Source: a virus (Duplodnaviria; Heunggongvirae; Uroviricota; Caudoviricetes). Taken from it: 64,000 nucleotides of DNA. The notes under the pieces are model-generated. The model saw only the letters and a program-made list of their open reading frames with translations, was not told the origin of the DNA and ran no database searches. The stretch spans positions 22,818 through 86,817 of the IMG/VR virus record IMGVR_UViG_3300013126_000015; one strand, given 5' to 3'. Positions 1 to 64,000 of this stretch are shown piece after piece (positions within the stretch are counted from its first letter, which is position 1; each line of letters begins with the position of its first letter). The position numbers and the translations under genes are program-made.

Positions 1-22
1 TATTCTAGTATTAAATTTATCA

Positions 23-241
23 ATGAAACCAACTTATAAAGATTTAACAACACCGAGTAGATACAGAACAAAATTAGTAGACAAAGCTAAACACGTATTA
101 TGGGAATCTGATAACGACGTTTTTGAATTATCAGTAAAAATCTGGGATGCTATTCATGAATATGAAACCAGACAAACAATGCATGGATTAGGTGGATGTG
201 TTAAAAAAACATTTAAAGAATTGATTGACAATACAAAATAA
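23..241 (+). CDS. hypothetical early protein (72 aa)
   Basis: ATG ORF at window start; followed by consensus early promoter for next gene. Confidence 0.45.
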   Translation: MKPTYKDLTTPSRYRTKLVDKAKHVLWESDNDVFELSVKIWDAIHEYETRQTMHGLGGCVKKTFKELIDNTK

Positions 242-252
242 TCCTGTATACT
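225..252 (+). promoter_or_regulatory. sigma70-type early promoter (TTGACA 225-230, 16-nt spacer, TATACT 247-252)
   Basis: read directly; SD AGGAGA and ATG 282 downstream. Confidence 0.6.
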
Positions 253-281
253 ATCCCCATAATCAAATATAGGAGAACATT

Positions 282-524
282 ATGAAAGTTTCACAAAAAA
301 ATCTTAACGCATTAAGACAATTTCAAATGTATGATAATGTCTTATTGACATCCGAAGAATCTGAAGAATGTGGTTATATTAGCAACATTCTCATGAATAC
401 ACATGATGAAATCGTGTTTGAAGTAACAGTTCCTGTTTATTCCATAATAGTAGGTGAAAGTATTACAATAAAAAGAAAAGTTCATCCATATAGCAAATCG
501 TGTGAAATGACTAGATTAAGTTAG
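282..524 (+). CDS. hypothetical early protein (80 aa)
   Basis: ATG with AGGAGAA SD 8 nt upstream. Confidence 0.5.
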   Translation: MKVSQKNLNALRQFQMYDNVLLTSEESEECGYISNILMNTHDEIVFEVTVPVYSIIVGESITIKRKVHPYSKSCEMTRLS

Positions 525-533
525 GAGAACATC

Positions 534-695
534 ATGCACTTCATATTATTTTTAATCATGGTCTGGATGATCATTGATTATTGTGAAAAACATACAATTG
601 CTGATTTTGTTGGTGGTGTTTTTAAATTTATCATTTCAGCAATGGTCGGTGGTATTATGATTATATTCATATTAGCTGCATATGCCGGTCATTAA
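534..695 (+). CDS. small hydrophobic membrane peptide (53 aa, MHFILFLIMVWMII...)
   Basis: unlisted ORF; SD TTAGGAGAAC before ATG 534; stop TAA 693-695. Confidence 0.4.
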   Translation: MHFILFLIMVWMIIDYCEKHTIADFVGGVFKFIISAMVGGIMIIFILAAYAGH

Positions 696-700
696 AATAC

Positions 701-728
701 TTGACAAATCAAAATAATCCTGTATACT
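701..728 (+). promoter_or_regulatory. sigma70-type early promoter (TTGACA 701-706, TATACT 723-728)
   Basis: 16-nt spacer; shared motif atcctgTATACTat. Confidence 0.6.
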
Positions 729-759
729 ATACACCATCTTAAATCAATTGGAGAACAAC

Positions 760-1014
760 ATGAAAACCTTAACCTTCAAACAATTGATATTAATTTTGGT
801 GAATGCGTATGCCATTGAATTTGATTGTAACTTGGTATATCCATCTGTAAATGAAGATGAATCATTCGAAGTAACAATTGATGATTATGAATTGTATTTT
901 ACTGAAAATGATGTAAAATCAATTGAAGTATATGAAGCTGGTTATCGTATCAGATTCGAGGTAACATCTGGTGCAGTTTATGTTATTCAACCTTTGGATA
1001 TAATGAAATTTTAA
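760..1014 (+). CDS. hypothetical early protein (84 aa); ORF track start 748 is TTG, ATG at 760 preferred
   Basis: GGAGAA SD before ATG 760. Confidence 0.5.
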   Translation: MKTLTFKQLILILVNAYAIEFDCNLVYPSVNEDESFEVTIDDYELYFTENDVKSIEVYEAGYRIRFEVTSGAVYVIQPLDIMKF

Positions 1015-1042
1015 TTGACAAATCAAAATAAAGGTGTATACT
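1015..1042 (+). promoter_or_regulatory. sigma70-type early promoter (TTGACA 1015-1020, TATACT 1037-1042)
   Basis: 16-nt spacer, AGGAGAA SD then ATG 1076. Confidence 0.6.
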
Positions 1043-1075
1043 ATACACCATACAAAATCAATTAGGAGAACTGTC

Positions 1076-1482
1076 ATGGCATACATCAATCAAGAACAAA
1101 AAAAGTAATTGCCCCTAAAATTAAAGCATTATGCAAAGAATATGGGGTTAACGGTACATTGTCAATTGACCATCATTCCACCATTGTATTGACGATAGCA
1201 TCAGGTAAAATTGATTTTATCGGTAACTATAACAAAGTCGTTGGGGGAAAACATCATGAAAACTTTACCCCAGTAACGGATGATATGAGTATCAATCCAT
1301 ATTGGTTTCATGAACATTTCGACGGTGCTGCAAAAGAATTTCTAACCAAAGCAATTAAAGAATTAAAAGGTGAAGGATGGTTCGATAACTCTGACATCAT
1401 GACCGATTATTTCCATGTTAAACATTATGTTAATGTTAAAGTAGGTAAATGGAATCGTCCTTACGTCTTGACAAATAATTAA
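1076..1482 (+). CDS. hypothetical protein; ATG 1076 frame stops after 10 codons, 107-aa ORF continues in -1 frame (candidate -1 frameshift at A_AAA_AAG 1099-1105, or homopolymer indel)
   Basis: ATG 1076 with SD; the -1 frame (1159..1482) has no ATG or SD of its own. Confidence 0.35.
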
Positions 1483-1495
1483 AATCCTGTATACT
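1468..1495 (+). promoter_or_regulatory. sigma70-type early promoter (TTGACA 1468-1473, TATACT 1490-1495)
   Basis: 16-nt spacer. Confidence 0.6.
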
Positions 1496-1527
1496 ATTAC
1501 CATCAAATAAACAAAGTGGTGACCGAA

Positions 1528-1722
1528 ATGTTAAATCTATTATTAGTGTACATACTTGGTTTCATTATAATGTATATCTGGGTTAGTGTATTGGATTTAG
1601 CATTACTTGCAACCTCTGAAGGAACAATGCATATCCCACAAAGTAGCAGTGTTATATATGCAATGAGATGGCCTAAAATTACATTTAGATTGTTGCAAGT
1701 GTGGTTATCAATAGAATTTTAA
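1528..1722 (+). CDS. small hydrophobic membrane protein (64 aa); track start 1516 is GTG
   Basis: ATG 1528 with GGTGA SD; strongly hydrophobic N-terminal half. Confidence 0.45.
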   Translation: MLNLLLVYILGFIIMYIWVSVLDLALLATSEGTMHIPQSSSVIYAMRWPKITFRLLQVWLSIEF

Positions 1723-1723
1723 C

Positions 1724-1751
1724 TTGACATTTTCTAAATTTGTATTATAAT
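1724..1751 (+). promoter_or_regulatory. sigma70-type early promoter (TTGACA 1724-1729, TATAAT 1746-1751)
   Basis: 16-nt spacer. Confidence 0.55.
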
Positions 1752-1783
1752 AAACTCACTTTCAAACACACAGGACAAAAATC

Positions 1784-2032
1784 ATGAGAACCATAACCTT
1801 CGAAGAATTTGCAAAATTGGTTGATGATGCAACCGCTGTAATTATCGATCATAATGCAGTAGTTTATCCAGTCGTTGAAGATGATGAAGTAATCGTCGAA
1901 GATGATAACTTCTCAGTCACATTCGATGAAGATGCTGGATCATTCACAATTCTGGATGATGGCAGTATTGAAATTGTAATGGTTGATGAAACATTCAACA
2001 TTCAAGTTTTACAAGTTAAAGTATTAGAATAA
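1784..2032 (+). CDS. hypothetical acidic protein (82 aa)
   Basis: ATG ORF after promoter. Confidence 0.5.
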   Translation: MRTITFEEFAKLVDDATAVIIDHNAVVYPVVEDDEVIVEDDNFSVTFDEDAGSFTILDDGSIEIVMVDETFNIQVLQVKVLE

Positions 2033-2077
2033 ACTGAATTCCCCTATAATAAATATTATTTTATGGGGGAAATAAAA

Positions 2078-2230
2078 ATGCTAACAATATGGTCTCTAAT
2101 AACAATCGCAACAATTCTGTTTATTGTCCTTGGACATAAATTACATATGCAAGGATTTGTAACAATTGGATCAGTAATGATGCTGGTAGGATGTTTACAA
2201 ATAATAGCAGAATTTGCCGCACTACTATAA
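2078..2230 (+). CDS. small hydrophobic membrane peptide (50 aa)
   Basis: unlisted ORF MLTIWSLITIATILFIVLG...; GGGGGA SD. Confidence 0.35.
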   Translation: MLTIWSLITIATILFIVLGHKLHMQGFVTIGSVMMLVGCLQIIAEFAALL

Positions 2231-2241
2231 GGAATACAGTC

Positions 2242-2466
2242 ATGTTAAAAGATAAAAGAGTCACCATCCTGTACCAAGGTCATTATGCCACAGGTACAGT
2301 AGTGAAGTCAATTCATACTGAAACAATCGGTATTGAAGAAGATGTCGAAAAGGTTATTCTGCATAAAGTAAAACTTGACAAACCATTGCAAGTAATCTGG
2401 GATGATGTTCAAAAATTTGTAACCAGTGTTCTGGTTGATCATTCAAGAGTTGAAGTAATTTCTTGA
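2242..2466 (+). CDS. hypothetical protein (74 aa); track ORF 2191 trimmed to ATG 2242
   Basis: AAGGA SD before ATG 2242. Confidence 0.45.
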   Translation: MLKDKRVTILYQGHYATGTVVKSIHTETIGIEEDVEKVILHKVKLDKPLQVIWDDVQKFVTSVLVDHSRVEVIS

Positions 2467-2491
2467 CAAACTATCGGGGATAGGTTATACT
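2463..2491 (+). promoter_or_regulatory. sigma70-type early promoter (TTGACA 2463-2468, TATACT 2486-2491) with inverted repeat GGGGATAG/CTATCCCC flanking the -10
   Basis: 17-nt spacer; palindrome 2476-2498. Confidence 0.6.
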
Positions 2492-2515
2492 ATCCCCATA
2501 CTTTAGGAGAACATC

Positions 2516-2683
2516 ATGAAAACATTTGAAGTAAAAATGACAATAGTTCTAACAGATGATGCTAAACATCCAAGAACATGGTTTGCAGACGTTGTTAACG
2601 CAAATCTGTTTGATAAAGAAGGTGAACATATATTGGATTATGATGTTAACGAGGTAGAAAATAAAGTTGATGATACAAACTAG
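2516..2683 (+). CDS. hypothetical small protein (55 aa)
   Basis: unlisted ORF; TTAGGAGAACATC ATG. Confidence 0.4.
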   Translation: MKTFEVKMTIVLTDDAKHPRTWFADVVNANLFDKEGEHILDYDVNEVENKVDDTN

Positions 2684-2880
2684 GAGAATATCAATATAAT
2701 ATCAATGCCTGAATTTCTGGAGCAATACCAAAATGTTAAGTAATTATAATAAAATGGTATTAAGGTGTCAATATGAACCATTACCAAACATTCGTATAAA
2801 ATCATCCTATCCACATTACAGAATGATGGACAAAGGATACAAATCTAAAAAACATTCTAAACTAATAGTAAGGTACTAAT

Positions 2881-3147
2881 ATGAAATCGATTGATGTTGT
2901 AAATGCTATCCTGAACAATGGTTATTCAAATGATGAATTGAATAATATCGCAATGGCAATAAAACATGCCCGACACAATCAAGCCATTGTTAATAAGTTT
3001 ACTCTTAAAGTCGGTCAAAATGTACAATTCAATCATGCCGGTATTACCCGTCACGGTACAATCAAAAAAATCAATCGAACCACAATGACTGTTTCAACTG
3101 ATGCCGGATTGTGGAAAGTCCCAGCTAACATGCTAACATTGGTATAA
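2881..3147 (+). CDS. hypothetical protein (88 aa)
   Basis: ATG ORF with AAGG SD. Confidence 0.5.
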   Translation: MKSIDVVNAILNNGYSNDELNNIAMAIKHARHNQAIVNKFTLKVGQNVQFNHAGITRHGTIKKINRTTMTVSTDAGLWKVPANMLTLV

Positions 3148-3150
3148 ATC

Positions 3151-3555
3151 ATGTCTCCAATTCAAACAGCTCAAAATATCGCAATCAGATTGTTTTTTTC
3201 CAATGTAAATGGCGATGAAAATGATGCTTATAATCATTTATATGAATGTGATAATCCTTACACCACTTACATCGATGATCATTTCGTTGGTAAACCATTT
3301 CAACCTTGGCAACCATTCGAATTTCGTACCGTAGCCGATATTCAAGAATATGTCGAAAATCTGGTCAATGACATTTTCAGATCAACCAATGAACCAGATG
3401 ATGGTGAAGAAGTCGGTGAAAATGCCCCAGAATCATCCACCAGTGATGCGGTTGAATGTCCTGAATGTCATAGCACCACTATAACAAAGAAAGGTCGTGA
3501 TGGCAATCGTCAACGGTTTAAATGTAAAGATTGTGGAAAACATTTCTATCAATAA
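3151..3555 (+). CDS. hypothetical protein with C-terminal transposase-like zinc-ribbon (CPECHS...CKDCGKHF)
   Basis: C4 zinc-ribbon motif resembling IS1/IS1595 transposase N-terminal DNA-binding domains. Confidence 0.45.
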   Translation: MSPIQTAQNIAIRLFFSNVNGDENDAYNHLYECDNPYTTYIDDHFVGKPFQPWQPFEFRTVADIQEYVENLVNDIFRSTNEPDDGEEVGENAPESSTSDAVECPECHSTTITKKGRDGNRQRFKCKDCGKHFYQ

Positions 3556-3559
3556 TCTC

Positions 3560-3587
3560 TTGACATTCTGAAATAATCCTGTATCAT
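3560..3587 (+). promoter_or_regulatory. sigma70-type early promoter (TTGACA 3560-3565, TATCAT 3582-3587)
   Basis: 16-nt spacer. Confidence 0.5.
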
Positions 3588-3620
3588 ATAACCATCTTCA
3601 AACGATACAGGATTCAAATC

Positions 3621-3812
3621 ATGAACACCAAACAGGCATACACATTCATTGTATTCATTATCAATAATGGATACGTTCAATATCGAACTGATACCAATGC
3701 TACCGGTTCATCACCAACAACACATCATAACAAAACATCACAACAAGTGATCGATGAATATCTCGAATCATTTAGAAAATATTATCATGATGTAGAATAC
3801 GAAATCATATAG
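3621..3812 (+). CDS. hypothetical protein (63 aa)
   Basis: ATG ORF. Confidence 0.45.
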   Translation: MNTKQAYTFIVFIINNGYVQYRTDTNATGSSPTTHHNKTSQQVIDEYLESFRKYYHDVEYEII

Positions 3813-3942
3813 GGTTCCCGCTGCGCTATCTCTATATGATACCTGTATGGTCGAGGGTTCCCGCTGCGCTATCTAGCGATGCTCAATTGTGGTAGGTTCC
3901 CGCTGCGCTATCTAGCGATGCTCAATTGTGGTAGGTTCCCGC
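3811..3942. repeat. GC-rich tandem direct repeat: GGTTCCCGCTGCGCTATCT x3 plus partial 4th; two exact 39/40-bp units 3855-3894 and 3895-3933
   Basis: read directly; lies between stop of gene 3621..3812 and promoter at 3952. Confidence 0.8.
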
Positions 3943-3951
3943 AAATATCTC

Positions 3952-3979
3952 TTGACATTCTCAAATTTTCAGGTATCAT
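3952..3979 (+). promoter_or_regulatory. sigma70-type early promoter (TTGACA 3952-3957, TATCAT 3974-3979)
   Basis: 16-nt spacer. Confidence 0.5.
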
Positions 3980-4011
3980 ATACACATATTCAAATCAGAT
4001 GAGATTAGATC

Positions 4012-4269
4012 ATGTCTACTAAAAAATATATCGACCTAGCCGATCAAATCAAAAATCAACTCAACATTGCATTCAAACGTAGAGATGCTCCAATGTTCAT
4101 CTACTATCAACAAATGCAAAATGATCCTAATATCATTGCCTTCGCATCATATGAAACATTCAAGGGTTCATGGGCATATCAAGAATGGTATAAAAAGAAT
4201 AGACCAGCTATCGATGAATTTGTAAAGAATAATTATAACCGTTATCAAATTATATGGAGCGCAACATAA
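4012..4269 (+). CDS. hypothetical protein (85 aa)
   Basis: ATG ORF. Confidence 0.5.
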   Translation: MSTKKYIDLADQIKNQLNIAFKRRDAPMFIYYQQMQNDPNIIAFASYETFKGSWAYQEWYKKNRPAIDEFVKNNYNRYQIIWSAT

Positions 4270-4577
4270 TGAACTCTGTTAAACAATCTGATAATATTTG
4301 CACCGTTGGATATAGAAATATCTGGGGAAACTTTACACAATCTGAAATCAATCTATTGTGTAATGCGGTCAAAGAAGGTAGATTATGTTCAACTCAATAT
4401 ACAGAACGTTGGGATATAAATCACCCTGAACGTTTAGACAAATATATTCAATATCGCAAACGTCATAATCTATATGTAATGGACTTGTGGGGTTTCTATT
4501 TCGATTATCCCGCACATCTTAATGATAGAGTTTGGCAAATCATTAACACATGGATGCCCCTACTATCTAATCAATAG
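4269..4577 (+). CDS. hypothetical protein (102 aa), TAATG overlap with upstream gene
   Basis: ATG 4269 overlaps stop 4267-4269, in frame with track ORF 4254. Confidence 0.45.
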   Translation: MNSVKQSDNICTVGYRNIWGNFTQSEINLLCNAVKEGRLCSTQYTERWDINHPERLDKYIQYRKRHNLYVMDLWGFYFDYPAHLNDRVWQIINTWMPLLSNQ

Positions 4578-4688
4578 TTTCACATGATGTTTCACATGAT
4601 GAGCGCACCGCGCCATCACCGATCACATTATTAAAATTCTATCATATCATCTTATCAAAAATCTGCTGAATAGTTCACAATTTTAAAC

Positions 4689-4716
4689 TTGACATTCTAC
4701 CGGATTATGGTATCTT
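4689..4716 (+). promoter_or_regulatory. candidate early promoter (TTGACA 4689-4694, TATCTT 4711-4716); second TTGACA at 4744-4749
   Basis: read directly; weaker -10. Confidence 0.35.
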
Positions 4717-4805
4717 ATATCCAACGATTTAGGAAATGATTGCTTGACAATCTTTCTAAAATCTGAAATAATATACTCACTTTCAAAACATATAGGAAAA
4801 AAGCC

Positions 4806-5300
4806 ATGACTACCGAATCCAGAACCACTCTTCGCGATGTTGTTGATAGTCCATTGTTCGACGCTATTTTGGGGCGTAAAAAAGGACAATTCGCTACCGT
4901 ATCAACTGAACGTGAATGCAAAGTCAGAAAAGGTAAAGATCCGATTCAAAAACACTCTACCTTTACAATTCGGGTCGGTGTCAATTATGATAACCAAGCC
5001 GCAGTCGTCGAAAAAAGTGAAAACGGTGATTTGCCTAGTGAAAACAATGGTTTACCATGGGGCGAATGGGTCGATGGATATTTTCCATACTTGATCGAAC
5101 ATAAAGGATTATACTACGTCAGACTGACTCCAGTCTACGGAAACGATAACAACAAACAAACAGCATCATACTATCGCAATGGTGTGGAAATTTCACGCGA
5201 TGAAGCGCAAGCCGATTGTTTGGCAAGTGAATTTCCAAAAGAAAAAACAGAACATAATGCTATGACTGTCAAATTTGATAGCATTGTCACAGTAAAATAA
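4806..5300 (+). CDS. hypothetical protein (164 aa)
   Basis: ATG ORF. Confidence 0.5.
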   Translation: MTTESRTTLRDVVDSPLFDAILGRKKGQFATVSTERECKVRKGKDPIQKHSTFTIRVGVNYDNQAAVVEKSENGDLPSENNGLPWGEWVDGYFPYLIEHKGLYYVRLTPVYGNDNNKQTASYYRNGVEISRDEAQADCLASEFPKEKTEHNAMTVKFDSIVTVK

Positions 5301-5311
5301 CTTGACATTAT

Positions 5312-5337
5312 ACTGGGGTTATGAAACAATAACCCCA
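5312..5337. other. 9-bp inverted repeat CTGGGGTTA...TAACCCCAG (hairpin) right after gene stop and after a TTGACA (5302-5307)
   Basis: read directly. Confidence 0.5.
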
Positions 5338-5368
5338 GTCAATTAAACATCATATGAGGGTTGCCGCC

Positions 5369-5548
5369 ATGTTCACACAATCAATAGCAATACCAGTTGA
5401 CAATATCCACGTCAAATATATTGAATCAGATGATATTGAACGTTTGAAATCAATGGTAAAAGAAAGCGCTGTAATGATGATGTCAACCATTCTCAACGTC
5501 GATTTTGAATCAGCCGAACGATTCTATACTCTGATTTTTAAAAAATAA
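5369..5548 (+). CDS. hypothetical protein (59 aa)
   Basis: ATG 5369 with GAGGG SD; track start 5354. Confidence 0.4.
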   Translation: MFTQSIAIPVDNIHVKYIESDDIERLKSMVKESAVMMMSTILNVDFESAERFYTLIFKK

Positions 5549-5554
5549 AAGTAT

Positions 5555-5588
5555 GCGGATAATGTGAACAAAATCTCACATTATCCGC
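5555..5588 (+). terminator. 13-bp perfect inverted repeat GCGGATAATGTGA-N8-TCACATTATCCGC hairpin
   Basis: read directly, 3' of gene 5369..5548; followed by TTGACTTT. Confidence 0.45.
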
Positions 5589-5663
5589 TTGACTTTCCAT
5601 CCAAAGTTTGAAATAATATACGCACGTTCTGGATGAACAGAAGCCGCTATAAGCGGTGGCCCT

Positions 5664-6332
5664 TTAAAGGCTAGACCAGCTCGATCTTAAAAAAATAATA
5701 TGATTGTATAATGGATGATTAACTGATTCAGGTAATAACTTATCTGATTTTAATATATTATCTAATTTCCATAATGGTCTTAAATTAGAATAATGATTTA
5801 ATAATAGCAATTCATCATAATTATTGGCAAAAGATAATGGCACTATATGATCTATATCCCATAAGTTTCTATTATCCCATGTCATATTATATAAAAACAA
5901 TGATTCGATATGAAGTTTAAACGTATTATAGTCACACCCTAATATATTAGTGGTTAATGATAATTTAGTATAACCTGAACGCTTAATAGCTTTTTTAATC
6001 ATTCCTCTAATACTGGATTTTAATTTTAATAATGTTTCATCCTTTTTCTGTGTTGGTTTTTTATATTTAATACTGATACATTGTTTGCACCATGATTTAT
6101 ATCCTGTCTTAGTTGAGTTATCAGGATGAAAATCCTCAACAGAACGTACCACGTTGCATTTTGAGCATTGTTTGTGTGATATGGCATCATGTATAAGGGA
6201 TTGTCTAAAATCTTTGTCATACGCTTTACAGCATGCCTTACATGATGATTTATACCCGTCTTTAGTTTCTTTGCTTCGATAGTAGTCTGATAATGATTTA
6301 TCAATCAAACATTTTTTACATTGCTTTATCAT
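5664..6332 (-). CDS. HNH homing endonuclease (Mob-like) with two N-terminal CxxC...CxxC zinc-finger modules
   Basis: DIDHIVP HNH motif; GGAG SD; opposite orientation within early + strand cluster. Confidence 0.7.
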   Translation of the reverse strand: MIKQCKKCLIDKSLSDYYRSKETKDGYKSSCKACCKAYDKDFRQSLIHDAISHKQCSKCNVVRSVEDFHPDNSTKTGYKSWCKQCISIKYKKPTQKKDETLLKLKSSIRGMIKKAIKRSGYTKLSLTTNILGCDYNTFKLHIESLFLYNMTWDNRNLWDIDHIVPLSFANNYDELLLLNHYSNLRPLWKLDNILKSDKLLPESVNHPLYNHIIFLRSSWSSL

Positions 6333-6437
6333 AATAACTCCATGGTGTCAATAACTATTTATCTTTCCAAGGTAGGCTGTCTATAATTTATAAACGGTAC
6401 TAGTTCACAATTTTTTACATAATGATGAAAATAATTA

Positions 6438-6465
6438 TTGACAATCTAAAAAAAACAAGTAGAAT
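6438..6465 (+). promoter_or_regulatory. sigma70-type promoter (TTGACA 6438-6443, TAGAAT 6460-6465)
   Basis: 16-nt spacer. Confidence 0.45.
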
Positions 6466-6474
6466 AATATCCAT

Positions 6475-6516
6475 GTTCTGGAAGCGATAGTCGCATCCAG
6501 AACGGGCATTAAGCCC
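6475..6516 (+). other. two stem-loops in 5' leader of gene 6551 (GTTCTGGA...TCCAGAAC with inner GCGA/TCGC; GGGC-ATTAA-GCCC)
   Basis: read directly. Confidence 0.5.
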
Positions 6517-6550
6517 ACCCCAGCAATGGGAATAATTTTAGGTAATTATC

Positions 6551-7306
6551 ATGTTCGTATCAAAATTGTTAATCAGTGTTGGCGCAACAGCGGCATATTT
6601 CACATTGCGTGAAACATTTTTAGGACATAATGATCGGGTAATGTCGTTCCATCATTTTAACCTTAGTCAAGACGCAGATGTTGCATTCGAAAAAGCATTA
6701 GCATACAGCCATAACAATGGCATAGAGTTGGTAACTGACCGGGAAACAATGATAACTGAAATGCGTGAAATTCAACGGTCTAGTGCTGAACAATTAGCCG
6801 AACGTAAAGCCAAAATTGAAAGTGCTGATGCAGAACATCAAGCATACTTGAAAAAAGCGCATGATGAAAAAATAGAATTGATCGAGCAAGGTTTATATCC
6901 TTTTGGTCAATATTATAATAAACCTTTTGCTAGTGCTGCGGTGTCATACCTGCAATGGTTAATCAACACCGATTTTACTGATTGCAATGATGTTATCAAA
7001 TTATTGCAAATTAAAGTAACAGAGCAATGCAAACACCTTTTGCCGAATCCTGATGCTACTATTGGTACAGTTGGCAAACGTGAAACATTCAACGTTAAAA
7101 TTACCCGTTTAATACGGTGTGAAGGTTTCTATGGTGTATCCTATATCTGCACCATGGTAACACCTGACAATGTTGTCATGGTATCTAAAGGTGCGTTTGC
7201 TGCCGATGTTGGTGATACCCTTACCATCAAAGCAACTGTTAAGGAATATAGTCGATACAATGGTCAAATGCAAACCGTTATCCAACGTGTTGCAATAGTG
7301 AAATAA
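6551..7306 (+). CDS. hypothetical protein (251 aa)
   Basis: ATG with AGGT SD. Confidence 0.5.
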   Translation: MFVSKLLISVGATAAYFTLRETFLGHNDRVMSFHHFNLSQDADVAFEKALAYSHNNGIELVTDRETMITEMREIQRSSAEQLAERKAKIESADAEHQAYLKKAHDEKIELIEQGLYPFGQYYNKPFASAAVSYLQWLINTDFTDCNDVIKLLQIKVTEQCKHLLPNPDATIGTVGKRETFNVKITRLIRCEGFYGVSYICTMVTPDNVVMVSKGAFAADVGDTLTIKATVKEYSRYNGQMQTVIQRVAIVK

Positions 7307-7527
7307 GACAATCTGAAGCGATTGTAGCCTATCCTGTATCATGACTGCTATACTGGTGCAGGATAATGAATGGTCAGCCTTAAATCGAATTGTAGGGGGT
7401 TTTATGTTAAGCATCATACTAATGACAATTGTGATCATTGTCGCAATAACAATAAACATTATGGTTGACAAGTTAGCATAATCGTTTATAATATTATCTG
7501 TAATTTAACCAACACGGGAATAAGATC

Positions 7528-7704
7528 ATGACCACTCAATATAATACAATGTCAGATGATGAACTGGACACCATGGGCAATGGTAATGATAATCATATCA
7601 TTGACCTTGGGGATGATGATGACGATAATGATTACTATTCAGATGATAGTGATAGTGACATTGTATTCGCGAATGATTACTTCGAATGTGATAACGATTT
7701 CTAA
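7528..7704 (+). CDS. small highly acidic protein (58 aa, D-rich)
   Basis: unlisted ORF; followed by hairpin terminator. Confidence 0.35.
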   Translation: MTTQYNTMSDDELDTMGNGNDNHIIDLGDDDDDNDYYSDDSDSDIVFANDYFECDNDF

Positions 7705-7713
7705 GTAGCATAG

Positions 7714-7749
7714 ATCATGCCATGTTATGATGTATAGCATGGCATGATT
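7714..7749 (+). terminator. rho-independent terminator-like hairpin: 11-bp inverted repeat ATCATGCCATG-N14-CATGGCATGAT followed by T-rich tract
   Basis: read directly. Confidence 0.5.
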
Positions 7750-8030
7750 ATTATAAAATAATTTTAGATGCTTGGTATTATACTTGCATAAAATTATTTT
7801 TTTATTTTTTGAGAGCTTGGTGTATTATATTTAAAATAATACTTGCAAATTTTCAAACTACTTGCAAATTTTTCAAATAATTCTTTCCAAAAATAAATTC
7901 CAAAAATAAATTCTAAAATAACCCCCAAAATAAAACTTACCCCTGCCAGAAATGTCCTATACCAGAAAAATACCCCCCACCCTCAAAAATTGTCGAAGTA
8001 TATTTTTTGTATACATGCGGAAATTTAGTT
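7750..8030. repeat. non-coding AT-rich region with direct repeats (GCTTGGT..TATTATA x2; TACTTGCA(A/T)A x3; CCAAAAATAAATT x2) and C-rich G-poor tract
   Basis: read directly; lies between convergent genes. Confidence 0.6.
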
Positions 8031-8414
8031 TTATGTAAATGCCACTTTAAATATATTTTCAGCTAGTATAGATTTGATTATTTGATTAAAATTTTGTTCA
8101 GAGAAAGTAAAATCAAAGGTACGATTATTAAATGTTGCGTTTATTCTAGGATGATTATTAATAAAATAAATTTGCCAGCGAATATAAAATGAATATCTTT
8201 TTCCCATACTAGATGGATTAGAATAGAACTCATAGTTATGACTAATGCTACCATGTTCTGCATTGCAGGCAAATAGTACTAAATTATTACTTGATAATAA
8301 ATTATTCATATTGGCTAGTAATTCATCCATTTTATTATCGATTAGTAATTGAATGTTGGTAGAGTCTTTATTGGCTTTAGAAATTAAATATTCATTCATT
8401 GAGTTGGTTAGCAT
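8031..8414 (-). CDS. hypothetical protein (127 aa)
   Basis: ATG ORF; extended -10 TGCTATAAT at 8450-8458 upstream. Confidence 0.45.
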   Translation of the reverse strand: MLTNSMNEYLISKANKDSTNIQLLIDNKMDELLANMNNLLSSNNLVLFACNAEHGSISHNYEFYSNPSSMGKRYSFYIRWQIYFINNHPRINATFNNRTFDFTFSEQNFNQIIKSILAENIFKVAFT

Positions 8415-8449
8415 ATTGAATTACTCCGTTTTGTTTAAGGTATGATGTT

Positions 8450-8458
8450 ATTATAGCA
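8450..8458 (-). promoter_or_regulatory. extended -10 element TGCTATAAT for gene 8031..8414
   Basis: read directly on minus strand. Confidence 0.4.
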
Positions 8459-8574
8459 AGGTATCAGTCTAATGACAAGTAGTAAAATCATCCTGGAAAA
8501 TAGAAAAGGTAAAAAAGTATAAGTACCCGATAAAAAAATTATCGAGCTATATTTTTTGTATACATACGGAAAAT

Positions 8575-9159
8575 TTATTTATAGGTAAACAAACTACTGA
8601 AATAATTATCTTCTTTTTGTGGTGTTGAGAATGAGTAATCATACTCTAATCCATCTGCACAAACGATATTAATAAATTTAGTAGTATTTGATTTTAATTT
8701 GAACATTGCGATCAACCCTTTTTTGGAACGATGTGATCTTGAAAGTTCCATGATACCAAAATCTTTATTGCCGCTTTTTTTATAGATAATGATATCATCA
8801 TCATTAACCATATATAATCGTTTAATGGTTTCGATACAGTTATCGAACATTAGGTCAACGCCATAAATGGTTGATAGTGCGGTTTCATAATCTATCCCAT
8901 TTTCCATTTTCTTTATTAATATTTCAGATAGGAATTGACCATCACCGCATGTTGGATCGAGGAATGTTTTTTTAGGATTGGTGAATAGTTCAAGAGGTAA
9001 TTGATTTAGCATTTCTTGAACTAATTTAGTAGGGGTAAAAACTTCACCGGTAGATTTTATTCTAGTTTTTTCACGTTCGACACCTGACATATAATCACGA
9101 TTTCTAGCATGGTCTATGATATTGTTTAACATTGTCTTATCCATGTTTATTGAGTTCAT
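8575..9159 (-). CDS. N6-adenine methyltransferase-like protein, short paralog (motif X FTP + motif I DPTCGDGQFL, no NPPY)
   Basis: SAM-binding motif I; N-terminus paralogous to 9196..10377. Confidence 0.5.
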   Translation of the reverse strand: MNSINMDKTMLNNIIDHARNRDYMSGVEREKTRIKSTGEVFTPTKLVQEMLNQLPLELFTNPKKTFLDPTCGDGQFLSEILIKKMENGIDYETALSTIYGVDLMFDNCIETIKRLYMVNDDDIIIYKKSGNKDFGIMELSRSHRSKKGLIAMFKLKSNTTKFINIVCADGLEYDYSFSTPQKEDNYFSSLFTYK

Positions 9160-9165
9160 GATTAA

Positions 9166-9194
9166 AGTATATCAGGTATTTTATTGATTGTCAA
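9166..9194 (-). promoter_or_regulatory. sigma70-type promoter (minus strand TTGACA 9194-9189, TATACT 9171-9166)
   Basis: 17-nt spacer. Confidence 0.5.
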
Positions 9195-9195
9195 T

Positions 9196-10377
9196 TTATT
9201 TTACAGTTGATTCGATATAATCAATTTCTTTTTGTGTTAAGTTAAAGTGTTGGTAAAGTTCTTCATCAGTCCATGATTTTGTTAAATCAATATCAGGAAT
9301 TTGTTCAAATAATGATTTTGAGTTCGGGGTATTTGTTTTAACCGATTTAATCAATGTTTTAATGGTATTGGTTTCCAGATATTGTTTTAAATTTATAGAT
9401 TCAATTTCAGATGATGTTGTTAAGAACACTACAGAATACCCACCAACATGATTAACATCGGCAACCTTAACGGCACCAATATTATTAAATGCCCCCATGT
9501 TTGGCAACACCACTTTAAATAATCCCTTTCCAGTTATTTCATTACCAACTGTAATAATACTAGTATTATATTTTTCACCTTGTTTACCAACTCCTGTTAT
9601 AAAAACATCCCCAGTTGTTTGTTCATTAACTTTATTAAGGTTTAATTTGCCGCGCAACCATCTAGTACCTAAATTTTTTGTGGTGTCAAATTTTGTAATA
9701 AATTTAGTTTGAGTATTATTTTCAGATAATATCATTGAATCTGTTAAATTAAATAGTTCTGTGTTGTGGTTAATATCGGTGACCTTGCAATCATCATTGT
9801 CATTTTTTGTCAACAAAAAATGACAAGTTCTCATATTTACGTTGAACCACTTATCACCATGAAAGACTAAATTATTTAATTTAGCGTCATATAAAAATTT
9901 TTTCAATTTTGAAGGTGATGGTCCAGTCCATGCAGATGGTATGACCAATGAAACGATGTTATTAGATAGTTCTACTGATTTATATACAAATTCTGCGGCT
10001 AAATCAATGCTATTAGTTGAATTTCCTTCTTTTCCTTGATAAGGTGGGTTACCTAATACGACATCGAATTTCATGTTAATATCTCCTAAATCTTTAATTA
10101 CGTTCAACCCAATTTTATGAGCGACTACATCTTTAGCAAGGTTGTCTACATATATATGTATTCTGCTTGCTGGTATATTATAATTATACACCAAACTAAT
10201 GGCAAATTCAAGATTAAATAACACTAAAATTGAATTTTTATTTGGAAGGGATGGGATTTGCTCAATCATTTCATTGACTAATTCCAATGGTGTAAAGATT
10301 TCATGAGAACCGGCAAACATGCCTGCTTCTAATTGGATCTTATAACCACGAAACATATCTTCAACTCTAGTGCTCAT
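9196..10377 (-). CDS. gamma-class N6-adenine DNA methyltransferase-like (DVVLGNPPYQ motif IV, FTP motif X)
   Basis: NPPY catalytic motif; motif I degenerate (no glycines). Confidence 0.6.
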   Translation of the reverse strand: MSTRVEDMFRGYKIQLEAGMFAGSHEIFTPLELVNEMIEQIPSLPNKNSILVLFNLEFAISLVYNYNIPASRIHIYVDNLAKDVVAHKIGLNVIKDLGDINMKFDVVLGNPPYQGKEGNSTNSIDLAAEFVYKSVELSNNIVSLVIPSAWTGPSPSKLKKFLYDAKLNNLVFHGDKWFNVNMRTCHFLLTKNDNDDCKVTDINHNTELFNLTDSMILSENNTQTKFITKFDTTKNLGTRWLRGKLNLNKVNEQTTGDVFITGVGKQGEKYNTSIITVGNEITGKGLFKVVLPNMGAFNNIGAVKVADVNHVGGYSVVFLTTSSEIESINLKQYLETNTIKTLIKSVKTNTPNSKSLFEQIPDIDLTKSWTDEELYQHFNLTQKEIDYIESTVK

Positions 10378-10406
10378 ATTGTTCTCCTTATTTAAAGTAT
10401 AATTAA

Positions 10407-10435
10407 ATTATACCTCAATTATAGTAGATTGGCAA
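10407..10435 (-). promoter_or_regulatory. sigma70-type promoter (TTGCCA 10435-10430, TATAAT 10412-10407)
   Basis: 17-nt spacer, AAGGAG SD before ATG 10377. Confidence 0.5.
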
Positions 10436-10992
10436 GTTAATTCTTTTAAAAATAATTCCCAAAATGGTATATTCATATCCACTAGCTGTGCTAGTTGAGC
10501 ATATCCCAATACTTGTATTTTATTATGATACATATCATTTAATATATCTTGACGTAATTCTAATGCTGTGGTAAACAAAGTCATATTTACTGGTTGCATA
10601 TAATACATACACATTGACTTTGCGACAAAGTTACTGATATGATCTTCGTTGGCTGTCAATTGATACTTAACATCATTTCGGAATTTTATTTGCACAGTAT
10701 GATTGGTACTGTCGTGGCTTTTGCCAACACCATCAACCCCCATATCAGGACCATCAACTAAAGAATCCCATGGACAGTAATCGATGATATTGATACGTTT
10801 ATCGATTGGACTGCAGTTGATCAATACTTCAACCAATGCTTCAAATCCATCACCACGATATGTTTCTGGTTCCCACATATCTGGTTGTTGTAAACTTTGG
10901 GTTGTTATACGTTTCATGAAAGTACTTAATTTTGTACAACCATTTAACAATGCAACAGGATCATAACAGGTATTTTTGAATCTATGTTTCAT
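10408..10992 (-). CDS. Mrr-like restriction endonuclease domain protein (FEALV...GVDGVG...VQIK)
   Basis: Mrr_cat-like PD-(D/E)xK pattern. Confidence 0.4.
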   Translation of the reverse strand: MKHRFKNTCYDPVALLNGCTKLSTFMKRITTQSLQQPDMWEPETYRGDGFEALVEVLINCSPIDKRINIIDYCPWDSLVDGPDMGVDGVGKSHDSTNHTVQIKFRNDVKYQLTANEDHISNFVAKSMCMYYMQPVNMTLFTTALELRQDILNDMYHNKIQVLGYAQLAQLVDMNIPFWELFLKELTCQSTIIEV

Positions 10993-11016
10993 TATTATCT
11001 CCTAAAGTATAATTTT

Positions 11017-11044
11017 ATTATACCAGATAATTAAAACATGTCAA
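11017..11044 (-). promoter_or_regulatory. sigma70-type promoter (TTGACA 11044-11039, TATAAT 11022-11017)
   Basis: 16-nt spacer. Confidence 0.5.
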
Positions 11045-12566
11045 GAAAATTATCAAACGATGGTGTTATTGGATTTGTTGGTTCTGGTGCAATTTCATCG
11101 AATAGTGACAGAAACATATTAAATGCTTGAGTTTTTTTATGTGATGATAATTGTGCCATATCGTCAAAGAAATCATTTGTTTCAATTTCATGAAATATAT
11201 CTTGCAACCACCATAAACTTCTATTATCAGTATCGGTATGATATGCATCTTCGATTTGGTTTTGATCTTTGGCATGTAAAGATTTCCAATTGGTTTCTTT
11301 TACATTTTCGATATTGATAGGATACCCAGCTTTACGAATAGCATGTACATATTCCCGAACAATTTCACGACCATCAGTATCACCGTTGACAACTGATACT
11401 GATATCCATGCTTGTTTTTTCTTTGATGGGTCTGGTTTATATACCCGAACAGCTCTACCAATTGTTTGTATCATCTTAGCTAATCCCATATTACGTAGGA
11501 TGCAAACACCGGTAATACCATCAACGTCGATTCCTTCACTCAAAATATCATAGTGAAAGATTAAACAGTTACGACCATCAATTTTAATTTGATTCAAGAA
11601 ATCAGTTCTTGATCTGCATTGTACTCCATTGATACATTCTCCATGTTTACTAGTCACCGTACATATATCATGGTCAGGTAATATATCATGGATTTTATCA
11701 ATATTATCCATTACAGTTTTTACATCATTAGTACCATTCAATGCAAATAATATTTTGCTAAAACCTAATTCTGGCGCAGTTAATTTATGTTGTTCTGATG
11801 CGAGTGCTATTACTTTACTGACGATGGTTTGTTGTTCAACATCATCCCGTTCTTTACCTCGAACATCAGTAGTGTTCGGAATATCACTATACATGATATG
11901 TAATCTCGGAGCAACTATTATTCCACGGTCGATCAATACTGCCGGTTCAATCTCGTATATCCGTTCACCATAAACATTGGTATTATTAAGACCCCTACCG
12001 GTTTCACTTGCTGTAAATTTTTCAGTTGCAGTAAAGAATAATTTAACTCTACCATTCAATTCCACAATACTTTTGTGGAATTCTTCAGCTACACAATATT
12101 GACTTTCATCTGCAATGATAGTATCAAAATCAATACCTTTTAATTTATAACTGCTATGGTACGTGCTAAAGATAACCAAATCTTTACCCATGCGACTAGC
12201 ACGGGCAATTTCATCAATGACTACTTGTTCGCTAGTTGTTGATTTTTCACTCCATTTAACCTTAGTGTAATCTGGTTCATGTTTACCACTATGGAAAGCT
12301 AATCCAAGATATTCTCGTGATGTAATAAAACCACGAATATCTTTAGCTAATTGATTACTTAACATGATTCTAGGCGATATTACTAAAGTAACGCCATGTT
12401 TGCGATTTTTATTCATCTGATGTTCAATAATCATTGCTTCTATCAATGTTTTGCCACCACCAGTAGGGATAACGATGCGTCCAGTTGTTAATCCATGATT
12501 GCGCTTAATCGAAGATACCGTTGCATTGTATGCTTCTTGTTGATGCTGTCTAGGTATGATTTTCAT
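11031..12566 (-). CDS. SF2 DNA helicase, ResIII/restriction Res-subunit-like (PTGGGKT, DESQ, TAT, QTIGRAVR motifs)
   Basis: helicase motifs I, II, III, VI read from translation. Confidence 0.7.
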   Translation of the reverse strand: MKIIPRQHQQEAYNATVSSIKRNHGLTTGRIVIPTGGGKTLIEAMIIEHQMNKNRKHGVTLVISPRIMLSNQLAKDIRGFITSREYLGLAFHSGKHEPDYTKVKWSEKSTTSEQVVIDEIARASRMGKDLVIFSTYHSSYKLKGIDFDTIIADESQYCVAEEFHKSIVELNGRVKLFFTATEKFTASETGRGLNNTNVYGERIYEIEPAVLIDRGIIVAPRLHIMYSDIPNTTDVRGKERDDVEQQTIVSKVIALASEQHKLTAPELGFSKILFALNGTNDVKTVMDNIDKIHDILPDHDICTVTSKHGECINGVQCRSRTDFLNQIKIDGRNCLIFHYDILSEGIDVDGITGVCILRNMGLAKMIQTIGRAVRVYKPDPSKKKQAWISVSVVNGDTDGREIVREYVHAIRKAGYPINIENVKETNWKSLHAKDQNQIEDAYHTDTDNRSLWWLQDIFHEIETNDFFDDMAQLSSHKKTQAFNMFLSLFDEIAPEPTNPITPSFDNFLDMF

Positions 12567-12606
12567 ACTTGCTCCAATGGATTTATAGTATTTAAGATAT
12601 AATTAT

Positions 12607-12635
12607 AATATACCAAAACTTCATAACCATGTCAA
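12607..12635 (-). promoter_or_regulatory. sigma70-type promoter (TTGACA 12635-12630, TATATT 12612-12607)
   Basis: 17-nt spacer. Confidence 0.55.
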
Positions 12636-12718
12636 GAAGAAAATTCACTATAAAATAGAAAAGAATAATTTCATGGGTCCCATCCCCTAAAAAAAATTTC
12701 GCCGCCGATTTTTTTGTG

Positions 12719-13102
12719 TTATATAGGGGAAAAATTTTTAACTAATTTATTTGGATAGAAAGAAACGATATCTGCAGTATATATTGGAATATTATTTATG
12801 GTGAAGGTAGGTTGAGTATAAGGGTTATAGTAAATGATATTGTTGGAATTAATATTGATGAAAGAGAACAGGTAACCTTGAACACCTGCATGGACATTTT
12901 TTTTATTTTCTTTGATTACTCTTTGTCTACCTTTTTCGGATACTTTGAAAGTACAATTGGAAAGGGTTAGGTTTTGAGTATGGGCGATTACTTTATTTTT
13001 ATGTTTTATAGACCAGCAAGATTTGTGTATATTCCAGTATACGAATACTTTGGTACCATATAGAGAAGGAGGGATAGTATTATAGAAAGGGATGTTATTC
13101 AT
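12719..13102 (-). CDS. hypothetical protein (127 aa)
   Basis: ORF; ATGA overlap with next gene. Confidence 0.4.
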   Translation of the reverse strand: MNNIPFYNTIPPSLYGTKVFVYWNIHKSCWSIKHKNKVIAHTQNLTLSNCTFKVSEKGRQRVIKENKKNVHAGVQGYLFSFININSNNIIYYNPYTQPTFTINNIPIYTADIVSFYPNKLVKNFSPI

Positions 13103-13305
13103 AATGTTAAAAGGAACATGGTGATATGGTGTTCATCGCCTTCTAATACTCCCCAATATCCACTATCATGTTGAGTTTTGCATTCTGAATAAGACAGGTG
13201 GTATTGTTGCTGGATAATATTGTTCCACTCATGCAATCGTCGTTTACTATGACCTAACTTTTTCAATAATATATTCCATTGGTCTGATGATAGGTAATAT
13301 TTCAT
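13099..13305 (-). CDS. tandem paralog family I small protein (MKYYLS...EGDEHHITMFLLTL)
   Basis: conserved N- and C-terminal motifs shared with neighbours. Confidence 0.55.
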   Translation of the reverse strand: MKYYLSSDQWNILLKKLGHSKRRLHEWNNIIQQQYHLSYSECKTQHDSGYWGVLEGDEHHITMFLLTL

Positions 13306-13535
13306 AATTGTAGTAGGAACATAGTGATATGGTGTTCATCACCTTCTATTATGCTATAGTATCCTGAATCTGATTCATGATATGATAGTTTTGTGTGATA
13401 ATAATTAGAGTTCCAGTATTTTAATCTATCCTGGTATGATAGAGCTTGATAATATGCAGAATCCTGATCCCATTTATCAAGATCGGTGTTATCCCATAAT
13501 TTATTATATTGTTCATTAGACAGGTAATATTTCAT
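13302..13535 (-). CDS. tandem paralog family I small protein
   Basis: MKYYLSNEQYNKLW...EGDEHHITMFLLQL. Confidence 0.55.
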   Translation of the reverse strand: MKYYLSNEQYNKLWDNTDLDKWDQDSAYYQALSYQDRLKYWNSNYYHTKLSYHESDSGYYSIIEGDEHHITMFLLQL

Positions 13536-13550
13536 AAAAATATTTATTGA

Positions 13551-14096
13551 TTATGCAGTAGTCAAGTTATGTTTATGAATCCAGAATTGTAGTTTATCTA
13601 ATTCTATGTCATTGATCCAAAATTCTTCATATTCAATATTGCCATTATCGAAATATCTGGTTACTGCAGGGCCATTATCGTTATGTCTGTTGCCATTGAT
13701 CCAAAATCCTTCTTCAATGATATTGCCATTTTCGGAATAATAGATTGATGCAGGTCCATTCTCATTGTGTGTTTTGCCATTAATGGAATATCGTTCATAC
13801 CTGATATTACCATTTGGATGAAATTCAACAATTGCAGGACCATATTCGTTATGGTATCTACCGAGTATGAGGTATTGTTTAGATTCAATATTACCATTCT
13901 CCCAATAAGAAATATATGCAGGCTCGTTGATATTATGTCGTTGGCCATTCTCCCAATATTCTGTTGATGCTATAGTACCATTATCGTAATAAGTAATGAT
14001 TGGATTCGGCATAATATTGTGATTTATTTTATTAAGTGTAGATATATTATACCATGATATTGAGTGGATGTCAAGTGATAGATCATAATTCTGCAA
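13551..14096 (-). CDS. MORN-repeat protein (>=6 repeats YxENGxxxxxxYWxNG)
   Basis: repeat pattern in translation. Confidence 0.55.
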   Translation of the reverse strand: MQNYDLSLDIHSISWYNISTLNKINHNIMPNPIITYYDNGTIASTEYWENGQRHNINEPAYISYWENGNIESKQYLILGRYHNEYGPAIVEFHPNGNIRYERYSINGKTHNENGPASIYYSENGNIIEEGFWINGNRHNDNGPAVTRYFDNGNIEYEEFWINDIELDKLQFWIHKHNLTTA

Positions 14097-14361
14097 GGAT
14101 AAAGATTGTTATATGATTTTCATCACCAATTAATCTACCCCAGAATCCTGGATAGTCAGTAAGTTTGATAGATGGTGGGTGATCTTCTGATTCTATATAA
14201 TCTATGTTAAATTGATTTCTAAAAGTTTTTTTCCAATAATCATTTCTTTGTTTGACGGTAAGGACTTCATCATATTTTGGTTGATCACTATACTGATTCC
14301 ACCAGATTAAGTTCCATTGTTTGCGAGTTAGATCATATTTCATAATTGTAATAAGAACCAA
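14083..14361 (-). CDS. tandem paralog family I small protein
   Basis: ...GFWGRLIGDENHITIFILAEL. Confidence 0.5.
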   Translation of the reverse strand: MVLITIMKYDLTRKQWNLIWWNQYSDQPKYDEVLTVKQRNDYWKKTFRNQFNIDYIESEDHPPSIKLTDYPGFWGRLIGDENHITIFILAEL

Positions 14362-14567
14362 ATAATTTGTTTTTCTTCACCTTCTAACCATCCCCAGAAT
14401 CCTGGTTCTGATGGTGAATATGATAAGATTTCATCATATGATAAGTTAGTTGATGATTCCATATTATCTAACCAGTATCCAATTCGTCTTTCTATTTGTG
14501 TTATATCATATAGTCCTTTATCCCACCATATGCGTTTAAATTCATTTTCAGATAGGTAATATTTCAT
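14340..14567 (-). CDS. tandem paralog family I small protein
   Basis: MKYYLSENEFKRIW...EGEEKQIIWFLLQL. Confidence 0.55.
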   Translation of the reverse strand: MKYYLSENEFKRIWWDKGLYDITQIERRIGYWLDNMESSTNLSYDEILSYSPSEPGFWGWLEGEEKQIIWFLLQL

Positions 14568-14806
14568 AGTTGTAATAGAAGTATATTAATATATTTTTCA
14601 TCACCGTTGATAATAGCAACATGATCATTACATGAAGTATTGTATGTTTCCATATATGTAATATTTGGATATGTTTCATCCCAAAGTATATATCTACTCA
14701 TTTTACATTTGTATTCACCATCTAGTGGTTCAGTGATCCATTGAGATGGTTCAAATAGACAATACCATATAGTATTCCATTGATTATATGTAATATAATG
14801 AATCAT
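14564..14806 (-). CDS. tandem paralog family I small protein
   Basis: ...NGDEKYINILLLQL. Confidence 0.5.
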   Translation of the reverse strand: MIHYITYNQWNTIWYCLFEPSQWITEPLDGEYKCKMSRYILWDETYPNITYMETYNTSCNDHVAIINGDEKYINILLLQL

Positions 14807-15120
14807 ATATACTGGTGATCTTTACAAAATAATTTAATTGATTTTTCTAATTGTGATTTATCAATTAAATTATAACGTCTTCTTAATGTAGAGAGTGACA
14901 CAGATTTATTATTTTTTGCCCAAGAGCCATATAGTGGTATAGAATGCAAAGTAGTTGACCATGGGTATACATATGTCTCTATTTGATAAGTATATTCACC
15001 GACTATATCTTTTAAAATCAAGTTGATTCTTAGATAAGTTGATGGTTCTGAATAATAATGATTGGTGAATATAAATCCATATTTCAGGATTGACATTGTT
15101 TCGGTATTAGTTAAGTTCAT
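14803..15120 (-). CDS. hypothetical protein (105 aa)
   Basis: ORF in array, overlapping stop/start. Confidence 0.4.
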   Translation of the reverse strand: MNLTNTETMSILKYGFIFTNHYYSEPSTYLRINLILKDIVGEYTYQIETYVYPWSTTLHSIPLYGSWAKNNKSVSLSTLRRRYNLIDKSQLEKSIKLFCKDHQYI

Positions 15121-15180
15121 TGTTATGATATACCACGGTTATGTTAATAGTAGTATATCATAATTTTTGTATTATGTCAA

Positions 15181-16332
15181 CTATTGCCAATTGTATAGAT
15201 CGTCAAGATGTTTTTGCCATGCATGGATGGTGGGGTATTTTTGGAGGAATTGACCCTTTAATGGATTGTGACCCATATTTTTTAATCCAGCCTGATATGA
15301 TGTTTGTACCATTAATTTTTCCAATTCATCCATTGATTGTGTTGTTTTAAGTGCAGTTACCAAATGAGATTGATCATATGTTCTATTGTTGGCATATGTT
15401 TTTAATAATTCTTGTTTAGCTGGAGTATTTTTCATACGTTGAACCCAACCTGCAACTCTATACTCATCTAATGCAGAACCAATTTGTTGATTTTCATTAT
15501 CTGATAATTGAATTAATAGTTTAGATAATTGTTCTAGTGTTTTTGCAGAATTCAGTTGATGCAATGTCTCTTTCATGAATCTACCATGTTGTTGCATATC
15601 TTTTACACTATCTGGGGAATATTTGTTATTATAACGTTTTATATTAGTAATCGCATCTTTTGAGAAGAATACTGCCTGATTTCTTTCTGATGTATGTATG
15701 ATACCGATACCTGGATCATAAGCTCCATCGATGCCAATATATCTAAACAAATGATTCCACACAATATGAGTATTAGTACCTTGATCATTTGAGCGGGAAG
15801 TAGAAAGTTCTTGTGCTACTTTCATTGTCACGTACCATAATCTACCACCGGCATAACTATCGAATTTAGCTTTTCTATCTGATTGATTGATATAATGTTC
15901 AACTATATCAACTGCATCTTTCCATGGCATATTGGCATTTTTGGTAAAGTAGTCAGCGATTTTTTGGTAATATACTACTAAGTCTTGATTAGACAGGGTT
16001 TTAAGATTAATAATATTACCGTTAGCTTGGAATATATTAACAAATGCTTGATCGCCTGCAAATGGTAGATAATCCATTGCAGTATCAGTATTAGTTTGGT
16101 TAATAACGAATGATGCTGGGTAAGCATAGATACCGATTGGGGTATCCCATTCAGATTTAGGATTTATGCCTAATTTATCGACTGAAGTAAATGATACAAA
16201 GCAATTTACTTCATCTAAATTATCTAATGATGGTGCATTATGAAATGCATTAATAATAATATCATTAATGGATGTCTTAGGATTTTGTTTAGGATTTTTT
16301 CTTTTTTCAGTAATAAATTCATTTGCTCTCAT
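15181..16332 (-). CDS. putative packaged internal protein with T4-type capsid targeting sequence (MRANEFITE)
   Basis: N-terminus matches T4 IP CTS pattern xEF(I/L)xE; shared with 20245 and 20877 genes. Confidence 0.45.
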   Translation of the reverse strand: MRANEFITEKRKNPKQNPKTSINDIIINAFHNAPSLDNLDEVNCFVSFTSVDKLGINPKSEWDTPIGIYAYPASFVINQTNTDTAMDYLPFAGDQAFVNIFQANGNIINLKTLSNQDLVVYYQKIADYFTKNANMPWKDAVDIVEHYINQSDRKAKFDSYAGGRLWYVTMKVAQELSTSRSNDQGTNTHIVWNHLFRYIGIDGAYDPGIGIIHTSERNQAVFFSKDAITNIKRYNNKYSPDSVKDMQQHGRFMKETLHQLNSAKTLEQLSKLLIQLSDNENQQIGSALDEYRVAGWVQRMKNTPAKQELLKTYANNRTYDQSHLVTALKTTQSMDELEKLMVQTSYQAGLKNMGHNPLKGQFLQKYPTIHAWQKHLDDLYNWQ

Positions 16333-16381
16333 AGTAAGTATTTATCACTATAGATGCAATATAAACCAGTTAATTGATATC

Positions 16382-16669
16382 TCATATATTTAAAAGGAAC
16401 CAGTTAATTGATTTTTTAGATCCTGTTAGTATACCCCAGTATCCATCAAAATCATTATCATTATCTATAATAAGACCATAATGGTCTACCTGTGCTGGTA
16501 ACTCATTATAAGATAATTTATATTTATGTTTAAAATTATTCTTCCATATGGATTTTCTAACAAGAATAGCTTCGTAACAATTGGAGTTTGCATCAGATGT
16601 AACCTCGTTAACCCAATCAGTCCATATGGTCCAATATTGGTTTTCAGTTAGATAGTGTTTATATCTCAT
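16382..16669 (-). CDS. tandem paralog family I small protein
   Basis: ...GYWGILTGSKKSINWFLLNI. Confidence 0.5.
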   Translation of the reverse strand: MRYKHYLTENQYWTIWTDWVNEVTSDANSNCYEAILVRKSIWKNNFKHKYKLSYNELPAQVDHYGLIIDNDNDFDGYWGILTGSKKSINWFLLNI

Positions 16670-16905
16670 AATTGTAAAATAAAGAAGTTGATGTGTTTTT
16701 CATTGCCAAATATAATCCCATACCATCCATATGGTGTATCATCGTCGTCACTTATGTCGTTATTTTCGTAGTATCGTAATTTATACTTAGATTTAACATA
16801 CTGATTCCATTTAGATAATCTAATTGGGTAATATTCAACTGTGGGGGAAACATTATATTCCCCCCACAATCTACTATATTGTTCACCGGATAATTCGTAT
16901 CTCAT
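16666..16905 (-). CDS. tandem paralog family I small protein
   Basis: ...GIIFGNEKHINFFILQL. Confidence 0.5.
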   Translation of the reverse strand: MRYELSGEQYSRLWGEYNVSPTVEYYPIRLSKWNQYVKSKYKLRYYENNDISDDDDTPYGWYGIIFGNEKHINFFILQL

Positions 16906-17165
16906 AATTTAAGAAGCAGCATTATTATTCTATTTTTAGTACCATATAGAGAACCATAGTAAATATCTGATGATTCATCTTCTGAAGTATTATATCTTAT
17001 TTTATATTTTTGTTTAATAAATGGAATCCAATTAAATGGGTCTGTATGAGATAACCTATTGGATTTTTGGTGATCGTTGTATTCTGGATCATTACAAATT
17101 AAAGCATGTAGCGATTCAAATTGGGTGTCATTTAGTATAATGTTCATAGTTGTAATAATATCCAA
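16902..17165 (-). CDS. tandem paralog family I small protein
   Basis: ...GSLYGTKNRIIMLLLKL. Confidence 0.45.
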   Translation of the reverse strand: MDIITTMNIILNDTQFESLHALICNDPEYNDHQKSNRLSHTDPFNWIPFIKQKYKIRYNTSEDESSDIYYGSLYGTKNRIIMLLLKL

Positions 17166-17407
17166 TTAATATTACGTTCATCGCCTTCTAATACTCCCCA
17201 ATATCCTTCTGGTAAATCAATATCGTAGATATGGAGTTCTTCATAATATTTTACATTGGTGGCTGGGTATCTTTCCGTAAAAATACGGGCACGTTTATCA
17301 GCCGCAATAATAGATGATAGCCCAAAAAAATCAGACATATAGTTATCCCACAACTTATAAAATTGTTCGCTAGAAAGATAATATCTCATAGTTGTAATAA
17401 TAACCAA
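17144..17407 (-). CDS. tandem paralog family I small protein
   Basis: MRYYLSSEQFYKLW...GYWGVLEGDERNINWILLQL. Confidence 0.55.
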   Translation of the reverse strand: MVIITTMRYYLSSEQFYKLWDNYMSDFFGLSSIIAADKRARIFTERYPATNVKYYEELHIYDIDLPEGYWGVLEGDERNINWILLQL

Positions 17408-17601
17408 TTAATGTTTTTTTCACTGCCAGTTAACATCCCCCAGAATCCTGGTTCTGATAATCGCTCAGAATAGAGAACGTTATTTTTACTTAACCATTCT
17501 TTAACCTCCAGATCAGTAGGTTCATGATACCACAAATCATTATACTGTTCTTCTGATAGAAAATATGTTATATCATCATTCATATTTGTAATAATAACCA
17601 A
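17386..17601 (-). CDS. tandem paralog family I small protein
   Basis: ...GFWGMLTGSEKNINWLLLQL. Confidence 0.55.
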   Translation of the reverse strand: MVIITNMNDDITYFLSEEQYNDLWYHEPTDLEVKEWLSKNNVLYSERLSEPGFWGMLTGSEKNINWLLLQL

Positions 17602-17840
17602 TTGATATATTTTTCATCCCCTGATAATACTCCATAATATCCCTCTCCATAATATCCCTCTTCATATTCGTCACTATTTTCATAATAAATTATATTCAAA
17701 TGTGCATAACGAGTAGTCCACAATGATTTTCTATTTTCATATTCGATAGACATATCATACTGTGGATCTGCCCATTGTTCATCATTTATAACGGTGTACC
17801 ACAGGTTTGTCCATTGATTTGATGATAGATAGTATTTCAT
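17580..17840 (-). CDS. tandem paralog family I small protein
   Basis: MKYYLSSNQWTNLW...SGDEKYINWLLLQI. Confidence 0.55.
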   Translation of the reverse strand: MKYYLSSNQWTNLWYTVINDEQWADPQYDMSIEYENRKSLWTTRYAHLNIIYYENSDEYEEGYYGEGYYGVLSGDEKYINWLLLQI

Positions 17841-17848
17841 AATTTATC

Positions 17849-18127
17849 TTATCTACTCAATAAAAACATTATATAATGATGACCATCTTGTTTAATAAAT
17901 TGCTTAAATTTTTCAACATCAGCTTCATTATACAAAATTAAAGTCATCTCAAATCTATCTAGAATCTGCGCAAATGTGCCTGTAGTATGATATTTTGATT
18001 TATGTTGTAATGTTGCATTAAAGATGTCTTTACAAAACTTGGTCAATGGTATGTTAGTATCATAATAATCACGGCATTTCACCAATGTTTCATATTTGTC
18101 TTTATTAATTTTAATTTTGATGCTCAT
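17849..18127 (-). CDS. small protein with family II-like C-terminus (...HHYIMFLLSR)
   Basis: C-terminal motif. Confidence 0.45.
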   Translation of the reverse strand: MSIKIKINKDKYETLVKCRDYYDTNIPLTKFCKDIFNATLQHKSKYHTTGTFAQILDRFEMTLILYNEADVEKFKQFIKQDGHHYIMFLLSR

Positions 18128-18396
18128 GAGTATCTTAGTACAAACATGTTATAATCAGACAATGATTCAAATGTTATGATATCTTCATCAACTGTTTCTG
18201 GATTTGTGGCGCGATTTGCGCGAAATGTAATCATAAGGAATTTTTGTAATTCTTCTTCAATATATTGCACACTATCGTCATCATCTGAAAGATCGTCAAG
18301 ATATTGATTATAGTTATGTTGTAAATATAAGTCAAACTTATCTATAATGTCATCTACCGACGATGGTGGCAATTGTGTAAAATAAATGGTATACAT
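18124..18396 (-). CDS. small protein with family II-like C-terminus (...DYNMFVLRYS)
   Basis: C-terminal motif. Confidence 0.45.
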   Translation of the reverse strand: MYTIYFTQLPPSSVDDIIDKFDLYLQHNYNQYLDDLSDDDDSVQYIEEELQKFLMITFRANRATNPETVDEDIITFESLSDYNMFVLRYS

Positions 18397-18402
18397 ATTA
18401 AA

Positions 18403-18618
18403 CTATTCCAGTGTTAATAAGAACATGTTATAATGTCCTTCTGATTTGAATTGCAGATAATTAATACATGTTGGGTACTCAGTATAACTAACCTGAATAT
18501 CATATGATGATACATAACTTATCAATTTTTCTGGATCATCGATGTTATATACTAGTTTTTGCCACCATGATGGACATTGTTCAAGCGATGGTTGAAGAAG
18601 AACTCTATGTACACTCAT
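18403..18618 (-). CDS. small protein with family II-like C-terminus (...HYNMFLLTLE)
   Basis: C-terminal motif. Confidence 0.45.
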   Translation of the reverse strand: MSVHRVLLQPSLEQCPSWWQKLVYNIDDPEKLISYVSSYDIQVSYTEYPTCINYLQFKSEGHYNMFLLTLE

Positions 18619-18842
18619 AAATTTTTTAATATGAACAAATTAACGTGATTATCATCACCTGATATCATGCCATTATACTGATTATCATTTGCATCGTTTT
18701 CATAATATGAAATATGATATAATGGATAGACGTGTTCATTCCAGTAATTCATCCTTTCTACTGATGAGATAGATTTTGTACCGATTGTTCTGTTCCAAAA
18801 ACAATAATGTTGATTTTTTGACAATGTATAATTTTTAATCAT
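18615..18842 (-). CDS. first gene of tandem array, family I-like (...GDDNHVNLFILKNL)
   Basis: consensus promoter 8 nt upstream of ATG. Confidence 0.5.
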   Translation of the reverse strand: MIKNYTLSKNQHYCFWNRTIGTKSISSVERMNYWNEHVYPLYHISYYENDANDNQYNGMISGDDNHVNLFILKNL

Positions 18843-18848
18843 ATATAA

Positions 18849-18877
18849 ATTATACAGAATTTTTTTGATGATGTCAA
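18849..18877 (-). promoter_or_regulatory. consensus sigma70 promoter (TTGACA 18877-18872, 17-nt spacer, TATAAT 18854-18849) driving the 5.7-kb tandem array; ATG only 8 nt after -10
   Basis: read directly. Confidence 0.6.
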
Positions 18878-18882
18878 TAAAA

Positions 18883-18900
18883 AAGGTCCTTTCGGACCTT
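18883..18900 (-). terminator. rho-independent terminator hairpin AAGGTCC-TTTC-GGACCTT with U-run on minus strand
   Basis: perfect 7-bp GC-containing stem, A/T runs on both sides. Confidence 0.6.
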
Positions 18901-18911
18901 TAATGATGTTG

Positions 18912-20168
18912 TTAGCCTGGGATATGGTAGAATGTTTTATACTTTCCGCCAGGAATATGACCCTTTTTGTACCCTTGTGGTTTCAGTTCAGTATAGATGA
19001 TGGACAATAATTGTGAACATATTGGTCTACCTGGAAACAGTTCATTAGCCATTTCTTCCAGTACAACGAATCCATTTTTCATTCGATGCTCATCCGCAAG
19101 TTGACGTATTTTTTCTTTATTTCGTTCAGTTTTTAATGAACTGAGTGGTGGCAATTTTGTAGCAGAGGATGGCACCGGTTCTGCAGGCGTTAGAAATGTG
19201 ACCATGGGTTTATTAGGTGTTGTGTATTGTTGATACGGTTTCGATTCTATTCTACCATTAACCTTATAATGGCCAACATTTTTACTATCAACACATATAA
19301 TCGGTGCACTGATTATTTCGATAAGAGTAGGAATTAATGAATCATCATTAACATGAATGTAGGTATTATTAAAATGAGTCTCTATTTTGGTCAGTTGGGT
19401 CAGTAAATGATCACCATCTTTTGGTACTGCGATATAATAACAACCAATTTCAGCAGCAATATCCGAGAACAATTGTTTATTTTCAGATGGTAAGATGATC
19501 CCATGGCCGTTTAACAATGCTTTACCAACCTCAACATCCGTGAATGTGGATGTTATTTCATCTACTTCAGTTGGTTGTTCTTGTGGCGTTTGTTGAGATT
19601 GTTGAGATTGCTGTGCTGCTTTGGTATTAACCGATGCCATATTCAGTGTATTTTCTACAGATTGTTCAAATAGCGGAAATACTGTATTAATTCTTTCAAA
19701 TGATTTACTGAGTTTTGATAATTTAGCAACATGTGACTTTTTGCTGATAAATTCTACAGGTACCAGATGTATATGACTCATACGAACAAAGTACCCTAAC
19801 TCTGGAGTATAATGTGCTTTATATTGGCTTTTATATTTTTTAACTAATGGGTCATCAGTTAAAAATATCAGAATATCGCTATAAGCTCGTTCATTATCTA
19901 ATGCGTATTCCACTGGTGCTACATATTTACCAATATCCGCATCATAGTAACTACCTCTACTGACATGGTATTTACCAAGATCACAATGTTCACTTATAGA
20001 AGAATCGAGCAGATAATATTTTGGATTAGGTCCATATTGGATGTCAGCATATGGTAAGAATTGTGTGTTTGTGTTTAATGGGATAACAGGGTACTTATGT
20101 GTTGTCCCGGATTTTTTTGAAGTTGATTTTGTAGTTGATTTTGTAGTTGATTTTGTAGTTGTAGCCAT
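18912..20168 (-). CDS. hypothetical protein (418 aa) with N-terminal TTKS x3 repeat (12-bp DNA tandem repeat 20123-20166) and QQSQQS low-complexity linker
   Basis: ORF; repeats read directly. Confidence 0.5.
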   Translation of the reverse strand: MATTTKSTTKSTTKSTSKKSGTTHKYPVIPLNTNTQFLPYADIQYGPNPKYYLLDSSISEHCDLGKYHVSRGSYYDADIGKYVAPVEYALDNERAYSDILIFLTDDPLVKKYKSQYKAHYTPELGYFVRMSHIHLVPVEFISKKSHVAKLSKLSKSFERINTVFPLFEQSVENTLNMASVNTKAAQQSQQSQQTPQEQPTEVDEITSTFTDVEVGKALLNGHGIILPSENKQLFSDIAAEIGCYYIAVPKDGDHLLTQLTKIETHFNNTYIHVNDDSLIPTLIEIISAPIICVDSKNVGHYKVNGRIESKPYQQYTTPNKPMVTFLTPAEPVPSSATKLPPLSSLKTERNKEKIRQLADEHRMKNGFVVLEEMANELFPGRPICSQLLSIIYTELKPQGYKKGHIPGGKYKTFYHIPG

Positions 20169-20244
20169 GATTACTCTTCGTTGATGTTGAAAGGAAACGT
20201 GCTAAGTTATGCACCATCTATTATAGCAACTTGCGTTGATTATG

Positions 20245-20880
20245 TCAATAAATTAATGAATCAATTCTTTTGAATTTTATGTTAAATGCATGACAAACCA
20301 ATTCAATTTCTCGAAGACATTGATCACGACCACCACCCATCATATAAAATGGCTGAAGAGAATGAAGCAAGTGAATTGGCACCCAATCTTGAACGAATAT
20401 AGAATCACTATTATTTTCTAATACTTCTTGCGCATCATCTGATAATAATTCTGGATTAAGATCCCTGGAATCATTCTGTTTTTGATTGTACATTGCTCTG
20501 ATGATTTCAATTATGATATGGTTATCAACCCCAGAGTCCATGTAACCTCTCAAAAATCCAAATTCTTTCTGAATGAATTGTGCATTTTGTAATTTTTGTT
20601 CCAATGGTGTTTGTTCTGCTGGTATATAATCATCTTCCTCGTCATCATAAACATATCCATCATATTCTTCATCATGTCCTGCAAGATAATTCAGTACTTG
20701 GTCCGGTGTATCACCCCCACCAAAATCATTATATACTATTACAATTTTTCCATTTGCTTTTTGAATCATTTGTTGAACACCTGGAAGAATATTATTGGCA
20801 TAATTTTGATATTCAGGTTGAACATCAATAATTAATAAATTGGTATTGGATGATTCTGTTAAAAATTCTTTTGCTCTCAT
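20245..20880 (-). CDS. CTS-bearing (MRAKEFLTE) isochorismatase-family hydrolase-like protein (possible nicotinamidase)
   Basis: LLIIDVQPEY and GGGRDQCL resemble isochorismatase/PncA motifs; CTS-like N-terminus. Confidence 0.35.
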   Translation of the reverse strand: MRAKEFLTESSNTNLLIIDVQPEYQNYANNILPGVQQMIQKANGKIVIVYNDFGGGDTPDQVLNYLAGHDEEYDGYVYDDEEDDYIPAEQTPLEQKLQNAQFIQKEFGFLRGYMDSGVDNHIIIEIIRAMYNQKQNDSRDLNPELLSDDAQEVLENNSDSIFVQDWVPIHLLHSLQPFYMMGGGRDQCLREIELVCHAFNIKFKRIDSLIY

Positions 20881-22325
20881 AATGCTTCCTGTTCCTTATT
20901 TTTTATAACCAGTGCAATGGTGTTTAATGATATTTCTGGTGTCATTAATGCGTCATATGCCATTTTTCGTTTTTCAACAGGAACTTCGGTATCTATTGAA
21001 AAATACATATCAACTAATATTTTTCTAATTTCTTGTTCTGATAGACCATTAGTATTGATATTTTTAGATTGTAATAGATCCAATGCCCCTTTATTCTCAA
21101 ATTTAAATTTGATGGTATTAGTCATATATTTTAGATTTCTATGATCTTTTTCATATGCTATATTACAGATTTCTTCTGTTCTAAATTCAGTAGGAATTAA
21201 TCCCAAGAATTCTGTTGGCGATTTAATATTTGTTGCAAATTGAAGATATAGGTTATAATCTTTTAATTCGTCTGGAATATAATGTAATGGATTATTTTCT
21301 CTATATACTATCACAAATGGTTTTGTTAAATGTTCTAGCCATTTTCTATATTTAAGTCTGTTTATATCAGGCGTAATTTCAGATTGAGGTATATATTCCC
21401 ATACATCTGGGTTATTATGGGAAATGTCTTTATAAAAATCCAATGACTTTCCATGTATGGCTTTTAACGCTGGTGCAAAATTTTTCACTCCTATTCTTAA
21501 TATAGGATCAGGAATATCATTGATAACATCAGGGTTATATCTGAATAAGCTCATTATATATATTGCACAATATCCATTTTCTTTCGTTAGCATTAATGCT
21601 TTTTCAATTTGTCTATCACGATTTTTTATATTGTTATGCATATTAGCATTATCTAAAAAACTCATTGCACTTTTATACTTTTCTTTTGAGCTGCTAATAT
21701 CTGTTAAGTGTTTATTAATGATAGTTTGCTTAATTTGTTGAGCAGATAGTTTAGTAGCAGCAGTGAATTGTTGCTCTGACATTGAGTTATCTTGTTGATC
21801 AAATATTTCAATTTGTTCAATATCCTGATGAATGGCTAATGCCCACATAGTAGAAGATGGCCACGTAGTAGAAGATGCCATATCATTAGTGGGCTTTTTC
21901 TGTAAGCAGTATACCAATATTACACTTCTATCATAAAAGTATTCTTCAAAATAACTTTGTGTTGGTTTTGTTGTACACCAGCTTGACTCTTTACCATGAA
22001 AACATGATGCATCTTTATCTAATGGTATTACTATCAACCATTCATCATTTTCTTCTAAAGTAATGGATTGTCCTTTAGCTTTCTTACGTTTTATGTTTGT
22101 TTTGGTTTGTCCAGGATCAAATTCATCGACAAATGATTTAAATTCATCAAATGGCTGTTTACCCCAATAATCAATATTTTTTTGATTAATATCGGTTATT
22201 TGTTTTTTATCTACTAACTGTTTAAATTTGTTAATATACTGAGTAACTATAGTTTCATCATTTTTTTGTGAAAACTTTGATTTTACTTCTTTATATCCTT
22301 CTAATATAAATTCTTTTGCTCTCAT
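20877..22325 (-). CDS. putative internal protein with CTS (MRAKEFILE), 482 aa
   Basis: N-terminal 9 aa and upstream DNA conserved with 20245 and 15181 genes. Confidence 0.45.
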   Translation of the reverse strand: MRAKEFILEGYKEVKSKFSQKNDETIVTQYINKFKQLVDKKQITDINQKNIDYWGKQPFDEFKSFVDEFDPGQTKTNIKRKKAKGQSITLEENDEWLIVIPLDKDASCFHGKESSWCTTKPTQSYFEEYFYDRSVILVYCLQKKPTNDMASSTTWPSSTMWALAIHQDIEQIEIFDQQDNSMSEQQFTAATKLSAQQIKQTIINKHLTDISSSKEKYKSAMSFLDNANMHNNIKNRDRQIEKALMLTKENGYCAIYIMSLFRYNPDVINDIPDPILRIGVKNFAPALKAIHGKSLDFYKDISHNNPDVWEYIPQSEITPDINRLKYRKWLEHLTKPFVIVYRENNPLHYIPDELKDYNLYLQFATNIKSPTEFLGLIPTEFRTEEICNIAYEKDHRNLKYMTNTIKFKFENKGALDLLQSKNINTNGLSEQEIRKILVDMYFSIDTEVPVEKRKMAYDALMTPEISLNTIALVIKNKEQEAL

Positions 22326-23020
22326 TATTTTTCAAACCTTGTGGTAATTGGGTCAATTAATACTGCTTGCCCATTTTTTCTTCTCATGATATTATTAAAG
22401 TGCATATCAGGTTCAAATTGATTATTTCTGAATAATGGCTCTAATATTCTTAATGCTTGGGAAAATTGTTTATTTGTAGTTGAATGTCGAATTTTATTTC
22501 TGGTATTATCATCAAAAAATGCTTTCGAAAATTTAACATGGGCTGGGAATTTTCCACTAGGATCAGTCGAGTTGACAATATCCATTATTCCTAGATTATT
22601 ACACAATAATTCTACACCATTATTTGGATAGTCAAATAATCGTTCCATTACAATTAATAATTGATATTTTGCCTTTGATTGTTCTGGTTCCAAAAAGAAA
22701 TCATGTTGTTGTTCAAACCATTCCATATCATCATATGAAAATTTACTTATATCATATAATTTGAATTTAAGGATTTTTGGAAAGAATTGGTTTTCTGGAT
22801 GATTATGGCATACTCTTAAAAATTGATATGCTGGATCTGATGGACCACTTATTGCAACAAATTTAAGGATGATATTCGGGTTATTTTGAACAGCATATGC
22901 TATAGCTTGAATTCCATTTCCAAGATATGATAATTGTGGTTTATTAATTACACCAGATAATGGTTTTTTTGATGTGGGTATTTCTATTTTCTTTTCTAAG
23001 ATGAGTTCATGAATTTTCAT
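22325..23020 (-). CDS. kinase-like paralog with CTS-like N-terminus (MKIHELILE); degenerate catalytic motif
   Basis: C-terminus ...NGQAVLIDP paralogous to 23024 gene. Confidence 0.4.
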   Translation of the reverse strand: MKIHELILEKKIEIPTSKKPLSGVINKPQLSYLGNGIQAIAYAVQNNPNIILKFVAISGPSDPAYQFLRVCHNHPENQFFPKILKFKLYDISKFSYDDMEWFEQQHDFFLEPEQSKAKYQLLIVMERLFDYPNNGVELLCNNLGIMDIVNSTDPSGKFPAHVKFSKAFFDDNTRNKIRHSTTNKQFSQALRILEPLFRNNQFEPDMHFNNIMRRKNGQAVLIDPITTRFEK

Positions 23021-23023
23021 ATA

Positions 23024-23650
23024 TTAAACCATTGGGTCGATAACAACAAGGTCGCCATTTTCACGTTGCATAATGTTTCCGCGATGTAGGTCTAACACAT
23101 GGGATGGATATGTATTCATCAAGTCAACCATTAATTCAAATATTTTTGGATAATCATGGCGTAATGTTTGGATTCTGGACGGATCATTGTTCATAAACCA
23201 TTCTATATCACTTTTATCACCTATCGATGATATGATGCCAACTAACGAATTGTATTGGTCATTGCGCGAAATTCTATGTAATTTTTCAATTCTAACAACA
23301 AAAGTATTGTCGTTGATTTTAATGATATTGCCCTTAAACTTTGGAATTAAAGGATTATTTTGATGTTGTCTTGCATATTGTATGTAATCAAAATACGCTT
23401 TATCATGTGTGAATATTTTGAACACCCATGGGTAGTTAGGATGTTCAAATGCTGTTCCACCTTGCCCCGGTGAACCAACAGCATTAAATCCATTATCTAC
23501 CATATACTTTTGAAATTGTATTAATCGAGATATTCTATTATTAACCCCAGACAAATCCCCATGGAAAATTTCTTGGGATTTTTTGTAATGGTCGTTTTGT
23601 TTGTATCCAGTAAGTTCACGAATATGCATCTTGTATTTATGCTTATTCAT
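23024..23650 (-). CDS. protein kinase-like fold protein (APH/ChoK-like HxDLHRGNI ... VVIDP)
   Basis: catalytic-loop-like DLHRGNIM and IDP motif. Confidence 0.4.
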   Translation of the reverse strand: MNKHKYKMHIRELTGYKQNDHYKKSQEIFHGDLSGVNNRISRLIQFQKYMVDNGFNAVGSPGQGGTAFEHPNYPWVFKIFTHDKAYFDYIQYARQHQNNPLIPKFKGNIIKINDNTFVVRIEKLHRISRNDQYNSLVGIISSIGDKSDIEWFMNNDPSRIQTLRHDYPKIFELMVDLMNTYPSHVLDLHRGNIMQRENGDLVVIDPMV

Positions 23651-23658
23651 GCATTATA

Positions 23659-23877
23659 TTACTTAACTCTGATTGCCTTTTTTTTCACCCACTTAAATTC
23701 TTCTTCATCAAATTTATTATCGAATAGGTTCTTTACTATTTTCGCAGATTGTTTATATTCTTGCCAAACTTTATCAGAATCGTCAATTAAGTTTCTATTT
23801 TTACTTTTGGTATAAACAAATACTTTTTTATATTTTTTAAATGAGTTTGAATTGGGTGCTAATTGATAATATAGCAT
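23659..23877 (-). CDS. hypothetical protein (72 aa)
   Basis: ORF. Confidence 0.35.
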   Translation of the reverse strand: MLYYQLAPNSNSFKKYKKVFVYTKSKNRNLIDDSDKVWQEYKQSAKIVKNLFDNKFDEEEFKWVKKKAIRVK

Positions 23878-23878
23878 T

Positions 23879-24187
23879 CTACCCTTTGAATATTTTTTTT
23901 AATATCTTACGGTTGTTTGTGACATTGTGTTGACCAATATCAACGGCTCTCAATTTAATCCACCTGAATTCTTTAATATCTTCATCAGATATTTTACCAG
24001 TTTCTCCGGTTCGATTTTTAATAAGAAATACTTCTCCAGAAATATTGTTTTCTGCCCACACACGGTCACTTGATAATATTACTTTATACATTACCTTTTC
24101 CAATCGTACTACTGGTGGGTAATCCGATATATACGGATTAATTACAGCATAAATGGTCCAGTTGTTATCTAGTAAATTAATGTCCAT
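23879..24187 (-). CDS. hypothetical protein (102 aa)
   Basis: ORF. Confidence 0.4.
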   Translation of the reverse strand: MDINLLDNNWTIYAVINPYISDYPPVVRLEKVMYKVILSSDRVWAENNISGEVFLIKNRTGETGKISDEDIKEFRWIKLRAVDIGQHNVTNNRKILKKIFKG

Positions 24188-25064
24188 ATTTTTCTATTAT
24201 AGATTTGATGTCATTAATAATATTTTGATTTACATCAATTGAAATGGCGCTAGAAATAGAACCATAGTGCATTTCCAATGATTCAAATAATAATTTCTTA
24301 ATTGTATTTTCGTCTGGCGCATACCGCAAGGTTGATTCATGATACAATTTATCTAAATATTTTTCTTTTTCTGCAAACCATTCTTCATTTTTTTCAATTG
24401 GCCATTCACCATTTCTTACTGAACGTAGTAATGGTCCGTTGCATTCAAGATCTAAATCATGATGCTCCAATATCTGTTCACACTCAAGTCCAAGACGTAA
24501 AATATGATATAAAAACTTCGTATCATACCCAACTCTATCTATTGTTTCTTGCCGTTTTTTATTTGATCTATTAGCTCCATTTTTAAATTTAGATATTTGT
24601 GAAAACATGTATCCACGGAATTTATGGAATGAACCTTTATGTAGGAATAGTTTTCTATTTGTTCTAATATGCTCGTATATTCCAGTAGAATGTAGTACAC
24701 ATCGTCTAGGCAAAAACAGAACGTCAACCATATTTGGATTATTTTCCATTGCCAATTGAAAGAATTTAACAATATTATAGATTGTTAAATCTATTTCTTT
24801 ACGATGCTCTTTTAGTTCAATATGGTGTTGTTGAAATACATCAAATCGTTGTTGCTGAGAACCAAATCCTAAAATTTCACCGGCAAGATGCGGGAAAATA
24901 ATTTCTTTTGGTGGAATACAGAATCCTACAATATCCATATCAGATGCATCATCAGATGCTGCATATGCAATAGAGCCTGTCATCCCTTCAAACATGGTGT
25001 TATCAGGTAACCATTTTGGTGGAGTAATTAGATTTTTTTGTGAAAGAATTTTTGAATATTGCAT
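24177..25064 (-). CDS. Pol-beta superfamily nucleotidyltransferase (GS-x10-DMD motif) with C-terminal helical domain
   Basis: MTGSIAYAASDDASDMDIVGF and downstream VDVLF carboxylate. Confidence 0.45.
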   Translation of the reverse strand: MQYSKILSQKNLITPPKWLPDNTMFEGMTGSIAYAASDDASDMDIVGFCIPPKEIIFPHLAGEILGFGSQQQRFDVFQQHHIELKEHRKEIDLTIYNIVKFFQLAMENNPNMVDVLFLPRRCVLHSTGIYEHIRTNRKLFLHKGSFHKFRGYMFSQISKFKNGANRSNKKRQETIDRVGYDTKFLYHILRLGLECEQILEHHDLDLECNGPLLRSVRNGEWPIEKNEEWFAEKEKYLDKLYHESTLRYAPDENTIKKLLFESLEMHYGSISSAISIDVNQNIINDIKSIIEKYGH

Positions 25065-25121
25065 TAGGATTCTCCGTGACTGATATATTATTATATCATA
25101 TCACGGAGACAATGCAACTAA

Positions 25122-27626
25122 TTATTTACCGTTATCAACGATAATACTTGTTGAATATGTGATACCACCTAAAACATAACCTTTAGTTGAATCAGCATCA
25201 AAACCAATTCCGAAAGATTTAGCGGTACCTTTCCAAGATATTTTAGCACAATCAAGGACGGTTACCTGTTTAGTACCAATTGTAACAACATTACCATTTA
25301 CCGCAGTGATCTTAGCATGAATATCACTTGCTGATTTAGCACCAGCTGGTGTTACACAACTTCCAGCAGGAACTGGGGTTGGTGCTAATGTAGGCACTGG
25401 GGTGCTAGTTGGTGCAGCAGTTGGGACCGGTGTAGCAGTAGGTGCAACTGTTGGTACAGGTGTTGAAGTAGGAATTGCTGTTGGCACTGGAGTGCTAGTA
25501 GGCAATGGGGTACTTGTAGGTACAGCTGTAGGCACCGGTGTAGCTGTAGGAGCAACAGTTGGAACCGGAGTAGCAGTTGCAACGACTGGAGCTGGATCTA
25601 ACGTAATAGTAGTGGCTTCACAGAATACACCAGTTTGATCTTTAACACCAGCATATGTTGCTAATGATCCAGCAGCAAACGTACCTGTCCCGCCAACTAC
25701 GACACCAGTATAATGGACCATTGCGTTTGCCGTAGTAAATGCAGGGTTTGCACCTCTTAATTGAGTGAAACCGGTAATCGGTTCTTGAACACCAGAACAC
25801 GCAGGAGTATTAATAGTCAAATCCAATGTTTCAGATGCAGCAGTTCCAGCAGAATCGGTCAAATCAAATTGAATCGGATAAACACCACTGGTTCCTTGTG
25901 TACCATTAGTATTATCTGGAGCGGCTGGTGTGCCGTACAATTGAATACCATCAAATAACAAACCATTTGGAAGTGGTAAACTAACTGCATTAATAGCAAT
26001 GGTATAAGGAGCGATGCCACCAGTTACACTAATCGGTGTATTAGGCATTGCAACACCTTCAGTCAACACTGGAAGACCTAGAGTAGTAAATGCTAATGCT
26101 GGAACAGGAACAACTACTGGAGCTGGTTGACCATTAGCTAACAATACTTGAACTGTATAAGCTTTAGTAGAAACATTACCATCAGTATCAGTTACATTGA
26201 TAGAAAAGTCATATTTACCAGGAACAGTTGGAGTACCTTCAACAATACCACTATCCAACCCAACAGTCAACCCATCAGGAACTTGACCAGTTGTAGTGAT
26301 TTTATATGGAGAATTACCACCATAAACTGTAGATAATGGAGCCATTTTAGTGTTAACTTTAATATCAGCAATTGCTTCAGCTTGAGTCAATGGCATAACG
26401 TCATTGAAACCAACCATGTTTTCAGAGATAAAGTCACCTACAACAACTACAGCAGAACAATCATAAGAATAACTATCACCTTGCGTATCAGTAATAGTTA
26501 CTGCATTTAATGATGCCGCACCATGTTTACCATCTGGACCAACAGTATCACACATTTGTTCATGTGTTTCACCATCAAATGACCCAGTTGTAGCTGAACC
26601 AGTTGCAGCATTTACGCCAGATGTTAGAGCAGGATCACCATTACCAAATCTGAAGTAGGTATATTTGCGAGTAATAACTTCATCATTAGCTACTTTTTCA
26701 GCAGCACCTACATGTTCTTCTTTAGGTTGTGGTTTACAGACTTTTGGATCTGGATCAACGCAAGCTTTAGCTTTAGGTGGCTTTTGAATCAAATACCATT
26801 CAGATTCAACTTGATTAGGTTCACCATTTTGCCAATCAGGAAGACCATCACCATTTTTATCTTCATTAACTAATGCTTTAACCAATTGGTCAGCACCACC
26901 AGCAACTTTTTTACCATGTACTGACGTTTTTTCAACTCTCAACCAAACAGGTTCACCCCATTGAGCAGGAGCTGGTTCAACTTTTTCTTTAGGAGCTTGC
27001 TGAACAGGGACTACGTTAACTACCGCAGGTTGAAGAGGAATCGGTTGAGCTGGGGCTGGTTGTACTGGAGGTGGAGCTACGAACGTTGGAATTGCCATAG
27101 TAACACCAGGAGCAGATCCACCCAAACTAGCACCACGAACAAGACCAGAGCCTTGTTGATTCAACCAATAAAATCCAACGGATTTAGGAGTACCCATTGC
27201 ACCAGTTGCGAAATGTTCACATCCTGTATCAGCAGCAGATACACAAGAATGTCCACCGGTTGACCATGTTGAAGTGTCTGCAGCAATCGTACCACGAGGA
27301 CGAACACCATTTGCATCAGGTTTCAACTCGTAATGTACGATAGCATGAATTACACCAGCAGCATCAGTATATTCACCCACAGTTGGTGCACCATAACGTG
27401 CTGAATACCATGTATAGCCAATTTGAGCAGAATGCAAACCTTCAAAGTCTTGCTCAAAACCGTATGCCATTTGACCTGTATCATTCGCGACATCAAAGTT
27501 ACCAACAGATACGGCTTGTGCACCAATACCTACACCACATTTACCAAATCCATCACATATAGTGAATGCTTCTGCAGTCGTAATAAAAAATCCCAATAAT
27601 GCCGGGATGTACTTAATATATTTCAT
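25122..27626 (-). CDS. secreted protein with signal peptide, Ig-like (He_PIG-type) domains and ~70-aa Pro/Thr-rich linker; track start 27638, ATG 27626 preferred
   Basis: MKYIKYIPALLGFFITTAEA signal; TPVPT repeats; GGAGA SD before ATG 27626; GC-richer codon usage. Confidence 0.55.
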   Translation of the reverse strand: MKYIKYIPALLGFFITTAEAFTICDGFGKCGVGIGAQAVSVGNFDVANDTGQMAYGFEQDFEGLHSAQIGYTWYSARYGAPTVGEYTDAAGVIHAIVHYELKPDANGVRPRGTIAADTSTWSTGGHSCVSAADTGCEHFATGAMGTPKSVGFYWLNQQGSGLVRGASLGGSAPGVTMAIPTFVAPPPVQPAPAQPIPLQPAVVNVVPVQQAPKEKVEPAPAQWGEPVWLRVEKTSVHGKKVAGGADQLVKALVNEDKNGDGLPDWQNGEPNQVESEWYLIQKPPKAKACVDPDPKVCKPQPKEEHVGAAEKVANDEVITRKYTYFRFGNGDPALTSGVNAATGSATTGSFDGETHEQMCDTVGPDGKHGAASLNAVTITDTQGDSYSYDCSAVVVVGDFISENMVGFNDVMPLTQAEAIADIKVNTKMAPLSTVYGGNSPYKITTTGQVPDGLTVGLDSGIVEGTPTVPGKYDFSINVTDTDGNVSTKAYTVQVLLANGQPAPVVVPVPALAFTTLGLPVLTEGVAMPNTPISVTGGIAPYTIAINAVSLPLPNGLLFDGIQLYGTPAAPDNTNGTQGTSGVYPIQFDLTDSAGTAASETLDLTINTPACSGVQEPITGFTQLRGANPAFTTANAMVHYTGVVVGGTGTFAAGSLATYAGVKDQTGVFCEATTITLDPAPVVATATPVPTVAPTATPVPTAVPTSTPLPTSTPVPTAIPTSTPVPTVAPTATPVPTAAPTSTPVPTLAPTPVPAGSCVTPAGAKSASDIHAKITAVNGNVVTIGTKQVTVLDCAKISWKGTAKSFGIGFDADSTKGYVLGGITYSTSIIVDNGK

Positions 27627-27736
27627 TAATTTCTCCATAAAAATTTAAATTGTCAGCGTCAATATTATCAGACACTAATATATATTTATGGTAATGCTAC
27701 CATAAATTCTGTGTGTTATATCAAAGATTTATAATT

Positions 27737-28015
27737 TTAATGTTGATCTAATAATTTATTAATATCTTGAAATAAAGTATCAGGTAACAGGTTGAAATCT
27801 TGTTCTTCGATGAGAAAGCATCGCCATTGATCATTATAATGGATTGATAGTATCAATGCTCCATCTGGGTCGAATGTGAAATTGCATCTATATTCATCAG
27901 TATTATATCTGACAGAAAATAGATGCAATAACGCATATAGGTTTTGAAAGGTAGGGAAAGTCAAATTATCTGCAGGAGAACAGGTAGTATGACCATGTGC
28001 AAATGGTCCTGGCAT
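27737..28015 (-). CDS. hypothetical protein (92 aa)
   Basis: ORF. Confidence 0.4.
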   Translation of the reverse strand: MPGPFAHGHTTCSPADNLTFPTFQNLYALLHLFSVRYNTDEYRCNFTFDPDGALILSIHYNDQWRCFLIEEQDFNLLPDTLFQDINKLLDQH

Positions 28016-28023
28016 GATTAGTC

Positions 28024-28162
28024 CTTATCTGTTTACTATCCAGTTAAAAAGTTGAATAACACCAACAACAATCAGCATACCACCTATTCCCATTATAATT
28101 TCAATAAATTGTTTAATGTTAGCTGAATTTTCAGTAATGATCTGATTGAAAATATTTAACAT
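28024..28162 (-). CDS. small membrane peptide (45 aa) overlapping upstream stop (ATGTTAA)
   Basis: unlisted ORF MLNIFNQIITENSANIKQFIEIIMGIGGMLIVVGVIQLF... Confidence 0.3.
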
Positions 28163-28407
28163 GATTTTACTCCAAATTTTTCTCTAATTTCAAAACAAAA
28201 TTGATGTGGTGGGGACATTTCAGACAAACCATTTTCTGTTTGTATTTTAGATGTTTCCACGATGGTTTTAATACATTCTTCAATGATCATTGAAGAAAAT
28301 ATATTTAAAAATTGAGTATCATCATCTAATGCACCCCATATAGGATCACCGTATCCATCGAAATTAAGTCCGGCAGTTTTAGCAATTTCTTTAATTTTCT
28401 CGTTCAT
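28156..28407 (-). CDS. hypothetical protein (83 aa)
   Basis: ORF. Confidence 0.45.
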   Translation of the reverse strand: MNEKIKEIAKTAGLNFDGYGDPIWGALDDDTQFLNIFSSMIIEECIKTIVETSKIQTENGLSEMSPPHQFCFEIREKFGVKSC

Positions 28408-28687
28408 TTATGTTACACAATTGGTTGAAAGTTGGAATACATTTTTTACACTGCACCCCAACTTGTAATATTTCTCTTATTTGTTCAATTGGGGTGCCAG
28501 TTATCAATAATTTTATTATATCACGATCTGATACCTTTTTGCAAACACAAATTATCATTTTTTCAACTTATTGATCGCTTCAATGATATAAATGCCAGTG
28601 AAAGATATGTATCCTGCGACATAATATAGTACATCATTCGTAAAAAATAGATTAATAATAGCAATAGCAGTTAAGAAGTATAACATA

Positions 28688-29761
28688 TTAGGTACCAGCT
28701 CTTGTACGATTCAATTTACCAATAGTAAATCCTAAATTAATATAATAATGTAATTTAATATCATCATTGTATGAAATTCTTTTTTCTGAAATACCATCTG
28801 TCAAATATATTTTTTTAATTCTACCTTTCACCCAACCGCTGGATTCATATTTTTCCAGATCATCTATTGAAATTCGTTTTTCTGTGTGTTCATTGTATAC
28901 ATATATTTTACCAGATGTTGGATTACCACGAGTCCATCCATCATTAATATATGCATTTACTTCTTCAAGTGGAACCCGTTTATATGAATTTTCACGTTTT
29001 ATATAAATCAAATCAGCTACAGTACTCGACAATTCATACCCACAATCCAAATACTCAGCAAGTTTAATAGATGGAACTTTTTTTAGTTTACCGTCCTTTT
29101 TAATAACTTTATAATCTTGCTGATTATGGTGGTATTCCCATCCATCAGAGATGTATTGTTCCAGCAGGGATTTTTTTATATATGATAGTTTACCATTTTT
29201 CTTTACAAAAATACAATCTTTAGCTGAAGAATTTCCTAGTATCCATCCACTAGCTAAATAAGAATCTACGTGATCTGGAAGAACCATTTTATTTTGGATG
29301 CCATCTGTAATATATACTCTCTTAATTCCTTTTTGTTGCCATCCTTGCTCAAGATAATAATCTACCATTTTAGGATTCACCATTTTAAATGTATGACCCT
29401 TGGATATTATAATATACCCACTTACGTCTGGAACATGTCCGCAGTTGCAATTCAAACACAAAGGAGCGTCAAAAACCTTTTTTATTTGTAATATATTTTT
29501 TTCGATTTGTATAGCAGATTCTGCATCACTTAAATAAAATAAAACTGATCTCTGATATGGAGTCCCACATTCTTTTAATTTAAGAGCTAGTTTACCAGAA
29601 CAAAAATATCGATCATTATCTAAGCATGAAGTTGAATGTTTTCCGATATAATAGTGACCTGAATCAAATTCAATATAGTACACAGTATGGTACCTTCCAT
29701 CTGTTCCAACTGTTTGGTTCGTTTGAACATTTTTAAATTTGTTAATTATATAATTTTTCAT
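28688..29761 (-). CDS. GIY-YIG homing endonuclease (Seg-like) with six C-terminal ~30-aa repeats (I(Y/F)V..DG..KRI....L..Y..SGW..G)
   Basis: YYIEF...GHYYIGK GIY-YIG motif; tandem repeats visible in translation. Confidence 0.65.
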   Translation of the reverse strand: MKNYIINKFKNVQTNQTVGTDGRYHTVYYIEFDSGHYYIGKHSTSCLDNDRYFCSGKLALKLKECGTPYQRSVLFYLSDAESAIQIEKNILQIKKVFDAPLCLNCNCGHVPDVSGYIIISKGHTFKMVNPKMVDYYLEQGWQQKGIKRVYITDGIQNKMVLPDHVDSYLASGWILGNSSAKDCIFVKKNGKLSYIKKSLLEQYISDGWEYHHNQQDYKVIKKDGKLKKVPSIKLAEYLDCGYELSSTVADLIYIKRENSYKRVPLEEVNAYINDGWTRGNPTSGKIYVYNEHTEKRISIDDLEKYESSGWVKGRIKKIYLTDGISEKRISYNDDIKLHYYINLGFTIGKLNRTRAGT

Positions 29762-29821
29762 AAGTCTCCATAATTATCACGATAAAATATTTATCAAAAT
29801 TATGGAGACATTGACGTTTAA

Positions 29822-31282
29822 CTATGCTCTAGCTCGTGATTTTACTTCGTCCCACGACTGCCGGTATTCTCTAAACCCGTCTTTGTACCACAATCTCCAT
29901 CCAGCCGCTGGAGTCAAAAAATTAAAGATATTTCCTTCTGATATAGCGTCATATACTTCAATGTCACCATTTTCATTCTCTCTGCAGCGAACTAATCCTT
30001 TTAATGATTTTTTTCCAGAATCAGTAATAGGATCTTTAATAGTAGCAACCCATTTTCCATATCTAAAATTTGCAGTTGATTTGAAACTGAAACCAAAATC
30101 ATCACGCGAACCAAAATGGGTGATACCTGCTCCAGAACCTAAGCAAAAGTTGTCCATAGCAAAGCCAGCATCAACCCACCCTTGACAAATTTCTCGAACT
30201 GTATTTACTTTTACACCATCTCCCTGTATTACACCAGTTGATGGGTGTAATACCTTGTACCCTTTATTATTAATAGTTACCCCAAAGGTAGCTTCCCAAT
30301 CTTTGCCTACTAATCCTGGTTCGATTGTCATATCTCCGGTATCTGGTCTAGCAATCATGCGCCCACCAGATGCCAAAATTCTATCTTTTAATCTAGTACC
30401 AAGATATTCTCTCACAAATCTTCTTGAATCATATGTATCAATCACTGCTGACATAAATGGTAAACCAATGCCGCGTTTATGTCTTTCCACTGCCTCAAAT
30501 AATCTATCTACTACCATAACAGCTGCACCGAAATCATCTTTATTTTCCGCATCTGAATGAGCACATGATACACTATGTTCACTCGCTTCAATAGATGAAG
30601 TTGATGGTTTATATGTTCCATACAAGCGTTTAATATACCCATTTGCTCTAATACAGTCTGACCCATCAAATAGTGCGGCATGTGCAATACCAGAGATTAC
30701 TGCTGCTTCATCTGGACTATCAGCACTTCTGTCGCCAAACTCATGCATCATGTAGTTAACATTGGTGGTGTCAGTTCCGGTAAGTTCACAGAATTCTATA
30801 AGAGTCAACCTCATTGCTCTGCAAACAGATGCAACAGTAGACATTTTCCAAATCAATGCTTGTGAAAATGTTTCAAAATAGGTTACTAACCACGCAAAAT
30901 TAGACACAGTATTAATAATACCAACTATTGGCGTTTGTGGTGCAACTATTCGGCCTTCTTCTACTCCATAAATTGCTAATGGTATTTTTCCATCAAGTTC
31001 TCGTACAATACGTTCCCATCCTTCTCTATTGAAGTGGTATCCTTGTTCAGTAACTTCAACTTCTGCTTCATCAATCATTTCCATTGTGATTCTAGTAGCT
31101 GCAAAAATTGAAGATAATAGGGTAATACCCATTGAAACAATATGGGTAGAATATGAACTTGACTTTCGTGGAACCATATTTGCATAACCATATTCGTCGC
31201 CAGTAGGTGCTTCTAGCCAGTGATTAATTTTATACCCATCTGCACACAAAATTATATTAAATGGTTTTAAATGTTCTAACAT
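29822..31282 (-). CDS. nadV: nicotinamide phosphoribosyltransferase
   Basis: full-length NAMPT-like translation; GAGGA SD. Confidence 0.75.
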   Translation of the reverse strand: MLEHLKPFNIILCADGYKINHWLEAPTGDEYGYANMVPRKSSSYSTHIVSMGITLLSSIFAATRITMEMIDEAEVEVTEQGYHFNREGWERIVRELDGKIPLAIYGVEEGRIVAPQTPIVGIINTVSNFAWLVTYFETFSQALIWKMSTVASVCRAMRLTLIEFCELTGTDTTNVNYMMHEFGDRSADSPDEAAVISGIAHAALFDGSDCIRANGYIKRLYGTYKPSTSSIEASEHSVSCAHSDAENKDDFGAAVMVVDRLFEAVERHKRGIGLPFMSAVIDTYDSRRFVREYLGTRLKDRILASGGRMIARPDTGDMTIEPGLVGKDWEATFGVTINNKGYKVLHPSTGVIQGDGVKVNTVREICQGWVDAGFAMDNFCLGSGAGITHFGSRDDFGFSFKSTANFRYGKWVATIKDPITDSGKKSLKGLVRCRENENGDIEVYDAISEGNIFNFLTPAAGWRLWYKDGFREYRQSWDEVKSRARA

Positions 31283-31376
31283 AATGAAATCCTCATTGTT
31301 TTTATAAAAATTGGTGGAAGGTCTATCCCTCCACCATAAAATTATATTATATCATAATAATATAATTAGTCAACTA

Positions 31377-32618
31377 TTATTTACCTTTTAGTGCACTTGC
31401 CAATTGACCGAACCAATCTGAAATCTTATCAGATGAAATCATCCATTGTGGGAGTGCTGGCAGTTTACCATCCCATTTTTTATACGGTTCCGCTTGTGCT
31501 ACCATGATAGAGGTTTCAGCTTCATAGCGATCAGCTTTTAATGTTTCTAATCGGTTGACAGAAGAATCTCTTGCATATTGGCTTACTACTAAATCGGTAA
31601 TACTCTTTTGTAAAGATGGGTCCAGTCTCATATCAGATGAAATCCCAATATACTCAATGGTGATTCCCATTTTTTTGTATTCGGTGATCATTTGTTTTTC
31701 AACTGACTGCAAAATTTCACTTTTCTTTGCCAGCATTTCCTTGAATGGGAACTTAGCAAATTCAGAAAAATAGGCAGACTTGATTCGAGCATGTACCCTA
31801 GTGTTCATTACATTATTGAGTGATTTGCCTTGCAAAACAGATGGGAAATTTCGTTCATCGTCCGTCCCACCGGTTGCTGCTTCAACACCAAACCAATAAA
31901 GGTATTTTGCTGCATCTTCTTCTAGAACATTTGCACCAATTGATACATCAAAGCATGCTGAAATAGAATCTTCTGATTCAACACACACTTCTTGGTTAGT
32001 AGGTGATTCTGGTGTATTGGTTTTAGTCCAGTTAACAACATATGGAGTCCGATCTAGTAATACTAAAATTGCACCCGGAACATAATAATCAATTGCACCT
32101 GAGTTTTTCAAAACAACGTGTGGAATTTGGATACGTTTTGCACCAACTTTTTTGTCATTCAAAAATGCTTCTGATTCAAATTGTTTCTGGCTATCTTTTG
32201 TTTCACCGGTTGCTGGGATCAAGAATGCAGAATGGTTAGGGAGAACGTTTACATTTTCAGCCCAATCTTGTCTTGAATAATATGCGTTAGCATCTTTGAC
32301 TACAAAATTGGTCACCAAGACCATCATTCCTAGTACAACCAATGTTTTGGATGATTTATCAAATAATGATTTAATATTGTTCCACCATAGCCCAATTATG
32401 GCAAGCAATAGCACCCCAGATGATAGACCACCGGACATGCTTTTAAAAAATTCCATTCCGGTCATGCTTTTTGCATAACTAGCGATGCTATCATCAAATT
32501 GACTTACCGCAATAGCACCAGCTTCTGCAGTACCAACCGCAGCAGTATAGATACCCAAATACTTCCATCCAGTAATGGCAAGTAGTGTCAAACAAAGTTT
32601 AAAAATTATAGTCTTCAT
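31377..32618 (-). CDS. SPFH/band-7 (prohibitin-like) membrane protein
   Basis: N-terminal TM segments; C-terminal A/E-rich SPFH-like region. Confidence 0.4.
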   Translation of the reverse strand: MKTIIFKLCLTLLAITGWKYLGIYTAAVGTAEAGAIAVSQFDDSIASYAKSMTGMEFFKSMSGGLSSGVLLLAIIGLWWNNIKSLFDKSSKTLVVLGMMVLVTNFVVKDANAYYSRQDWAENVNVLPNHSAFLIPATGETKDSQKQFESEAFLNDKKVGAKRIQIPHVVLKNSGAIDYYVPGAILVLLDRTPYVVNWTKTNTPESPTNQEVCVESEDSISACFDVSIGANVLEEDAAKYLYWFGVEAATGGTDDERNFPSVLQGKSLNNVMNTRVHARIKSAYFSEFAKFPFKEMLAKKSEILQSVEKQMITEYKKMGITIEYIGISSDMRLDPSLQKSITDLVVSQYARDSSVNRLETLKADRYEAETSIMVAQAEPYKKWDGKLPALPQWMISSDKISDWFGQLASALKGK

Positions 32619-32684
32619 TGTTTACCTTATGTTATATTAAAAAATTGTGTTACACCGTAAGTATAGCATGTTTATAAAAAAGTG

Positions 32685-33050
32685 TCAATAGTCTCTATCA
32701 AAATAGTGTTTAAAACATGCTTCATCTTTATAATGTTCCTTTACATAATCGATGTACTCCGGTGGTGGTTTTATGATACCTATTTTACCATTTGCAGGAT
32801 CATATACAACCCATCGTTCTCCAGTTTTTAATGGGTACGGTTGTTTATTCAAGAATAATAGGAATGCCTTGTGTTTTGCGAATTCTTCTAATTCTTGATA
32901 TATAGTTGGATGATTTGCATAGTTTTTTGGATTTTTTTGAATCCAATTTATACAGTTTACTAAATGTCCAATAGCCATATCTTTTATCAATGTTGCTCTA
33001 CCGTCTGCTGAACCCCATTGTATATTACCTATTTCTTCAATACTTTTCAT
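32685..33050 (-). CDS. hypothetical protein (121 aa); start trimmed to ATG 33050 (GGTGA SD)
   Basis: ORF between nadV and natV. Confidence 0.4.
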   Translation of the reverse strand: MKSIEEIGNIQWGSADGRATLIKDMAIGHLVNCINWIQKNPKNYANHPTIYQELEEFAKHKAFLLFLNKQPYPLKTGERWVVYDPANGKIGIIKPPPEYIDYVKEHYKDEACFKHYFDRDY

Positions 33051-33054
33051 TTTA

Positions 33055-34089
33055 TCACCTGCATATTGAAACACCCCAAGTAATTATCGAAAGATGGTCC
33101 TCGAACAAATATTCCTCCATATCTAATACATCATCAATTGGAAACCACTTGGCAAATCTAGCATCATCAGATCCTTTAACTTTAGACAACGGTCCAGATG
33201 GTAATTCTATTGCATAAGCATGTGTGATAGTTCGTCCTCGCAATGATCGTGACGGTTTATCGAACACCTGCGTTCCTTTTATAGAACCTCTTAATACTGG
33301 CTCTGGTATTTTGATTTTAGTTTCTTCCCTTAACTCTCTTATAACACCATCAATCAAATATTCGGACTGGTTTACAAATCCCCCAGGAAGTGCCCATAAT
33401 CCTTTTCCAGGACTCGCTTTACGTTGCACCAATAGGACATGACCTGATTGAATCACAACAGCGTCAGTGGTCACAAAAGTGGGTGGGTATGGAGCATTGT
33501 CCCAGGATTTTTTATAACCTTGAATATGATTAAACTCATCAACCAGATTTTTATAATCATCACTTTTTGTCCACTCTCTTAAATCGTTCTGCAGTTGGGA
33601 ATCAATTAACGGTCTATCTTTCCAATTAAATATTGCTCCAGTAAATAATTGTTCCCGGACAGTGGTTGCATCAATATCAATGATATGATCGGTATTAATA
33701 AAATCCCATTGTGGGAAATAATCAATATAATAGGAAGTAGAATCTTTTTTGCAGCCCACGATACCAATTTTTGGATCGGTAATGCCACATGTTTCTTTTT
33801 TGACTATTCGTTGAACTTGTTGAATCCACTCTTGATCAACTCGGAAATCACGGATACCATGACAACTAATTCTGGATGAATCTTGTTTTGGTAGTTGATT
33901 CAGTAACATTGCAGCACGTTCATACCACTTCCACGGGTTTTTAATCGTTCGTGGTTGAAAGCTGGAGCCGAATAATACTATTACTTTATTTGAACGTTCT
34001 AATGCTGTAGTTACATTATGAACATGTGCGTGAGTTGGTGGTTGCATTCTGCCAATGTATACAATGGCATCATATTTTTGTTTTGTCAT
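33055..34089 (-). CDS. natV: bifunctional NMN adenylyltransferase / Nudix ADP-ribose pyrophosphatase
   Basis: N-terminal HxxH nucleotidyltransferase motif (PPTHAHVH) plus Nudix box (GGFVNQSEYLIDGVIRELREETK). Confidence 0.7.
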   Translation of the reverse strand: MTKQKYDAIVYIGRMQPPTHAHVHNVTTALERSNKVIVLFGSSFQPRTIKNPWKWYERAAMLLNQLPKQDSSRISCHGIRDFRVDQEWIQQVQRIVKKETCGITDPKIGIVGCKKDSTSYYIDYFPQWDFINTDHIIDIDATTVREQLFTGAIFNWKDRPLIDSQLQNDLREWTKSDDYKNLVDEFNHIQGYKKSWDNAPYPPTFVTTDAVVIQSGHVLLVQRKASPGKGLWALPGGFVNQSEYLIDGVIRELREETKIKIPEPVLRGSIKGTQVFDKPSRSLRGRTITHAYAIELPSGPLSKVKGSDDARFAKWFPIDDVLDMEEYLFEDHLSIITWGVSICR

Positions 34090-34139
34090 AAGGAATCCCC
34101 TTAAAGTTAAAAGTCGCTGTCTATCAGCTGTAAGTATTT

Positions 34140-34168
34140 ATTATATTATCAAATTAACCTAATGTCAA
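34140..34168 (-). promoter_or_regulatory. consensus sigma70 promoter for natV (TTGACA 34168-34163, 17 nt, TATAAT 34145-34140)
   Basis: read directly. Confidence 0.6.
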
Positions 34169-34410
34169 GAATATTTTAATACAAACGCATTAAAATATTT
34201 TTCAGAATCAAATGTAATTCCAGTTTCGTTGTTGTATGTCCATAATACTGCATGGCAATTGTATAGGTAAAACATTGAGTTTATAAAATTTATACGAATA
34301 GATTCTGGCATATCATAATAAAATTCGTATTCATCCCTAAATTGGTTAAAAAAGTTATTATACCCAATGTCATAATGTGATTTTAAAATATGTGTATATT
34401 TCATGCCCAT
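34165..34410 (-). CDS. tandem paralog family II small protein (...YFNAFVLKYS)
   Basis: C-terminal motif. Confidence 0.5.
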   Translation of the reverse strand: MGMKYTHILKSHYDIGYNNFFNQFRDEYEFYYDMPESIRINFINSMFYLYNCHAVLWTYNNETGITFDSEKYFNAFVLKYS

Positions 34411-34727
34411 TTCAACAAGAATAATGTTCTATCTTTTTCATATTTAAAATAAAAATAATTATTTATTACAGTATATCTATCACTACAGTGCTTCCGTAAA
34501 TAATCATGAAAATTAAATATTGCATGAACATCAAACTCATGGGCATCCACTATAAACTGATCATGTGCTTCATGACATGTGAATTTAGGTTTTTTAAATG
34601 CAGCATCTCCTGCTAGGACCCAATTAGTGCCATCAAACTTCATCATAGTATTCGTTTGGGTGTTATAATAAACTGTACCAACCGCTGGAGCAGCCGTTGT
34701 GTAAGTAAATGCTATATTATGAACCAT
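34401..34727 (-). CDS. family II small protein (...DRTLFLLKWA)
   Basis: C-terminal motif. Confidence 0.5.
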   Translation of the reverse strand: MVHNIAFTYTTAAPAVGTVYYNTQTNTMMKFDGTNWVLAGDAAFKKPKFTCHEAHDQFIVDAHEFDVHAIFNFHDYLRKHCSDRYTVINNYFYFKYEKDRTLFLLKWA

Positions 34728-34986
34728 ATTTTAATAAAAACATTGTAAATTTTGCTTCATCATGGACTATTATATCATCTAGTATCGCTCCATCAATATA
34801 TACCATTTCGATCTTATACTCTTTTTTCATAGTATTCACCATCTGGGTTTCCGTAATAGGATAATCGCCGCTATTCCACCAATTATTTATTGCTGTTTTT
34901 GCTCTATTAATTCTTTCCCGTTTATCAGTTAGAGATTGTGCATACTTTCTAGTATGTTCGGCTACAGTGGTAATATTTTGTTTCAT
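34717..34986 (-). CDS. family II small protein (...KFTMFLLKYGS)
   Basis: C-terminal motif. Confidence 0.5.
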   Translation of the reverse strand: MKQNITTVAEHTRKYAQSLTDKRERINRAKTAINNWWNSGDYPITETQMVNTMKKEYKIEMVYIDGAILDDIIVHDEAKFTMFLLKYGS

Positions 34987-35216
34987 GATAAATACATTAT
35001 GTCTAGAATAAATCCACCGGCAGGTTATGCAAATTGGAATACATACATTGAAGCAATGGCTGATGCTAGTTCTGATCAGAGCATCACTAATCGTCGTAAG
35101 ATAAAACGTGATATTAAATTAGGAATGATCGCTGCAATTGAACGTTCCACCAATAGAATTAATCATACCTATAATAGTCCAGGAACAGTTGCACCAGCTC
35201 CACATCATCCGTGGGA

Positions 35217-35738
35217 TTAAGCCCACCAACTATCATGGTCATGATTGGAATCATATATAATTAATTCTGGTCTGTATTCACCATTATATTGTTTTACATC
35301 TTCTGCAACAATTGCCAATAATGTTGAAATCGCTCCTGTATAATATCTACGATTAATGAAACTTTTATCACTAACTTTTGGATTAAAACTCCATACCCAG
35401 TAGTTATCAGGGGACAATTTGAAAGGATAACTTGTTTCTGCATGGATTTCTAAATAATTTCCAGATGGGATTATCGCTGGAAAGTTTGATTCTTGTTCAA
35501 TTTTGACACGTATAATTTCATAATCCTTTAATGGTAAAAACATTACCTGAGAAAGAATCATTTCAATAAATGATAAATGATTATCGATCATAAAATGTTT
35601 TGTTAACATTTTATCAGTTTGCCATCTACCATTATTGTACAACTTTATTGTAGTTTGCTTCCATCCTTTTGGTGTTATTTCAGGAAAGTTTGTTACTGTC
35701 ACATGAACATGTAAATGTGTTTTATTTGTTGATTTCAT
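35217..35738 (-). CDS. hypothetical protein (173 aa)
   Basis: ORF. Confidence 0.45.
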   Translation of the reverse strand: MKSTNKTHLHVHVTVTNFPEITPKGWKQTTIKLYNNGRWQTDKMLTKHFMIDNHLSFIEMILSQVMFLPLKDYEIIRVKIEQESNFPAIIPSGNYLEIHAETSYPFKLSPDNYWVWSFNPKVSDKSFINRRYYTGAISTLLAIVAEDVKQYNGEYRPELIIYDSNHDHDSWWA

Positions 35739-35750
35739 AAAGATACCAGA

Positions 35751-35990
35751 TTATGTATGTAGTATAAAGTACATCATATCACGTTCTGACTTGAATGTCA
35801 ACTCATAAACCGGGGAGTATTTAGCTTTTTCACATGAGCAATTGAAATGTGATATGAATTCTTCATGTATACCACCAGTTGGCTTATCATATTTTGTTCT
35901 TATAAATTTAGCGGAATTTATTAATGCTGTTCCATTTATTTTAACATAAACTGATAATCCATCATACTTCAAATTTTCTACCATGTTCAT
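35751..35990 (-). CDS. family II-like small protein (...RDMMYFILHT)
   Basis: C-terminal motif. Confidence 0.45.
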   Translation of the reverse strand: MNMVENLKYDGLSVYVKINGTALINSAKFIRTKYDKPTGGIHEEFISHFNCSCEKAKYSPVYELTFKSERDMMYFILHT

Positions 35991-36444
35991 CGATATATTT
36001 TTTTGCAGATATTAATGAGTCTGGAACATACCCAGGATTATATGATATTCTAGTATCATTTTGTTTAAAAAATCTATAAACCAATAACTCATCAACTGCT
36101 GAAAACCAGTGAATGACATTTGGTTCGAGTTTTATTAGTTCCAATTCTTTACAATCGACAATATATAAGAAATCATCACTGTATATGTAAAAAGTGGCAG
36201 TACCTTTCATAATAAATCGCAATTCTTCCCCATCATGGTAATGGATATCTGAATCTACTACTCCAGAGCGATTAAAAAATGTGTCGAATTTTGTATAACC
36301 ATACTTGATAACATCCAAATCTGATTTATCAACTTTCTCATATGGAGTTATGGAAAAAACACCATATAAATCGAATTGTTCACTAGTGCGTAAAACTTGA
36401 TCTATTTTTAATTCAATTGGGTTTATTTTATAAATGATAGCCAT
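35962..36444 (-). CDS. hypothetical protein (160 aa)
   Basis: ORF. Confidence 0.45.
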   Translation of the reverse strand: MAIIYKINPIELKIDQVLRTSEQFDLYGVFSITPYEKVDKSDLDVIKYGYTKFDTFFNRSGVVDSDIHYHDGEELRFIMKGTATFYIYSDDFLYIVDCKELELIKLEPNVIHWFSAVDELLVYRFFKQNDTRISYNPGYVPDSLISAKKYIDEHGRKFEV

Positions 36445-36472
36445 TATTATTCTCCGAATGTACTATTTACTA

Positions 36473-36718
36473 TTATAACCATTTTAATATGAATAATGTT
36501 CTATCAGCTTCATTACGAAAAGAAAATATATCATTGTTTGGCCAACTTCTTGAATACCGTCGCCATCTTTCATCATTATTACCAAAACTAAATTCACACC
36601 ATATTGTCATTTCTTTTAATGCATATTCATTATAGCCGAGATCATGTTTTTCAATAATCTCGGTCATTGATTGCCAATCCAATTCAACAGTGTATTCAGT
36701 ATATACTTTCATGACCAT
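36473..36718 (-). CDS. family II small protein (...ADRTLFILKWL)
   Basis: C-terminal motif. Confidence 0.5.
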   Translation of the reverse strand: MVMKVYTEYTVELDWQSMTEIIEKHDLGYNEYALKEMTIWCEFSFGNNDERWRRYSRSWPNNDIFSFRNEADRTLFILKWL

Positions 36719-36951
36719 TTTATAAAAAATAAGGTTTTGTATTTTTCATTATCAAATATTAATTTAAAATAAGTAATTTCATCAGTAATATATATTGCTT
36801 TATATGGTCTTAACTCAATATCAAGATAATATCTATATGAATTATATTCTTTAAGTTTATCTGGATATGTTTCATACAAATGTGAAATAAAATTATCCCA
36901 TACCGGTATTCTGTTACCATTTCGTCCAACATCAACTGTTACATAAGTCAT
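36709..36951 (-). CDS. family II small protein (...KYKTLFFIKWS)
   Basis: C-terminal motif. Confidence 0.5.
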   Translation of the reverse strand: MTYVTVDVGRNGNRIPVWDNFISHLYETYPDKLKEYNSYRYYLDIELRPYKAIYITDEITYFKLIFDNEKYKTLFFIKWS

Positions 36952-37157
36952 AAGAATTTTAATAAAAATATGGTGTAATGTTTTTCAGAATCAAACGTGA
37001 CAGTGTTATCTCTTCGATTGTATGTAGCATTACACAGTTTTATGAATTCTTCGAACACATTAATACTTTTTCCACTGTTTAAATCAACCAAATTTATAAT
37101 CTTAATTCTAGCATTTTCTGGAATGTCAGCCCAATAAATGGTGTAACTCATCCCCAT
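36948..37157 (-). CDS. family II small protein (...KHYTIFLLKFL)
   Basis: C-terminal motif. Confidence 0.5.
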   Translation of the reverse strand: MGMSYTIYWADIPENARIKIINLVDLNSGKSINVFEEFIKLCNATYNRRDNTVTFDSEKHYTIFLLKFL

Positions 37158-37387
37158 TTCAATACAAATAAATTATAACATGCTTCTGACTGAAATGCAA
37201 TAGCATCCCATTGTCCTTGATCATCTAAAATCATCCACATATTATGCTCTTTCATTTTTCCAAGTAGAAGGTTATCGAAATTAACACTAGCAGAAGGACT
37301 AGCTAAATCGTGGGCATTAAATATAAATCTTTTCCACCATGATGGTATTTCCTCAAAAGACTTATGAGCGAGTTCAACAATATACAT
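37148..37387 (-). CDS. family II small protein (...ACYNLFVLKWG)
   Basis: C-terminal motif. Confidence 0.5.
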   Translation of the reverse strand: MYIVELAHKSFEEIPSWWKRFIFNAHDLASPSASVNFDNLLLGKMKEHNMWMILDDQGQWDAIAFQSEACYNLFVLKWG

Positions 37388-37961
37388 ATTTTAATTGGTC
37401 CAACCGGTGTATCGTTTTCCAAACATCAGTATGATGAACTCCTATACCACCTGCTTCAACCCATTCTCTAATGTTTTCTGAATGATCATCAATTAAAATA
37501 TCATCAGGACTATAAACATATTTGTGTTTTAAGTGTCTACCTAATGTACAATGGACTGGATAATTTGAACCCAATTTGTCTCTAACCCATCTTTCTTTAT
37601 CGATGGCAGAGGATAACAAATATCCAGTTGGGTCTGGGATCGCTGTTAAAAAGAAGATATCATGCGTTTCTTCAAAATGTTTTATTTCATCAAGTAAATA
37701 ATTAACATTTGGTAATACTTCAAACTGATAAAAAATATTTGGTATCTCTTTTGTCAAATGTTTCCAAACATAATCACCACCTAATTCTCGATATGGTTGC
37801 CCAAAATGCTCGATTATGAATTTCTCACAATTTGCCACAACCCCATCACAATCAATCGCCAATCGTGGTCTAATATTATTTTCCATATTGTAATAAAAAT
37901 AGTAGTTTGTCAGATTCTTTTTCAAAAAGAATGCGTTTGAGACCATAGAATACTCTGACAT
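37374..37961 (-). CDS. HAD-family 5'(3')-deoxyribonucleotidase (LAIDCDGVVAN); start uncertain
   Basis: DxDGV HAD motif I. Confidence 0.5.
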   Translation of the reverse strand: MSEYSMVSNAFFLKKNLTNYYFYYNMENNIRPRLAIDCDGVVANCEKFIIEHFGQPYRELGGDYVWKHLTKEIPNIFYQFEVLPNVNYLLDEIKHFEETHDIFFLTAIPDPTGYLLSSAIDKERWVRDKLGSNYPVHCTLGRHLKHKYVYSPDDILIDDHSENIREWVEAGGIGVHHTDVWKTIHRLDQLKYVYC

Positions 37962-38169
37962 ATCCTTTGTGATCTTTCATTGCATACCTCATTAATAATT
38001 TTGTATCATAATCCTCTGATAATTCAAGAGAATACAATTCTGGAAATCTTTCTAGAATCATATTATAGAATGTATCAATAGTTATAAAAGATGCTTCATG
38101 ACTTTCAAATAATGCAGCTTCTATGTTTTTAACAGTGTTATGGTAATCTACCATCGTAAAATAAACCAA
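37876..38169 (-). CDS. family II small protein (...DKLLFLLQYGK)
   Basis: C-terminal motif. Confidence 0.45.
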   Translation of the reverse strand: MVYFTMVDYHNTVKNIEAALFESHEASFITIDTFYNMILERFPELYSLELSEDYDTKLLMRYAMKDHKGYVRVFYGLKRILFEKESDKLLFLLQYGK

Positions 38170-38495
38170 TTATAATCATTGTCATCTCTAAATAAAAACG
38201 TTGAATTTATTTTTTTCCATTCATTTTTTGCATAGTTACTACACCATTCTATACCTTCATCAATTTGGTCTCGTCGCAATGTATGACATTTCCAACCAGA
38301 TTGAACATAAAGTGATACAATTATTTCATTGTCTATTTCTTCCTGCATAGACTTTATAATTTCTTGTTCAATTGAATCATTCAATTCTGGTTCCAAATTT
38401 TTCCAAGTAGTAGACAACATTGTCTGATTCGTAGCGTGGATAGGTTGGTGAACCGGTGTCTTTGAACAATGGGTCTCGTTTGTTGATTCGTCCAT
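38148..38495 (-). CDS. family II small protein (...DYNWFILRW); true start probably internal ATG (38420 or 38348)
   Basis: overlaps next ORF; C-terminal motif. Confidence 0.4.
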   Translation of the reverse strand: MDESTNETHCSKTPVHQPIHATNQTMLSTTWKNLEPELNDSIEQEIIKSMQEEIDNEIIVSLYVQSGWKCHTLRRDQIDEGIEWCSNYAKNEWKKINSTFLFRDDNDYNWFILRW

Positions 38496-38673
38496 GTAGT
38501 AAATACCCTGATTTGAAAGTATGATGATAATTTCTTGCTAATTCTGGATCTTTATAAGTATATTCACCTGATCCATATGATAACCATTTTTTTAATGATT
38601 TTTCACTGGTGAATTTTTTAATGATGGTGTTTTTGCATCGCATGTCAGTGCTTTGTGAGATTCCGTAATACAT
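38377..38673 (-). CDS. hypothetical protein (98 aa) with GGAGA SD
   Basis: ATG 38673, SD 7 nt upstream. Confidence 0.45.
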   Translation of the reverse strand: MYYGISQSTDMRCKNTIIKKFTSEKSLKKWLSYGSGEYTYKDPELARNYHHTFKSGYLLHGRINKRDPLFKDTGSPTYPRYESDNVVYYLEKFGTRIE

Positions 38674-38960
38674 AGTTTGTTCTCCGGCAATGTTTGTATT
38701 TTATATAATAGTTCAACAACTTCTTCTGTAGTTAAATACCCGATAACATCATCTGTTATCGGGGTAGAATAATCTATCTCATAATTGAATTCATCATTCC
38801 AACGTAATACTGCAACTTCATATAATCCTACTGGACCACCATATGTATATTGTCCCTTTATTACGGATGCACCGTACTCATTTTGAAATTTAAATACTAC
38901 CCTGGTTCCTAGACTATCTGTGTGCACTGAATGTCTATATTTTTTTAATATAGTAATCAT
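38592..38960 (-). CDS. hypothetical protein (122 aa); 82-nt out-of-frame overlap with 38377..38673
   Basis: ATGA overlap with upstream gene at 38957-38960. Confidence 0.4.
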   Translation of the reverse strand: MITILKKYRHSVHTDSLGTRVVFKFQNEYGASVIKGQYTYGGPVGLYEVAVLRWNDEFNYEIDYSTPITDDVIGYLTTEEVVELLYKIQTLPENKLCITESHKALTCDAKTPSLKNSPVKNH

Positions 38961-39700
38961 TTTAAGTCCATGAATGCCAATAATCCCAATGCTTTTATTT
39001 CTTCATTGGTTAATTTTGCCATAGCAGATTCAATCAGATTCTTTGAATCACTAGGCAATTCTTTTATCATTTTTTTAGCATTGCTTTTAGTGATAGTTTT
39101 TATATTTACTACAGGAATAGGATTAGGCGTTTTATCATTCATGTAAATATAACAATAATAAACCTTCTTACCATATTTAACTGATTCTTCTATATCCATA
39201 ATACGTTCAAATGGATTCTGTTTATAGAATGATAACGCTTTATTTTTTGACCTGAAACTAACACGATAACCAAAATCAGTGCGTTCGAAACAATCAAACG
39301 GTTCCACCTTTATGTCATTCTTTATCATTGCATCTTTCAGATTGAATAATCCTATATCATATAATTCATCTGTCGTATCAGATACAGAAAAAGTTACCGG
39401 TTGATAAGGTTTATTACTCTCTGTAATAAACAGTGCATATGTTACGTCATCATTATTAAAAGTCAATCCATTATAATATCTAGTCTTCCATGACCAAGAT
39501 GTACCAAACTCCCCTTGCAACTTATATTTTTTTAATATAGATTCTATCTTATCAACATTTTCACGTAAAATGGTTCTATCAGAATCAAAATAAATTCTAA
39601 TCCAAGATGCGTCTTTATAATAATCTATTTTCCAACCATTACGTTGATTCCAGTTATAAGTATTGGTCAATTCAATTGCAAAGTCAGTTACATTAGTCAC
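38957..39700 (-). CDS. hypothetical protein (247 aa)
   Basis: ORF. Confidence 0.5.
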   Translation of the reverse strand: MTNVTDFAIELTNTYNWNQRNGWKIDYYKDASWIRIYFDSDRTILRENVDKIESILKKYKLQGEFGTSWSWKTRYYNGLTFNNDDVTYALFITESNKPYQPVTFSVSDTTDELYDIGLFNLKDAMIKNDIKVEPFDCFERTDFGYRVSFRSKNKALSFYKQNPFERIMDIEESVKYGKKVYYCYIYMNDKTPNPIPVVNIKTITKSNAKKMIKELPSDSKNLIESAMAKLTNEEIKALGLLAFMDLK

Positions 39701-39920
39701 GTGTTATCGTTTCCAAGAAGTTTACATCATCAGTTGCGAATCGTACTGCTTTATGTGGTATAGGTGACCCATATGCAGTAGTTGGATCATCGGTCATTTT
39801 AACAAGCACGGTTCGTTCTGTTAATTCAACAATAGTTACTGCACAAACCTCATCGCGCCCAGGAAGTAATGCATAATATGTAGATCCGACAGTTTTTAAA
39901 ATATTATCTCGTCTGGCCAT
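39693..39920 (-). CDS. hypothetical protein (75 aa)
   Basis: ORF. Confidence 0.4.
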   Translation of the reverse strand: MARRDNILKTVGSTYYALLPGRDEVCAVTIVELTERTVLVKMTDDPTTAYGSPIPHKAVRFATDDVNFLETITRD

Positions 39921-40092
39921 CGTCTTCTACCCATTTAATTGATACATCAAATGTTCCTTTTTGAAATCCATGTCGATCTTGGGGAATTTTGTCGATCAGA
40001 TTGTTGTATCGTGAATCAATCGCTTCTGCAACATCCCGGTATATATCCACGATTGATTCGCCATCATATGTTTTATCAAATAAGGTTAACAT
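39904..40092 (-). CDS. hypothetical protein (62 aa)
   Basis: ORF. Confidence 0.35.
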   Translation of the reverse strand: MLTLFDKTYDGESIVDIYRDVAEAIDSRYNNLIDKIPQDRHGFQKGTFDVSIKWVEDDGQTR

Positions 40093-40409
40093 ACATCATC
40101 CTCGTTATCATTCATATCAAAGTCAACTTCACCGTCTTCTGGATCATAGTAGTCTAATGGATTATATCCAGAAATGGTACCATCACCAAAAACTTCGATA
40201 CATTTTGCAATGAAGTATTGATCTTCGGATTTGATTGTTAAATCACTGTCTTCTAATACACCGTATATTTCAGAATGTTTTCCTAAAATTTCACCAAAGT
40301 AAATCTTTTTCCCGATTACTTTTGCAACGTTTTCTTTGTCAGCGATGAAAACACCGTATACATCGCCCATTCTTTTACAGTCCCAGTGGAACTCATATAT
40401 TGCTTTCAT
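40086..40409 (-). CDS. hypothetical acidic protein (107 aa)
   Basis: ORF. Confidence 0.45.
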   Translation of the reverse strand: MKAIYEFHWDCKRMGDVYGVFIADKENVAKVIGKKIYFGEILGKHSEIYGVLEDSDLTIKSEDQYFIAKCIEVFGDGTISGYNPLDYYDPEDGEVDFDMNDNEDDVC

Positions 40410-40600
40410 GGCCAGTCCTCGTAATGCTCTCGTATGATTTTCATAAGATTTTTTAAATCTTTCCTATATTGATGTATGATTGGATATGGTGAGGTCAAGC
40501 AATGTAAATTATGAGAATTACTAAATTCTTTTACACGCTGTTGTTCGGCATCTAACAAATCGTACAACTGTTTTGCTTCTTCTACATTAAATGATTTCAT
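40406..40600 (-). CDS. hypothetical protein (64 aa)
   Basis: ORF. Confidence 0.4.
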   Translation of the reverse strand: MKSFNVEEAKQLYDLLDAEQQRVKEFSNSHNLHCLTSPYPIIHQYRKDLKNLMKIIREHYEDWP

Positions 40601-40662
40601 CTTTAGTCACTCTCTTTAATTTAAATTCGTTACTTATAACATACCATAATAATATCATATTG

Positions 40663-40929
40663 TCAATCTTTATTTGCAAACCATTCATCTACTGTAAAAA
40701 TATCAGGTGCTAGAAATTTTTTTCCAGAAAAGAAATCACTAGCTTCCCATTGATTACCACCTAGCTCAAAAAATGCAAAATTAGGCCATTTATTTTCGAT
40801 CAAGGCTTTTTTTGCAGCACTTTCGAAATCTACTAAAAAAGCTTCAGGAGATTCATAAACCACCGGATATGATTCTGTATAACTATAAGTACAATCATCT
40901 GTGCAATGAATATTAACTATAAGTCTCAA
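40663..40929 (-). CDS. hypothetical protein (88 aa)
   Basis: ORF. Confidence 0.45.
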   Translation of the reverse strand: MRLIVNIHCTDDCTYSYTESYPVVYESPEAFLVDFESAAKKALIENKWPNFAFFELGGNQWEASDFFSGKKFLAPDIFTVDEWFANKD

Positions 40930-40930
40930 A

Positions 40931-41140
40931 TTATCCCCATCTTAATAAAAATAAATTCGCATGAGCATCGTCTTTAAAATAAAATTCATCGAGTATATTA
41001 TGATTGGAGTCATATGACCAAATTGAGTAATCATCACCAAACGTCCGTTTACACCATTGCCATATCTTTTTTCTATCATTGGTAGGATACACTGAAATAT
41101 CAATCCTAATTACGTATGGTAATCTATAATCTACGTTCAT
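40931..41140 (-). CDS. family II small protein (...HANLFLLRWG)
   Basis: C-terminal motif. Confidence 0.5.
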   Translation of the reverse strand: MNVDYRLPYVIRIDISVYPTNDRKKIWQWCKRTFGDDYSIWSYDSNHNILDEFYFKDDAHANLFLLRWG

Positions 41141-41146
41141 CGCGTG

Positions 41147-41425
41147 TTACCAACGAATGTTCTTCCAGTTCAATTTATTACTTGGAGTATTAAATGCCAT
41201 TATTGCTTTAGACACCCATTCTACTCTAAATATTGCGGCAAATATTACCAATGGTAAAAATAATAACATTGACCACCAAACTCTATTTTCTCCATACCAT
41301 GGTTTTTCAAACACAAAATATGGGTGTATCGCCAAAATACAATCTAATACTACCAAAGCAGTTATAATATATTCATTCATACTATTTTCCTTTCTAATCA
41401 ACGTTTCCACTTTAATAGAAACCAA
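41147..41425 (-). CDS. small membrane protein (92 aa, 2 TM)
   Basis: hydrophobic segments. Confidence 0.45.
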   Translation of the reverse strand: MVSIKVETLIRKENSMNEYIITALVVLDCILAIHPYFVFEKPWYGENRVWWSMLLFLPLVIFAAIFRVEWVSKAIMAFNTPSNKLNWKNIRW

Positions 41426-41592
41426 TTATAATCTTTTTCATCGGTGAACTCGAACCATGAATGTCCAAATAATGAACTAAATCCCCACTTTTCATTTATA
41501 GGACCATAGGTATCTGTACACCACTTTATTATATCATGTTGAACATGATAATAATCTCTATTTAACATGATTTCTAACTTCATGTCGCCCAT
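41398..41592 (-). CDS. family II small protein (...DYNWFLLKWKR)
   Basis: C-terminal motif. Confidence 0.5.
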   Translation of the reverse strand: MGDMKLEIMLNRDYYHVQHDIIKWCTDTYGPINEKWGFSSLFGHSWFEFTDEKDYNWFLLKWKR

Positions 41593-41837
41593 TTTAATAA
41601 AAATAAATTCAACATTTTTTCATTATCACTCCAAACATATATTCCTGGGCACATGACATGTGGAATAGGCACATATGTTATTGGGTGTATTACTGGGTGT
41701 ATTGGGTGGTACCAAATGGTGGAGTCATTGGTTTGGCCACTACACCATTCTTCCATATCCTGTATATCCTGTGGTGTCGCAGTTGGTAATGAATAATGCA
41801 TTCGGTCCATCCCATGAATCATCCATTTGAATAGCAT
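41580..41837 (-). CDS. family II small protein (...MLNLFLLKWAT)
   Basis: C-terminal motif. Confidence 0.5.
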   Translation of the reverse strand: MLFKWMIHGMDRMHYSLPTATPQDIQDMEEWCSGQTNDSTIWYHPIHPVIHPITYVPIPHVMCPGIYVWSDNEKMLNLFLLKWAT

Positions 41838-41840
41838 ACA

Positions 41841-42209
41841 TTATCTATAATGTGTAAATGCATGAACAGAGCAAACAATATTTTCAAAACCCAAAAATTC
41901 TTTTATTTTGTCAGACACATATGATTCTGTTTTAATATCTGTACTTCGGTAATCATTTAGAGAACCATAATTTTTACTTTTTTGTAACACATATCCAACA
42001 TATACATATTCACCATTATACCCATCACTTAAAATACATAAATCATTATGGTGATGAATCCCGTCAAATGCACTATCATGACATTTTCCCTCAAACTCTT
42101 CATATATGTCATCTGGTTCAATATTATGCAACGATGATAATTTCTCATAAAAATCGTCATAGTCAAATTTATGGCCGATCATTACGTAATGATTTTCTTG
42201 TACGCTCAT
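41841..42209 (-). CDS. hypothetical protein (122 aa)
   Basis: ORF. Confidence 0.45.
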   Translation of the reverse strand: MSVQENHYVMIGHKFDYDDFYEKLSSLHNIEPDDIYEEFEGKCHDSAFDGIHHHNDLCILSDGYNGEYVYVGYVLQKSKNYGSLNDYRSTDIKTESYVSDKIKEFLGFENIVCSVHAFTHYR

Positions 42210-42223
42210 GTGTTTGTCCTATA

Positions 42224-42751
42224 TTACCAATTAACTATTACTGGTTTTTTACAGTTTTTAAATGCCCAATTAACCCAGAATTCTAACCATAATAATCTGG
42301 CATAATTTGCATCATATTTGTCTTCATCTGGGGTAATATAATTACCAATTAATGGATCAAATATTGGGAACCCGTCGAATCCTGGTTGGCGAACTGTATT
42401 TTTTTTGTATTTGGTTACTGCATTATTAATTGCATCTACAACATCTTGTGTGATATCAAAATACCCAGGATGGCCACCACGCACGTACTTACCATCATAG
42501 AATACATCAATTATTCCAGTACTATCACAAAATCCAGACCATGCACTATATGATGGATGTCTCGCATTACTCTGGCCTGTTAATCCATCATTTGGGAATA
42601 TAGGTGCTTCATCTAATACCACCGAGTCCGTATCATATGATTCGTATTCTTCAACCTCGGTTACACCTGTTTCATCATCGGTATATTCTTCCCGGAGTTT
42701 CTCTACTTTTAAATTTCCAATCTTAAATGTGTATCCCATATTAAAATGCAC
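42224..42751 (-). CDS. hypothetical protein (175 aa)
   Basis: ORF. Confidence 0.45.
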   Translation of the reverse strand: MHFNMGYTFKIGNLKVEKLREEYTDDETGVTEVEEYESYDTDSVVLDEAPIFPNDGLTGQSNARHPSYSAWSGFCDSTGIIDVFYDGKYVRGGHPGYFDITQDVVDAINNAVTKYKKNTVRQPGFDGFPIFDPLIGNYITPDEDKYDANYARLLWLEFWVNWAFKNCKKPVIVNW

Positions 42752-43805
42752 CCCAATAATTGTAAGTTTTTTCTCTTTTTCTTACTAATGTCAATTTATG
42801 ATTCGAATCATTAACAAATACAAACTTATCTTCACCTGGATTCAGTTCTTTTAAATCATTTGGAGAGTAAGTCGTTTCAATCCACTCACTGTCTTCGTCA
42901 CCTGGATTTTCCATTAGATAATCAATACTAAGATGCCCAGTTAATGGATTACCATGCCAAATGTCAGGTGAAGCATTATCACCTTTGTAAGTTGTACCAT
43001 TAACCGTTAATTCAACGGTATATTGACTTCTGTTGTCAAATTCAGGTTTTGCGTTTAACAATTCAAGTGCTTCTTGCGGAGTTTCATCATATCTATTCAT
43101 TTCTTCAACGATTGCTTTTAACATATCAAAATTGAATTCTACAAACAATGAAGATAATTTTTTCAACGTTTGAATATGTTCTTTATTTTTCAGATTGTCA
43201 TCACAATACTCTTCGATAAATTCTGGTGAAATACCGTTGAATTCGATCATGTAATAAATTCTTCCTGGACGATTTTTCATATGGCTGTCAATACGAAATT
43301 TGTCATTACAGGTAAGAATGAATAATTTTTTTGTTGGGTAAACCCCATCAAGCAAGGTTAGTACGGCTGATTGTTCCTGACTGTTGTATACTTTTTCGAA
43401 TTCATCAAAAATGATGATACATTCCTGCTCAATCATTTGAATAAATTGATTAAAGTCTTCACCACACCATGCCTCATTGACCACAATAGTTGGGATATTA
43501 TTTTCATATCCTTTGATAGATAGACTTTTTGCAAGCAGACTCTTTCCTGAACCTTTTTCACCAGCAAATAAAGCACCAGTTGAAACAGTTCGTGATAAAA
43601 ATGTTGAGAAAATTCGGTCAGTATTGCGGATATTATCCCCATAGCGTTTTCCAGGGAATGAAAAATCATCAATAGTTTCCAGGTAAAAATTACCAAACAT
43701 ATCTTTTTTTACAGTATATGTTCCAACTGGTAAAGTATAATGAAGGTCTACTGCAGCTTCAGCCGATGGTTTATATGTATTACCGGATTTTAAAAAATAT
43801 GTCAT
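42741..43805 (-). CDS. AAA+ family ATPase (Walker A GEKGSGKS, Walker B IIIFDEFE)
   Basis: motifs in translation. Confidence 0.55.
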   Translation of the reverse strand: MTYFLKSGNTYKPSAEAAVDLHYTLPVGTYTVKKDMFGNFYLETIDDFSFPGKRYGDNIRNTDRIFSTFLSRTVSTGALFAGEKGSGKSLLAKSLSIKGYENNIPTIVVNEAWCGEDFNQFIQMIEQECIIIFDEFEKVYNSQEQSAVLTLLDGVYPTKKLFILTCNDKFRIDSHMKNRPGRIYYMIEFNGISPEFIEEYCDDNLKNKEHIQTLKKLSSLFVEFNFDMLKAIVEEMNRYDETPQEALELLNAKPEFDNRSQYTVELTVNGTTYKGDNASPDIWHGNPLTGHLSIDYLMENPGDEDSEWIETTYSPNDLKELNPGEDKFVFVNDSNHKLTLVRKREKTYNYWGAF

Positions 43806-43836
43806 TGTTAGTTCTCAAAAGAATAGTGTAGATTTA

Positions 43837-43865
43837 ATAATACCATAGTCTAGCAACGATGTCAA
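43837..43865 (-). promoter_or_regulatory. sigma70 promoter (TTGACA 43865-43860, 17 nt, TATTAT 43842-43837)
   Basis: read directly. Confidence 0.5.
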
Positions 43866-44783
43866 CTATTCATCTTCATCCCATCGTTTTCGTTCATTCG
43901 CGAGTGCGTCAGTCATTGCAGAAATAAGGACATTATATCCATCATGATCTTGTGATTGACTACCTTGATGTGCCCCTGGTAACCAAGATTTCCTGGTGCT
44001 ATCCATAAAACATGCTACATATCTTGCTTTTAAATGATCTTCTATGATTTTAGTGGCATACTCTATATCATCTTGAATTACTGCTTCATATATTAATCGT
44101 TCGATATAGACCAATCTGCTGAATCGATGGCTGTCACCTTGTATATATTTTGAAACTTTATTTTCATCATCCCAGCCAAAGATAGATGAAAAACTATCAA
44201 AAAATTCAATCTTTACAACGACATCAGATTCTTTTTTATGATAGGCTTGTATTCTTGAAATAAATGTTGGTATATCACCTAAAATGTCAGAAAATTTATA
44301 TTTAATATATGAATTATCATATCCACTGGTTCCTTTTTCGCTGCCAACATAATCAGATTGAACCCAATTTTCAATAATGTGGTCGATGATATCTTTTCTC
44401 ATCATTACCATATTAATGTTGGTATTACCATAATATCCTTTAACAAACAATCTATTTTCATGAATTGATTCAAAAAACAATTCTTCATTAAAGTCTTCAC
44501 GTGTCACTGCAATATCATGATATTGGTTGTCGCCAACTTCTAACTCCACCAAGCTTTTCTTAATAATATCCATTATAAGTGGCAATGCTACACCAGTACA
44601 ATCATAACCAGCACCATAGTCATTATACTTTGCATAGAATGGTAACATTAATGGTTTATAAAATGCAGTAGAGTAACATAAACTGTCAGGGTTTTTTACT
44701 TTTTCCAAGACAAAAACATATACTTCATCATTTTCTTTAATGTGTAGATTTGATATTCCGCAAGTGGCATTCCAACATCCCAT
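43866..44783 (-). CDS. hypothetical protein (305 aa), N-terminal MGCWNATCG
   Basis: ORF. Confidence 0.45.
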   Translation of the reverse strand: MGCWNATCGISNLHIKENDEVYVFVLEKVKNPDSLCYSTAFYKPLMLPFYAKYNDYGAGYDCTGVALPLIMDIIKKSLVELEVGDNQYHDIAVTREDFNEELFFESIHENRLFVKGYYGNTNINMVMMRKDIIDHIIENWVQSDYVGSEKGTSGYDNSYIKYKFSDILGDIPTFISRIQAYHKKESDVVVKIEFFDSFSSIFGWDDENKVSKYIQGDSHRFSRLVYIERLIYEAVIQDDIEYATKIIEDHLKARYVACFMDSTRKSWLPGAHQGSQSQDHDGYNVLISAMTDALANERKRWDEDE

Positions 44784-44801
44784 TATATTTTCCTCGTTTG
44801 T

Positions 44802-45464
44802 TTAGTTTTGTGTGATTGGATTATTTTTGATAAATTCCAGCATTTCTAAATCACGTTGTGCAGTATTTTCATCATACCACATAAAAGTATGATCCATTTT
44901 AAATTTGGTGGATTTCAATAGTTCAAATGTTTGTTTCTGTTCAACCATTTTAGCAATTAATGGCCAATCATCAATATAAAATCTATAATCCCACGAATAA
45001 ATAACAGGTTCATTGAATGGTTGATTATTTTTGTTACGTTTTCTAGCACCATAATATGTGTAGTATTCTTTTGCAATATGACTCCATGGTCCACCCTCTG
45101 TGGCTCCACCACTTCCAGTATGTCCCAAATATTTTTCTATCCCTTCCGAACCCCACATATCTAAGTGTTTTTCATATCTAACCCAAATTCTACCTGAAAA
45201 TCCTGGGTATCCACGTGGTTTGTCATTTTCACATTGCCAGTTGGTTACTCCTGATAATGGGCAATTATGGGTGTTGGACACATTATGATTGTATGAAACT
45301 TGCCACCTGAGTCCAACAACATTGAGTCCATGGTAGATTTTCCTATCGAATCGTGATGAGAACGTGTTAGTGTTTAAGAACTTGATCAACGAGTTGCCGA
45401 GTTCATCTAATGTTGCAGGTTCACTTCCAATCACATCTAGGATTTTTTGTTTTGTTGGGTGCAT
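44802..45464 (-). CDS. hypothetical protein (220 aa)
   Basis: ORF with consensus promoter upstream. Confidence 0.45.
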   Translation of the reverse strand: MHPTKQKILDVIGSEPATLDELGNSLIKFLNTNTFSSRFDRKIYHGLNVVGLRWQVSYNHNVSNTHNCPLSGVTNWQCENDKPRGYPGFSGRIWVRYEKHLDMWGSEGIEKYLGHTGSGGATEGGPWSHIAKEYYTYYGARKRNKNNQPFNEPVIYSWDYRFYIDDWPLIAKMVEQKQTFELLKSTKFKMDHTFMWYDENTAQRDLEMLEFIKNNPITQN

Positions 45465-45495
45465 TACTATGATCCATGTTATCTAAATTATCTCT

Positions 45496-45524
45496 AGTAT
45501 ATCATGGATTTGGTGTTATGTCAA
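45496..45524 (-). promoter_or_regulatory. consensus sigma70 promoter (TTGACA 45524-45519, 17 nt, TATACT 45501-45496)
   Basis: read directly. Confidence 0.55.
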
Positions 45525-45527
45525 CTA

Positions 45528-45968
45528 CTATTCTATGGTAACAGCAGATGAACCAGCTTTTTTTAGATTTTCTAATTCCATTTTAAGACGTTCGATTTCT
45601 AAACTATACAACGATGTACAATCCAATCTATCAGGTTCTTCACCCAATGGGACAACAATTCTAGCATAAACACCAATGTCTCCACCTGTACCAGAATTGG
45701 TGGAGTTTTGCTGTGTCCCATTATAATAATTATTGACTATGTTTGGTTGGGAACTATTCATACTATTAGTATTTTGTGTCCCAGTAACCCCAAAATCTAA
45801 AGTTGGACCTAAGTGTGTTCCTTGAGTACATGTAGTACCATCACGCGCACGTACAGAATCTCCACCAATGGAGTTTTGCGGAGTGGTCGGTAACACCATT
45901 ATTGCTGATACCGACTGGCAATATAGCAATAATATTATTGAGTAACTTTTGTGGTTATTGAAGAACAT
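45528..45968 (-). CDS. secreted protein with signal peptide (146 aa), Gly/Thr/Asn-rich
   Basis: hydrophobic N-terminus; GC-richer codons. Confidence 0.4.
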   Translation of the reverse strand: MFFNNHKSYSIILLLYCQSVSAIMVLPTTPQNSIGGDSVRARDGTTCTQGTHLGPTLDFGVTGTQNTNSMNSSQPNIVNNYYNGTQQNSTNSGTGGDIGVYARIVVPLGEEPDRLDCTSLYSLEIERLKMELENLKKAGSSAVTIE

Positions 45969-46318
45969 GTACGTAATCTCATTGATTGGGAATCTTTAAG
46001 TACTGCACATATATAATAATGGGCATCTTCCTTGACTACAATATCAACTGGAATTATTCGTTCTTGTTCTTTGCCAAGTGCAAATTCGGTAATAATTTTA
46101 TCTTCATTTTTTTGAAGATCTATAGCTTTTACAAATTCTATATTAGCATTTTCAAAATGCCCATATATTTTAAATTGTATAGCTGATTTTGTACCTACTG
46201 CACCAGCTGCAGTTACTTTATTAGGAAATATGCTGACTGCATTGGCAGATGACATGGAGAATAATAATGCGATTATAATAGATATTTTTTTCATAGTGGT
46301 CCTTATTGAGGGGTCCAA
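45935..46318 (-). CDS. secreted periplasmic protein (signal MKKISIIIALLFSMSSANA), possible pilus-chaperone-like N-domain
   Basis: signal peptide; beta-rich. Confidence 0.35.
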   Translation of the reverse strand: MDPSIRTTMKKISIIIALLFSMSSANAVSIFPNKVTAAGAVGTKSAIQFKIYGHFENANIEFVKAIDLQKNEDKIITEFALGKEQERIIPVDIVVKEDAHYYICAVLKDSQSMRLRTCSSITTKVTQ

Positions 46319-46383
46319 ATAAGTGAGAGAAATACTGGACCAATATTGTTCGGGCTGCAGACCCTATCTCTCACTAAACTAAA

Positions 46384-46908
46384 TTACAGTGTGCAGCTTA
46401 CTGGAATATGTAATGTATATGCGCCAGCAGGGAATGCTGAACCATCTGCACGAGTTACTGCTGCATTAACAGAGAAATTATATGAACCACCATTGAAATA
46501 GAAAGTATTATTAGCAGCACTTGGACCAAATTGGCTTACTGCAACACCTAATAAATCGGTACCGTTACCAACGGCATCAGTTGAAACAACAGCATCGGTT
46601 AAGATACCATTAGGACCAACGATTTGCGCAGCACCTAATGGCAATGTATAACCATCAATGTTAGCTCTTAAATCGACGGATGCTGGTGATCCACCTGCAT
46701 TTAAAGATGATAATTGAGTTTGATCACCATTAGCGGTAATTGTACCATCAATAAAATTGCCCAAGTTACAACTTGGTAAGACTGTACCATTGAATTTCAA
46801 TTCACCGGAAGTTACACCACCAGTTAATGGTGCGAAGATAGCAGCATAAGATGCTGATGTTAACACTGTAAACAACAATGTACTTGCAAAAAAAGATTTA
46901 TTAAACAT
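46384..46908 (-). CDS. secreted SCPU (spore coat U / Csu-type pilin)-like protein
   Basis: signal peptide, Cys near N-term (PSCNLG) and C-terminal Cys (PVSCTL), Gly/Ala/Thr-rich beta pattern; GGAGAA SD. Confidence 0.4.
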   Translation of the reverse strand: MFNKSFFASTLLFTVLTSASYAAIFAPLTGGVTSGELKFNGTVLPSCNLGNFIDGTITANGDQTQLSSLNAGGSPASVDLRANIDGYTLPLGAAQIVGPNGILTDAVVSTDAVGNGTDLLGVAVSQFGPSAANNTFYFNGGSYNFSVNAAVTRADGSAFPAGAYTLHIPVSCTL

Positions 46909-46934
46909 TTATTATTCTCCTGAAAAATGCAAAG

Positions 46935-46950
46935 TGTGATTCATATCACA
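46935..46950. promoter_or_regulatory. palindromic CRP/FNR-like site TGTGA-N6-TCACA
   Basis: exact TGTGAttcataTCACA, 27-42 nt upstream of ATG 46908. Confidence 0.4.
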
Positions 46951-46976
46951 TTAGTATTTATTACAAATTGCAAAAA

Positions 46977-47004
46977 AATAGAAAAATACTAGGTTTTTTC
47001 TATT
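46977..47004 (-). terminator. hairpin AATAGAAAAA-N8-TTTTTCTATT with U-run on minus strand
   Basis: 10-bp perfect inverted repeat. Confidence 0.45.
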
Positions 47005-47076
47005 TTGAAAATGGAAAAAATGGAAGATAATATGTGTTAGATTTATGTAGCGGTTATTGGTGTGTTGGTTGCTATA

Positions 47077-47265
47077 TCATGCCCTTCGTAATGATGGTTT
47101 ATATGGCTTAGGATTATCTGCATCATCATCTGTTATTATGATAACTCCATCATCTTCTGATATACTAATCTCTTTGATGTGAAATCTATTAAACCCAGCT
47201 TGAATGTATACATCATCATTTAAATCATAATTACGTAAATGTTCTATTAATTTTGAAATTTTCAT
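47077..47265 (-). CDS. hypothetical small protein (62 aa)
   Basis: ORF. Confidence 0.3.
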   Translation of the reverse strand: MKISKLIEHLRNYDLNDDVYIQAGFNRFHIKEISISEDDGVIIITDDDADNPKPYKPSLRRA

Positions 47266-47335
47266 TGCAGTACCAAATATGTTTGACGTTTTTCACTTCG
47301 TTTTTTATAACAGTTCCCACCAGAACGGTATCGTG

Positions 47336-47551
47336 TTACAATGCCTTTTTTATAAGATATTTTAAATCTGGATCTTTATCATTCATTCTACCAACACCAT
47401 TAATTGGAATTCTATTCCAGGGTTGTTCAGTAGTTTTTAAATATTCCAGCAATAAATCTCTACGGAATTTTCCATATGGTATATGCATTATATGATGAAG
47501 TGTTAATGTCATGGCAGCCCCCGTTAAGTCATGTGCCGTGTATGATAGCAT
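47336..47551 (-). CDS. hypothetical small protein (71 aa)
   Basis: ORF. Confidence 0.3.
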   Translation of the reverse strand: MLSYTAHDLTGAAMTLTLHHIMHIPYGKFRRDLLLEYLKTTEQPWNRIPINGVGRMNDKDPDLKYLIKKAL

Positions 47552-47563
47552 GCTAGTGAAAAA

Positions 47564-47592
47564 TTGCCAAACGTGATAAATACACGTAGTAA
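47564..47592 (+). promoter_or_regulatory. sigma70-type promoter (TTGCCA 47564-47569, 17 nt, TAGTAA 47587-47592)
   Basis: read directly. Confidence 0.4.
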
Positions 47593-47608
47593 ATTAAGGA
47601 ATCTTATT

Positions 47609-48040
47609 ATGCTTCGTAATAATTGGGATGGTATAGACAGACGTAATCAATGGGATGGTAGTGATCGTAGACGGGCTAATCGATATGATGAACTGGATTC
47701 ACCTGTTATTGAACGTGAACGTATTATCGAAGTGGCACAGTCTCAATCGCAATCACCACAATCGTCGCAACCTAAATGGTTATCGCCAGGGATAACAATG
47801 CCTATCATATTTTCATTACTAATGTCAATCGGTGGTTTTGTATTTACATTGTATAATAAAGTGGCATCGTTAGAATACAAACAATCGACCATATTTGAAA
47901 AAATGGATGATTTAAAACAGACAGATCTTGAACTAAAAGGAATGTTCAAAGATCAAGAAATAGTTAAACAAAAACTATTGGATAGAATTTCTAGCATTGA
48001 AGAAACTGTAATGGAGTCATTAAGACATAAGCAACAATGA
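47609..48040 (+). CDS. membrane-anchored coiled-coil protein with WDG(I/S)DRR repeats (143 aa); track start 47564 is TTG
   Basis: AAGGA SD before ATG 47609; one TM segment. Confidence 0.45.
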   Translation: MLRNNWDGIDRRNQWDGSDRRRANRYDELDSPVIERERIIEVAQSQSQSPQSSQPKWLSPGITMPIIFSLLMSIGGFVFTLYNKVASLEYKQSTIFEKMDDLKQTDLELKGMFKDQEIVKQKLLDRISSIEETVMESLRHKQQ

Positions 48041-48477
48041 AAATTTTAATGTCATATATTTTCGTAATAGTGACGTTTATTTCCACTAAGATTTCTGCAG
48101 AACCAACCACAGTTGTATCACATCCATGGGTCTATGAAACTAATTTATCAAGATATGATTTAGTTCGGATATTTACTAGGAAAGATAATAGATGGAAAGA
48201 CGGTCATAAAATAACGGTGTTTATCAAGGGACAGGATTCACTTGAACATCGCATTTTTGTTATGGATATATTACAGTTAACCCCTTATAAATACCATTCT
48301 ATAGTTGATAGTGTAGTATATTCTGGTGAAACAACACCACCGATAGAAGTAGCAACCGATAGCGAGATGATCGATACTCTATCAAAAACTCCATATTCAA
48401 TTGGATATCTAAATTATACCGTACTAATCAGTGATGACAAAAAAATATCAAAAATTACTATTCTAAATTATGATTAA
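48037..48477 (+). CDS. secreted protein with signal peptide (146 aa)
   Basis: hydrophobic N-terminus, ATGA overlap. Confidence 0.45.
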   Translation: MKILMSYIFVIVTFISTKISAEPTTVVSHPWVYETNLSRYDLVRIFTRKDNRWKDGHKITVFIKGQDSLEHRIFVMDILQLTPYKYHSIVDSVVYSGETTPPIEVATDSEMIDTLSKTPYSIGYLNYTVLISDDKKISKITILNYD

Positions 48478-49576
48478 AATATTATCAGTTATATTGTGCA
48501 TTATATCGTATAATGCACTTGCAGTTATGACCGAATTTGCTGGGATGAAATTATACACAAACGGGTATGTTGGTTATAAATATGTTACCTCATCAGTCAA
48601 AAATACTACAATTCCAAGTGCACCAGAATTAGGATTAGAGTTATCACTTGATATCAACGAACATTGGTCAGCTTACACACAATTCGCATATGATTCAAAT
48701 GCATATAATTCTCTTGTGTATAGTTTTCTGTCATATGAACATGTATTATATGACGATCTTACAGTGAGAATAAATGCCGGAAAATTGCGACATAATACTG
48801 GGTTATATAATAATACTCGTATAAATCCACGGGCTAGACCAGGAGTGATAGTACCACAGTCAATATACTGGGATTCACTTAGCCATATCCTCACTAGCGG
48901 AGAAGGTGTTAATTTAACATTAAAATACAAGAATTTGGAACTTGGATATACAATAGATAATCCGGTGGTGACCGATCCAGTAACCGAAGCTACTATATGG
49001 ACTGGTCCATTACTTCGGTCAATTAATGCATCATTTGGTTCTCACCAAATGGCAACAATTAAGTACTCATTTGATTCTATACCACTAGAGTTAAAATCAT
49101 CATGGACGAAAATAGATTTAGGGAATGACAATTCACCTATGCTTGCATACATATTACCATCATATGCCAATAGTAATCAAGGGGTACAATTCATCACTAC
49201 TGGTGGAATTTATACCCATAAGGACTGGACGTTTTCTGCAGAACATCTATATTTAAAACCATTTTATACTAATTGGTTTACTGACTATAATTCACAGGGG
49301 TTATCATTTACTATTAGGAAAGAAATAACAGAACATGTCTCATTGTATACAAATTATAACCAATATACCACGAAACCACTAGTTTCAACTCCATATCATG
49401 AATATTCAAAAGATATTAATATTGGAGTAAATTATCATCAAAAGAATTGGATGATTGGGGCAGAAGTTCATCACATAAATGGTAGCAGATGGATGAATCC
49501 TGCTGATTATGTTAATAATAATTCTGATTACAAAGAATGGTGGATGGTTGGGTTAAACGCCGTTTATTTCTTTTAG
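48470..49576 (+). CDS. outer-membrane beta-barrel-like protein (signal peptide; C-terminal ...NAVYFF)
   Basis: alternating amphipathic pattern, aromatic girdle, terminal Phe. Confidence 0.45.
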   Translation: MIKILSVILCIISYNALAVMTEFAGMKLYTNGYVGYKYVTSSVKNTTIPSAPELGLELSLDINEHWSAYTQFAYDSNAYNSLVYSFLSYEHVLYDDLTVRINAGKLRHNTGLYNNTRINPRARPGVIVPQSIYWDSLSHILTSGEGVNLTLKYKNLELGYTIDNPVVTDPVTEATIWTGPLLRSINASFGSHQMATIKYSFDSIPLELKSSWTKIDLGNDNSPMLAYILPSYANSNQGVQFITTGGIYTHKDWTFSAEHLYLKPFYTNWFTDYNSQGLSFTIRKEITEHVSLYTNYNQYTTKPLVSTPYHEYSKDINIGVNYHQKNWMIGAEVHHINGSRWMNPADYVNNNSDYKEWWMVGLNAVYFF

Positions 49577-49860
49577 TTATTGCATATATATTGTATATGA
49601 TCAATTTCAGCTGAATATTCCGAATTCAATGTATCTAGTATTGTTCTTTTATCTAGTCCAAAAAATCTAAATAATTCATGATTCATTGCCATATTACATA
49701 TTCGGTAAGAAATGTCATTTCTTCCCCATAATACTTTATGAACTGAAAGCTCAGATTCTAGTTGACTAAATGCCTCCAATATAATTTCATGTATAACAAT
49801 ATCATCTAAGTATAATGATTGTGCGGCTGATTTGGGAGTAATATTTGACATGTTGATCAT
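49573..49860 (-). CDS. hypothetical protein (95 aa)
   Basis: ORF. Confidence 0.4.
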   Translation of the reverse strand: MINMSNITPKSAAQSLYLDDIVIHEIILEAFSQLESELSVHKVLWGRNDISYRICNMAMNHELFRFFGLDKRTILDTLNSEYSAEIDHIQYICNN

Positions 49861-49876
49861 TTAAAAATAGTATTTA

Positions 49877-50083
49877 TCAATCCATCCAGTCTTTTCTGGA
49901 TCTTTTATTCCAATCTGAAACTGCTTCTTCAGCGGTTCCACCAAGAACAGCAGCAGTACAGATCACACAACCACATTGCCATACAGTTCGTTCACGATTG
50001 ATAGGATAGATTGCATCATCCAAATCATTTGCTGTGAATTTATGTTCACAAAATGGACAATCCTTTAATTCTACAGTAGACAT
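49877..50083 (-). CDS. Lar-family restriction-alleviation-like zinc-ribbon protein
   Basis: CPFC...C.C four-Cys pattern, ~68 aa. Confidence 0.4.
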   Translation of the reverse strand: MSTVELKDCPFCEHKFTANDLDDAIYPINRERTVWQCGCVICTAAVLGGTAEEAVSDWNKRSRKDWMD

Positions 50084-50319
50084 TATTTATATTTTAAATC
50101 ATAGTAATATTCAGTCGGAAACTCACCTTTTCTAATAGATCCACCATTTTTGTCCCATTTCATAATATGCTCAAATATAATACCATTTTGCAACGTCACA
50201 TATACTGTGCCATTTATATATGGTGATGAGTTATCCCATGAATGTAATTTCACAGGATACCCACACCTTGTTGTAAAAGTTGCGCTATGAAAATCAAATT
50301 CTGTTATTAATTTATTCAT
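50083..50319 (-). CDS. hypothetical protein (78 aa)
   Basis: ORF. Confidence 0.4.
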   Translation of the reverse strand: MNKLITEFDFHSATFTTRCGYPVKLHSWDNSSPYINGTVYVTLQNGIIFEHIMKWDKNGGSIRKGEFPTEYYYDLKYK

Positions 50320-50857
50320 GATGTGTTTTTTCCGGTAATGGTATATTTAACATTTCCATAATTAACGCATCCAAATTATAAACTCTACAGTTGTTAGTAT
50401 CCATTCCAACATCTTTGATTCTACCAGTTGTGTTCGTTTTGTTGCCATGCATATGCCCGTGCAGGTGCAATGACCCATGATGCTTACCATTCCAATATTC
50501 TATCGGATAATGAAACAGTACAATTTTATGTCCATGCATTTTCAGCTCTTTGTAATCATGTATCGACTCGAAACATTCTCTGAATGCTCTTTTTTCTAAT
50601 GGCGAATCATCATGATTTCCAACTATTAGGATTTTTCTGCCATTCAATCGATGCAAAAAATCAATGGTTGGGTTGATTTTACCAAAAGTAATATCACCTA
50701 GAATATAGGTTAAATCATTTGGACCTACATCTTGATTCCAATTTGTTTCGATTGTATTATTCATTTCATCCACATCTGCAAATGGTCTGCTTGTTGAGCA
50801 GAATTGCATGATTTTTTTGTGGTATATGTGGATATCCGATGTGATAAATGTGTTCAT
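50312..50857 (-). CDS. calcineurin-like metallophosphoesterase (GDxxxG, GNHD, GHxH motifs)
   Basis: ILGDITFG, IVGNHDD, GHMHG. Confidence 0.6.
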   Translation of the reverse strand: MNTFITSDIHIYHKKIMQFCSTSRPFADVDEMNNTIETNWNQDVGPNDLTYILGDITFGKINPTIDFLHRLNGRKILIVGNHDDSPLEKRAFRECFESIHDYKELKMHGHKIVLFHYPIEYWNGKHHGSLHLHGHMHGNKTNTTGRIKDVGMDTNNCRVYNLDALIMEMLNIPLPEKTHHE

Positions 50858-50858
50858 A

Positions 50859-51719
50859 TTAAGTGTCTAAAAAGTCTTGGACTATTTCCAGTCGATCTTG
50901 TTCAGAAGTTTCTAAAAATTGCTCTTTAGTAAAGTTCAAATGAATGAACTCTATCAACTCATGAAAATCTTCGTCAAATTTTTGTTTATAATTAGTTGAA
51001 AAAATTTCTTCCATTTTTTTGGTACGTGCTAAAAACTTACTTACCAAATAATAAGGTGATTTCATTTTCAACACTGTTGGTGATTCTAAATCATAAACTA
51101 ACCATCCTTCATGGTTGCATTTTTTAGTTTCTTCTACTAAATCACTGAAACGTATTTCTTTATGTTCAGGACGTTTTACATCCCACAATTTTGCCACAGA
51201 ATCCAAAAAAAGTTCAGGGTATAACTCTGAATTTAAATATTTAGTACGTGCACCAATTAAATATGCACCGAATTCTTCTGTGATTATATGTGGATCACGC
51301 TCGTCACATATTTCAAACATAAAAGTACTATTATGGTACTGCTTCAATAATGAACTCATTTTATCCAATGGTAAATTGTCTTTGGCCATTTGAACGAAAT
51401 CACTATCTAATGATCCAGTGGTAGATACCAATATTTCACCATTATACCATGATACTGCTGCAAAAAATCCATTTATTTTTCGAACAGCACGAACCATGTG
51501 GTTTCGATTAATGACTGTTCCATTTTCATGGAAATTGAATATTTTGGTGAAACCATATTGAACCACATTACCTGCAGCATCGTACACTGTTCCACGAGCA
51601 TTAACCAAGTTTGGATCTTCATCCCAACGATTGTTGTAAAAAACTTTGCGATGGTATTTATGGATTTCTAAACCATTGTCATATTTTTTTACTTTTACTA
51701 ATTCGTCATACTTGCTCAC
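50859..51719 (-). CDS. RNA ligase-family nucleotidyltransferase (Rnl2-like; KINGF motif I, FEICDE motif III, EGWLV motif IV, LKMKSP motif V)
   Basis: motifs in translation. Confidence 0.5.
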   Translation of the reverse strand: MSKYDELVKVKKYDNGLEIHKYHRKVFYNNRWDEDPNLVNARGTVYDAAGNVVQYGFTKIFNFHENGTVINRNHMVRAVRKINGFFAAVSWYNGEILVSTTGSLDSDFVQMAKDNLPLDKMSSLLKQYHNSTFMFEICDERDPHIITEEFGAYLIGARTKYLNSELYPELFLDSVAKLWDVKRPEHKEIRFSDLVEETKKCNHEGWLVYDLESPTVLKMKSPYYLVSKFLARTKKMEEIFSTNYKQKFDEDFHELIEFIHLNFTKEQFLETSEQDRLEIVQDFLDT

Positions 51720-51731
51720 GGTGTTCTCCTA

Positions 51732-51968
51732 TTAGAATAGTTTAAGTTTACACCATTTTAAGAGTCGTGTCAACCAATTTTCATTATTTAATTTTTTCCA
51801 ATTAGTTATCCTAATATCACACTGATACTCGGTTTCCATTATAGATATTTCTGCTTGAATTCCGTTAACTGTATCCATGTCATTAGGTGTTTTTCTAATA
51901 ACCCAAGAAAAATAACTAGTAGTCAATTTTGCAAAATGTTTTTCAAATACAATATAATAGGTATTCAT
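51732..51968 (-). CDS. hypothetical protein (78 aa)
   Basis: ORF. Confidence 0.4.
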   Translation of the reverse strand: MNTYYIVFEKHFAKLTTSYFSWVIRKTPNDMDTVNGIQAEISIMETEYQCDIRITNWKKLNNENWLTRLLKWCKLKLF

Positions 51969-52024
51969 GTTGTTCTCAATGCTGTCAATATATAATTATA
52001 TATTACACTATATAATCAGTGATG

Positions 52025-52231
52025 TCAACTTATTTGCTGTCGTAACAGTTGTATGTGTTCCGGTACTTCAGCATATCTATATGCTTTCTGCCGCTGTTCC
52101 AGTTTAAAGTCATTATCCCATTGTATTATTTTATATCCTTTAATATACTCTATACCAAAATATTCATGGTATTCTACCAGATATTCTTTGGATTCAGATG
52201 GTTTATTATTAATTGATATCCAGTTTATCAT
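52025..52231 (-). CDS. hypothetical protein (68 aa)
   Basis: ORF. Confidence 0.35.
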   Translation of the reverse strand: MINWISINNKPSESKEYLVEYHEYFGIEYIKGYKIIQWDNDFKLEQRQKAYRYAEVPEHIQLLRQQIS

Positions 52232-52533
52232 ATCGATAATCCGGTAATAATGTTATAATTATCAATTGCAGCTAGTGCTTTATCTGCACATAGTTTTTCA
52301 GATGCGTTTAATTGTTTATGGATAATATCATCAAATCTAATATCTGTCCAATATTTTACGTTACACCATGAATTACTATAAAGTGACTCTGTGAAATTGC
52401 TGTCACGCTTGTCAAAATAAAAATATTTAATTTCATTATAATCATCACCAAATGATATATCCTTGAATCCAAGATACCATCCAGATTCATCGGGTAATTT
52501 TTCACTAATATGAAACCACGTAGTAAATATCAT
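52228..52533 (-). CDS. hypothetical protein (101 aa)
   Basis: ORF. Confidence 0.4.
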   Translation of the reverse strand: MIFTTWFHISEKLPDESGWYLGFKDISFGDDYNEIKYFYFDKRDSNFTESLYSNSWCNVKYWTDIRFDDIIHKQLNASEKLCADKALAAIDNYNIITGLSI

Positions 52534-52982
52534 TAAGATTTCTCAATATATTGATTTTCTGACAAAATTATACCTTTATCACATGCCCATTTAAAATAGT
52601 CTGGATAATTGGTGAAAATAGTTTTTAATAGTAACCCTCTATACCTTCCAATATGCATTGATTGTAACAAGTATTCATGTTTATATTCAAATCTTTTTTC
52701 TGCTTTTGTTTTTCCGTAGGTGTGATGTTTTGGGATATCTCCCCTAATAAACTCATACAATGGTTCTTTAGGGAAGTCTTTCACTTGTTTGTTGAACCAT
52801 ACAGAACCAAACACCTGATACACACGTACCCATTTTGCATTATTCTCTGGTGATCCTGAATAACAACTCTCAAAACTATAATAATCACTATGGCCACCAT
52901 TCATAGACACGATCTGTAACGGTCTACACCAATCGGTGAGAAATACAACATCTGTATCTTCTAATATATCAATAGTCTTCAT
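52533..52982 (-). CDS. hypothetical protein (149 aa)
   Basis: ORF. Confidence 0.45.
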   Translation of the reverse strand: MKTIDILEDTDVVFLTDWCRPLQIVSMNGGHSDYYSFESCYSGSPENNAKWVRVYQVFGSVWFNKQVKDFPKEPLYEFIRGDIPKHHTYGKTKAEKRFEYKHEYLLQSMHIGRYRGLLLKTIFTNYPDYFKWACDKGIILSENQYIEKS

Positions 52983-53236
52983 GAGTATTTTATTTTCCAG
53001 AGTAATTCTTTATGTTCGTTGTTGAATACGATATTAATATCATTGTTAACAAGTATTAAGGTATAGTCACCTGGACATTTCTGTTGCATAATATTATACA
53101 CGGTATCTAACATATTGTCATCAAGTAATGCTCTGGCGAGGATTACATGAGATCTTAATGTTTGTTCCCATTTTGGTAGTTTATGAAACCTATCAAATAC
53201 ATCGAATGGATTCATAGGAAGTTTATAATCAATCAT
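52979..53236 (-). CDS. hypothetical protein (85 aa)
   Basis: ORF. Confidence 0.4.
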   Translation of the reverse strand: MIDYKLPMNPFDVFDRFHKLPKWEQTLRSHVILARALLDDNMLDTVYNIMQQKCPGDYTLILVNNDINIVFNNEHKELLWKIKYS

Positions 53237-53480
53237 ATTTTAGATGCCACCAATTCGCATATTTTTCATTTTCAAAGAATGGGTGTAATTCCATTGTCCA
53301 TGTTTGAGTATTAACTTTCCAATCTAATCTATAATTACCAGGATATATTTTTTGAAAATCTTCAGTGATTTTCATTATTTTAAGTTCTGTACTTTCTGCA
53401 GAACTGAATATTCTGTTGATTTCATAACAATGACGTAATGTATTAAGATATTGTTTCCATGGACTCATTATATCCCCCAT
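53229..53480 (-). CDS. family II-like small protein (...ANWWHLKYD)
   Basis: C-terminal motif. Confidence 0.4.
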   Translation of the reverse strand: MGDIMSPWKQYLNTLRHCYEINRIFSSAESTELKIMKITEDFQKIYPGNYRLDWKVNTQTWTMELHPFFENEKYANWWHLKYD

Positions 53481-53651
53481 TTTAATATGAACATTGTATA
53501 ATATCGTTCGTCATAGAATTGTATTTTTGCTAATTGTCGTAATCGCCACGTTGAGTCAGTTGATGGACCAAAAGTTTTATTACAATAAGCCAGCATTTCA
53601 AAACATTTGTGTCGATCTTTTCTATATTCAAGTTCTATTATCATTATTTAA

Positions 53652-54068
53652 TTATGGTATTATGTTGTGTGATAATATAAACCAATTATAATCTTTTTCA
53701 TTGACAAATGCGAACACCATAAAATCTATGCCTGTTAATGCATTTATTTCATCATATACGTCAACCACAGAAGAACCAGTATCACCCCATGAACGAAATG
53801 ACCGATGCCAATCAGTTCTCCATCTATTTTTACAATGTAGTTTACACCAATCACCTAATTGATCCACTGATAGATTATAATTTTTTGACATGTACACAAT
53901 TGCAATATATGGATAACCATGATAAAATTCCTTAATGGTATTAGACCTACGATTTATAAGTGGATCAACTGTTCTGTTATAATCATTGATTGTATTATAA
54001 CAGAATTTTTTTAATATTCGAAAAACTTTCCATTTATCAATTAATTTTTTTACGTATGATATTACCAT
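53652..54068 (-). CDS. family II-like protein (...DYNWFILSHNIIP)
   Basis: C-terminal motif. Confidence 0.45.
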   Translation of the reverse strand: MVISYVKKLIDKWKVFRILKKFCYNTINDYNRTVDPLINRRSNTIKEFYHGYPYIAIVYMSKNYNLSVDQLGDWCKLHCKNRWRTDWHRSFRSWGDTGSSVVDVYDEINALTGIDFMVFAFVNEKDYNWFILSHNIIP

Positions 54069-54325
54069 GGATCATCTTTATATCTTTCTAAGTGGTTGAA
54101 TGGGTTTGCTATTACATCAAATGATGTACCATATTGTATTTTATCAATAACAGGGTTTCCGGTATGGGTAAAATTAAAAACAACCCGGATATTTCTTTTG
54201 TAGATCCATTTCATCCATATAGTTTTTCCTGATATCGTTGTTCTAGGGAATATTGTGAAATGATTCCGCCAATTATAACAACGAGGGGAATCTAAACATA
54301 TGAATCTAATATCTTTAATTTTCAT
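54062..54325 (-). CDS. hypothetical protein (87 aa)
   Basis: ORF. Confidence 0.4.
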   Translation of the reverse strand: MKIKDIRFICLDSPRCYNWRNHFTIFPRTTISGKTIWMKWIYKRNIRVVFNFTHTGNPVIDKIQYGTSFDVIANPFNHLERYKDDPW

Positions 54326-54552
54326 TGAATAAGTGCCTCTATTGGGAATATTGCATCATCTGGATTGCATATGACATGAAAAATATCACCACGCTCTATT
54401 TCACTAAAAAACCCAGCCGAGTCAACACCGACAATTGCCCTATAAAAATAAGTATCAAACCATATCCATCTACCACTAGCTAATTTTCGTGGGATAATAG
54501 CATACGATTCTCGCCATCCAGTTGACGTTACCACTAATTTATAATCAGCCAT
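54322..54552 (-). CDS. hypothetical protein (76 aa)
   Basis: ORF. Confidence 0.4.
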   Translation of the reverse strand: MADYKLVVTSTGWRESYAIIPRKLASGRWIWFDTYFYRAIVGVDSAGFFSEIERGDIFHVICNPDDAIFPIEALIQ

Positions 54553-54554
54553 TA

Positions 54555-54791
54555 TTAAAATCTATTTGGATGGTGTTTTAACAGTTTGGTTTCAATCTTA
54601 TGCCATTTTCCAACAACATATGAATGTGACCCAAGGTAGTGCAATTTTGCAAAAATTCTATCGATTATGTTTGGGATATTACGTCGAACATTAAAGTTAT
54701 AATCATAGTTAGCAGTCCCGCGTAATCTGTCGCGGATTTTATATTTTAACGGATATACTACCGGTGCAAATTGTTTCATGGTCAACACCAT
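54555..54791 (-). CDS. hypothetical protein (78 aa)
   Basis: ORF. Confidence 0.4.
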   Translation of the reverse strand: MVLTMKQFAPVVYPLKYKIRDRLRGTANYDYNFNVRRNIPNIIDRIFAKLHYLGSHSYVVGKWHKIETKLLKHHPNRF

Positions 54792-54970
54792 CTTAAAATA
54801 AAGTAAGTGTAATCTCGCTGGTTATCAAATTGTATCACATCTTTTAGAATTTTGCAATGGAATTCTTTTTCGAATTCTTTAGTAGATGGTTCGGTGCCAT
54901 GTGTATTTTCATACCATTCATAGGCACTGAACACTTCATTACTTCTGAATAGTAACTCATGTTTTTTCAT
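54782..54970 (-). CDS. family II small protein (...DYTYFILRWC)
   Basis: C-terminal motif. Confidence 0.45.
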   Translation of the reverse strand: MKKHELLFRSNEVFSAYEWYENTHGTEPSTKEFEKEFHCKILKDVIQFDNQRDYTYFILRWC

Positions 54971-55266
54971 TATTCACCAAATTTTAACACAAATAATGTT
55001 CTATCCTGTTCTTTTTTAAAGTAAAAACGAAAATATCCATCCTCATCAATGCCATGATAGAATCTATCTTTAAATGATTCTTCGCACCATAAGATTGATT
55101 CTACCAATTGATCATGTGAGTCATGCATACTTGTAAAATTTGATCTTACGTAATAAATGAATGCTGTTTCGTGAGTGTTATCTAGTTGGCCAACTGATTT
55201 CACTATTACCGGAGTCCAGTCATATCTATTTCTCATTGAAAAAATCGATGCTGATGGGATTGACAT
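54970..55266 (-). CDS. family II small protein (...DRTLFVLKFGE); track ORF trimmed to internal ATG 55266
   Basis: AT-rich low-complexity N-terminal extension in track ORF is implausible. Confidence 0.4.
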   Translation of the reverse strand: MSIPSASIFSMRNRYDWTPVIVKSVGQLDNTHETAFIYYVRSNFTSMHDSHDQLVESILWCEESFKDRFYHGIDEDGYFRFYFKKEQDRTLFVLKFGE

Positions 55267-55330
55267 AGGTTGTACACCCACGATGTCATTGGCAATTGAT
55301 TGTGGTATTATCTTTCTTAATAATGGTATA

Positions 55331-55516
55331 TTAATCTCTGTCACGGTGCTCATGATGGTGATGTCGGTTATGATGCTGATTATGATGGTATTGGTATTGT
55401 GGATAATACCTTGGGTAATATACAGGTTGAACTGGGTAATAATAGCTGTCGTATCCACGGTAATTGTGGGCACATCCAACTAAAAATAATAACGATAATA
55501 CTAATAATTTATTCAT
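55331..55516 (-). CDS. His/Tyr/Pro-rich lipoprotein (61 aa; lipobox LVGC)
   Basis: MNKLLVLSLLFLVGCA then YYYPVQPVYYPRYYP...HHNRHHHHEH. Confidence 0.5.
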   Translation of the reverse strand: MNKLLVLSLLFLVGCAHNYRGYDSYYYPVQPVYYPRYYPQYQYHHNQHHNRHHHHEHRDRD

Positions 55517-56459
55517 AAATTGTAACACAGTTTTTTCCATTGTTTTTGGCTTTATACAAAGCAATATCAGATCGTTTATAAGTATCGATCCATGATGAAT
55601 CGGTGTATTTATCACACATTGCCGCGCCTATACTTATAGTAATTGGTTGTTCTAACTTTAACATAGGTTGGCTATTCTGTACTATTACTCTAATTTTTTC
55701 ACACAATGATGGTAATTTGTGAGGTTTAGTATCACTGCAGATGATGACGAATTCTTCTCCACCAAATCTGCAAACTACATCCGTAATTCTTACGGCATTT
55801 TTGATAACATTAGCGACATGTTTTAATACTATATCACCTACATCATGCCCAAAAGTATCATTAATTATTTTAAAATCATCTAAATCAATGCTTATGATAG
55901 AGAATGGTATTGATGATCTATATGAGTTATTCCATAACCGTACCAATTTGTCTTCTGCATAACGTCTATTATATAACCCAGTAAGTACATCTGTTATTAA
56001 TTGGTGATATAAATTGTTAGCATGCTCTTCCAAATATACATTATGTTTAGACAAATTATCATTTTCTAATTTGATTGAATATATCTGATTAACAATATAC
56101 ATGGCATTTATTAATCTACCATGAAGTTCAGTAGTGTTTATTGGTTTTTTTATAAAATCATTTGCACCAGCTTTGAATGCTAATTGTAATACGGACATAT
56201 CTGTTTCGACTGTCATCATAATTATATAATACCATTTATGATGTTGTCTAAGTATTTTACATAATTCAATACCATCGATTGAATTTAAATGACAGTCGGC
56301 AATTATTACATCGGGGTTATGTAATGGGATATTTAATATGGCAGATTCTATTGAGTGTTCACAATATACATTAAACTGCATTGATGACAAATAAGAACTC
56401 AATATAATAAGATTGATTTCATCATCATCAATCAATAATATATTAAATCCTCTATTCAT
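55509..56459 (-). CDS. response-regulator receiver + GGDEF diguanylate cyclase (GGEEF active site)
   Basis: N-terminal REC (LLIDDDE...D), C-terminal RFGGEEF. Confidence 0.7.
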   Translation of the reverse strand: MNRGFNILLIDDDEINLIILSSYLSSMQFNVYCEHSIESAILNIPLHNPDVIIADCHLNSIDGIELCKILRQHHKWYYIIMMTVETDMSVLQLAFKAGANDFIKKPINTTELHGRLINAMYIVNQIYSIKLENDNLSKHNVYLEEHANNLYHQLITDVLTGLYNRRYAEDKLVRLWNNSYRSSIPFSIISIDLDDFKIINDTFGHDVGDIVLKHVANVIKNAVRITDVVCRFGGEEFVIICSDTKPHKLPSLCEKIRVIVQNSQPMLKLEQPITISIGAAMCDKYTDSSWIDTYKRSDIALYKAKNNGKNCVTIYE

Positions 56460-56467
56460 GGATCACT

Positions 56468-56740
56468 TTATTTTTTGTTAGGGGTGAATTTAGTGAATTT
56501 ACCTTTATCACCTCTAATAGACGGTCCTATTAGGTTTTTACCTTGTGATCTTTGCGTTGCATTTATATTGCATCCGTTTTTAAATGACTGACTACTACCA
56601 TTACATTGGCTTGCATTTTTGTTATGCTTCCTAGCCCAATACCATCCAGCACGATGTCCGGCACAGTTTTTTGTGCACTGGCTTCCATGGAATGTCAATT
56701 CATTGATGATTTCATAAACTTTCATAAATTTATTTATCAT
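56468..56740 (-). CDS. Cys-rich small protein (90 aa)
   Basis: ORF; late-promoter-like TATAAATG upstream. Confidence 0.4.
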   Translation of the reverse strand: MINKFMKVYEIINELTFHGSQCTKNCAGHRAGWYWARKHNKNASQCNGSSQSFKNGCNINATQRSQGKNLIGPSIRGDKGKFTKFTPNKK

Positions 56741-56772
56741 TTATAAATATAATATAGTCATGGAGAATTACT

Positions 56773-56880
56773 ATGCTTGCTAATATGAGTACGATGAAAT
56801 TCTTTTTCCTTATTTCAGCATTATTATCAATACCATTAGTTATGTATGCTGTTGTTATATATTGGTGTTTTTATTAGATG
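56773..56880 (+). CDS. small hydrophobic peptide (35 aa) on + strand
   Basis: GGAGAA SD 7 nt before ATG 56773. Confidence 0.3.
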
Positions 56881-57109
56881 CCCACCCTGATAACCATTTT
56901 ATTTTTTTATCAGTATCTCTATAGACCAGGATAGGATAATTCCACATTAAGCAAAACAGTATTGCTAACACCCACCACGGAATTTGTGTAAAAAATTCTG
57001 GTACATCATCTCTATATACTAGAACACTAGCGATAAAACCAACTATTCCTTCAAATTCAGTAACCCTAGAAATGGTCGTCGTCGCTTTCAATGATGTCAT
57101 ATTTTCCAA
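56855..57109 (-). CDS. small membrane protein (84 aa)
   Basis: TM segment WWVLAILFCLMW. Confidence 0.4.
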   Translation of the reverse strand: MENMTSLKATTTISRVTEFEGIVGFIASVLVYRDDVPEFFTQIPWWVLAILFCLMWNYPILVYRDTDKKIKWLSGWASNKNTNI

Positions 57110-58544
57110 CTGTTGCCGCCTTTACTGCCGGTTGTTCAGTATTATTTCTTGAAAATGTCATTTGTCTAAGTTTAGCGGTGTTCATTTCAACTTTAGATGG
57201 TTTTATAAATGTTTGTTCTTCGACATTTGGTGTCACTTCTGATGATTTGGTAAGATTGTTTAAGTATAGTTGCGACGTTGAAATAACTGGTGCATCATCA
57301 TCGTCATCATCAGAATCATCATCTGTTATTCTCATTGTACTAACATCATACTTCAATGTCAAGTTTTTTCCGACACCGCTTGAATTTCTGGTTTTTAACA
57401 ACTGTAATTGATACTTACCATGATCTTTTAATGCATGTGATGAATTAATGGCGAACACGTTGTCAGCAGTTTGTATCTTTGATATACCACCGGAAATGTG
57501 AGCATGATTAAACACTACTTCATCAATTGAACTTCTGTTTAACTGGGATGCAGTGATTACCACACATTTCTTTTCTGCCGCTAATACACGTAATTCTTCA
57601 CTTACGTATTTGTCTTTAATAAATAAATTTTCTGCAGATATTTTTGCACGTACTGGATGTAACAAATCTAAGTAATCTACTGCCAAGATGTCTACTTTTT
57701 TCCCATACCTAACTTCATATTCTTTTAAATATGATCGCAAATCATTACATGTTTTTCCACTAGGAATGTACTTTATCTGTAAAGACCCATTTTTTTTACC
57801 ATGCATGACAACTTGTAACTCAACATCATCTATATTTTTAAATATGTTTTTGGTTTCTACTCCGGTTATCATGGCATCCATTCTCATTGCTACCAAATCT
57901 TCGGCTAGTTCCAATGAAACATAGACAACATTTAATCCTTGAAATGACCAATTTAATGCCAAGTTAGCTAGAAATAAAGATTTACCACCACCAGATTGTG
58001 CACAGAATATAGATAACTCACCACGATTCATGCCACCATATAAATATTTGTCAAGTTTTGTCCATCCAGTTGACATCTGACCATTAGTATCTCTAATTCG
58101 CATCAACCGTGTACGCGGATCTTGATAATAATTTAGTCCTAAGTCTCTATTTAACCCTATTTGAACTGCAGTTTTAATTTTATCTTCAACTAATCCATAC
58201 TCACCAGACTCCAGTAATTCAGCAGATTCAATAATTGCTTTTTCTAATGATTTATGTCTAGTAAATATTTCGAATTGTTCTATCACCCAATCAAAATATG
58301 CTTGTTTAATATCAGATAATGGTTCTAGGTTAGAACCTGTCGCTGCATTAACTATTTCAAACGTTGGAATAGTTGAATGGTCATTTACAAAATTATAAAT
58401 GAACTCTGCCGGAGCTTGTAATTTTTTATCAAATAACGTGTGATCAAATATTGATTGGCATATAACGAATGTTTCTGCATCAGATAAAAACAATTCCAAG
58501 TATATTTGCTGTACTTCTAATCCATATGTTGCTGGTAATGTCAT
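57066..58544 (-). CDS. 41: DnaB-family replicative DNA helicase (T4 gp41-like)
   Basis: Walker A CAQSGGGKS, RecA-like C-terminal domain, adjacent primase. Confidence 0.75.
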   Translation of the reverse strand: MTLPATYGLEVQQIYLELFLSDAETFVICQSIFDHTLFDKKLQAPAEFIYNFVNDHSTIPTFEIVNAATGSNLEPLSDIKQAYFDWVIEQFEIFTRHKSLEKAIIESAELLESGEYGLVEDKIKTAVQIGLNRDLGLNYYQDPRTRLMRIRDTNGQMSTGWTKLDKYLYGGMNRGELSIFCAQSGGGKSLFLANLALNWSFQGLNVVYVSLELAEDLVAMRMDAMITGVETKNIFKNIDDVELQVVMHGKKNGSLQIKYIPSGKTCNDLRSYLKEYEVRYGKKVDILAVDYLDLLHPVRAKISAENLFIKDKYVSEELRVLAAEKKCVVITASQLNRSSIDEVVFNHAHISGGISKIQTADNVFAINSSHALKDHGKYQLQLLKTRNSSGVGKNLTLKYDVSTMRITDDDSDDDDDDAPVISTSQLYLNNLTKSSEVTPNVEEQTFIKPSKVEMNTAKLRQMTFSRNNTEQPAVKAATVGKYDIIESDDDHF

Positions 58545-59533
58545 ATATTAAACCATAATGTTTGTTTTACTCGTATCAAAGTAGATGATGATACTCTATT
58601 TTTTATAATACTATATAATGTATATAATCTACCATATCGTTTTACTGCATCATTTACGTCTTTAATGTCATTGTCCCAATCTGGAAAACTAACACTCCAA
58701 TTATATTCAATTGCTGCATCTATTAATTTACTTCCAGCCTCATCCCTGTCAGGGACAATAATAACCTCTTTTTCTAAATTATTAATTATTGCATGTTGAA
58801 CGTTACTAATTTTACTTCCGAGAACCGATACGGCATCAATACACACAGCGTCAATTGGTCCTTCTACAATAATAACGAACTTTCTGTCATCAAGTTGGTT
58901 GTCTATATTAAATACATATCCAACAGGTTGTTCACTAAGATATCGATACTTAGTATCTTCTTTAATAGTTCGACATGTGTATCCTACTATAGTATTTCTA
59001 AACTTAAATGGTATTATAAATTTATCATTATATTTAGAATCTGCTGTCCAGTACCATTCACAATCGTCGATATATAATCCTCTGTTATGCATGTATGACA
59101 AAACATTTACTAATTCGGTAGGTATATTTGATTTATTGATCCATTCTTTTATAGGTTTTGCATCTTCTGGTAAATTAATTGGTGCAAATGATGGTATAAT
59201 CGTATTAGTAGGTGATGAAATATCATCAGTTCGGTGTTGTAATCCTTCTCTGATGCATACTAATATAGCGTCATTAGGTACATTTAGCCACCCAAGAAGT
59301 TTTTTGAATTTATTACTAAGTGGTTTACCGTTAGCCCAACTTGCTTTAAACCCACAATTGAAACACGAGTATGAAATACTATCAGTACTAACGTGAACTC
59401 CTGCACGTTTCCTGGTGTCTGGACTTGTTCCGATGTGTCTACATGCGACACAATCAAACGAAATCCATCCACTTGGTGTTTTCTTTTGTTTGAATGGTAA
59501 GTGTGCCAATACGGTATCAATAATGATACTCAT
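58541..59533 (-). CDS. 61: DNA primase (T4 gp61-like; N-terminal zinc ribbon + Toprim)
   Basis: CVACRH...CFNCGF zinc motif; ATGA overlap with helicase. Confidence 0.7.
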   Translation of the reverse strand: MSIIIDTVLAHLPFKQKKTPSGWISFDCVACRHIGTSPDTRKRAGVHVSTDSISYSCFNCGFKASWANGKPLSNKFKKLLGWLNVPNDAILVCIREGLQHRTDDISSPTNTIIPSFAPINLPEDAKPIKEWINKSNIPTELVNVLSYMHNRGLYIDDCEWYWTADSKYNDKFIIPFKFRNTIVGYTCRTIKEDTKYRYLSEQPVGYVFNIDNQLDDRKFVIIVEGPIDAVCIDAVSVLGSKISNVQHAIINNLEKEVIIVPDRDEAGSKLIDAAIEYNWSVSFPDWDNDIKDVNDAVKRYGRLYTLYSIIKNRVSSSTLIRVKQTLWFNI

Positions 59534-59542
59534 ATAAGAATT

Positions 59543-60358
59543 TTATAATTTGATTGATACTTGTTTAATTTTTCCAACGTTGCCATTACGTGGAGTATAT
59601 TTAACTCGCATCCAACCGACATTATTTGAATAATCAATAATTTCATTATATTGTTTTAATACTATAGTGGTTGAAGGAGATATAGAAAAAGTTTCAATAG
59701 TTGTCCAAGCTGTTGCAGTACTTACGACAGCATAATTTGTTATTTGTATGGAAACATCTGCATCCAAATTTTCGGCAATGAACTCTAAGTTTATATATGG
59801 CTTAGTAATAGCATCATTTGGTGGATTAATTTCCACAGCTTCGCTGAAATAATTATATGTCATTGTCGGAAAAGCAGTATCATCTGGTAGAAATGTAAAT
59901 GTGTTTATGATGATTGGTGGCAATTCTTCTGGAACTACCCCATCCCATAAACGTAATTTTCCACCCATACCATATTGCACATCACCATAAATTGGTGACT
60001 TTGTTCCATTACTATTTAAAACATACAATGAATACTTCAATAATTGAGGCTTTATTGATGATAGCGAAGATGATGGGATTGTGCAACTTGCAAGACCTTT
60101 AGTATTTGGTACAGGGATAACGGCAACGGTGCATAATTCTTGGTTTAATTCATCCAGTATAACCATTTTCATAGTTAAACCTGATACATCTAATCGGCGT
60201 TGATCACCATTTTTTATATCAAACTCAATGGTGTTTTCAATGCCTTGGTATATGTTGATTGTTCGTTGAAACACTATTCTCCACTCCGTTGGCAAATATC
60301 CAGCATCACTTACAATCTGGATTCTATTCTTATAAATGTAACTTGATATTTTTTGCAT
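59543..60358 (-). CDS. hypothetical protein (271 aa); track ORF trimmed to ATG 60358
   Basis: N-terminal 49 aa of track ORF are low-complexity AT translation. Confidence 0.4.
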   Translation of the reverse strand: MQKISSYIYKNRIQIVSDAGYLPTEWRIVFQRTINIYQGIENTIEFDIKNGDQRRLDVSGLTMKMVILDELNQELCTVAVIPVPNTKGLASCTIPSSSLSSIKPQLLKYSLYVLNSNGTKSPIYGDVQYGMGGKLRLWDGVVPEELPPIIINTFTFLPDDTAFPTMTYNYFSEAVEINPPNDAITKPYINLEFIAENLDADVSIQITNYAVVSTATAWTTIETFSISPSTTIVLKQYNEIIDYSNNVGWMRVKYTPRNGNVGKIKQVSIKL

Positions 60359-60409
60359 TACAGTATTTATCTCAAAACATAAATATCTTATATTTATTTT
60401 GGACACATC

Positions 60410-60787
60410 ATGATCAATTTGAGAGACACTATTGCAGACAAGTTCCCGTTTATTTCCGTAATTCAATATGGTAGTAATGAATATGTTGGTATAATAATAA
60501 ACCAAGATTCATTTGTAACTAGTTTTTACGATCTTAACTTAGTAAAATATCAGAATCAATTACCAGAGATTTTAGAATTAGGAGATATATGGTGGTGGGA
60601 ATCAAATCATAAAATACCAATTAATATATTTTTACGAAATGAAATGAATGCATTTAAATACTCTATAAAAACATTTACCAATAAAGATATACAGGTGTTA
60701 ATGGGACCAATAGTAAATATGTCACAACTAGCAGTAAAGAGACAAAAAACAAAATCAGTTCAACTTATTAGAATACCTAAAAATTAA
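60410..60787 (+). CDS. hypothetical protein (125 aa) on + strand
   Basis: ORF between minus-strand genes; no clear SD. Confidence 0.3.
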   Translation: MINLRDTIADKFPFISVIQYGSNEYVGIIINQDSFVTSFYDLNLVKYQNQLPEILELGDIWWWESNHKIPINIFLRNEMNAFKYSIKTFTNKDIQVLMGPIVNMSQLAVKRQKTKSVQLIRIPKN

Positions 60788-61328
60788 GATTTAACTGTAC
60801 AATTATTAACATTGCGTAGGAAAAACTATGGCTTTTTTTAAAGGTGTATCCATCATCACTTTTTAACCAAACTTCTTCCATTATTTCATCCCATGATTTA
60901 TTAATCAGGTGTTTTTTTCCTGGTCTAATAATTGCCAATACCGCTGCCAACTGTTCAATCGAACGTGGTTTTAATTTGACTAGCGTTTCAAAATGATTTG
61001 ACACTTGAAATAATTTTCCAACAACATCCAAATCTAATAATAGATCCCAATCTGGTTCCTTATTACATAGTTCTAATAAATGCTGCTCAGATGTAACGCC
61101 ATTGTATGCAGACACATTTAAAAAATCCATCTTAAAATACCCACGATTCTCTGCTTCTTTATAATCAACAGTTGCCATACCAGTGAATGGATTATGTGGG
61201 ATATTATGAAAATACACCCCAGTATTATGGGGAGCGAATCCATCATCTGTTTTTCTAACTGCTTTTACATGCGGCAACACATCAAGCGCATCCAACCGAT
61301 TTATAAAATCAATAACAATATCAGGCAT
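60777..61328 (-). CDS. hypothetical protein (183 aa)
   Basis: ORF. Confidence 0.45.
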   Translation of the reverse strand: MPDIVIDFINRLDALDVLPHVKAVRKTDDGFAPHNTGVYFHNIPHNPFTGMATVDYKEAENRGYFKMDFLNVSAYNGVTSEQHLLELCNKEPDWDLLLDLDVVGKLFQVSNHFETLVKLKPRSIEQLAAVLAIIRPGKKHLINKSWDEIMEEVWLKSDDGYTFKKSHSFSYAMLIIVQLNLNF

Positions 61329-61558
61329 TACTGGACTATCTCTGTTTTATATAACAACAGTGGAAGATATGTAGCTAAAAATTCAGAATAATCAATTACA
61401 TCATCAAAATCACCAAATCCTGACATTTTTATATGGACAGAATGATCATCTTCTATGGCAGCAATTTCTATTTTTACATTAGTAGACAATGGGGCTAAAT
61501 TAGTATACCCTGGTTTGGTATATTTTATTTTATGTTTTTTATGCTTCTTTTTACTCAT
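61328..61558 (-). CDS. hypothetical protein (76 aa)
   Basis: ORF. Confidence 0.4.
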   Translation of the reverse strand: MSKKKHKKHKIKYTKPGYTNLAPLSTNVKIEIAAIEDDHSVHIKMSGFGDFDDVIDYSEFLATYLPLLLYKTEIVQ

Positions 61559-62229
61559 AAGTTTGCAGCCTCAACTATATTATTAACAAATTCAACATCA
61601 TCAGGTTTGCTATTAAATATATTAACCCATTTATCAGCATCCAATACCGTGTTAATAGTATTTAATTGATCGTCACGAAACCTTGATAACAATCGCATAC
61701 CACCTGCTGCATTTATGAGCAACCATGGACTAATTTTTCCATCTTTTATATGATAATAAGCCACGTTTAAATTAACATCATCGAAATATTTATTCCACTC
61801 AGATCCATTTTCATCGGCCCATTTTTGCATAGTCATTACACTACGCTCAAGGGCAGTTTGAACAGATTCAGTATAAATTAAAGAAATTACATACTTATCA
61901 TACACCGAATCTTTACACCATTTATCTAAATGTATAGAATTCTTAATTAAATAATCAATATATTTTTCTGGGTACAATGGTTTGATGTTATTGACAAAAC
62001 TACCAAATTTTATAAACCCATTATAATATGGACTTTTAACAAAATCATCAAATGTTTTTTTACCGGATGACAATGGTGAACTTAATTCATAAAATTTTAC
62101 AAATGCATTCAATGCAATAACACTATGTTTTTCATTTCTTGCATTATGTCTTCGTTTTTGTTCGCAAACATGTGATGACAGTGTGCTATCACGTAAGAAC
62201 TCTTTATTGCAAAATTTACAAATGCCCAT
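61555..62229 (-). CDS. hypothetical protein with N-terminal C2H2-like zinc finger (CKFCNKEF...HVCEQK)
   Basis: motif in translation. Confidence 0.45.
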   Translation of the reverse strand: MGICKFCNKEFLRDSTLSSHVCEQKRRHNARNEKHSVIALNAFVKFYELSSPLSSGKKTFDDFVKSPYYNGFIKFGSFVNNIKPLYPEKYIDYLIKNSIHLDKWCKDSVYDKYVISLIYTESVQTALERSVMTMQKWADENGSEWNKYFDDVNLNVAYYHIKDGKISPWLLINAAGGMRLLSRFRDDQLNTINTVLDADKWVNIFNSKPDDVEFVNNIVEAANL

Positions 62230-62699
62230 TACTTAAATATTGCCTTTATTTGTTTATTGGTATACCCATGATGTGCTGCCAATGTTTTCAGCTCATCTAC
62301 TGGGGTTATTTTAGCCAATAGTGTTAATTCATCGCTCTTCATCAGTGGATACATTTCTTCTAAGAATTTTACTACAGGATTCTTCTTTGTTCGTTTGTAA
62401 CCAATCCATTCATGAAATAATGTATTGTTAACAGGGGAGCATATGCATAATAGTCTCCATAACAGACCAGGATGCGATTGTAGCGCATTCCAGTGTTTAT
62501 TGTAGTACTCGTTCACCGTTCTCACTAGATGCGCCTGTAGCTCATTGTCGTTGGTTTTTATGCTACTTATGTATCTGTTCAGCGTATAAAATGTTTTCTT
62601 TAATTCTTTTTGTTGGTTTTCATCTAATGATTCCCATATATTTAATTCATGACGATCAATGAGTTTTAATACTTCTGCCAATTCTAGTGGGTCGCTCAT
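62229..62699 (-). CDS. hypothetical protein (156 aa)
   Basis: ORF. Confidence 0.45.
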   Translation of the reverse strand: MSDPLELAEVLKLIDRHELNIWESLDENQQKELKKTFYTLNRYISSIKTNDNELQAHLVRTVNEYYNKHWNALQSHPGLLWRLLCICSPVNNTLFHEWIGYKRTKKNPVVKFLEEMYPLMKSDELTLLAKITPVDELKTLAAHHGYTNKQIKAIFK

Positions 62700-63202
62700 A
62701 ACAGTTTATGTAAATCAATAATTTCATTTTGTCGAGAAAAATCTTTAATAATAAAAACACACAATGATTCATCATTAGTGGTTATTGGGTATGCTAATAA
62801 ATTATTTTGTTTCAGGTGTGGGAAGTACCACTTTACATCATTATAAAAATTTGTTATGGTTACTGGTTTATATTCTACCCTGAAGCTAGTCAATGGATTA
62901 TAGCAGAATGCTTCGAATCCTCTATCATTCAGAGATGTTAACGGTATTATTTCCACATCACTACCAGATAAACTATCACCAACGGCAAGACTCCAATCGA
63001 CTGGTACCGTGATTTCATGTTCACCTATCTTCAACACTATGGCTGGACTATTAAATATATCTATGATCACCAATGGATGGAAGAAAAAATCAGGTGAACT
63101 AGGCACACTATTGTTTAGTATAGCATATCTTATGTCTTCATCCAATTCATCCGGTAAATGCGTTAAATCGTAAATTTTATTTTCGACTGTCAAAATTCTC
63201 AT
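62696..63202 (-). CDS. hypothetical protein (168 aa)
   Basis: ORF. Confidence 0.45.
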   Translation of the reverse strand: MRILTVENKIYDLTHLPDELDEDIRYAILNNSVPSSPDFFFHPLVIIDIFNSPAIVLKIGEHEITVPVDWSLAVGDSLSGSDVEIIPLTSLNDRGFEAFCYNPLTSFRVEYKPVTITNFYNDVKWYFPHLKQNNLLAYPITTNDESLCVFIIKDFSRQNEIIDLHKLL

Positions 63203-63203
63203 A

Positions 63204-64000
63204 TCAATTCCATTCTATTTTTTTAACGGTATAATTATACAAAGCATCTTTGTAATATCGTTTTCGTTCAGTTAAGTGCCGTTTAGCAAATTTACAGGTT
63301 GATGTGATGTCCCAAATGTCTACATGTTCTTTGCCAAATCCTTTGCGTAACCCTCTACCAATAGACTGTATCACTCTCACAAATGATTTTCCAGGTTCTA
63401 TCATGACTAAATTATATAAAGACACAATGTTAATTCCAACTGCCGCAACTCCTGCAGTTGCTATTAGTATTTTACTATTTTCAGTCTTAAATGTGTCGTA
63501 TTCATCCTTGCGATCTTTAGTTTTTACTGCACCTGATACGAATACTGATCCCGGAATCAATGATTGTAGCATTTCTCCTGTATCAATGCGAGTCACCAGT
63601 ACTAAGGTATTTCCAGATTCAGCAATGGATGTAATCATTTTTGCCATAAATTCAACTCTTTTTTTGTCGGTAACCAAATATTTTACTTCATCTGGGTATT
63701 TTTTAAATCCCATGAAATCAATTAATTGCATAATATGAATGTGACAGGTTGATAATATTCCCTGCTCTTGCAATTCTGATGCTTTCACTTCATTGACTAC
63801 TGGGCCTAAACTGGTTAGCAATGACTGATAATTAAAATCTTCTTTTGGTATTGTTCCGGTTAGTCCCCACCTGATGGGGACATCTCTTAAATTCTGTGTT
63901 AATAATTGCCGCAGGACATTTGCTTTTGCTTGGTGTACTTCATCAACTATTACTGCATTAACTCCATCCAAAAATTTTTCTAAAGTAAGGGAATCATTAT
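63204..64000 (-). CDS. uvsW: UvsW-like SF2 DNA helicase, C-terminal part (DEVH box); N-terminus beyond window
   Basis: VDEVHQAK motif II, TGT motif III, QSIGRGLR motif VI; reading frame open to window edge. Confidence 0.65.
   Translation of the reverse strand, partial: NDSLTLEKFLDGVNAVIVDEVHQAKANVLRQLLTQNLRDVPIRWGLTGTIPKEDFNYQSLLTSLGPVVNEVKASELQEQGILSTCHIHIMQLIDFMGFKKYPDEVKYLVTDKKRVEFMAKMITSIAESGNTLVLVTRIDTGEMLQSLIPGSVFVSGAVKTKDRKDEYDTFKTENSKILIATAGVAAVGINIVSLYNLVMIEPGKSFVRVIQSIGRGLRKGFGKEHVDIWDITSTCKFAKRHLTERKRYYKDALYNYTVKKIEWN

Follow-up and report, generated by a model that had tools for sequence, protein, structure and literature searches.

Cyclic di-GMP (c-di-GMP) controls surface structures and the transition of bacteria between a motile and a sessile life, and in some of them it also regulates progression of the cell cycle; phages are known to tamper with its network indirectly, by means of YfiN- and PilZ-binding peptides. 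Lytic PB1-like Pseudomonas phages, for example, raise host c-di-GMP early via YfiN-binding YIP peptides, with motility going down and biofilm formation going up (PMC8085984). The YIP peptides are a functional analogue of the phage protein described here in that a phage raises host c-di-GMP, but they activate the host cyclase YfiN, whereas this phage would bring its own cyclase, and the two share no sequence relationship. Genes for GGDEF proteins have been annotated in Bordetella Vojvodinavirus LK3 and Pseudomonas Yuavirus (PMC8471281). Bacillus phage SP-15 (gp150) and phage G likewise carry a GGDEF “diguanylate cyclase,” and several PHROG families, e.g., phrog_5594, match the cyclase of this study. 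Unlike the latter, the annotated phage GGDEF proteins are GGDEF only or have other N-terminal parts, and those that have been discussed come mostly from temperate phages or from a sugar-modification cluster. A biochemically characterized phage-encoded cyclase was not found in the literature searched.

Three bacterial diguanylate cyclases serve as points of comparison. WspR of Pseudomonas aeruginosa (PA3702; PDB 3bre and 3i5a) consists of a single receiver (Rec) domain, a long alpha5 stalk and a GGDEF domain with a GGEEF active site (A-site) and an RxxD inhibitory site (I-site), and it acts as the output protein of the Wsp chemosensory operon, receiving its phosphoryl group from the CheA-like protein WspE. 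PleD of Caulobacter crescentus (PDB 1w25, 2v0n, and 2wb4) has two receivers (Rec-Rec'-GGDEF, ∼455 amino acids). DgcR of Leptospira biflexa (PDB 6zxb, 6zxc, and 6zxm) is a small “prototypic” Rec-GGDEF protein of ∼300 amino acids (PMC8041772). Register-switch Rec-GGDEF enzymes have a DxLT hinge and linkers whose lengths fall into discrete classes 7 residues apart (PMC8041772).

We analyzed a stretch of 64,000 nucleotides of phage DNA (referred to as the window here), in which a gene for a protein of this type lies between two small genes. The features of the locus are as follows.

55509..56459, minus strand: gene of the 316-amino-acid Rec-GGDEF diguanylate cyclase, stop codon included (ORF, Pfam, AlphaFold, Foldseek)
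56136..56447, minus strand: receiver (Rec) domain, amino acids 5 to 108, (beta-alpha)5 fold (Pfam 7-115; E6-10 to E101-104)
56295..56297, minus strand: codon for Asp55, the predicted phospho-acceptor, within DVIIAD (translation; alignment to the first receiver domain of PleD)
55992..56135, minus strand: extended alpha5/coiled-coil linker, amino acids 109 to 156, up to the DxLT hinge (D157-V-L-T; model helix H109-155)
55512..55991, minus strand: GGDEF catalytic domain, amino acids 157 to 316 (Pfam GGDEF 156-310; TIGR00254)
55749..55763, minus strand: A-site motif GGEEF, amino acids 233 to 237 (translation; invariant in 60 aligned homologs)
55779..55790, minus strand: primary I-site RxxD (R224-I-T-D227), five residues before GGEEF (translation; aligns to RAID of PleD)
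56468..56725, minus strand: gene of an 85-amino-acid small protein, ORF open to 56740 (start from ortholog alignment)
55331..55516, minus strand: gene of a 61-amino-acid predicted lipoprotein (ORF within a longer ORF to 55615; lipobox rule scan)

An earlier note on this DNA had described three ORFs, and all three are present on the minus strand, at 56468-56740 (90 amino acids), 55509-56459 (316 amino acids) and 55331-55516 (61 amino acids), as are the strings it quoted: IDDDE, DVIIAD with the phospho-acceptor Asp, RITDVVCRFGGEEF, LVGC, a Tyr/Pro tract and a His run. Its reading of the middle ORF as a receiver fused to a GGDEF domain with an intact active site agrees with the Pfam, TIGR00254 and PDB matches and with the alignment of individual residues. 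The 316-amino-acid protein matches Pfam GGDEF at 9.6e-44 (149.4 bits versus a cutoff of 23.8), Pfam Response_reg at 3.7e-24 (85.5 bits versus 30.2) and TIGR00254 with 157.2 bits (cutoff, 37.4), which places these matches far above chance level. The receiver has D11, D12, D55, T83, and K105 as the equivalents of CheY D12, D13, D57, T87, and K109, and Asp55 aligns with the acceptor position in the first receiver of PleD, the (L)D of PDIILLD, which we take to be D53. Within the PDB, PleD is also the closest protein in sequence (4.5e-42), and in this alignment each of its metal, guanine and phosphate ligands has an equivalent in the cyclase, as do its RxxD I-site and its GGEEF motif. The ligand residues of the cyclase are D194, N200, D209, and K305, with Lys at position 309; the corresponding PleD residues are presumably those numbered D327, N335, D344, K442, and R446. 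The I-site R224-I-T-D227 is followed by VVCRF and then by GGEEF. Among 60 homologs the catalytic residues are invariant or almost so, and across the six phage orthologs the catalytic and I-site residues, R224 and D227 included, are invariant except for K309, which is Arg in the other five. Judged by its residues, the 316-amino-acid product is a genuine Rec-GGDEF protein whose A-site, I-site and receiver positions are all intact. It represents a new, phage-borne instance of an already known enzyme class, with predicted activity.

The family models set a limit on how closely this protein can be equated with its bacterial counterparts. Its residues 6 to 312 span positions 4 to 293 of the 295 in the NCBIfam DgcR model (NF047654), but the score of 168 bits compares with an equivalog cutoff of 500, so that it is not a DgcR ortholog; the PleD model (NF007135), its best NCBIfam match, gives 218 bits against a cutoff of 474, for a protein with one receiver in place of two. 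Since both scores are well below the equivalog cutoffs, we carry the mechanism over by analogy and not by orthology.

Receptor-only GGDEF proteins have a degenerate A-site and an intact I-site. The suggestion that a degenerate inhibitory site would point to a receptor-only domain was therefore misframed, and we rejected a receptor-only reading of the cyclase because its A-site, like its I-site, is intact. It is also very improbable that the GGDEF domain synthesizes something other than c-di-GMP, e.g., 3'3'-cGAMP in the manner of Hypr enzymes or a nucleotide for DNA or surface modification. Some Rec-GGDEF enzymes, e.g., GacA of Geobacter, are cGAMP synthases, PDB 6d9m is among the matches of the cyclase, and the GGDEF gene of Bacillus phage SP-15 lies within a sugar/glycosyltransferase cluster. 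Hypr GGDEF domains, however, are recognized by Ser replacing Asp at the position equivalent to PleD D344, and here this guanine-specificity residue is Asp209, with Asp in all six phage orthologs, which led us to reject the identity of a Hypr/cGAMP synthase; nor are there adjacent sugar or DNA-modification genes.

The AlphaFold model of the cyclase (pLDDT, 94.4) shows five strand/helix pairs in the Rec part, with pLDDT above 90, and an alpha5/linker helix of 47 residues. Its full-length top matches in Foldseek are WspR 3bre (2.8e-28, ∼320 aligned columns at ∼30% identity), DgcR 6zxb and PleD. All six phage orthologs have a KP-to-DxLT distance of 52, the same as in WspR (no net indel), whereas the linker is 21 residues (three heptads) longer than that of DgcR and 14 residues longer than that of PleD. 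Hydrophobic residues occupy the heptad “a” positions (I122, I129, L136, L143, and L150), the third from last being polar in some phage orthologs, and the last repeat is of the type a-x-x-d-e-x-x, with Q153/L154 as the d/e pair and “e” at −3 from D157. The hinge is D157-V-L-T, not the (S/N)PLT of “group 0,” and none of the 60 homologs departs from its D, L, and T. The cyclase thus shares with DgcR a DxLT hinge and a heptad-patterned linker fitting register-shift activation, and it follows the heptad-length rule of register-switch Rec-GGDEF enzymes (PMC8041772). By analogy with these enzymes, such a linker would be compatible with a dimer rearrangement driven by (pseudo)phosphorylation, which we regard as plausible.

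From these features, together with the viral context given below, we consider it likely that the gene encodes a catalytically competent cyclase of the WspR/DgcR type (single Rec, alpha5 stalk, GGDEF), a clade-specific jumbo-phage gene whose phospho-gated c-di-GMP would act on the host. The earlier note had suggested a search for partner kinases. With Pfam, we scanned 52 large and 71 small ORFs of the window, 123 in all, and a further ∼9 kb beyond its right end, and we found no histidine kinase (HisKA, HATPase_c), Hpt, PilZ, EAL or HD-GYP domain in these ∼73 kb. No cognate kinase or phosphotransfer partner of the receiver was found in the window or among the genes called past its right end. Unlike WspR, the virus-encoded cyclase is therefore an orphan, as neither a Wsp-like nor any other kinase gene lies nearby. 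Control by a host histidine kinase is plausible.

This orphan status bears on two other readings of the receiver. According to the first, which we find possible but unlikely, the cyclase is active independently of phosphorylation: the Rec domain would be a constitutive dimer scaffold, or would respond to acetyl phosphate only, and output would depend on how strongly the gene is expressed and on feedback through the I-site, not on a histidine kinase of the host. Besides the lack of a kinase or Hpt gene in the ∼73 kb, it is favored by the acceptor position itself, which is Asp in five of the six phage orthologs and Asn in P0006, where all catalytic residues are kept, so phosphorylation cannot be required universally. 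DgcR, moreover, is a constitutive dimer (PMC8041772), and the very title of one report on WspR is [quoted passage not shown] (PMC2270323). On the other hand, the full D-D-D-T-K set is present in five of the six orthologs, and within the phage clade Rec (54%) is almost as conserved as GGDEF (61%), which argues that a phospho-switch is under selection in most lineages. The second, distinctly improbable, makes the protein a sink or decoy, whose Rec domain drains phosphoryl groups from two-component or chemosensory systems of the host or whose I-site sponges up cyclic dinucleotides as an anti-defense measure. An orphan receiver with no partner gene nearby and an intact I-site would suit it, and phage counter-defenses that deplete nucleotide second messengers are reported in PMC12657218. 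A sink or sponge, however, would have no need for the strict conservation of GGEEF, metal and substrate ligands at ∼50% overall identity, and a PADLOC search for defense and anti-defense families gave no match for the cyclase. The phospho-gated cyclase is our preferred reading.

That the cyclase is phage encoded, as the earlier note had stated, is evident from its surroundings. It is flanked by a T4-type replication and recombination set comprising DnaB/gp41-like helicase, Toprim primase, AAA clamp-loader-like and RecA/UvsX-like proteins, with a Gp23-related fragment on the lipoprotein side. The label “lytic T4-like phage” applies only loosely: among cultured phages, the closest are two distantly related jumbo phages, PA5oct and Atu_ph07, with 45 to 50% identity in the helicase. 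The source is an uncultivated jumbo phage, probably from fresh water; the sample of one cyclase-less relative, L009, is a co-assembly of northern Canadian lakes (Ga0133913, 3300010885), and a tRNA scan for clues to the host found none. The position of the cyclase gene after the DnaB-type helicase gene is common to at least four other lineages (L002/L003, L004/L005, L007/L008, and a 49.6-kb JGI contig). Its phage orthologs are 42 to 50% identical, the best bacterial matches only 34 to 38%, most of the latter being PleD-family proteins of Alphaproteobacteria. The conserved position and the lack of a close bacterial donor indicate a maintained viral gene, and on this comparative basis we describe the cyclase as a clade-specific accessory gene of jumbo phages. 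A recently captured, nonfunctional passenger, or a contig mis-assembled with a bacterial fragment, is effectively refuted by synteny and conservation. Bacterial GGDEF genes are indeed abundant, and several “phage” database matches are unverified or contaminated; yet the same gene occurs on two independent assemblies (Logan, 75.6 kb; JGI, 102 kb), its place is kept in the lineages named above, no bacterial homolog exceeds 38% identity, and GC content and strand organization are uniform across the region.

Other database searches yielded few counterparts. A near-identity DNA search with the 2.2-kb region found no match among GenBank phages, and in a tblastn search of 50,697 GenBank phage records, 135 of which matched, no verified record covered at least 80% of the Rec-GGDEF protein. 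The only two records with such coverage were those of Pseudomonas phages Y1 and Y11, which we did not accept as evidence for a phage Rec-GGDEF, as both are unannotated and Y1 is featureless and flagged UNVERIFIED. Scanning IMG/VR with the full-length clade alignment gave no match; when the scan was restricted to the GGDEF part, it yielded nine unrelated GGDEF loci, all of which lack a Rec domain. In a metagenome scan with the cyclase, the matches listed included bacterial-type homologs of at most 37% identity and no clade member.

The gene upstream of the cyclase had been described as encoding a Cys-rich protein of 90 amino acids. The ORF is there, but its first ATG is TAG in the orthologous loci, and the conserved start at 56725 gives a protein of 85 amino acids (MKVYEII...) with only four Cys (C-x3-C-x20-C-x9-C), of which the first two are invariant, whereas two homologs lack both of the others. 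The protein has the core motif ELTFHGSxCTxxCxGHRAGWYWA and 13 close homologs, and in a profile search it falls within a large unnamed, uncharacterized domain superfamily found in many other contexts; its AlphaFold model (pLDDT, 64.5) is too low in confidence for a fold search. Neither this protein nor the lipoprotein has a match in Pfam, PHROGs, NCBIfam or PADLOC. Versions 68 to 70% identical are present in the cyclase-less sister phages L009 and L011, so that the gene is a positional neighbor only, and the functional partnership implied earlier is not supported; by these comparisons, we regard its product as an unrelated conserved neighbor of the cyclase.

For the three genes to form one functional module is, accordingly, improbable. 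In the window they are tightly spaced, with an 8-nt gap and an 8-nt overlap, and three lineages have a similar lipoprotein beside the cyclase or one gene from it, whereas two cyclase-less relatives have none. The gap, however, is 75 to 160 nt in relatives, where promoter-bearing spacers part the Cys-rich gene from the cyclase, and this gene occurs elsewhere without it, as part of its broad superfamily. Overlapping starts are, moreover, usual throughout the long, tightly packed same-strand array in which the three genes sit, which argues against the discrete, cotranscribed three-gene unit of the earlier note. In the 49.6-kb contig, a 155-amino-acid gene and not a small lipoprotein directly follows the cyclase, and the lipoprotein sample is just three versus two loci. 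The spacers before the cyclase in L004/L005 and in L007 contain a sigma70-like promoter with an extended −10 (TGCTATAAT). Since the cyclase would have a promoter of its own in these two relatives, its early expression by host RNA polymerase is probable. This estimate rests on the relatives; in the window the spacer has 8 nt, sigma70 promoter and terminator scans were not above chance, and no terminator lies between the three genes.

The downstream gene encodes a predicted lipoprotein with the signal peptide MNKLLVLSLLFLVGC and the lipobox LVGC. Its N terminus, MNK-LLVLSLLF-LVGC, has a basic n-region, a hydrophobic h-region and a lipobox of the type [LVI][ASTVI][GAS]C, by which lipidation is predicted, and in the mature form of 46 amino acids Tyr, Pro and His are abundant, with HHHHEHRDRD at the C terminus. 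The ATG (55516-55514), said to lie 3 nt after the cyclase stop, is in fact upstream of that stop (55511-55509), giving an overlap of 8 nt that reads ATGAATAA and is the same in L004. A gene caller placed the start farther upstream, at the in-frame ATG at 55540, for 69 amino acids; the mature form is identical with either start. The L004 homolog is 60% identical (E value, 9e-21; lipobox LTGC), and L002 has a compositional relative with the lipobox LSGC, with proteins of 71 and 136 amino acids as its neighbors; beyond the protein itself and its L004 ortholog, no other homolog was found among 5.8 billion proteins. We also considered an o-spanin (Rz1-like), a small Pro-rich lipoprotein of the outer membrane whose gene adjoins, overlaps or lies inside that of an i-spanin within a lysis cassette. 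We rejected it, as the gene is flanked by the cyclase and the Gp23-related fragment, outside any lysis context and away from an i-spanin; domains of an endolysin or a holin were not found nearby either. A lipoprotein of similar composition lies at most one gene from the cyclase in all three lineages with readable downstream DNA and is absent in both cyclase-less relatives. The link to the cyclase drawn in the earlier note thus stands as a co-occurrence of an orphan protein, weakly supported in so small a sample, and the lipoprotein may be an envelope-acting accessory traveling with the cyclase.

A bolder scenario, to which we assign a low probability, joins the cyclase and the lipoprotein into a virus-encoded “plug-in”: the lipoprotein, once exported, would trigger or imitate an envelope or surface signal, much as NlpE, RcsF, and YfiB of bacterial hosts do, and so activate a host sensor kinase, which would phosphorylate the orphan response regulator of the phage and elicit a burst of c-di-GMP. 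The timed burst would shut down motility or receptors or remodel the envelope, to the benefit of the phage. If true, this would be the first virulent-type phage that inserts its own response regulator into a two-component pathway of the host.

For the phospho-gated cyclase as such, we infer a course of events from expression timing and phosphodonor to activity and physiological consequence. The gene would be expressed early from the replication-gene region by host RNA polymerase, and the product would dimerize via its Rec domains and stalk. Asp55 would then be phosphorylated, with a host histidine kinase or acetyl phosphate as the donor, and this would shift the register of the coiled coil, so that two GTP-loaded GGDEF domains meet and form c-di-GMP, with the intact RxxD I-site limiting output through product inhibition. 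The rise in c-di-GMP would act on putative effectors of the host itself, the likeliest outcomes being a stop of motility and altered surface structures or exopolysaccharide, whereby the infected cell would be held in place, or superinfection and losses to adsorption would be limited.

Motility, surface and cell-cycle processes under the control of c-di-GMP all affect phage adsorption, superinfection and spread, and among GenBank phages we found no verified case of a receiver-switched cyclase. Its conservation across the clade, the lack of a close bacterial donor and its small size and confidently predicted fold make this protein a clean and easily testable case. The comparisons made here suggest that a phage can probably rewrite the sessile/motile signaling of its host through a c-di-GMP synthase of its own. 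If active, the cyclase would be a compact natural part for the manipulation of c-di-GMP, and it would show that a virus can be equipped with a second-messenger generator of its own that is under the control of phosphorylation by the host.

Three ORFs that an earlier note had placed side by side, and the sequence strings it had quoted, were all found in the window, in a part where every gene lies on the minus strand:

56468-56740, minus strand: 90-aa ORF, read from the window
55509-56459, minus strand: 316-aa Rec-GGDEF gene (the cyclase), an ORF with Pfam domains
55331-55516, minus strand: gene for a predicted 61-aa lipoprotein, inside a longer ORF open to 55615

The lipoprotein ATG had been said to lie 3 nt after the cyclase stop; it in fact precedes it (ATG 55516-55514, stop codon 55511-55509), giving an 8-nt overlap at the junction ATGAATAA, and the overlap is likewise 8 nt in the related phage locus L004. 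Our scan of the window found no terminator between the genes.

The proposed fusion of a receiver to a GGDEF domain with an intact active site is borne out by Pfam (receiver domain at residues 7-115, E 3.7e-24; GGDEF domain at residues 156-310, E 9.6e-44). The NCBIfam GGDEF domain model scores the protein well above its cut-off, and the DgcR and PleD family models align with it from end to end, yet far below their equivalog cut-offs. By sequence, the nearest solved relatives are PleD (4.5e-42), DgcR (7.7e-39) and WspR (2e-33). In the alignment to PleD every functional position is in place, as follows, where the PleD numbers are those that we take to be the equivalents of the cyclase ligands:

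D194: metal ligand (PleD D327)
N200 and D209: guanine ligands (PleD N335 and D344)
GGEEF 233-237: active site
K305 and K309: phosphate ligands (PleD K442 and R446)
R224-x-x-D227: product-inhibition site (I-site), exactly five residues ahead of GGEEF
D11/D12, acceptor D55, T83 and K105: receiver residues

At the specificity position the protein has Asp, where cGAMP-producing Hypr GGDEFs have Ser. We conclude with high confidence that the protein is a structurally intact Rec-GGDEF. The enzyme class is well understood, and this protein is a canonical representative of it.

The AlphaFold model, for which 60 homologs were used, has very high confidence (mean pLDDT 94.4) and consists of a (beta-alpha)5 receiver whose fifth helix, 47 residues long (109-155), extends unbroken into the GGDEF domain; its full-length PDB matches in Foldseek are WspR (2.8e-28), DgcR and PleD. 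Teixeira et al. reported that phosphorylation activates DgcR by shifting the register of its coiled-coil linker, and that the KP-to-DxLT linker lengths of Rec-GGDEF proteins form classes separated by steps of seven residues, DgcR belonging to group 1 and WspR to group 4 (PMC8041772). The phage protein has the linker features described there: the hinge reads D157-V-L-T, all six clade members share a KP-to-DxLT distance of 52, and every seventh linker position (122, 129, 136, 143 and 150) is Ile or Leu. Aligned with the cyclase, DgcR leaves gaps of 7 and 14 residues (21 in total), the PleD alignment is 14 residues shorter, and the net length difference to WspR is zero. Because hinge, distance, alignment lengths and heptad Ile/Leu all fit, the predicted geometry of the protein is that of register-switch cyclases in the WspR-length class.

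The window has a GC content of ∼32%, no tRNA genes and no near-identical relative among GenBank phages. Neighboring genes encode a DnaB/gp41-type helicase, a Toprim primase, a clamp-loader-like AAA protein, NAD-salvage enzymes and a methylase, with a RecA/UvsX-like gene just past the window end. The helicase shares 45-50% identity with its counterparts in the jumbo phages PA5oct (Pseudomonas) and Atu_ph07 (Agrobacterium), and therefore the earlier label "T4-like" is only loosely right. An identical cyclase occurs on two contigs (75.6-kb Logan and 102-kb JGI), and five other proteins of 316-323 aa are 47-50% identical to it; beyond those five, identity falls to at most 38%, and PleD-family proteins of Alphaproteobacteria are prominent. 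The orthologs keep their position downstream of the helicase in L002/L003, L004/L005, L007/L008 and a 49.6-kb JGI contig. Within the clade, conservation of the receiver comes close to that of the catalytic domain (mean identity 54% versus 61%), and the key residues are invariant at all but two positions: the acceptor Asp is Asn in the ortholog P0006, and the last phosphate ligand is Lys in the window protein and Arg in the other members. The cyclase is thus a maintained viral gene, neither a recent passenger nor an assembly artefact. The sole environmental evidence concerns a cyclase-less relative, L009, whose sample is described as a co-assembly of northern Canadian lakes, and not the window's own samples. 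In L009 (1068-4334) and in the other cyclase-less sister, L011 (2283-5830), the DnaB-type helicase coding region is split by a ∼500-aa ORF with Mom-like/DUF7487 domains, the N- and C-terminal parts matching separately on either side; a split gene without an intein, or a mobile insertion, may account for this.

Neither the 52 large and 71 small ORFs of the window nor the gene calls in the ∼9 kb beyond it contain a histidine kinase, Hpt, PilZ, EAL or HD-GYP protein, so that the search for a partner kinase called for by the earlier note came back empty there. The phosphodonor, if any, would have to be a host kinase or acetyl phosphate, and the Asn of P0006 shows that, judging by its sequence, at least one lineage manages without an acceptor Asp. 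In the window itself, sigma70-like matches do not exceed chance expectation. In L004 (2371-2399) and L007 (1448-1476), the spacer right before the cyclase holds a sigma70-like promoter with a TG-extended -10 (TTTACT/TTTGCA, 17 nt, TGCTATAAT), each region's only match of this kind, which suggests that host polymerase would transcribe the cyclase early in these phages. The window counterpart of this spacer is down to 8 nt (56460-56467), so the cyclase copy there has lost its own promoter. Separately, the octamer GATAAATA occurs at window positions 6356, 16339, 29788, 49871, 56731 and 60364, all on the minus strand, and at L004 2421-2428 and L007 1496-1503, in the latter two 5-6 nt ahead of the cyclase ATG. 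It is not enriched in the window overall (9 observed versus 10.8 expected), but gene starts follow six of its seven minus-strand copies at a distance of 5-27 nt, the start of the 85-aa gene described below being one of them. It could be a phage-specific promoter, possibly late-type with near-leaderless mRNAs, or an AT-rich translation-initiation element for genes without a Shine-Dalgarno sequence.

The upstream "90-aa Cys-rich protein" is a real ORF of smaller size, since its first ATG is TAG in orthologous loci and the conserved start at 56725 gives 85 aa; of its four cysteines, only the first two (C-x3-C) are family invariant. Two homologs lack both the third and the fourth, a joint loss that suggests a disulfide or a common metal site. 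With 55-84% identity among 13 homologs, the protein is better conserved than the cyclase, and the gene also follows the helicase in L009 and L011; in cyclase-bearing relatives a 75-160-nt spacer separates it from the cyclase. A profile search linked its core, ELTFHGSxCTxxCxGHRAGWYWA, to a large, apparently unnamed superfamily (1638 cluster representatives at E<=1e-3), some members of which carry a Pol-beta nucleotidyltransferase or L5_gp82-like domain fused at the C-terminus. Its structure model was too poor for use. We conclude that the 85-aa protein is a positional neighbor of the cyclase.

The downstream product, called a lipoprotein in the earlier note, starts with a signal peptide and lipobox of textbook form (MNKLLVLSLLFLVGC); 55% of its 46-aa mature form is made up of Tyr, His, Pro and Gly. 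Its sole database homolog is the L004 ortholog. L002 has a longer lipoprotein of like character, ending in HHRHHDRD, one gene farther downstream, a 155-aa gene follows the cyclase in the 49.6-kb contig, and no lipoprotein-like ORF was seen in the two cyclase-less loci. Co-occurrence with the cyclase (three versus two loci) is suggestive. Gene context argues against an o-spanin role.

Directly downstream of the lipoprotein gene lies a 127-aa protein (54970-55353, minus strand; L004 counterpart 3535-3921), also kept in the 49.6-kb contig, whose N-terminal part LLRKIIPQSIANDIVGVQPMSIPSASIFSMR matches the N-terminal segment that is conserved across the T4 gp23 major capsid protein family (Pfam Gp23 7e-13, profile positions 3-61; also phrog_138) and whose C-terminal half is unrelated to gp23. 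We take this segment to be the 'Gol' region, the part of gp23 that binds EF-Tu and that the Lit protease senses; encoded on its own, it could act as a decoy or assembly factor. Antisense to the array, a small ORF (56773-56877, plus strand) encodes a 34-aa hydrophobic, single-TM-like peptide MLANMSTMKFFFLISALLSIPLVMYAVVIYWCFY with GGAG 7 nt ahead of its ATG. An exact T4-late-promoter-like box TATAAATA (56742-56749, plus strand) lies 24 nt upstream, a motif three-fold under-represented in the window (6 observed versus 18 expected). ORF and Shine-Dalgarno are conserved in L004 (1854-1976, minus strand) and L007/L008 (L007 1004-1120, minus strand), and this may be a late-expressed membrane peptide gene within an early/replication array. 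Among ORFs of at least 120 aa, the window also has an NAD+ salvage set (NAMPT, NMNAT-like cytidylyltransferase and NUDIX), and it encodes an RlaP-type nucleotidyltransferase, an Eco57I-type methylase, an SPFH/Band-7 protein and a MORN-repeat protein, all of which would fit a role in countering defence systems that deplete NAD+.

GGDEF genes have been annotated earlier in Vojvodinavirus and Yuavirus phages (PMC8471281) and in phage G, and phage SP-15 has a GGDEF-only protein within a sugar-modification cluster. Among PHROG families, several hit either the GGDEF part or the Rec part, none of them both; no verified full-length Rec-GGDEF homolog was found in 50,697 GenBank phage records, and the receiver domain was absent from all IMG/VR GGDEF loci retrieved. 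The only near-full-length database matches, 'Pseudomonas phage Y1' (OQ572403.1) and 'Y11' (OQ572412.1), are listed without annotation, Y1 being flagged UNVERIFIED with no annotated features; we suspect host DNA with a WspR-like gene, and they should not count as phage Rec-GGDEFs. The literature searched contained no characterised phage-encoded cyclase, the only hit for the phrase 'phage-encoded diguanylate cyclase' being about the YfiN-binding peptide. Through such peptides PB1-like phages raise c-di-GMP (PMC8085984).

We propose that the phage produces a dimeric cyclase, limited by feedback and gated by its receiver, which would raise c-di-GMP in the infected cell and so drive the host's own effectors. 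General c-di-GMP biology and the PB1-like precedent point to loss of motility, altered surface structures and increased matrix as likely effects, which could keep the infected cell among susceptible neighbors or cut superinfection and wasteful adsorption. That the protein is an active cyclase used in infection we hold to be probable; host-kinase control, and any specific downstream effect, are much less so. What is new is the stable residence of a Rec-GGDEF in a jumbo-phage clade as an orphan response regulator.
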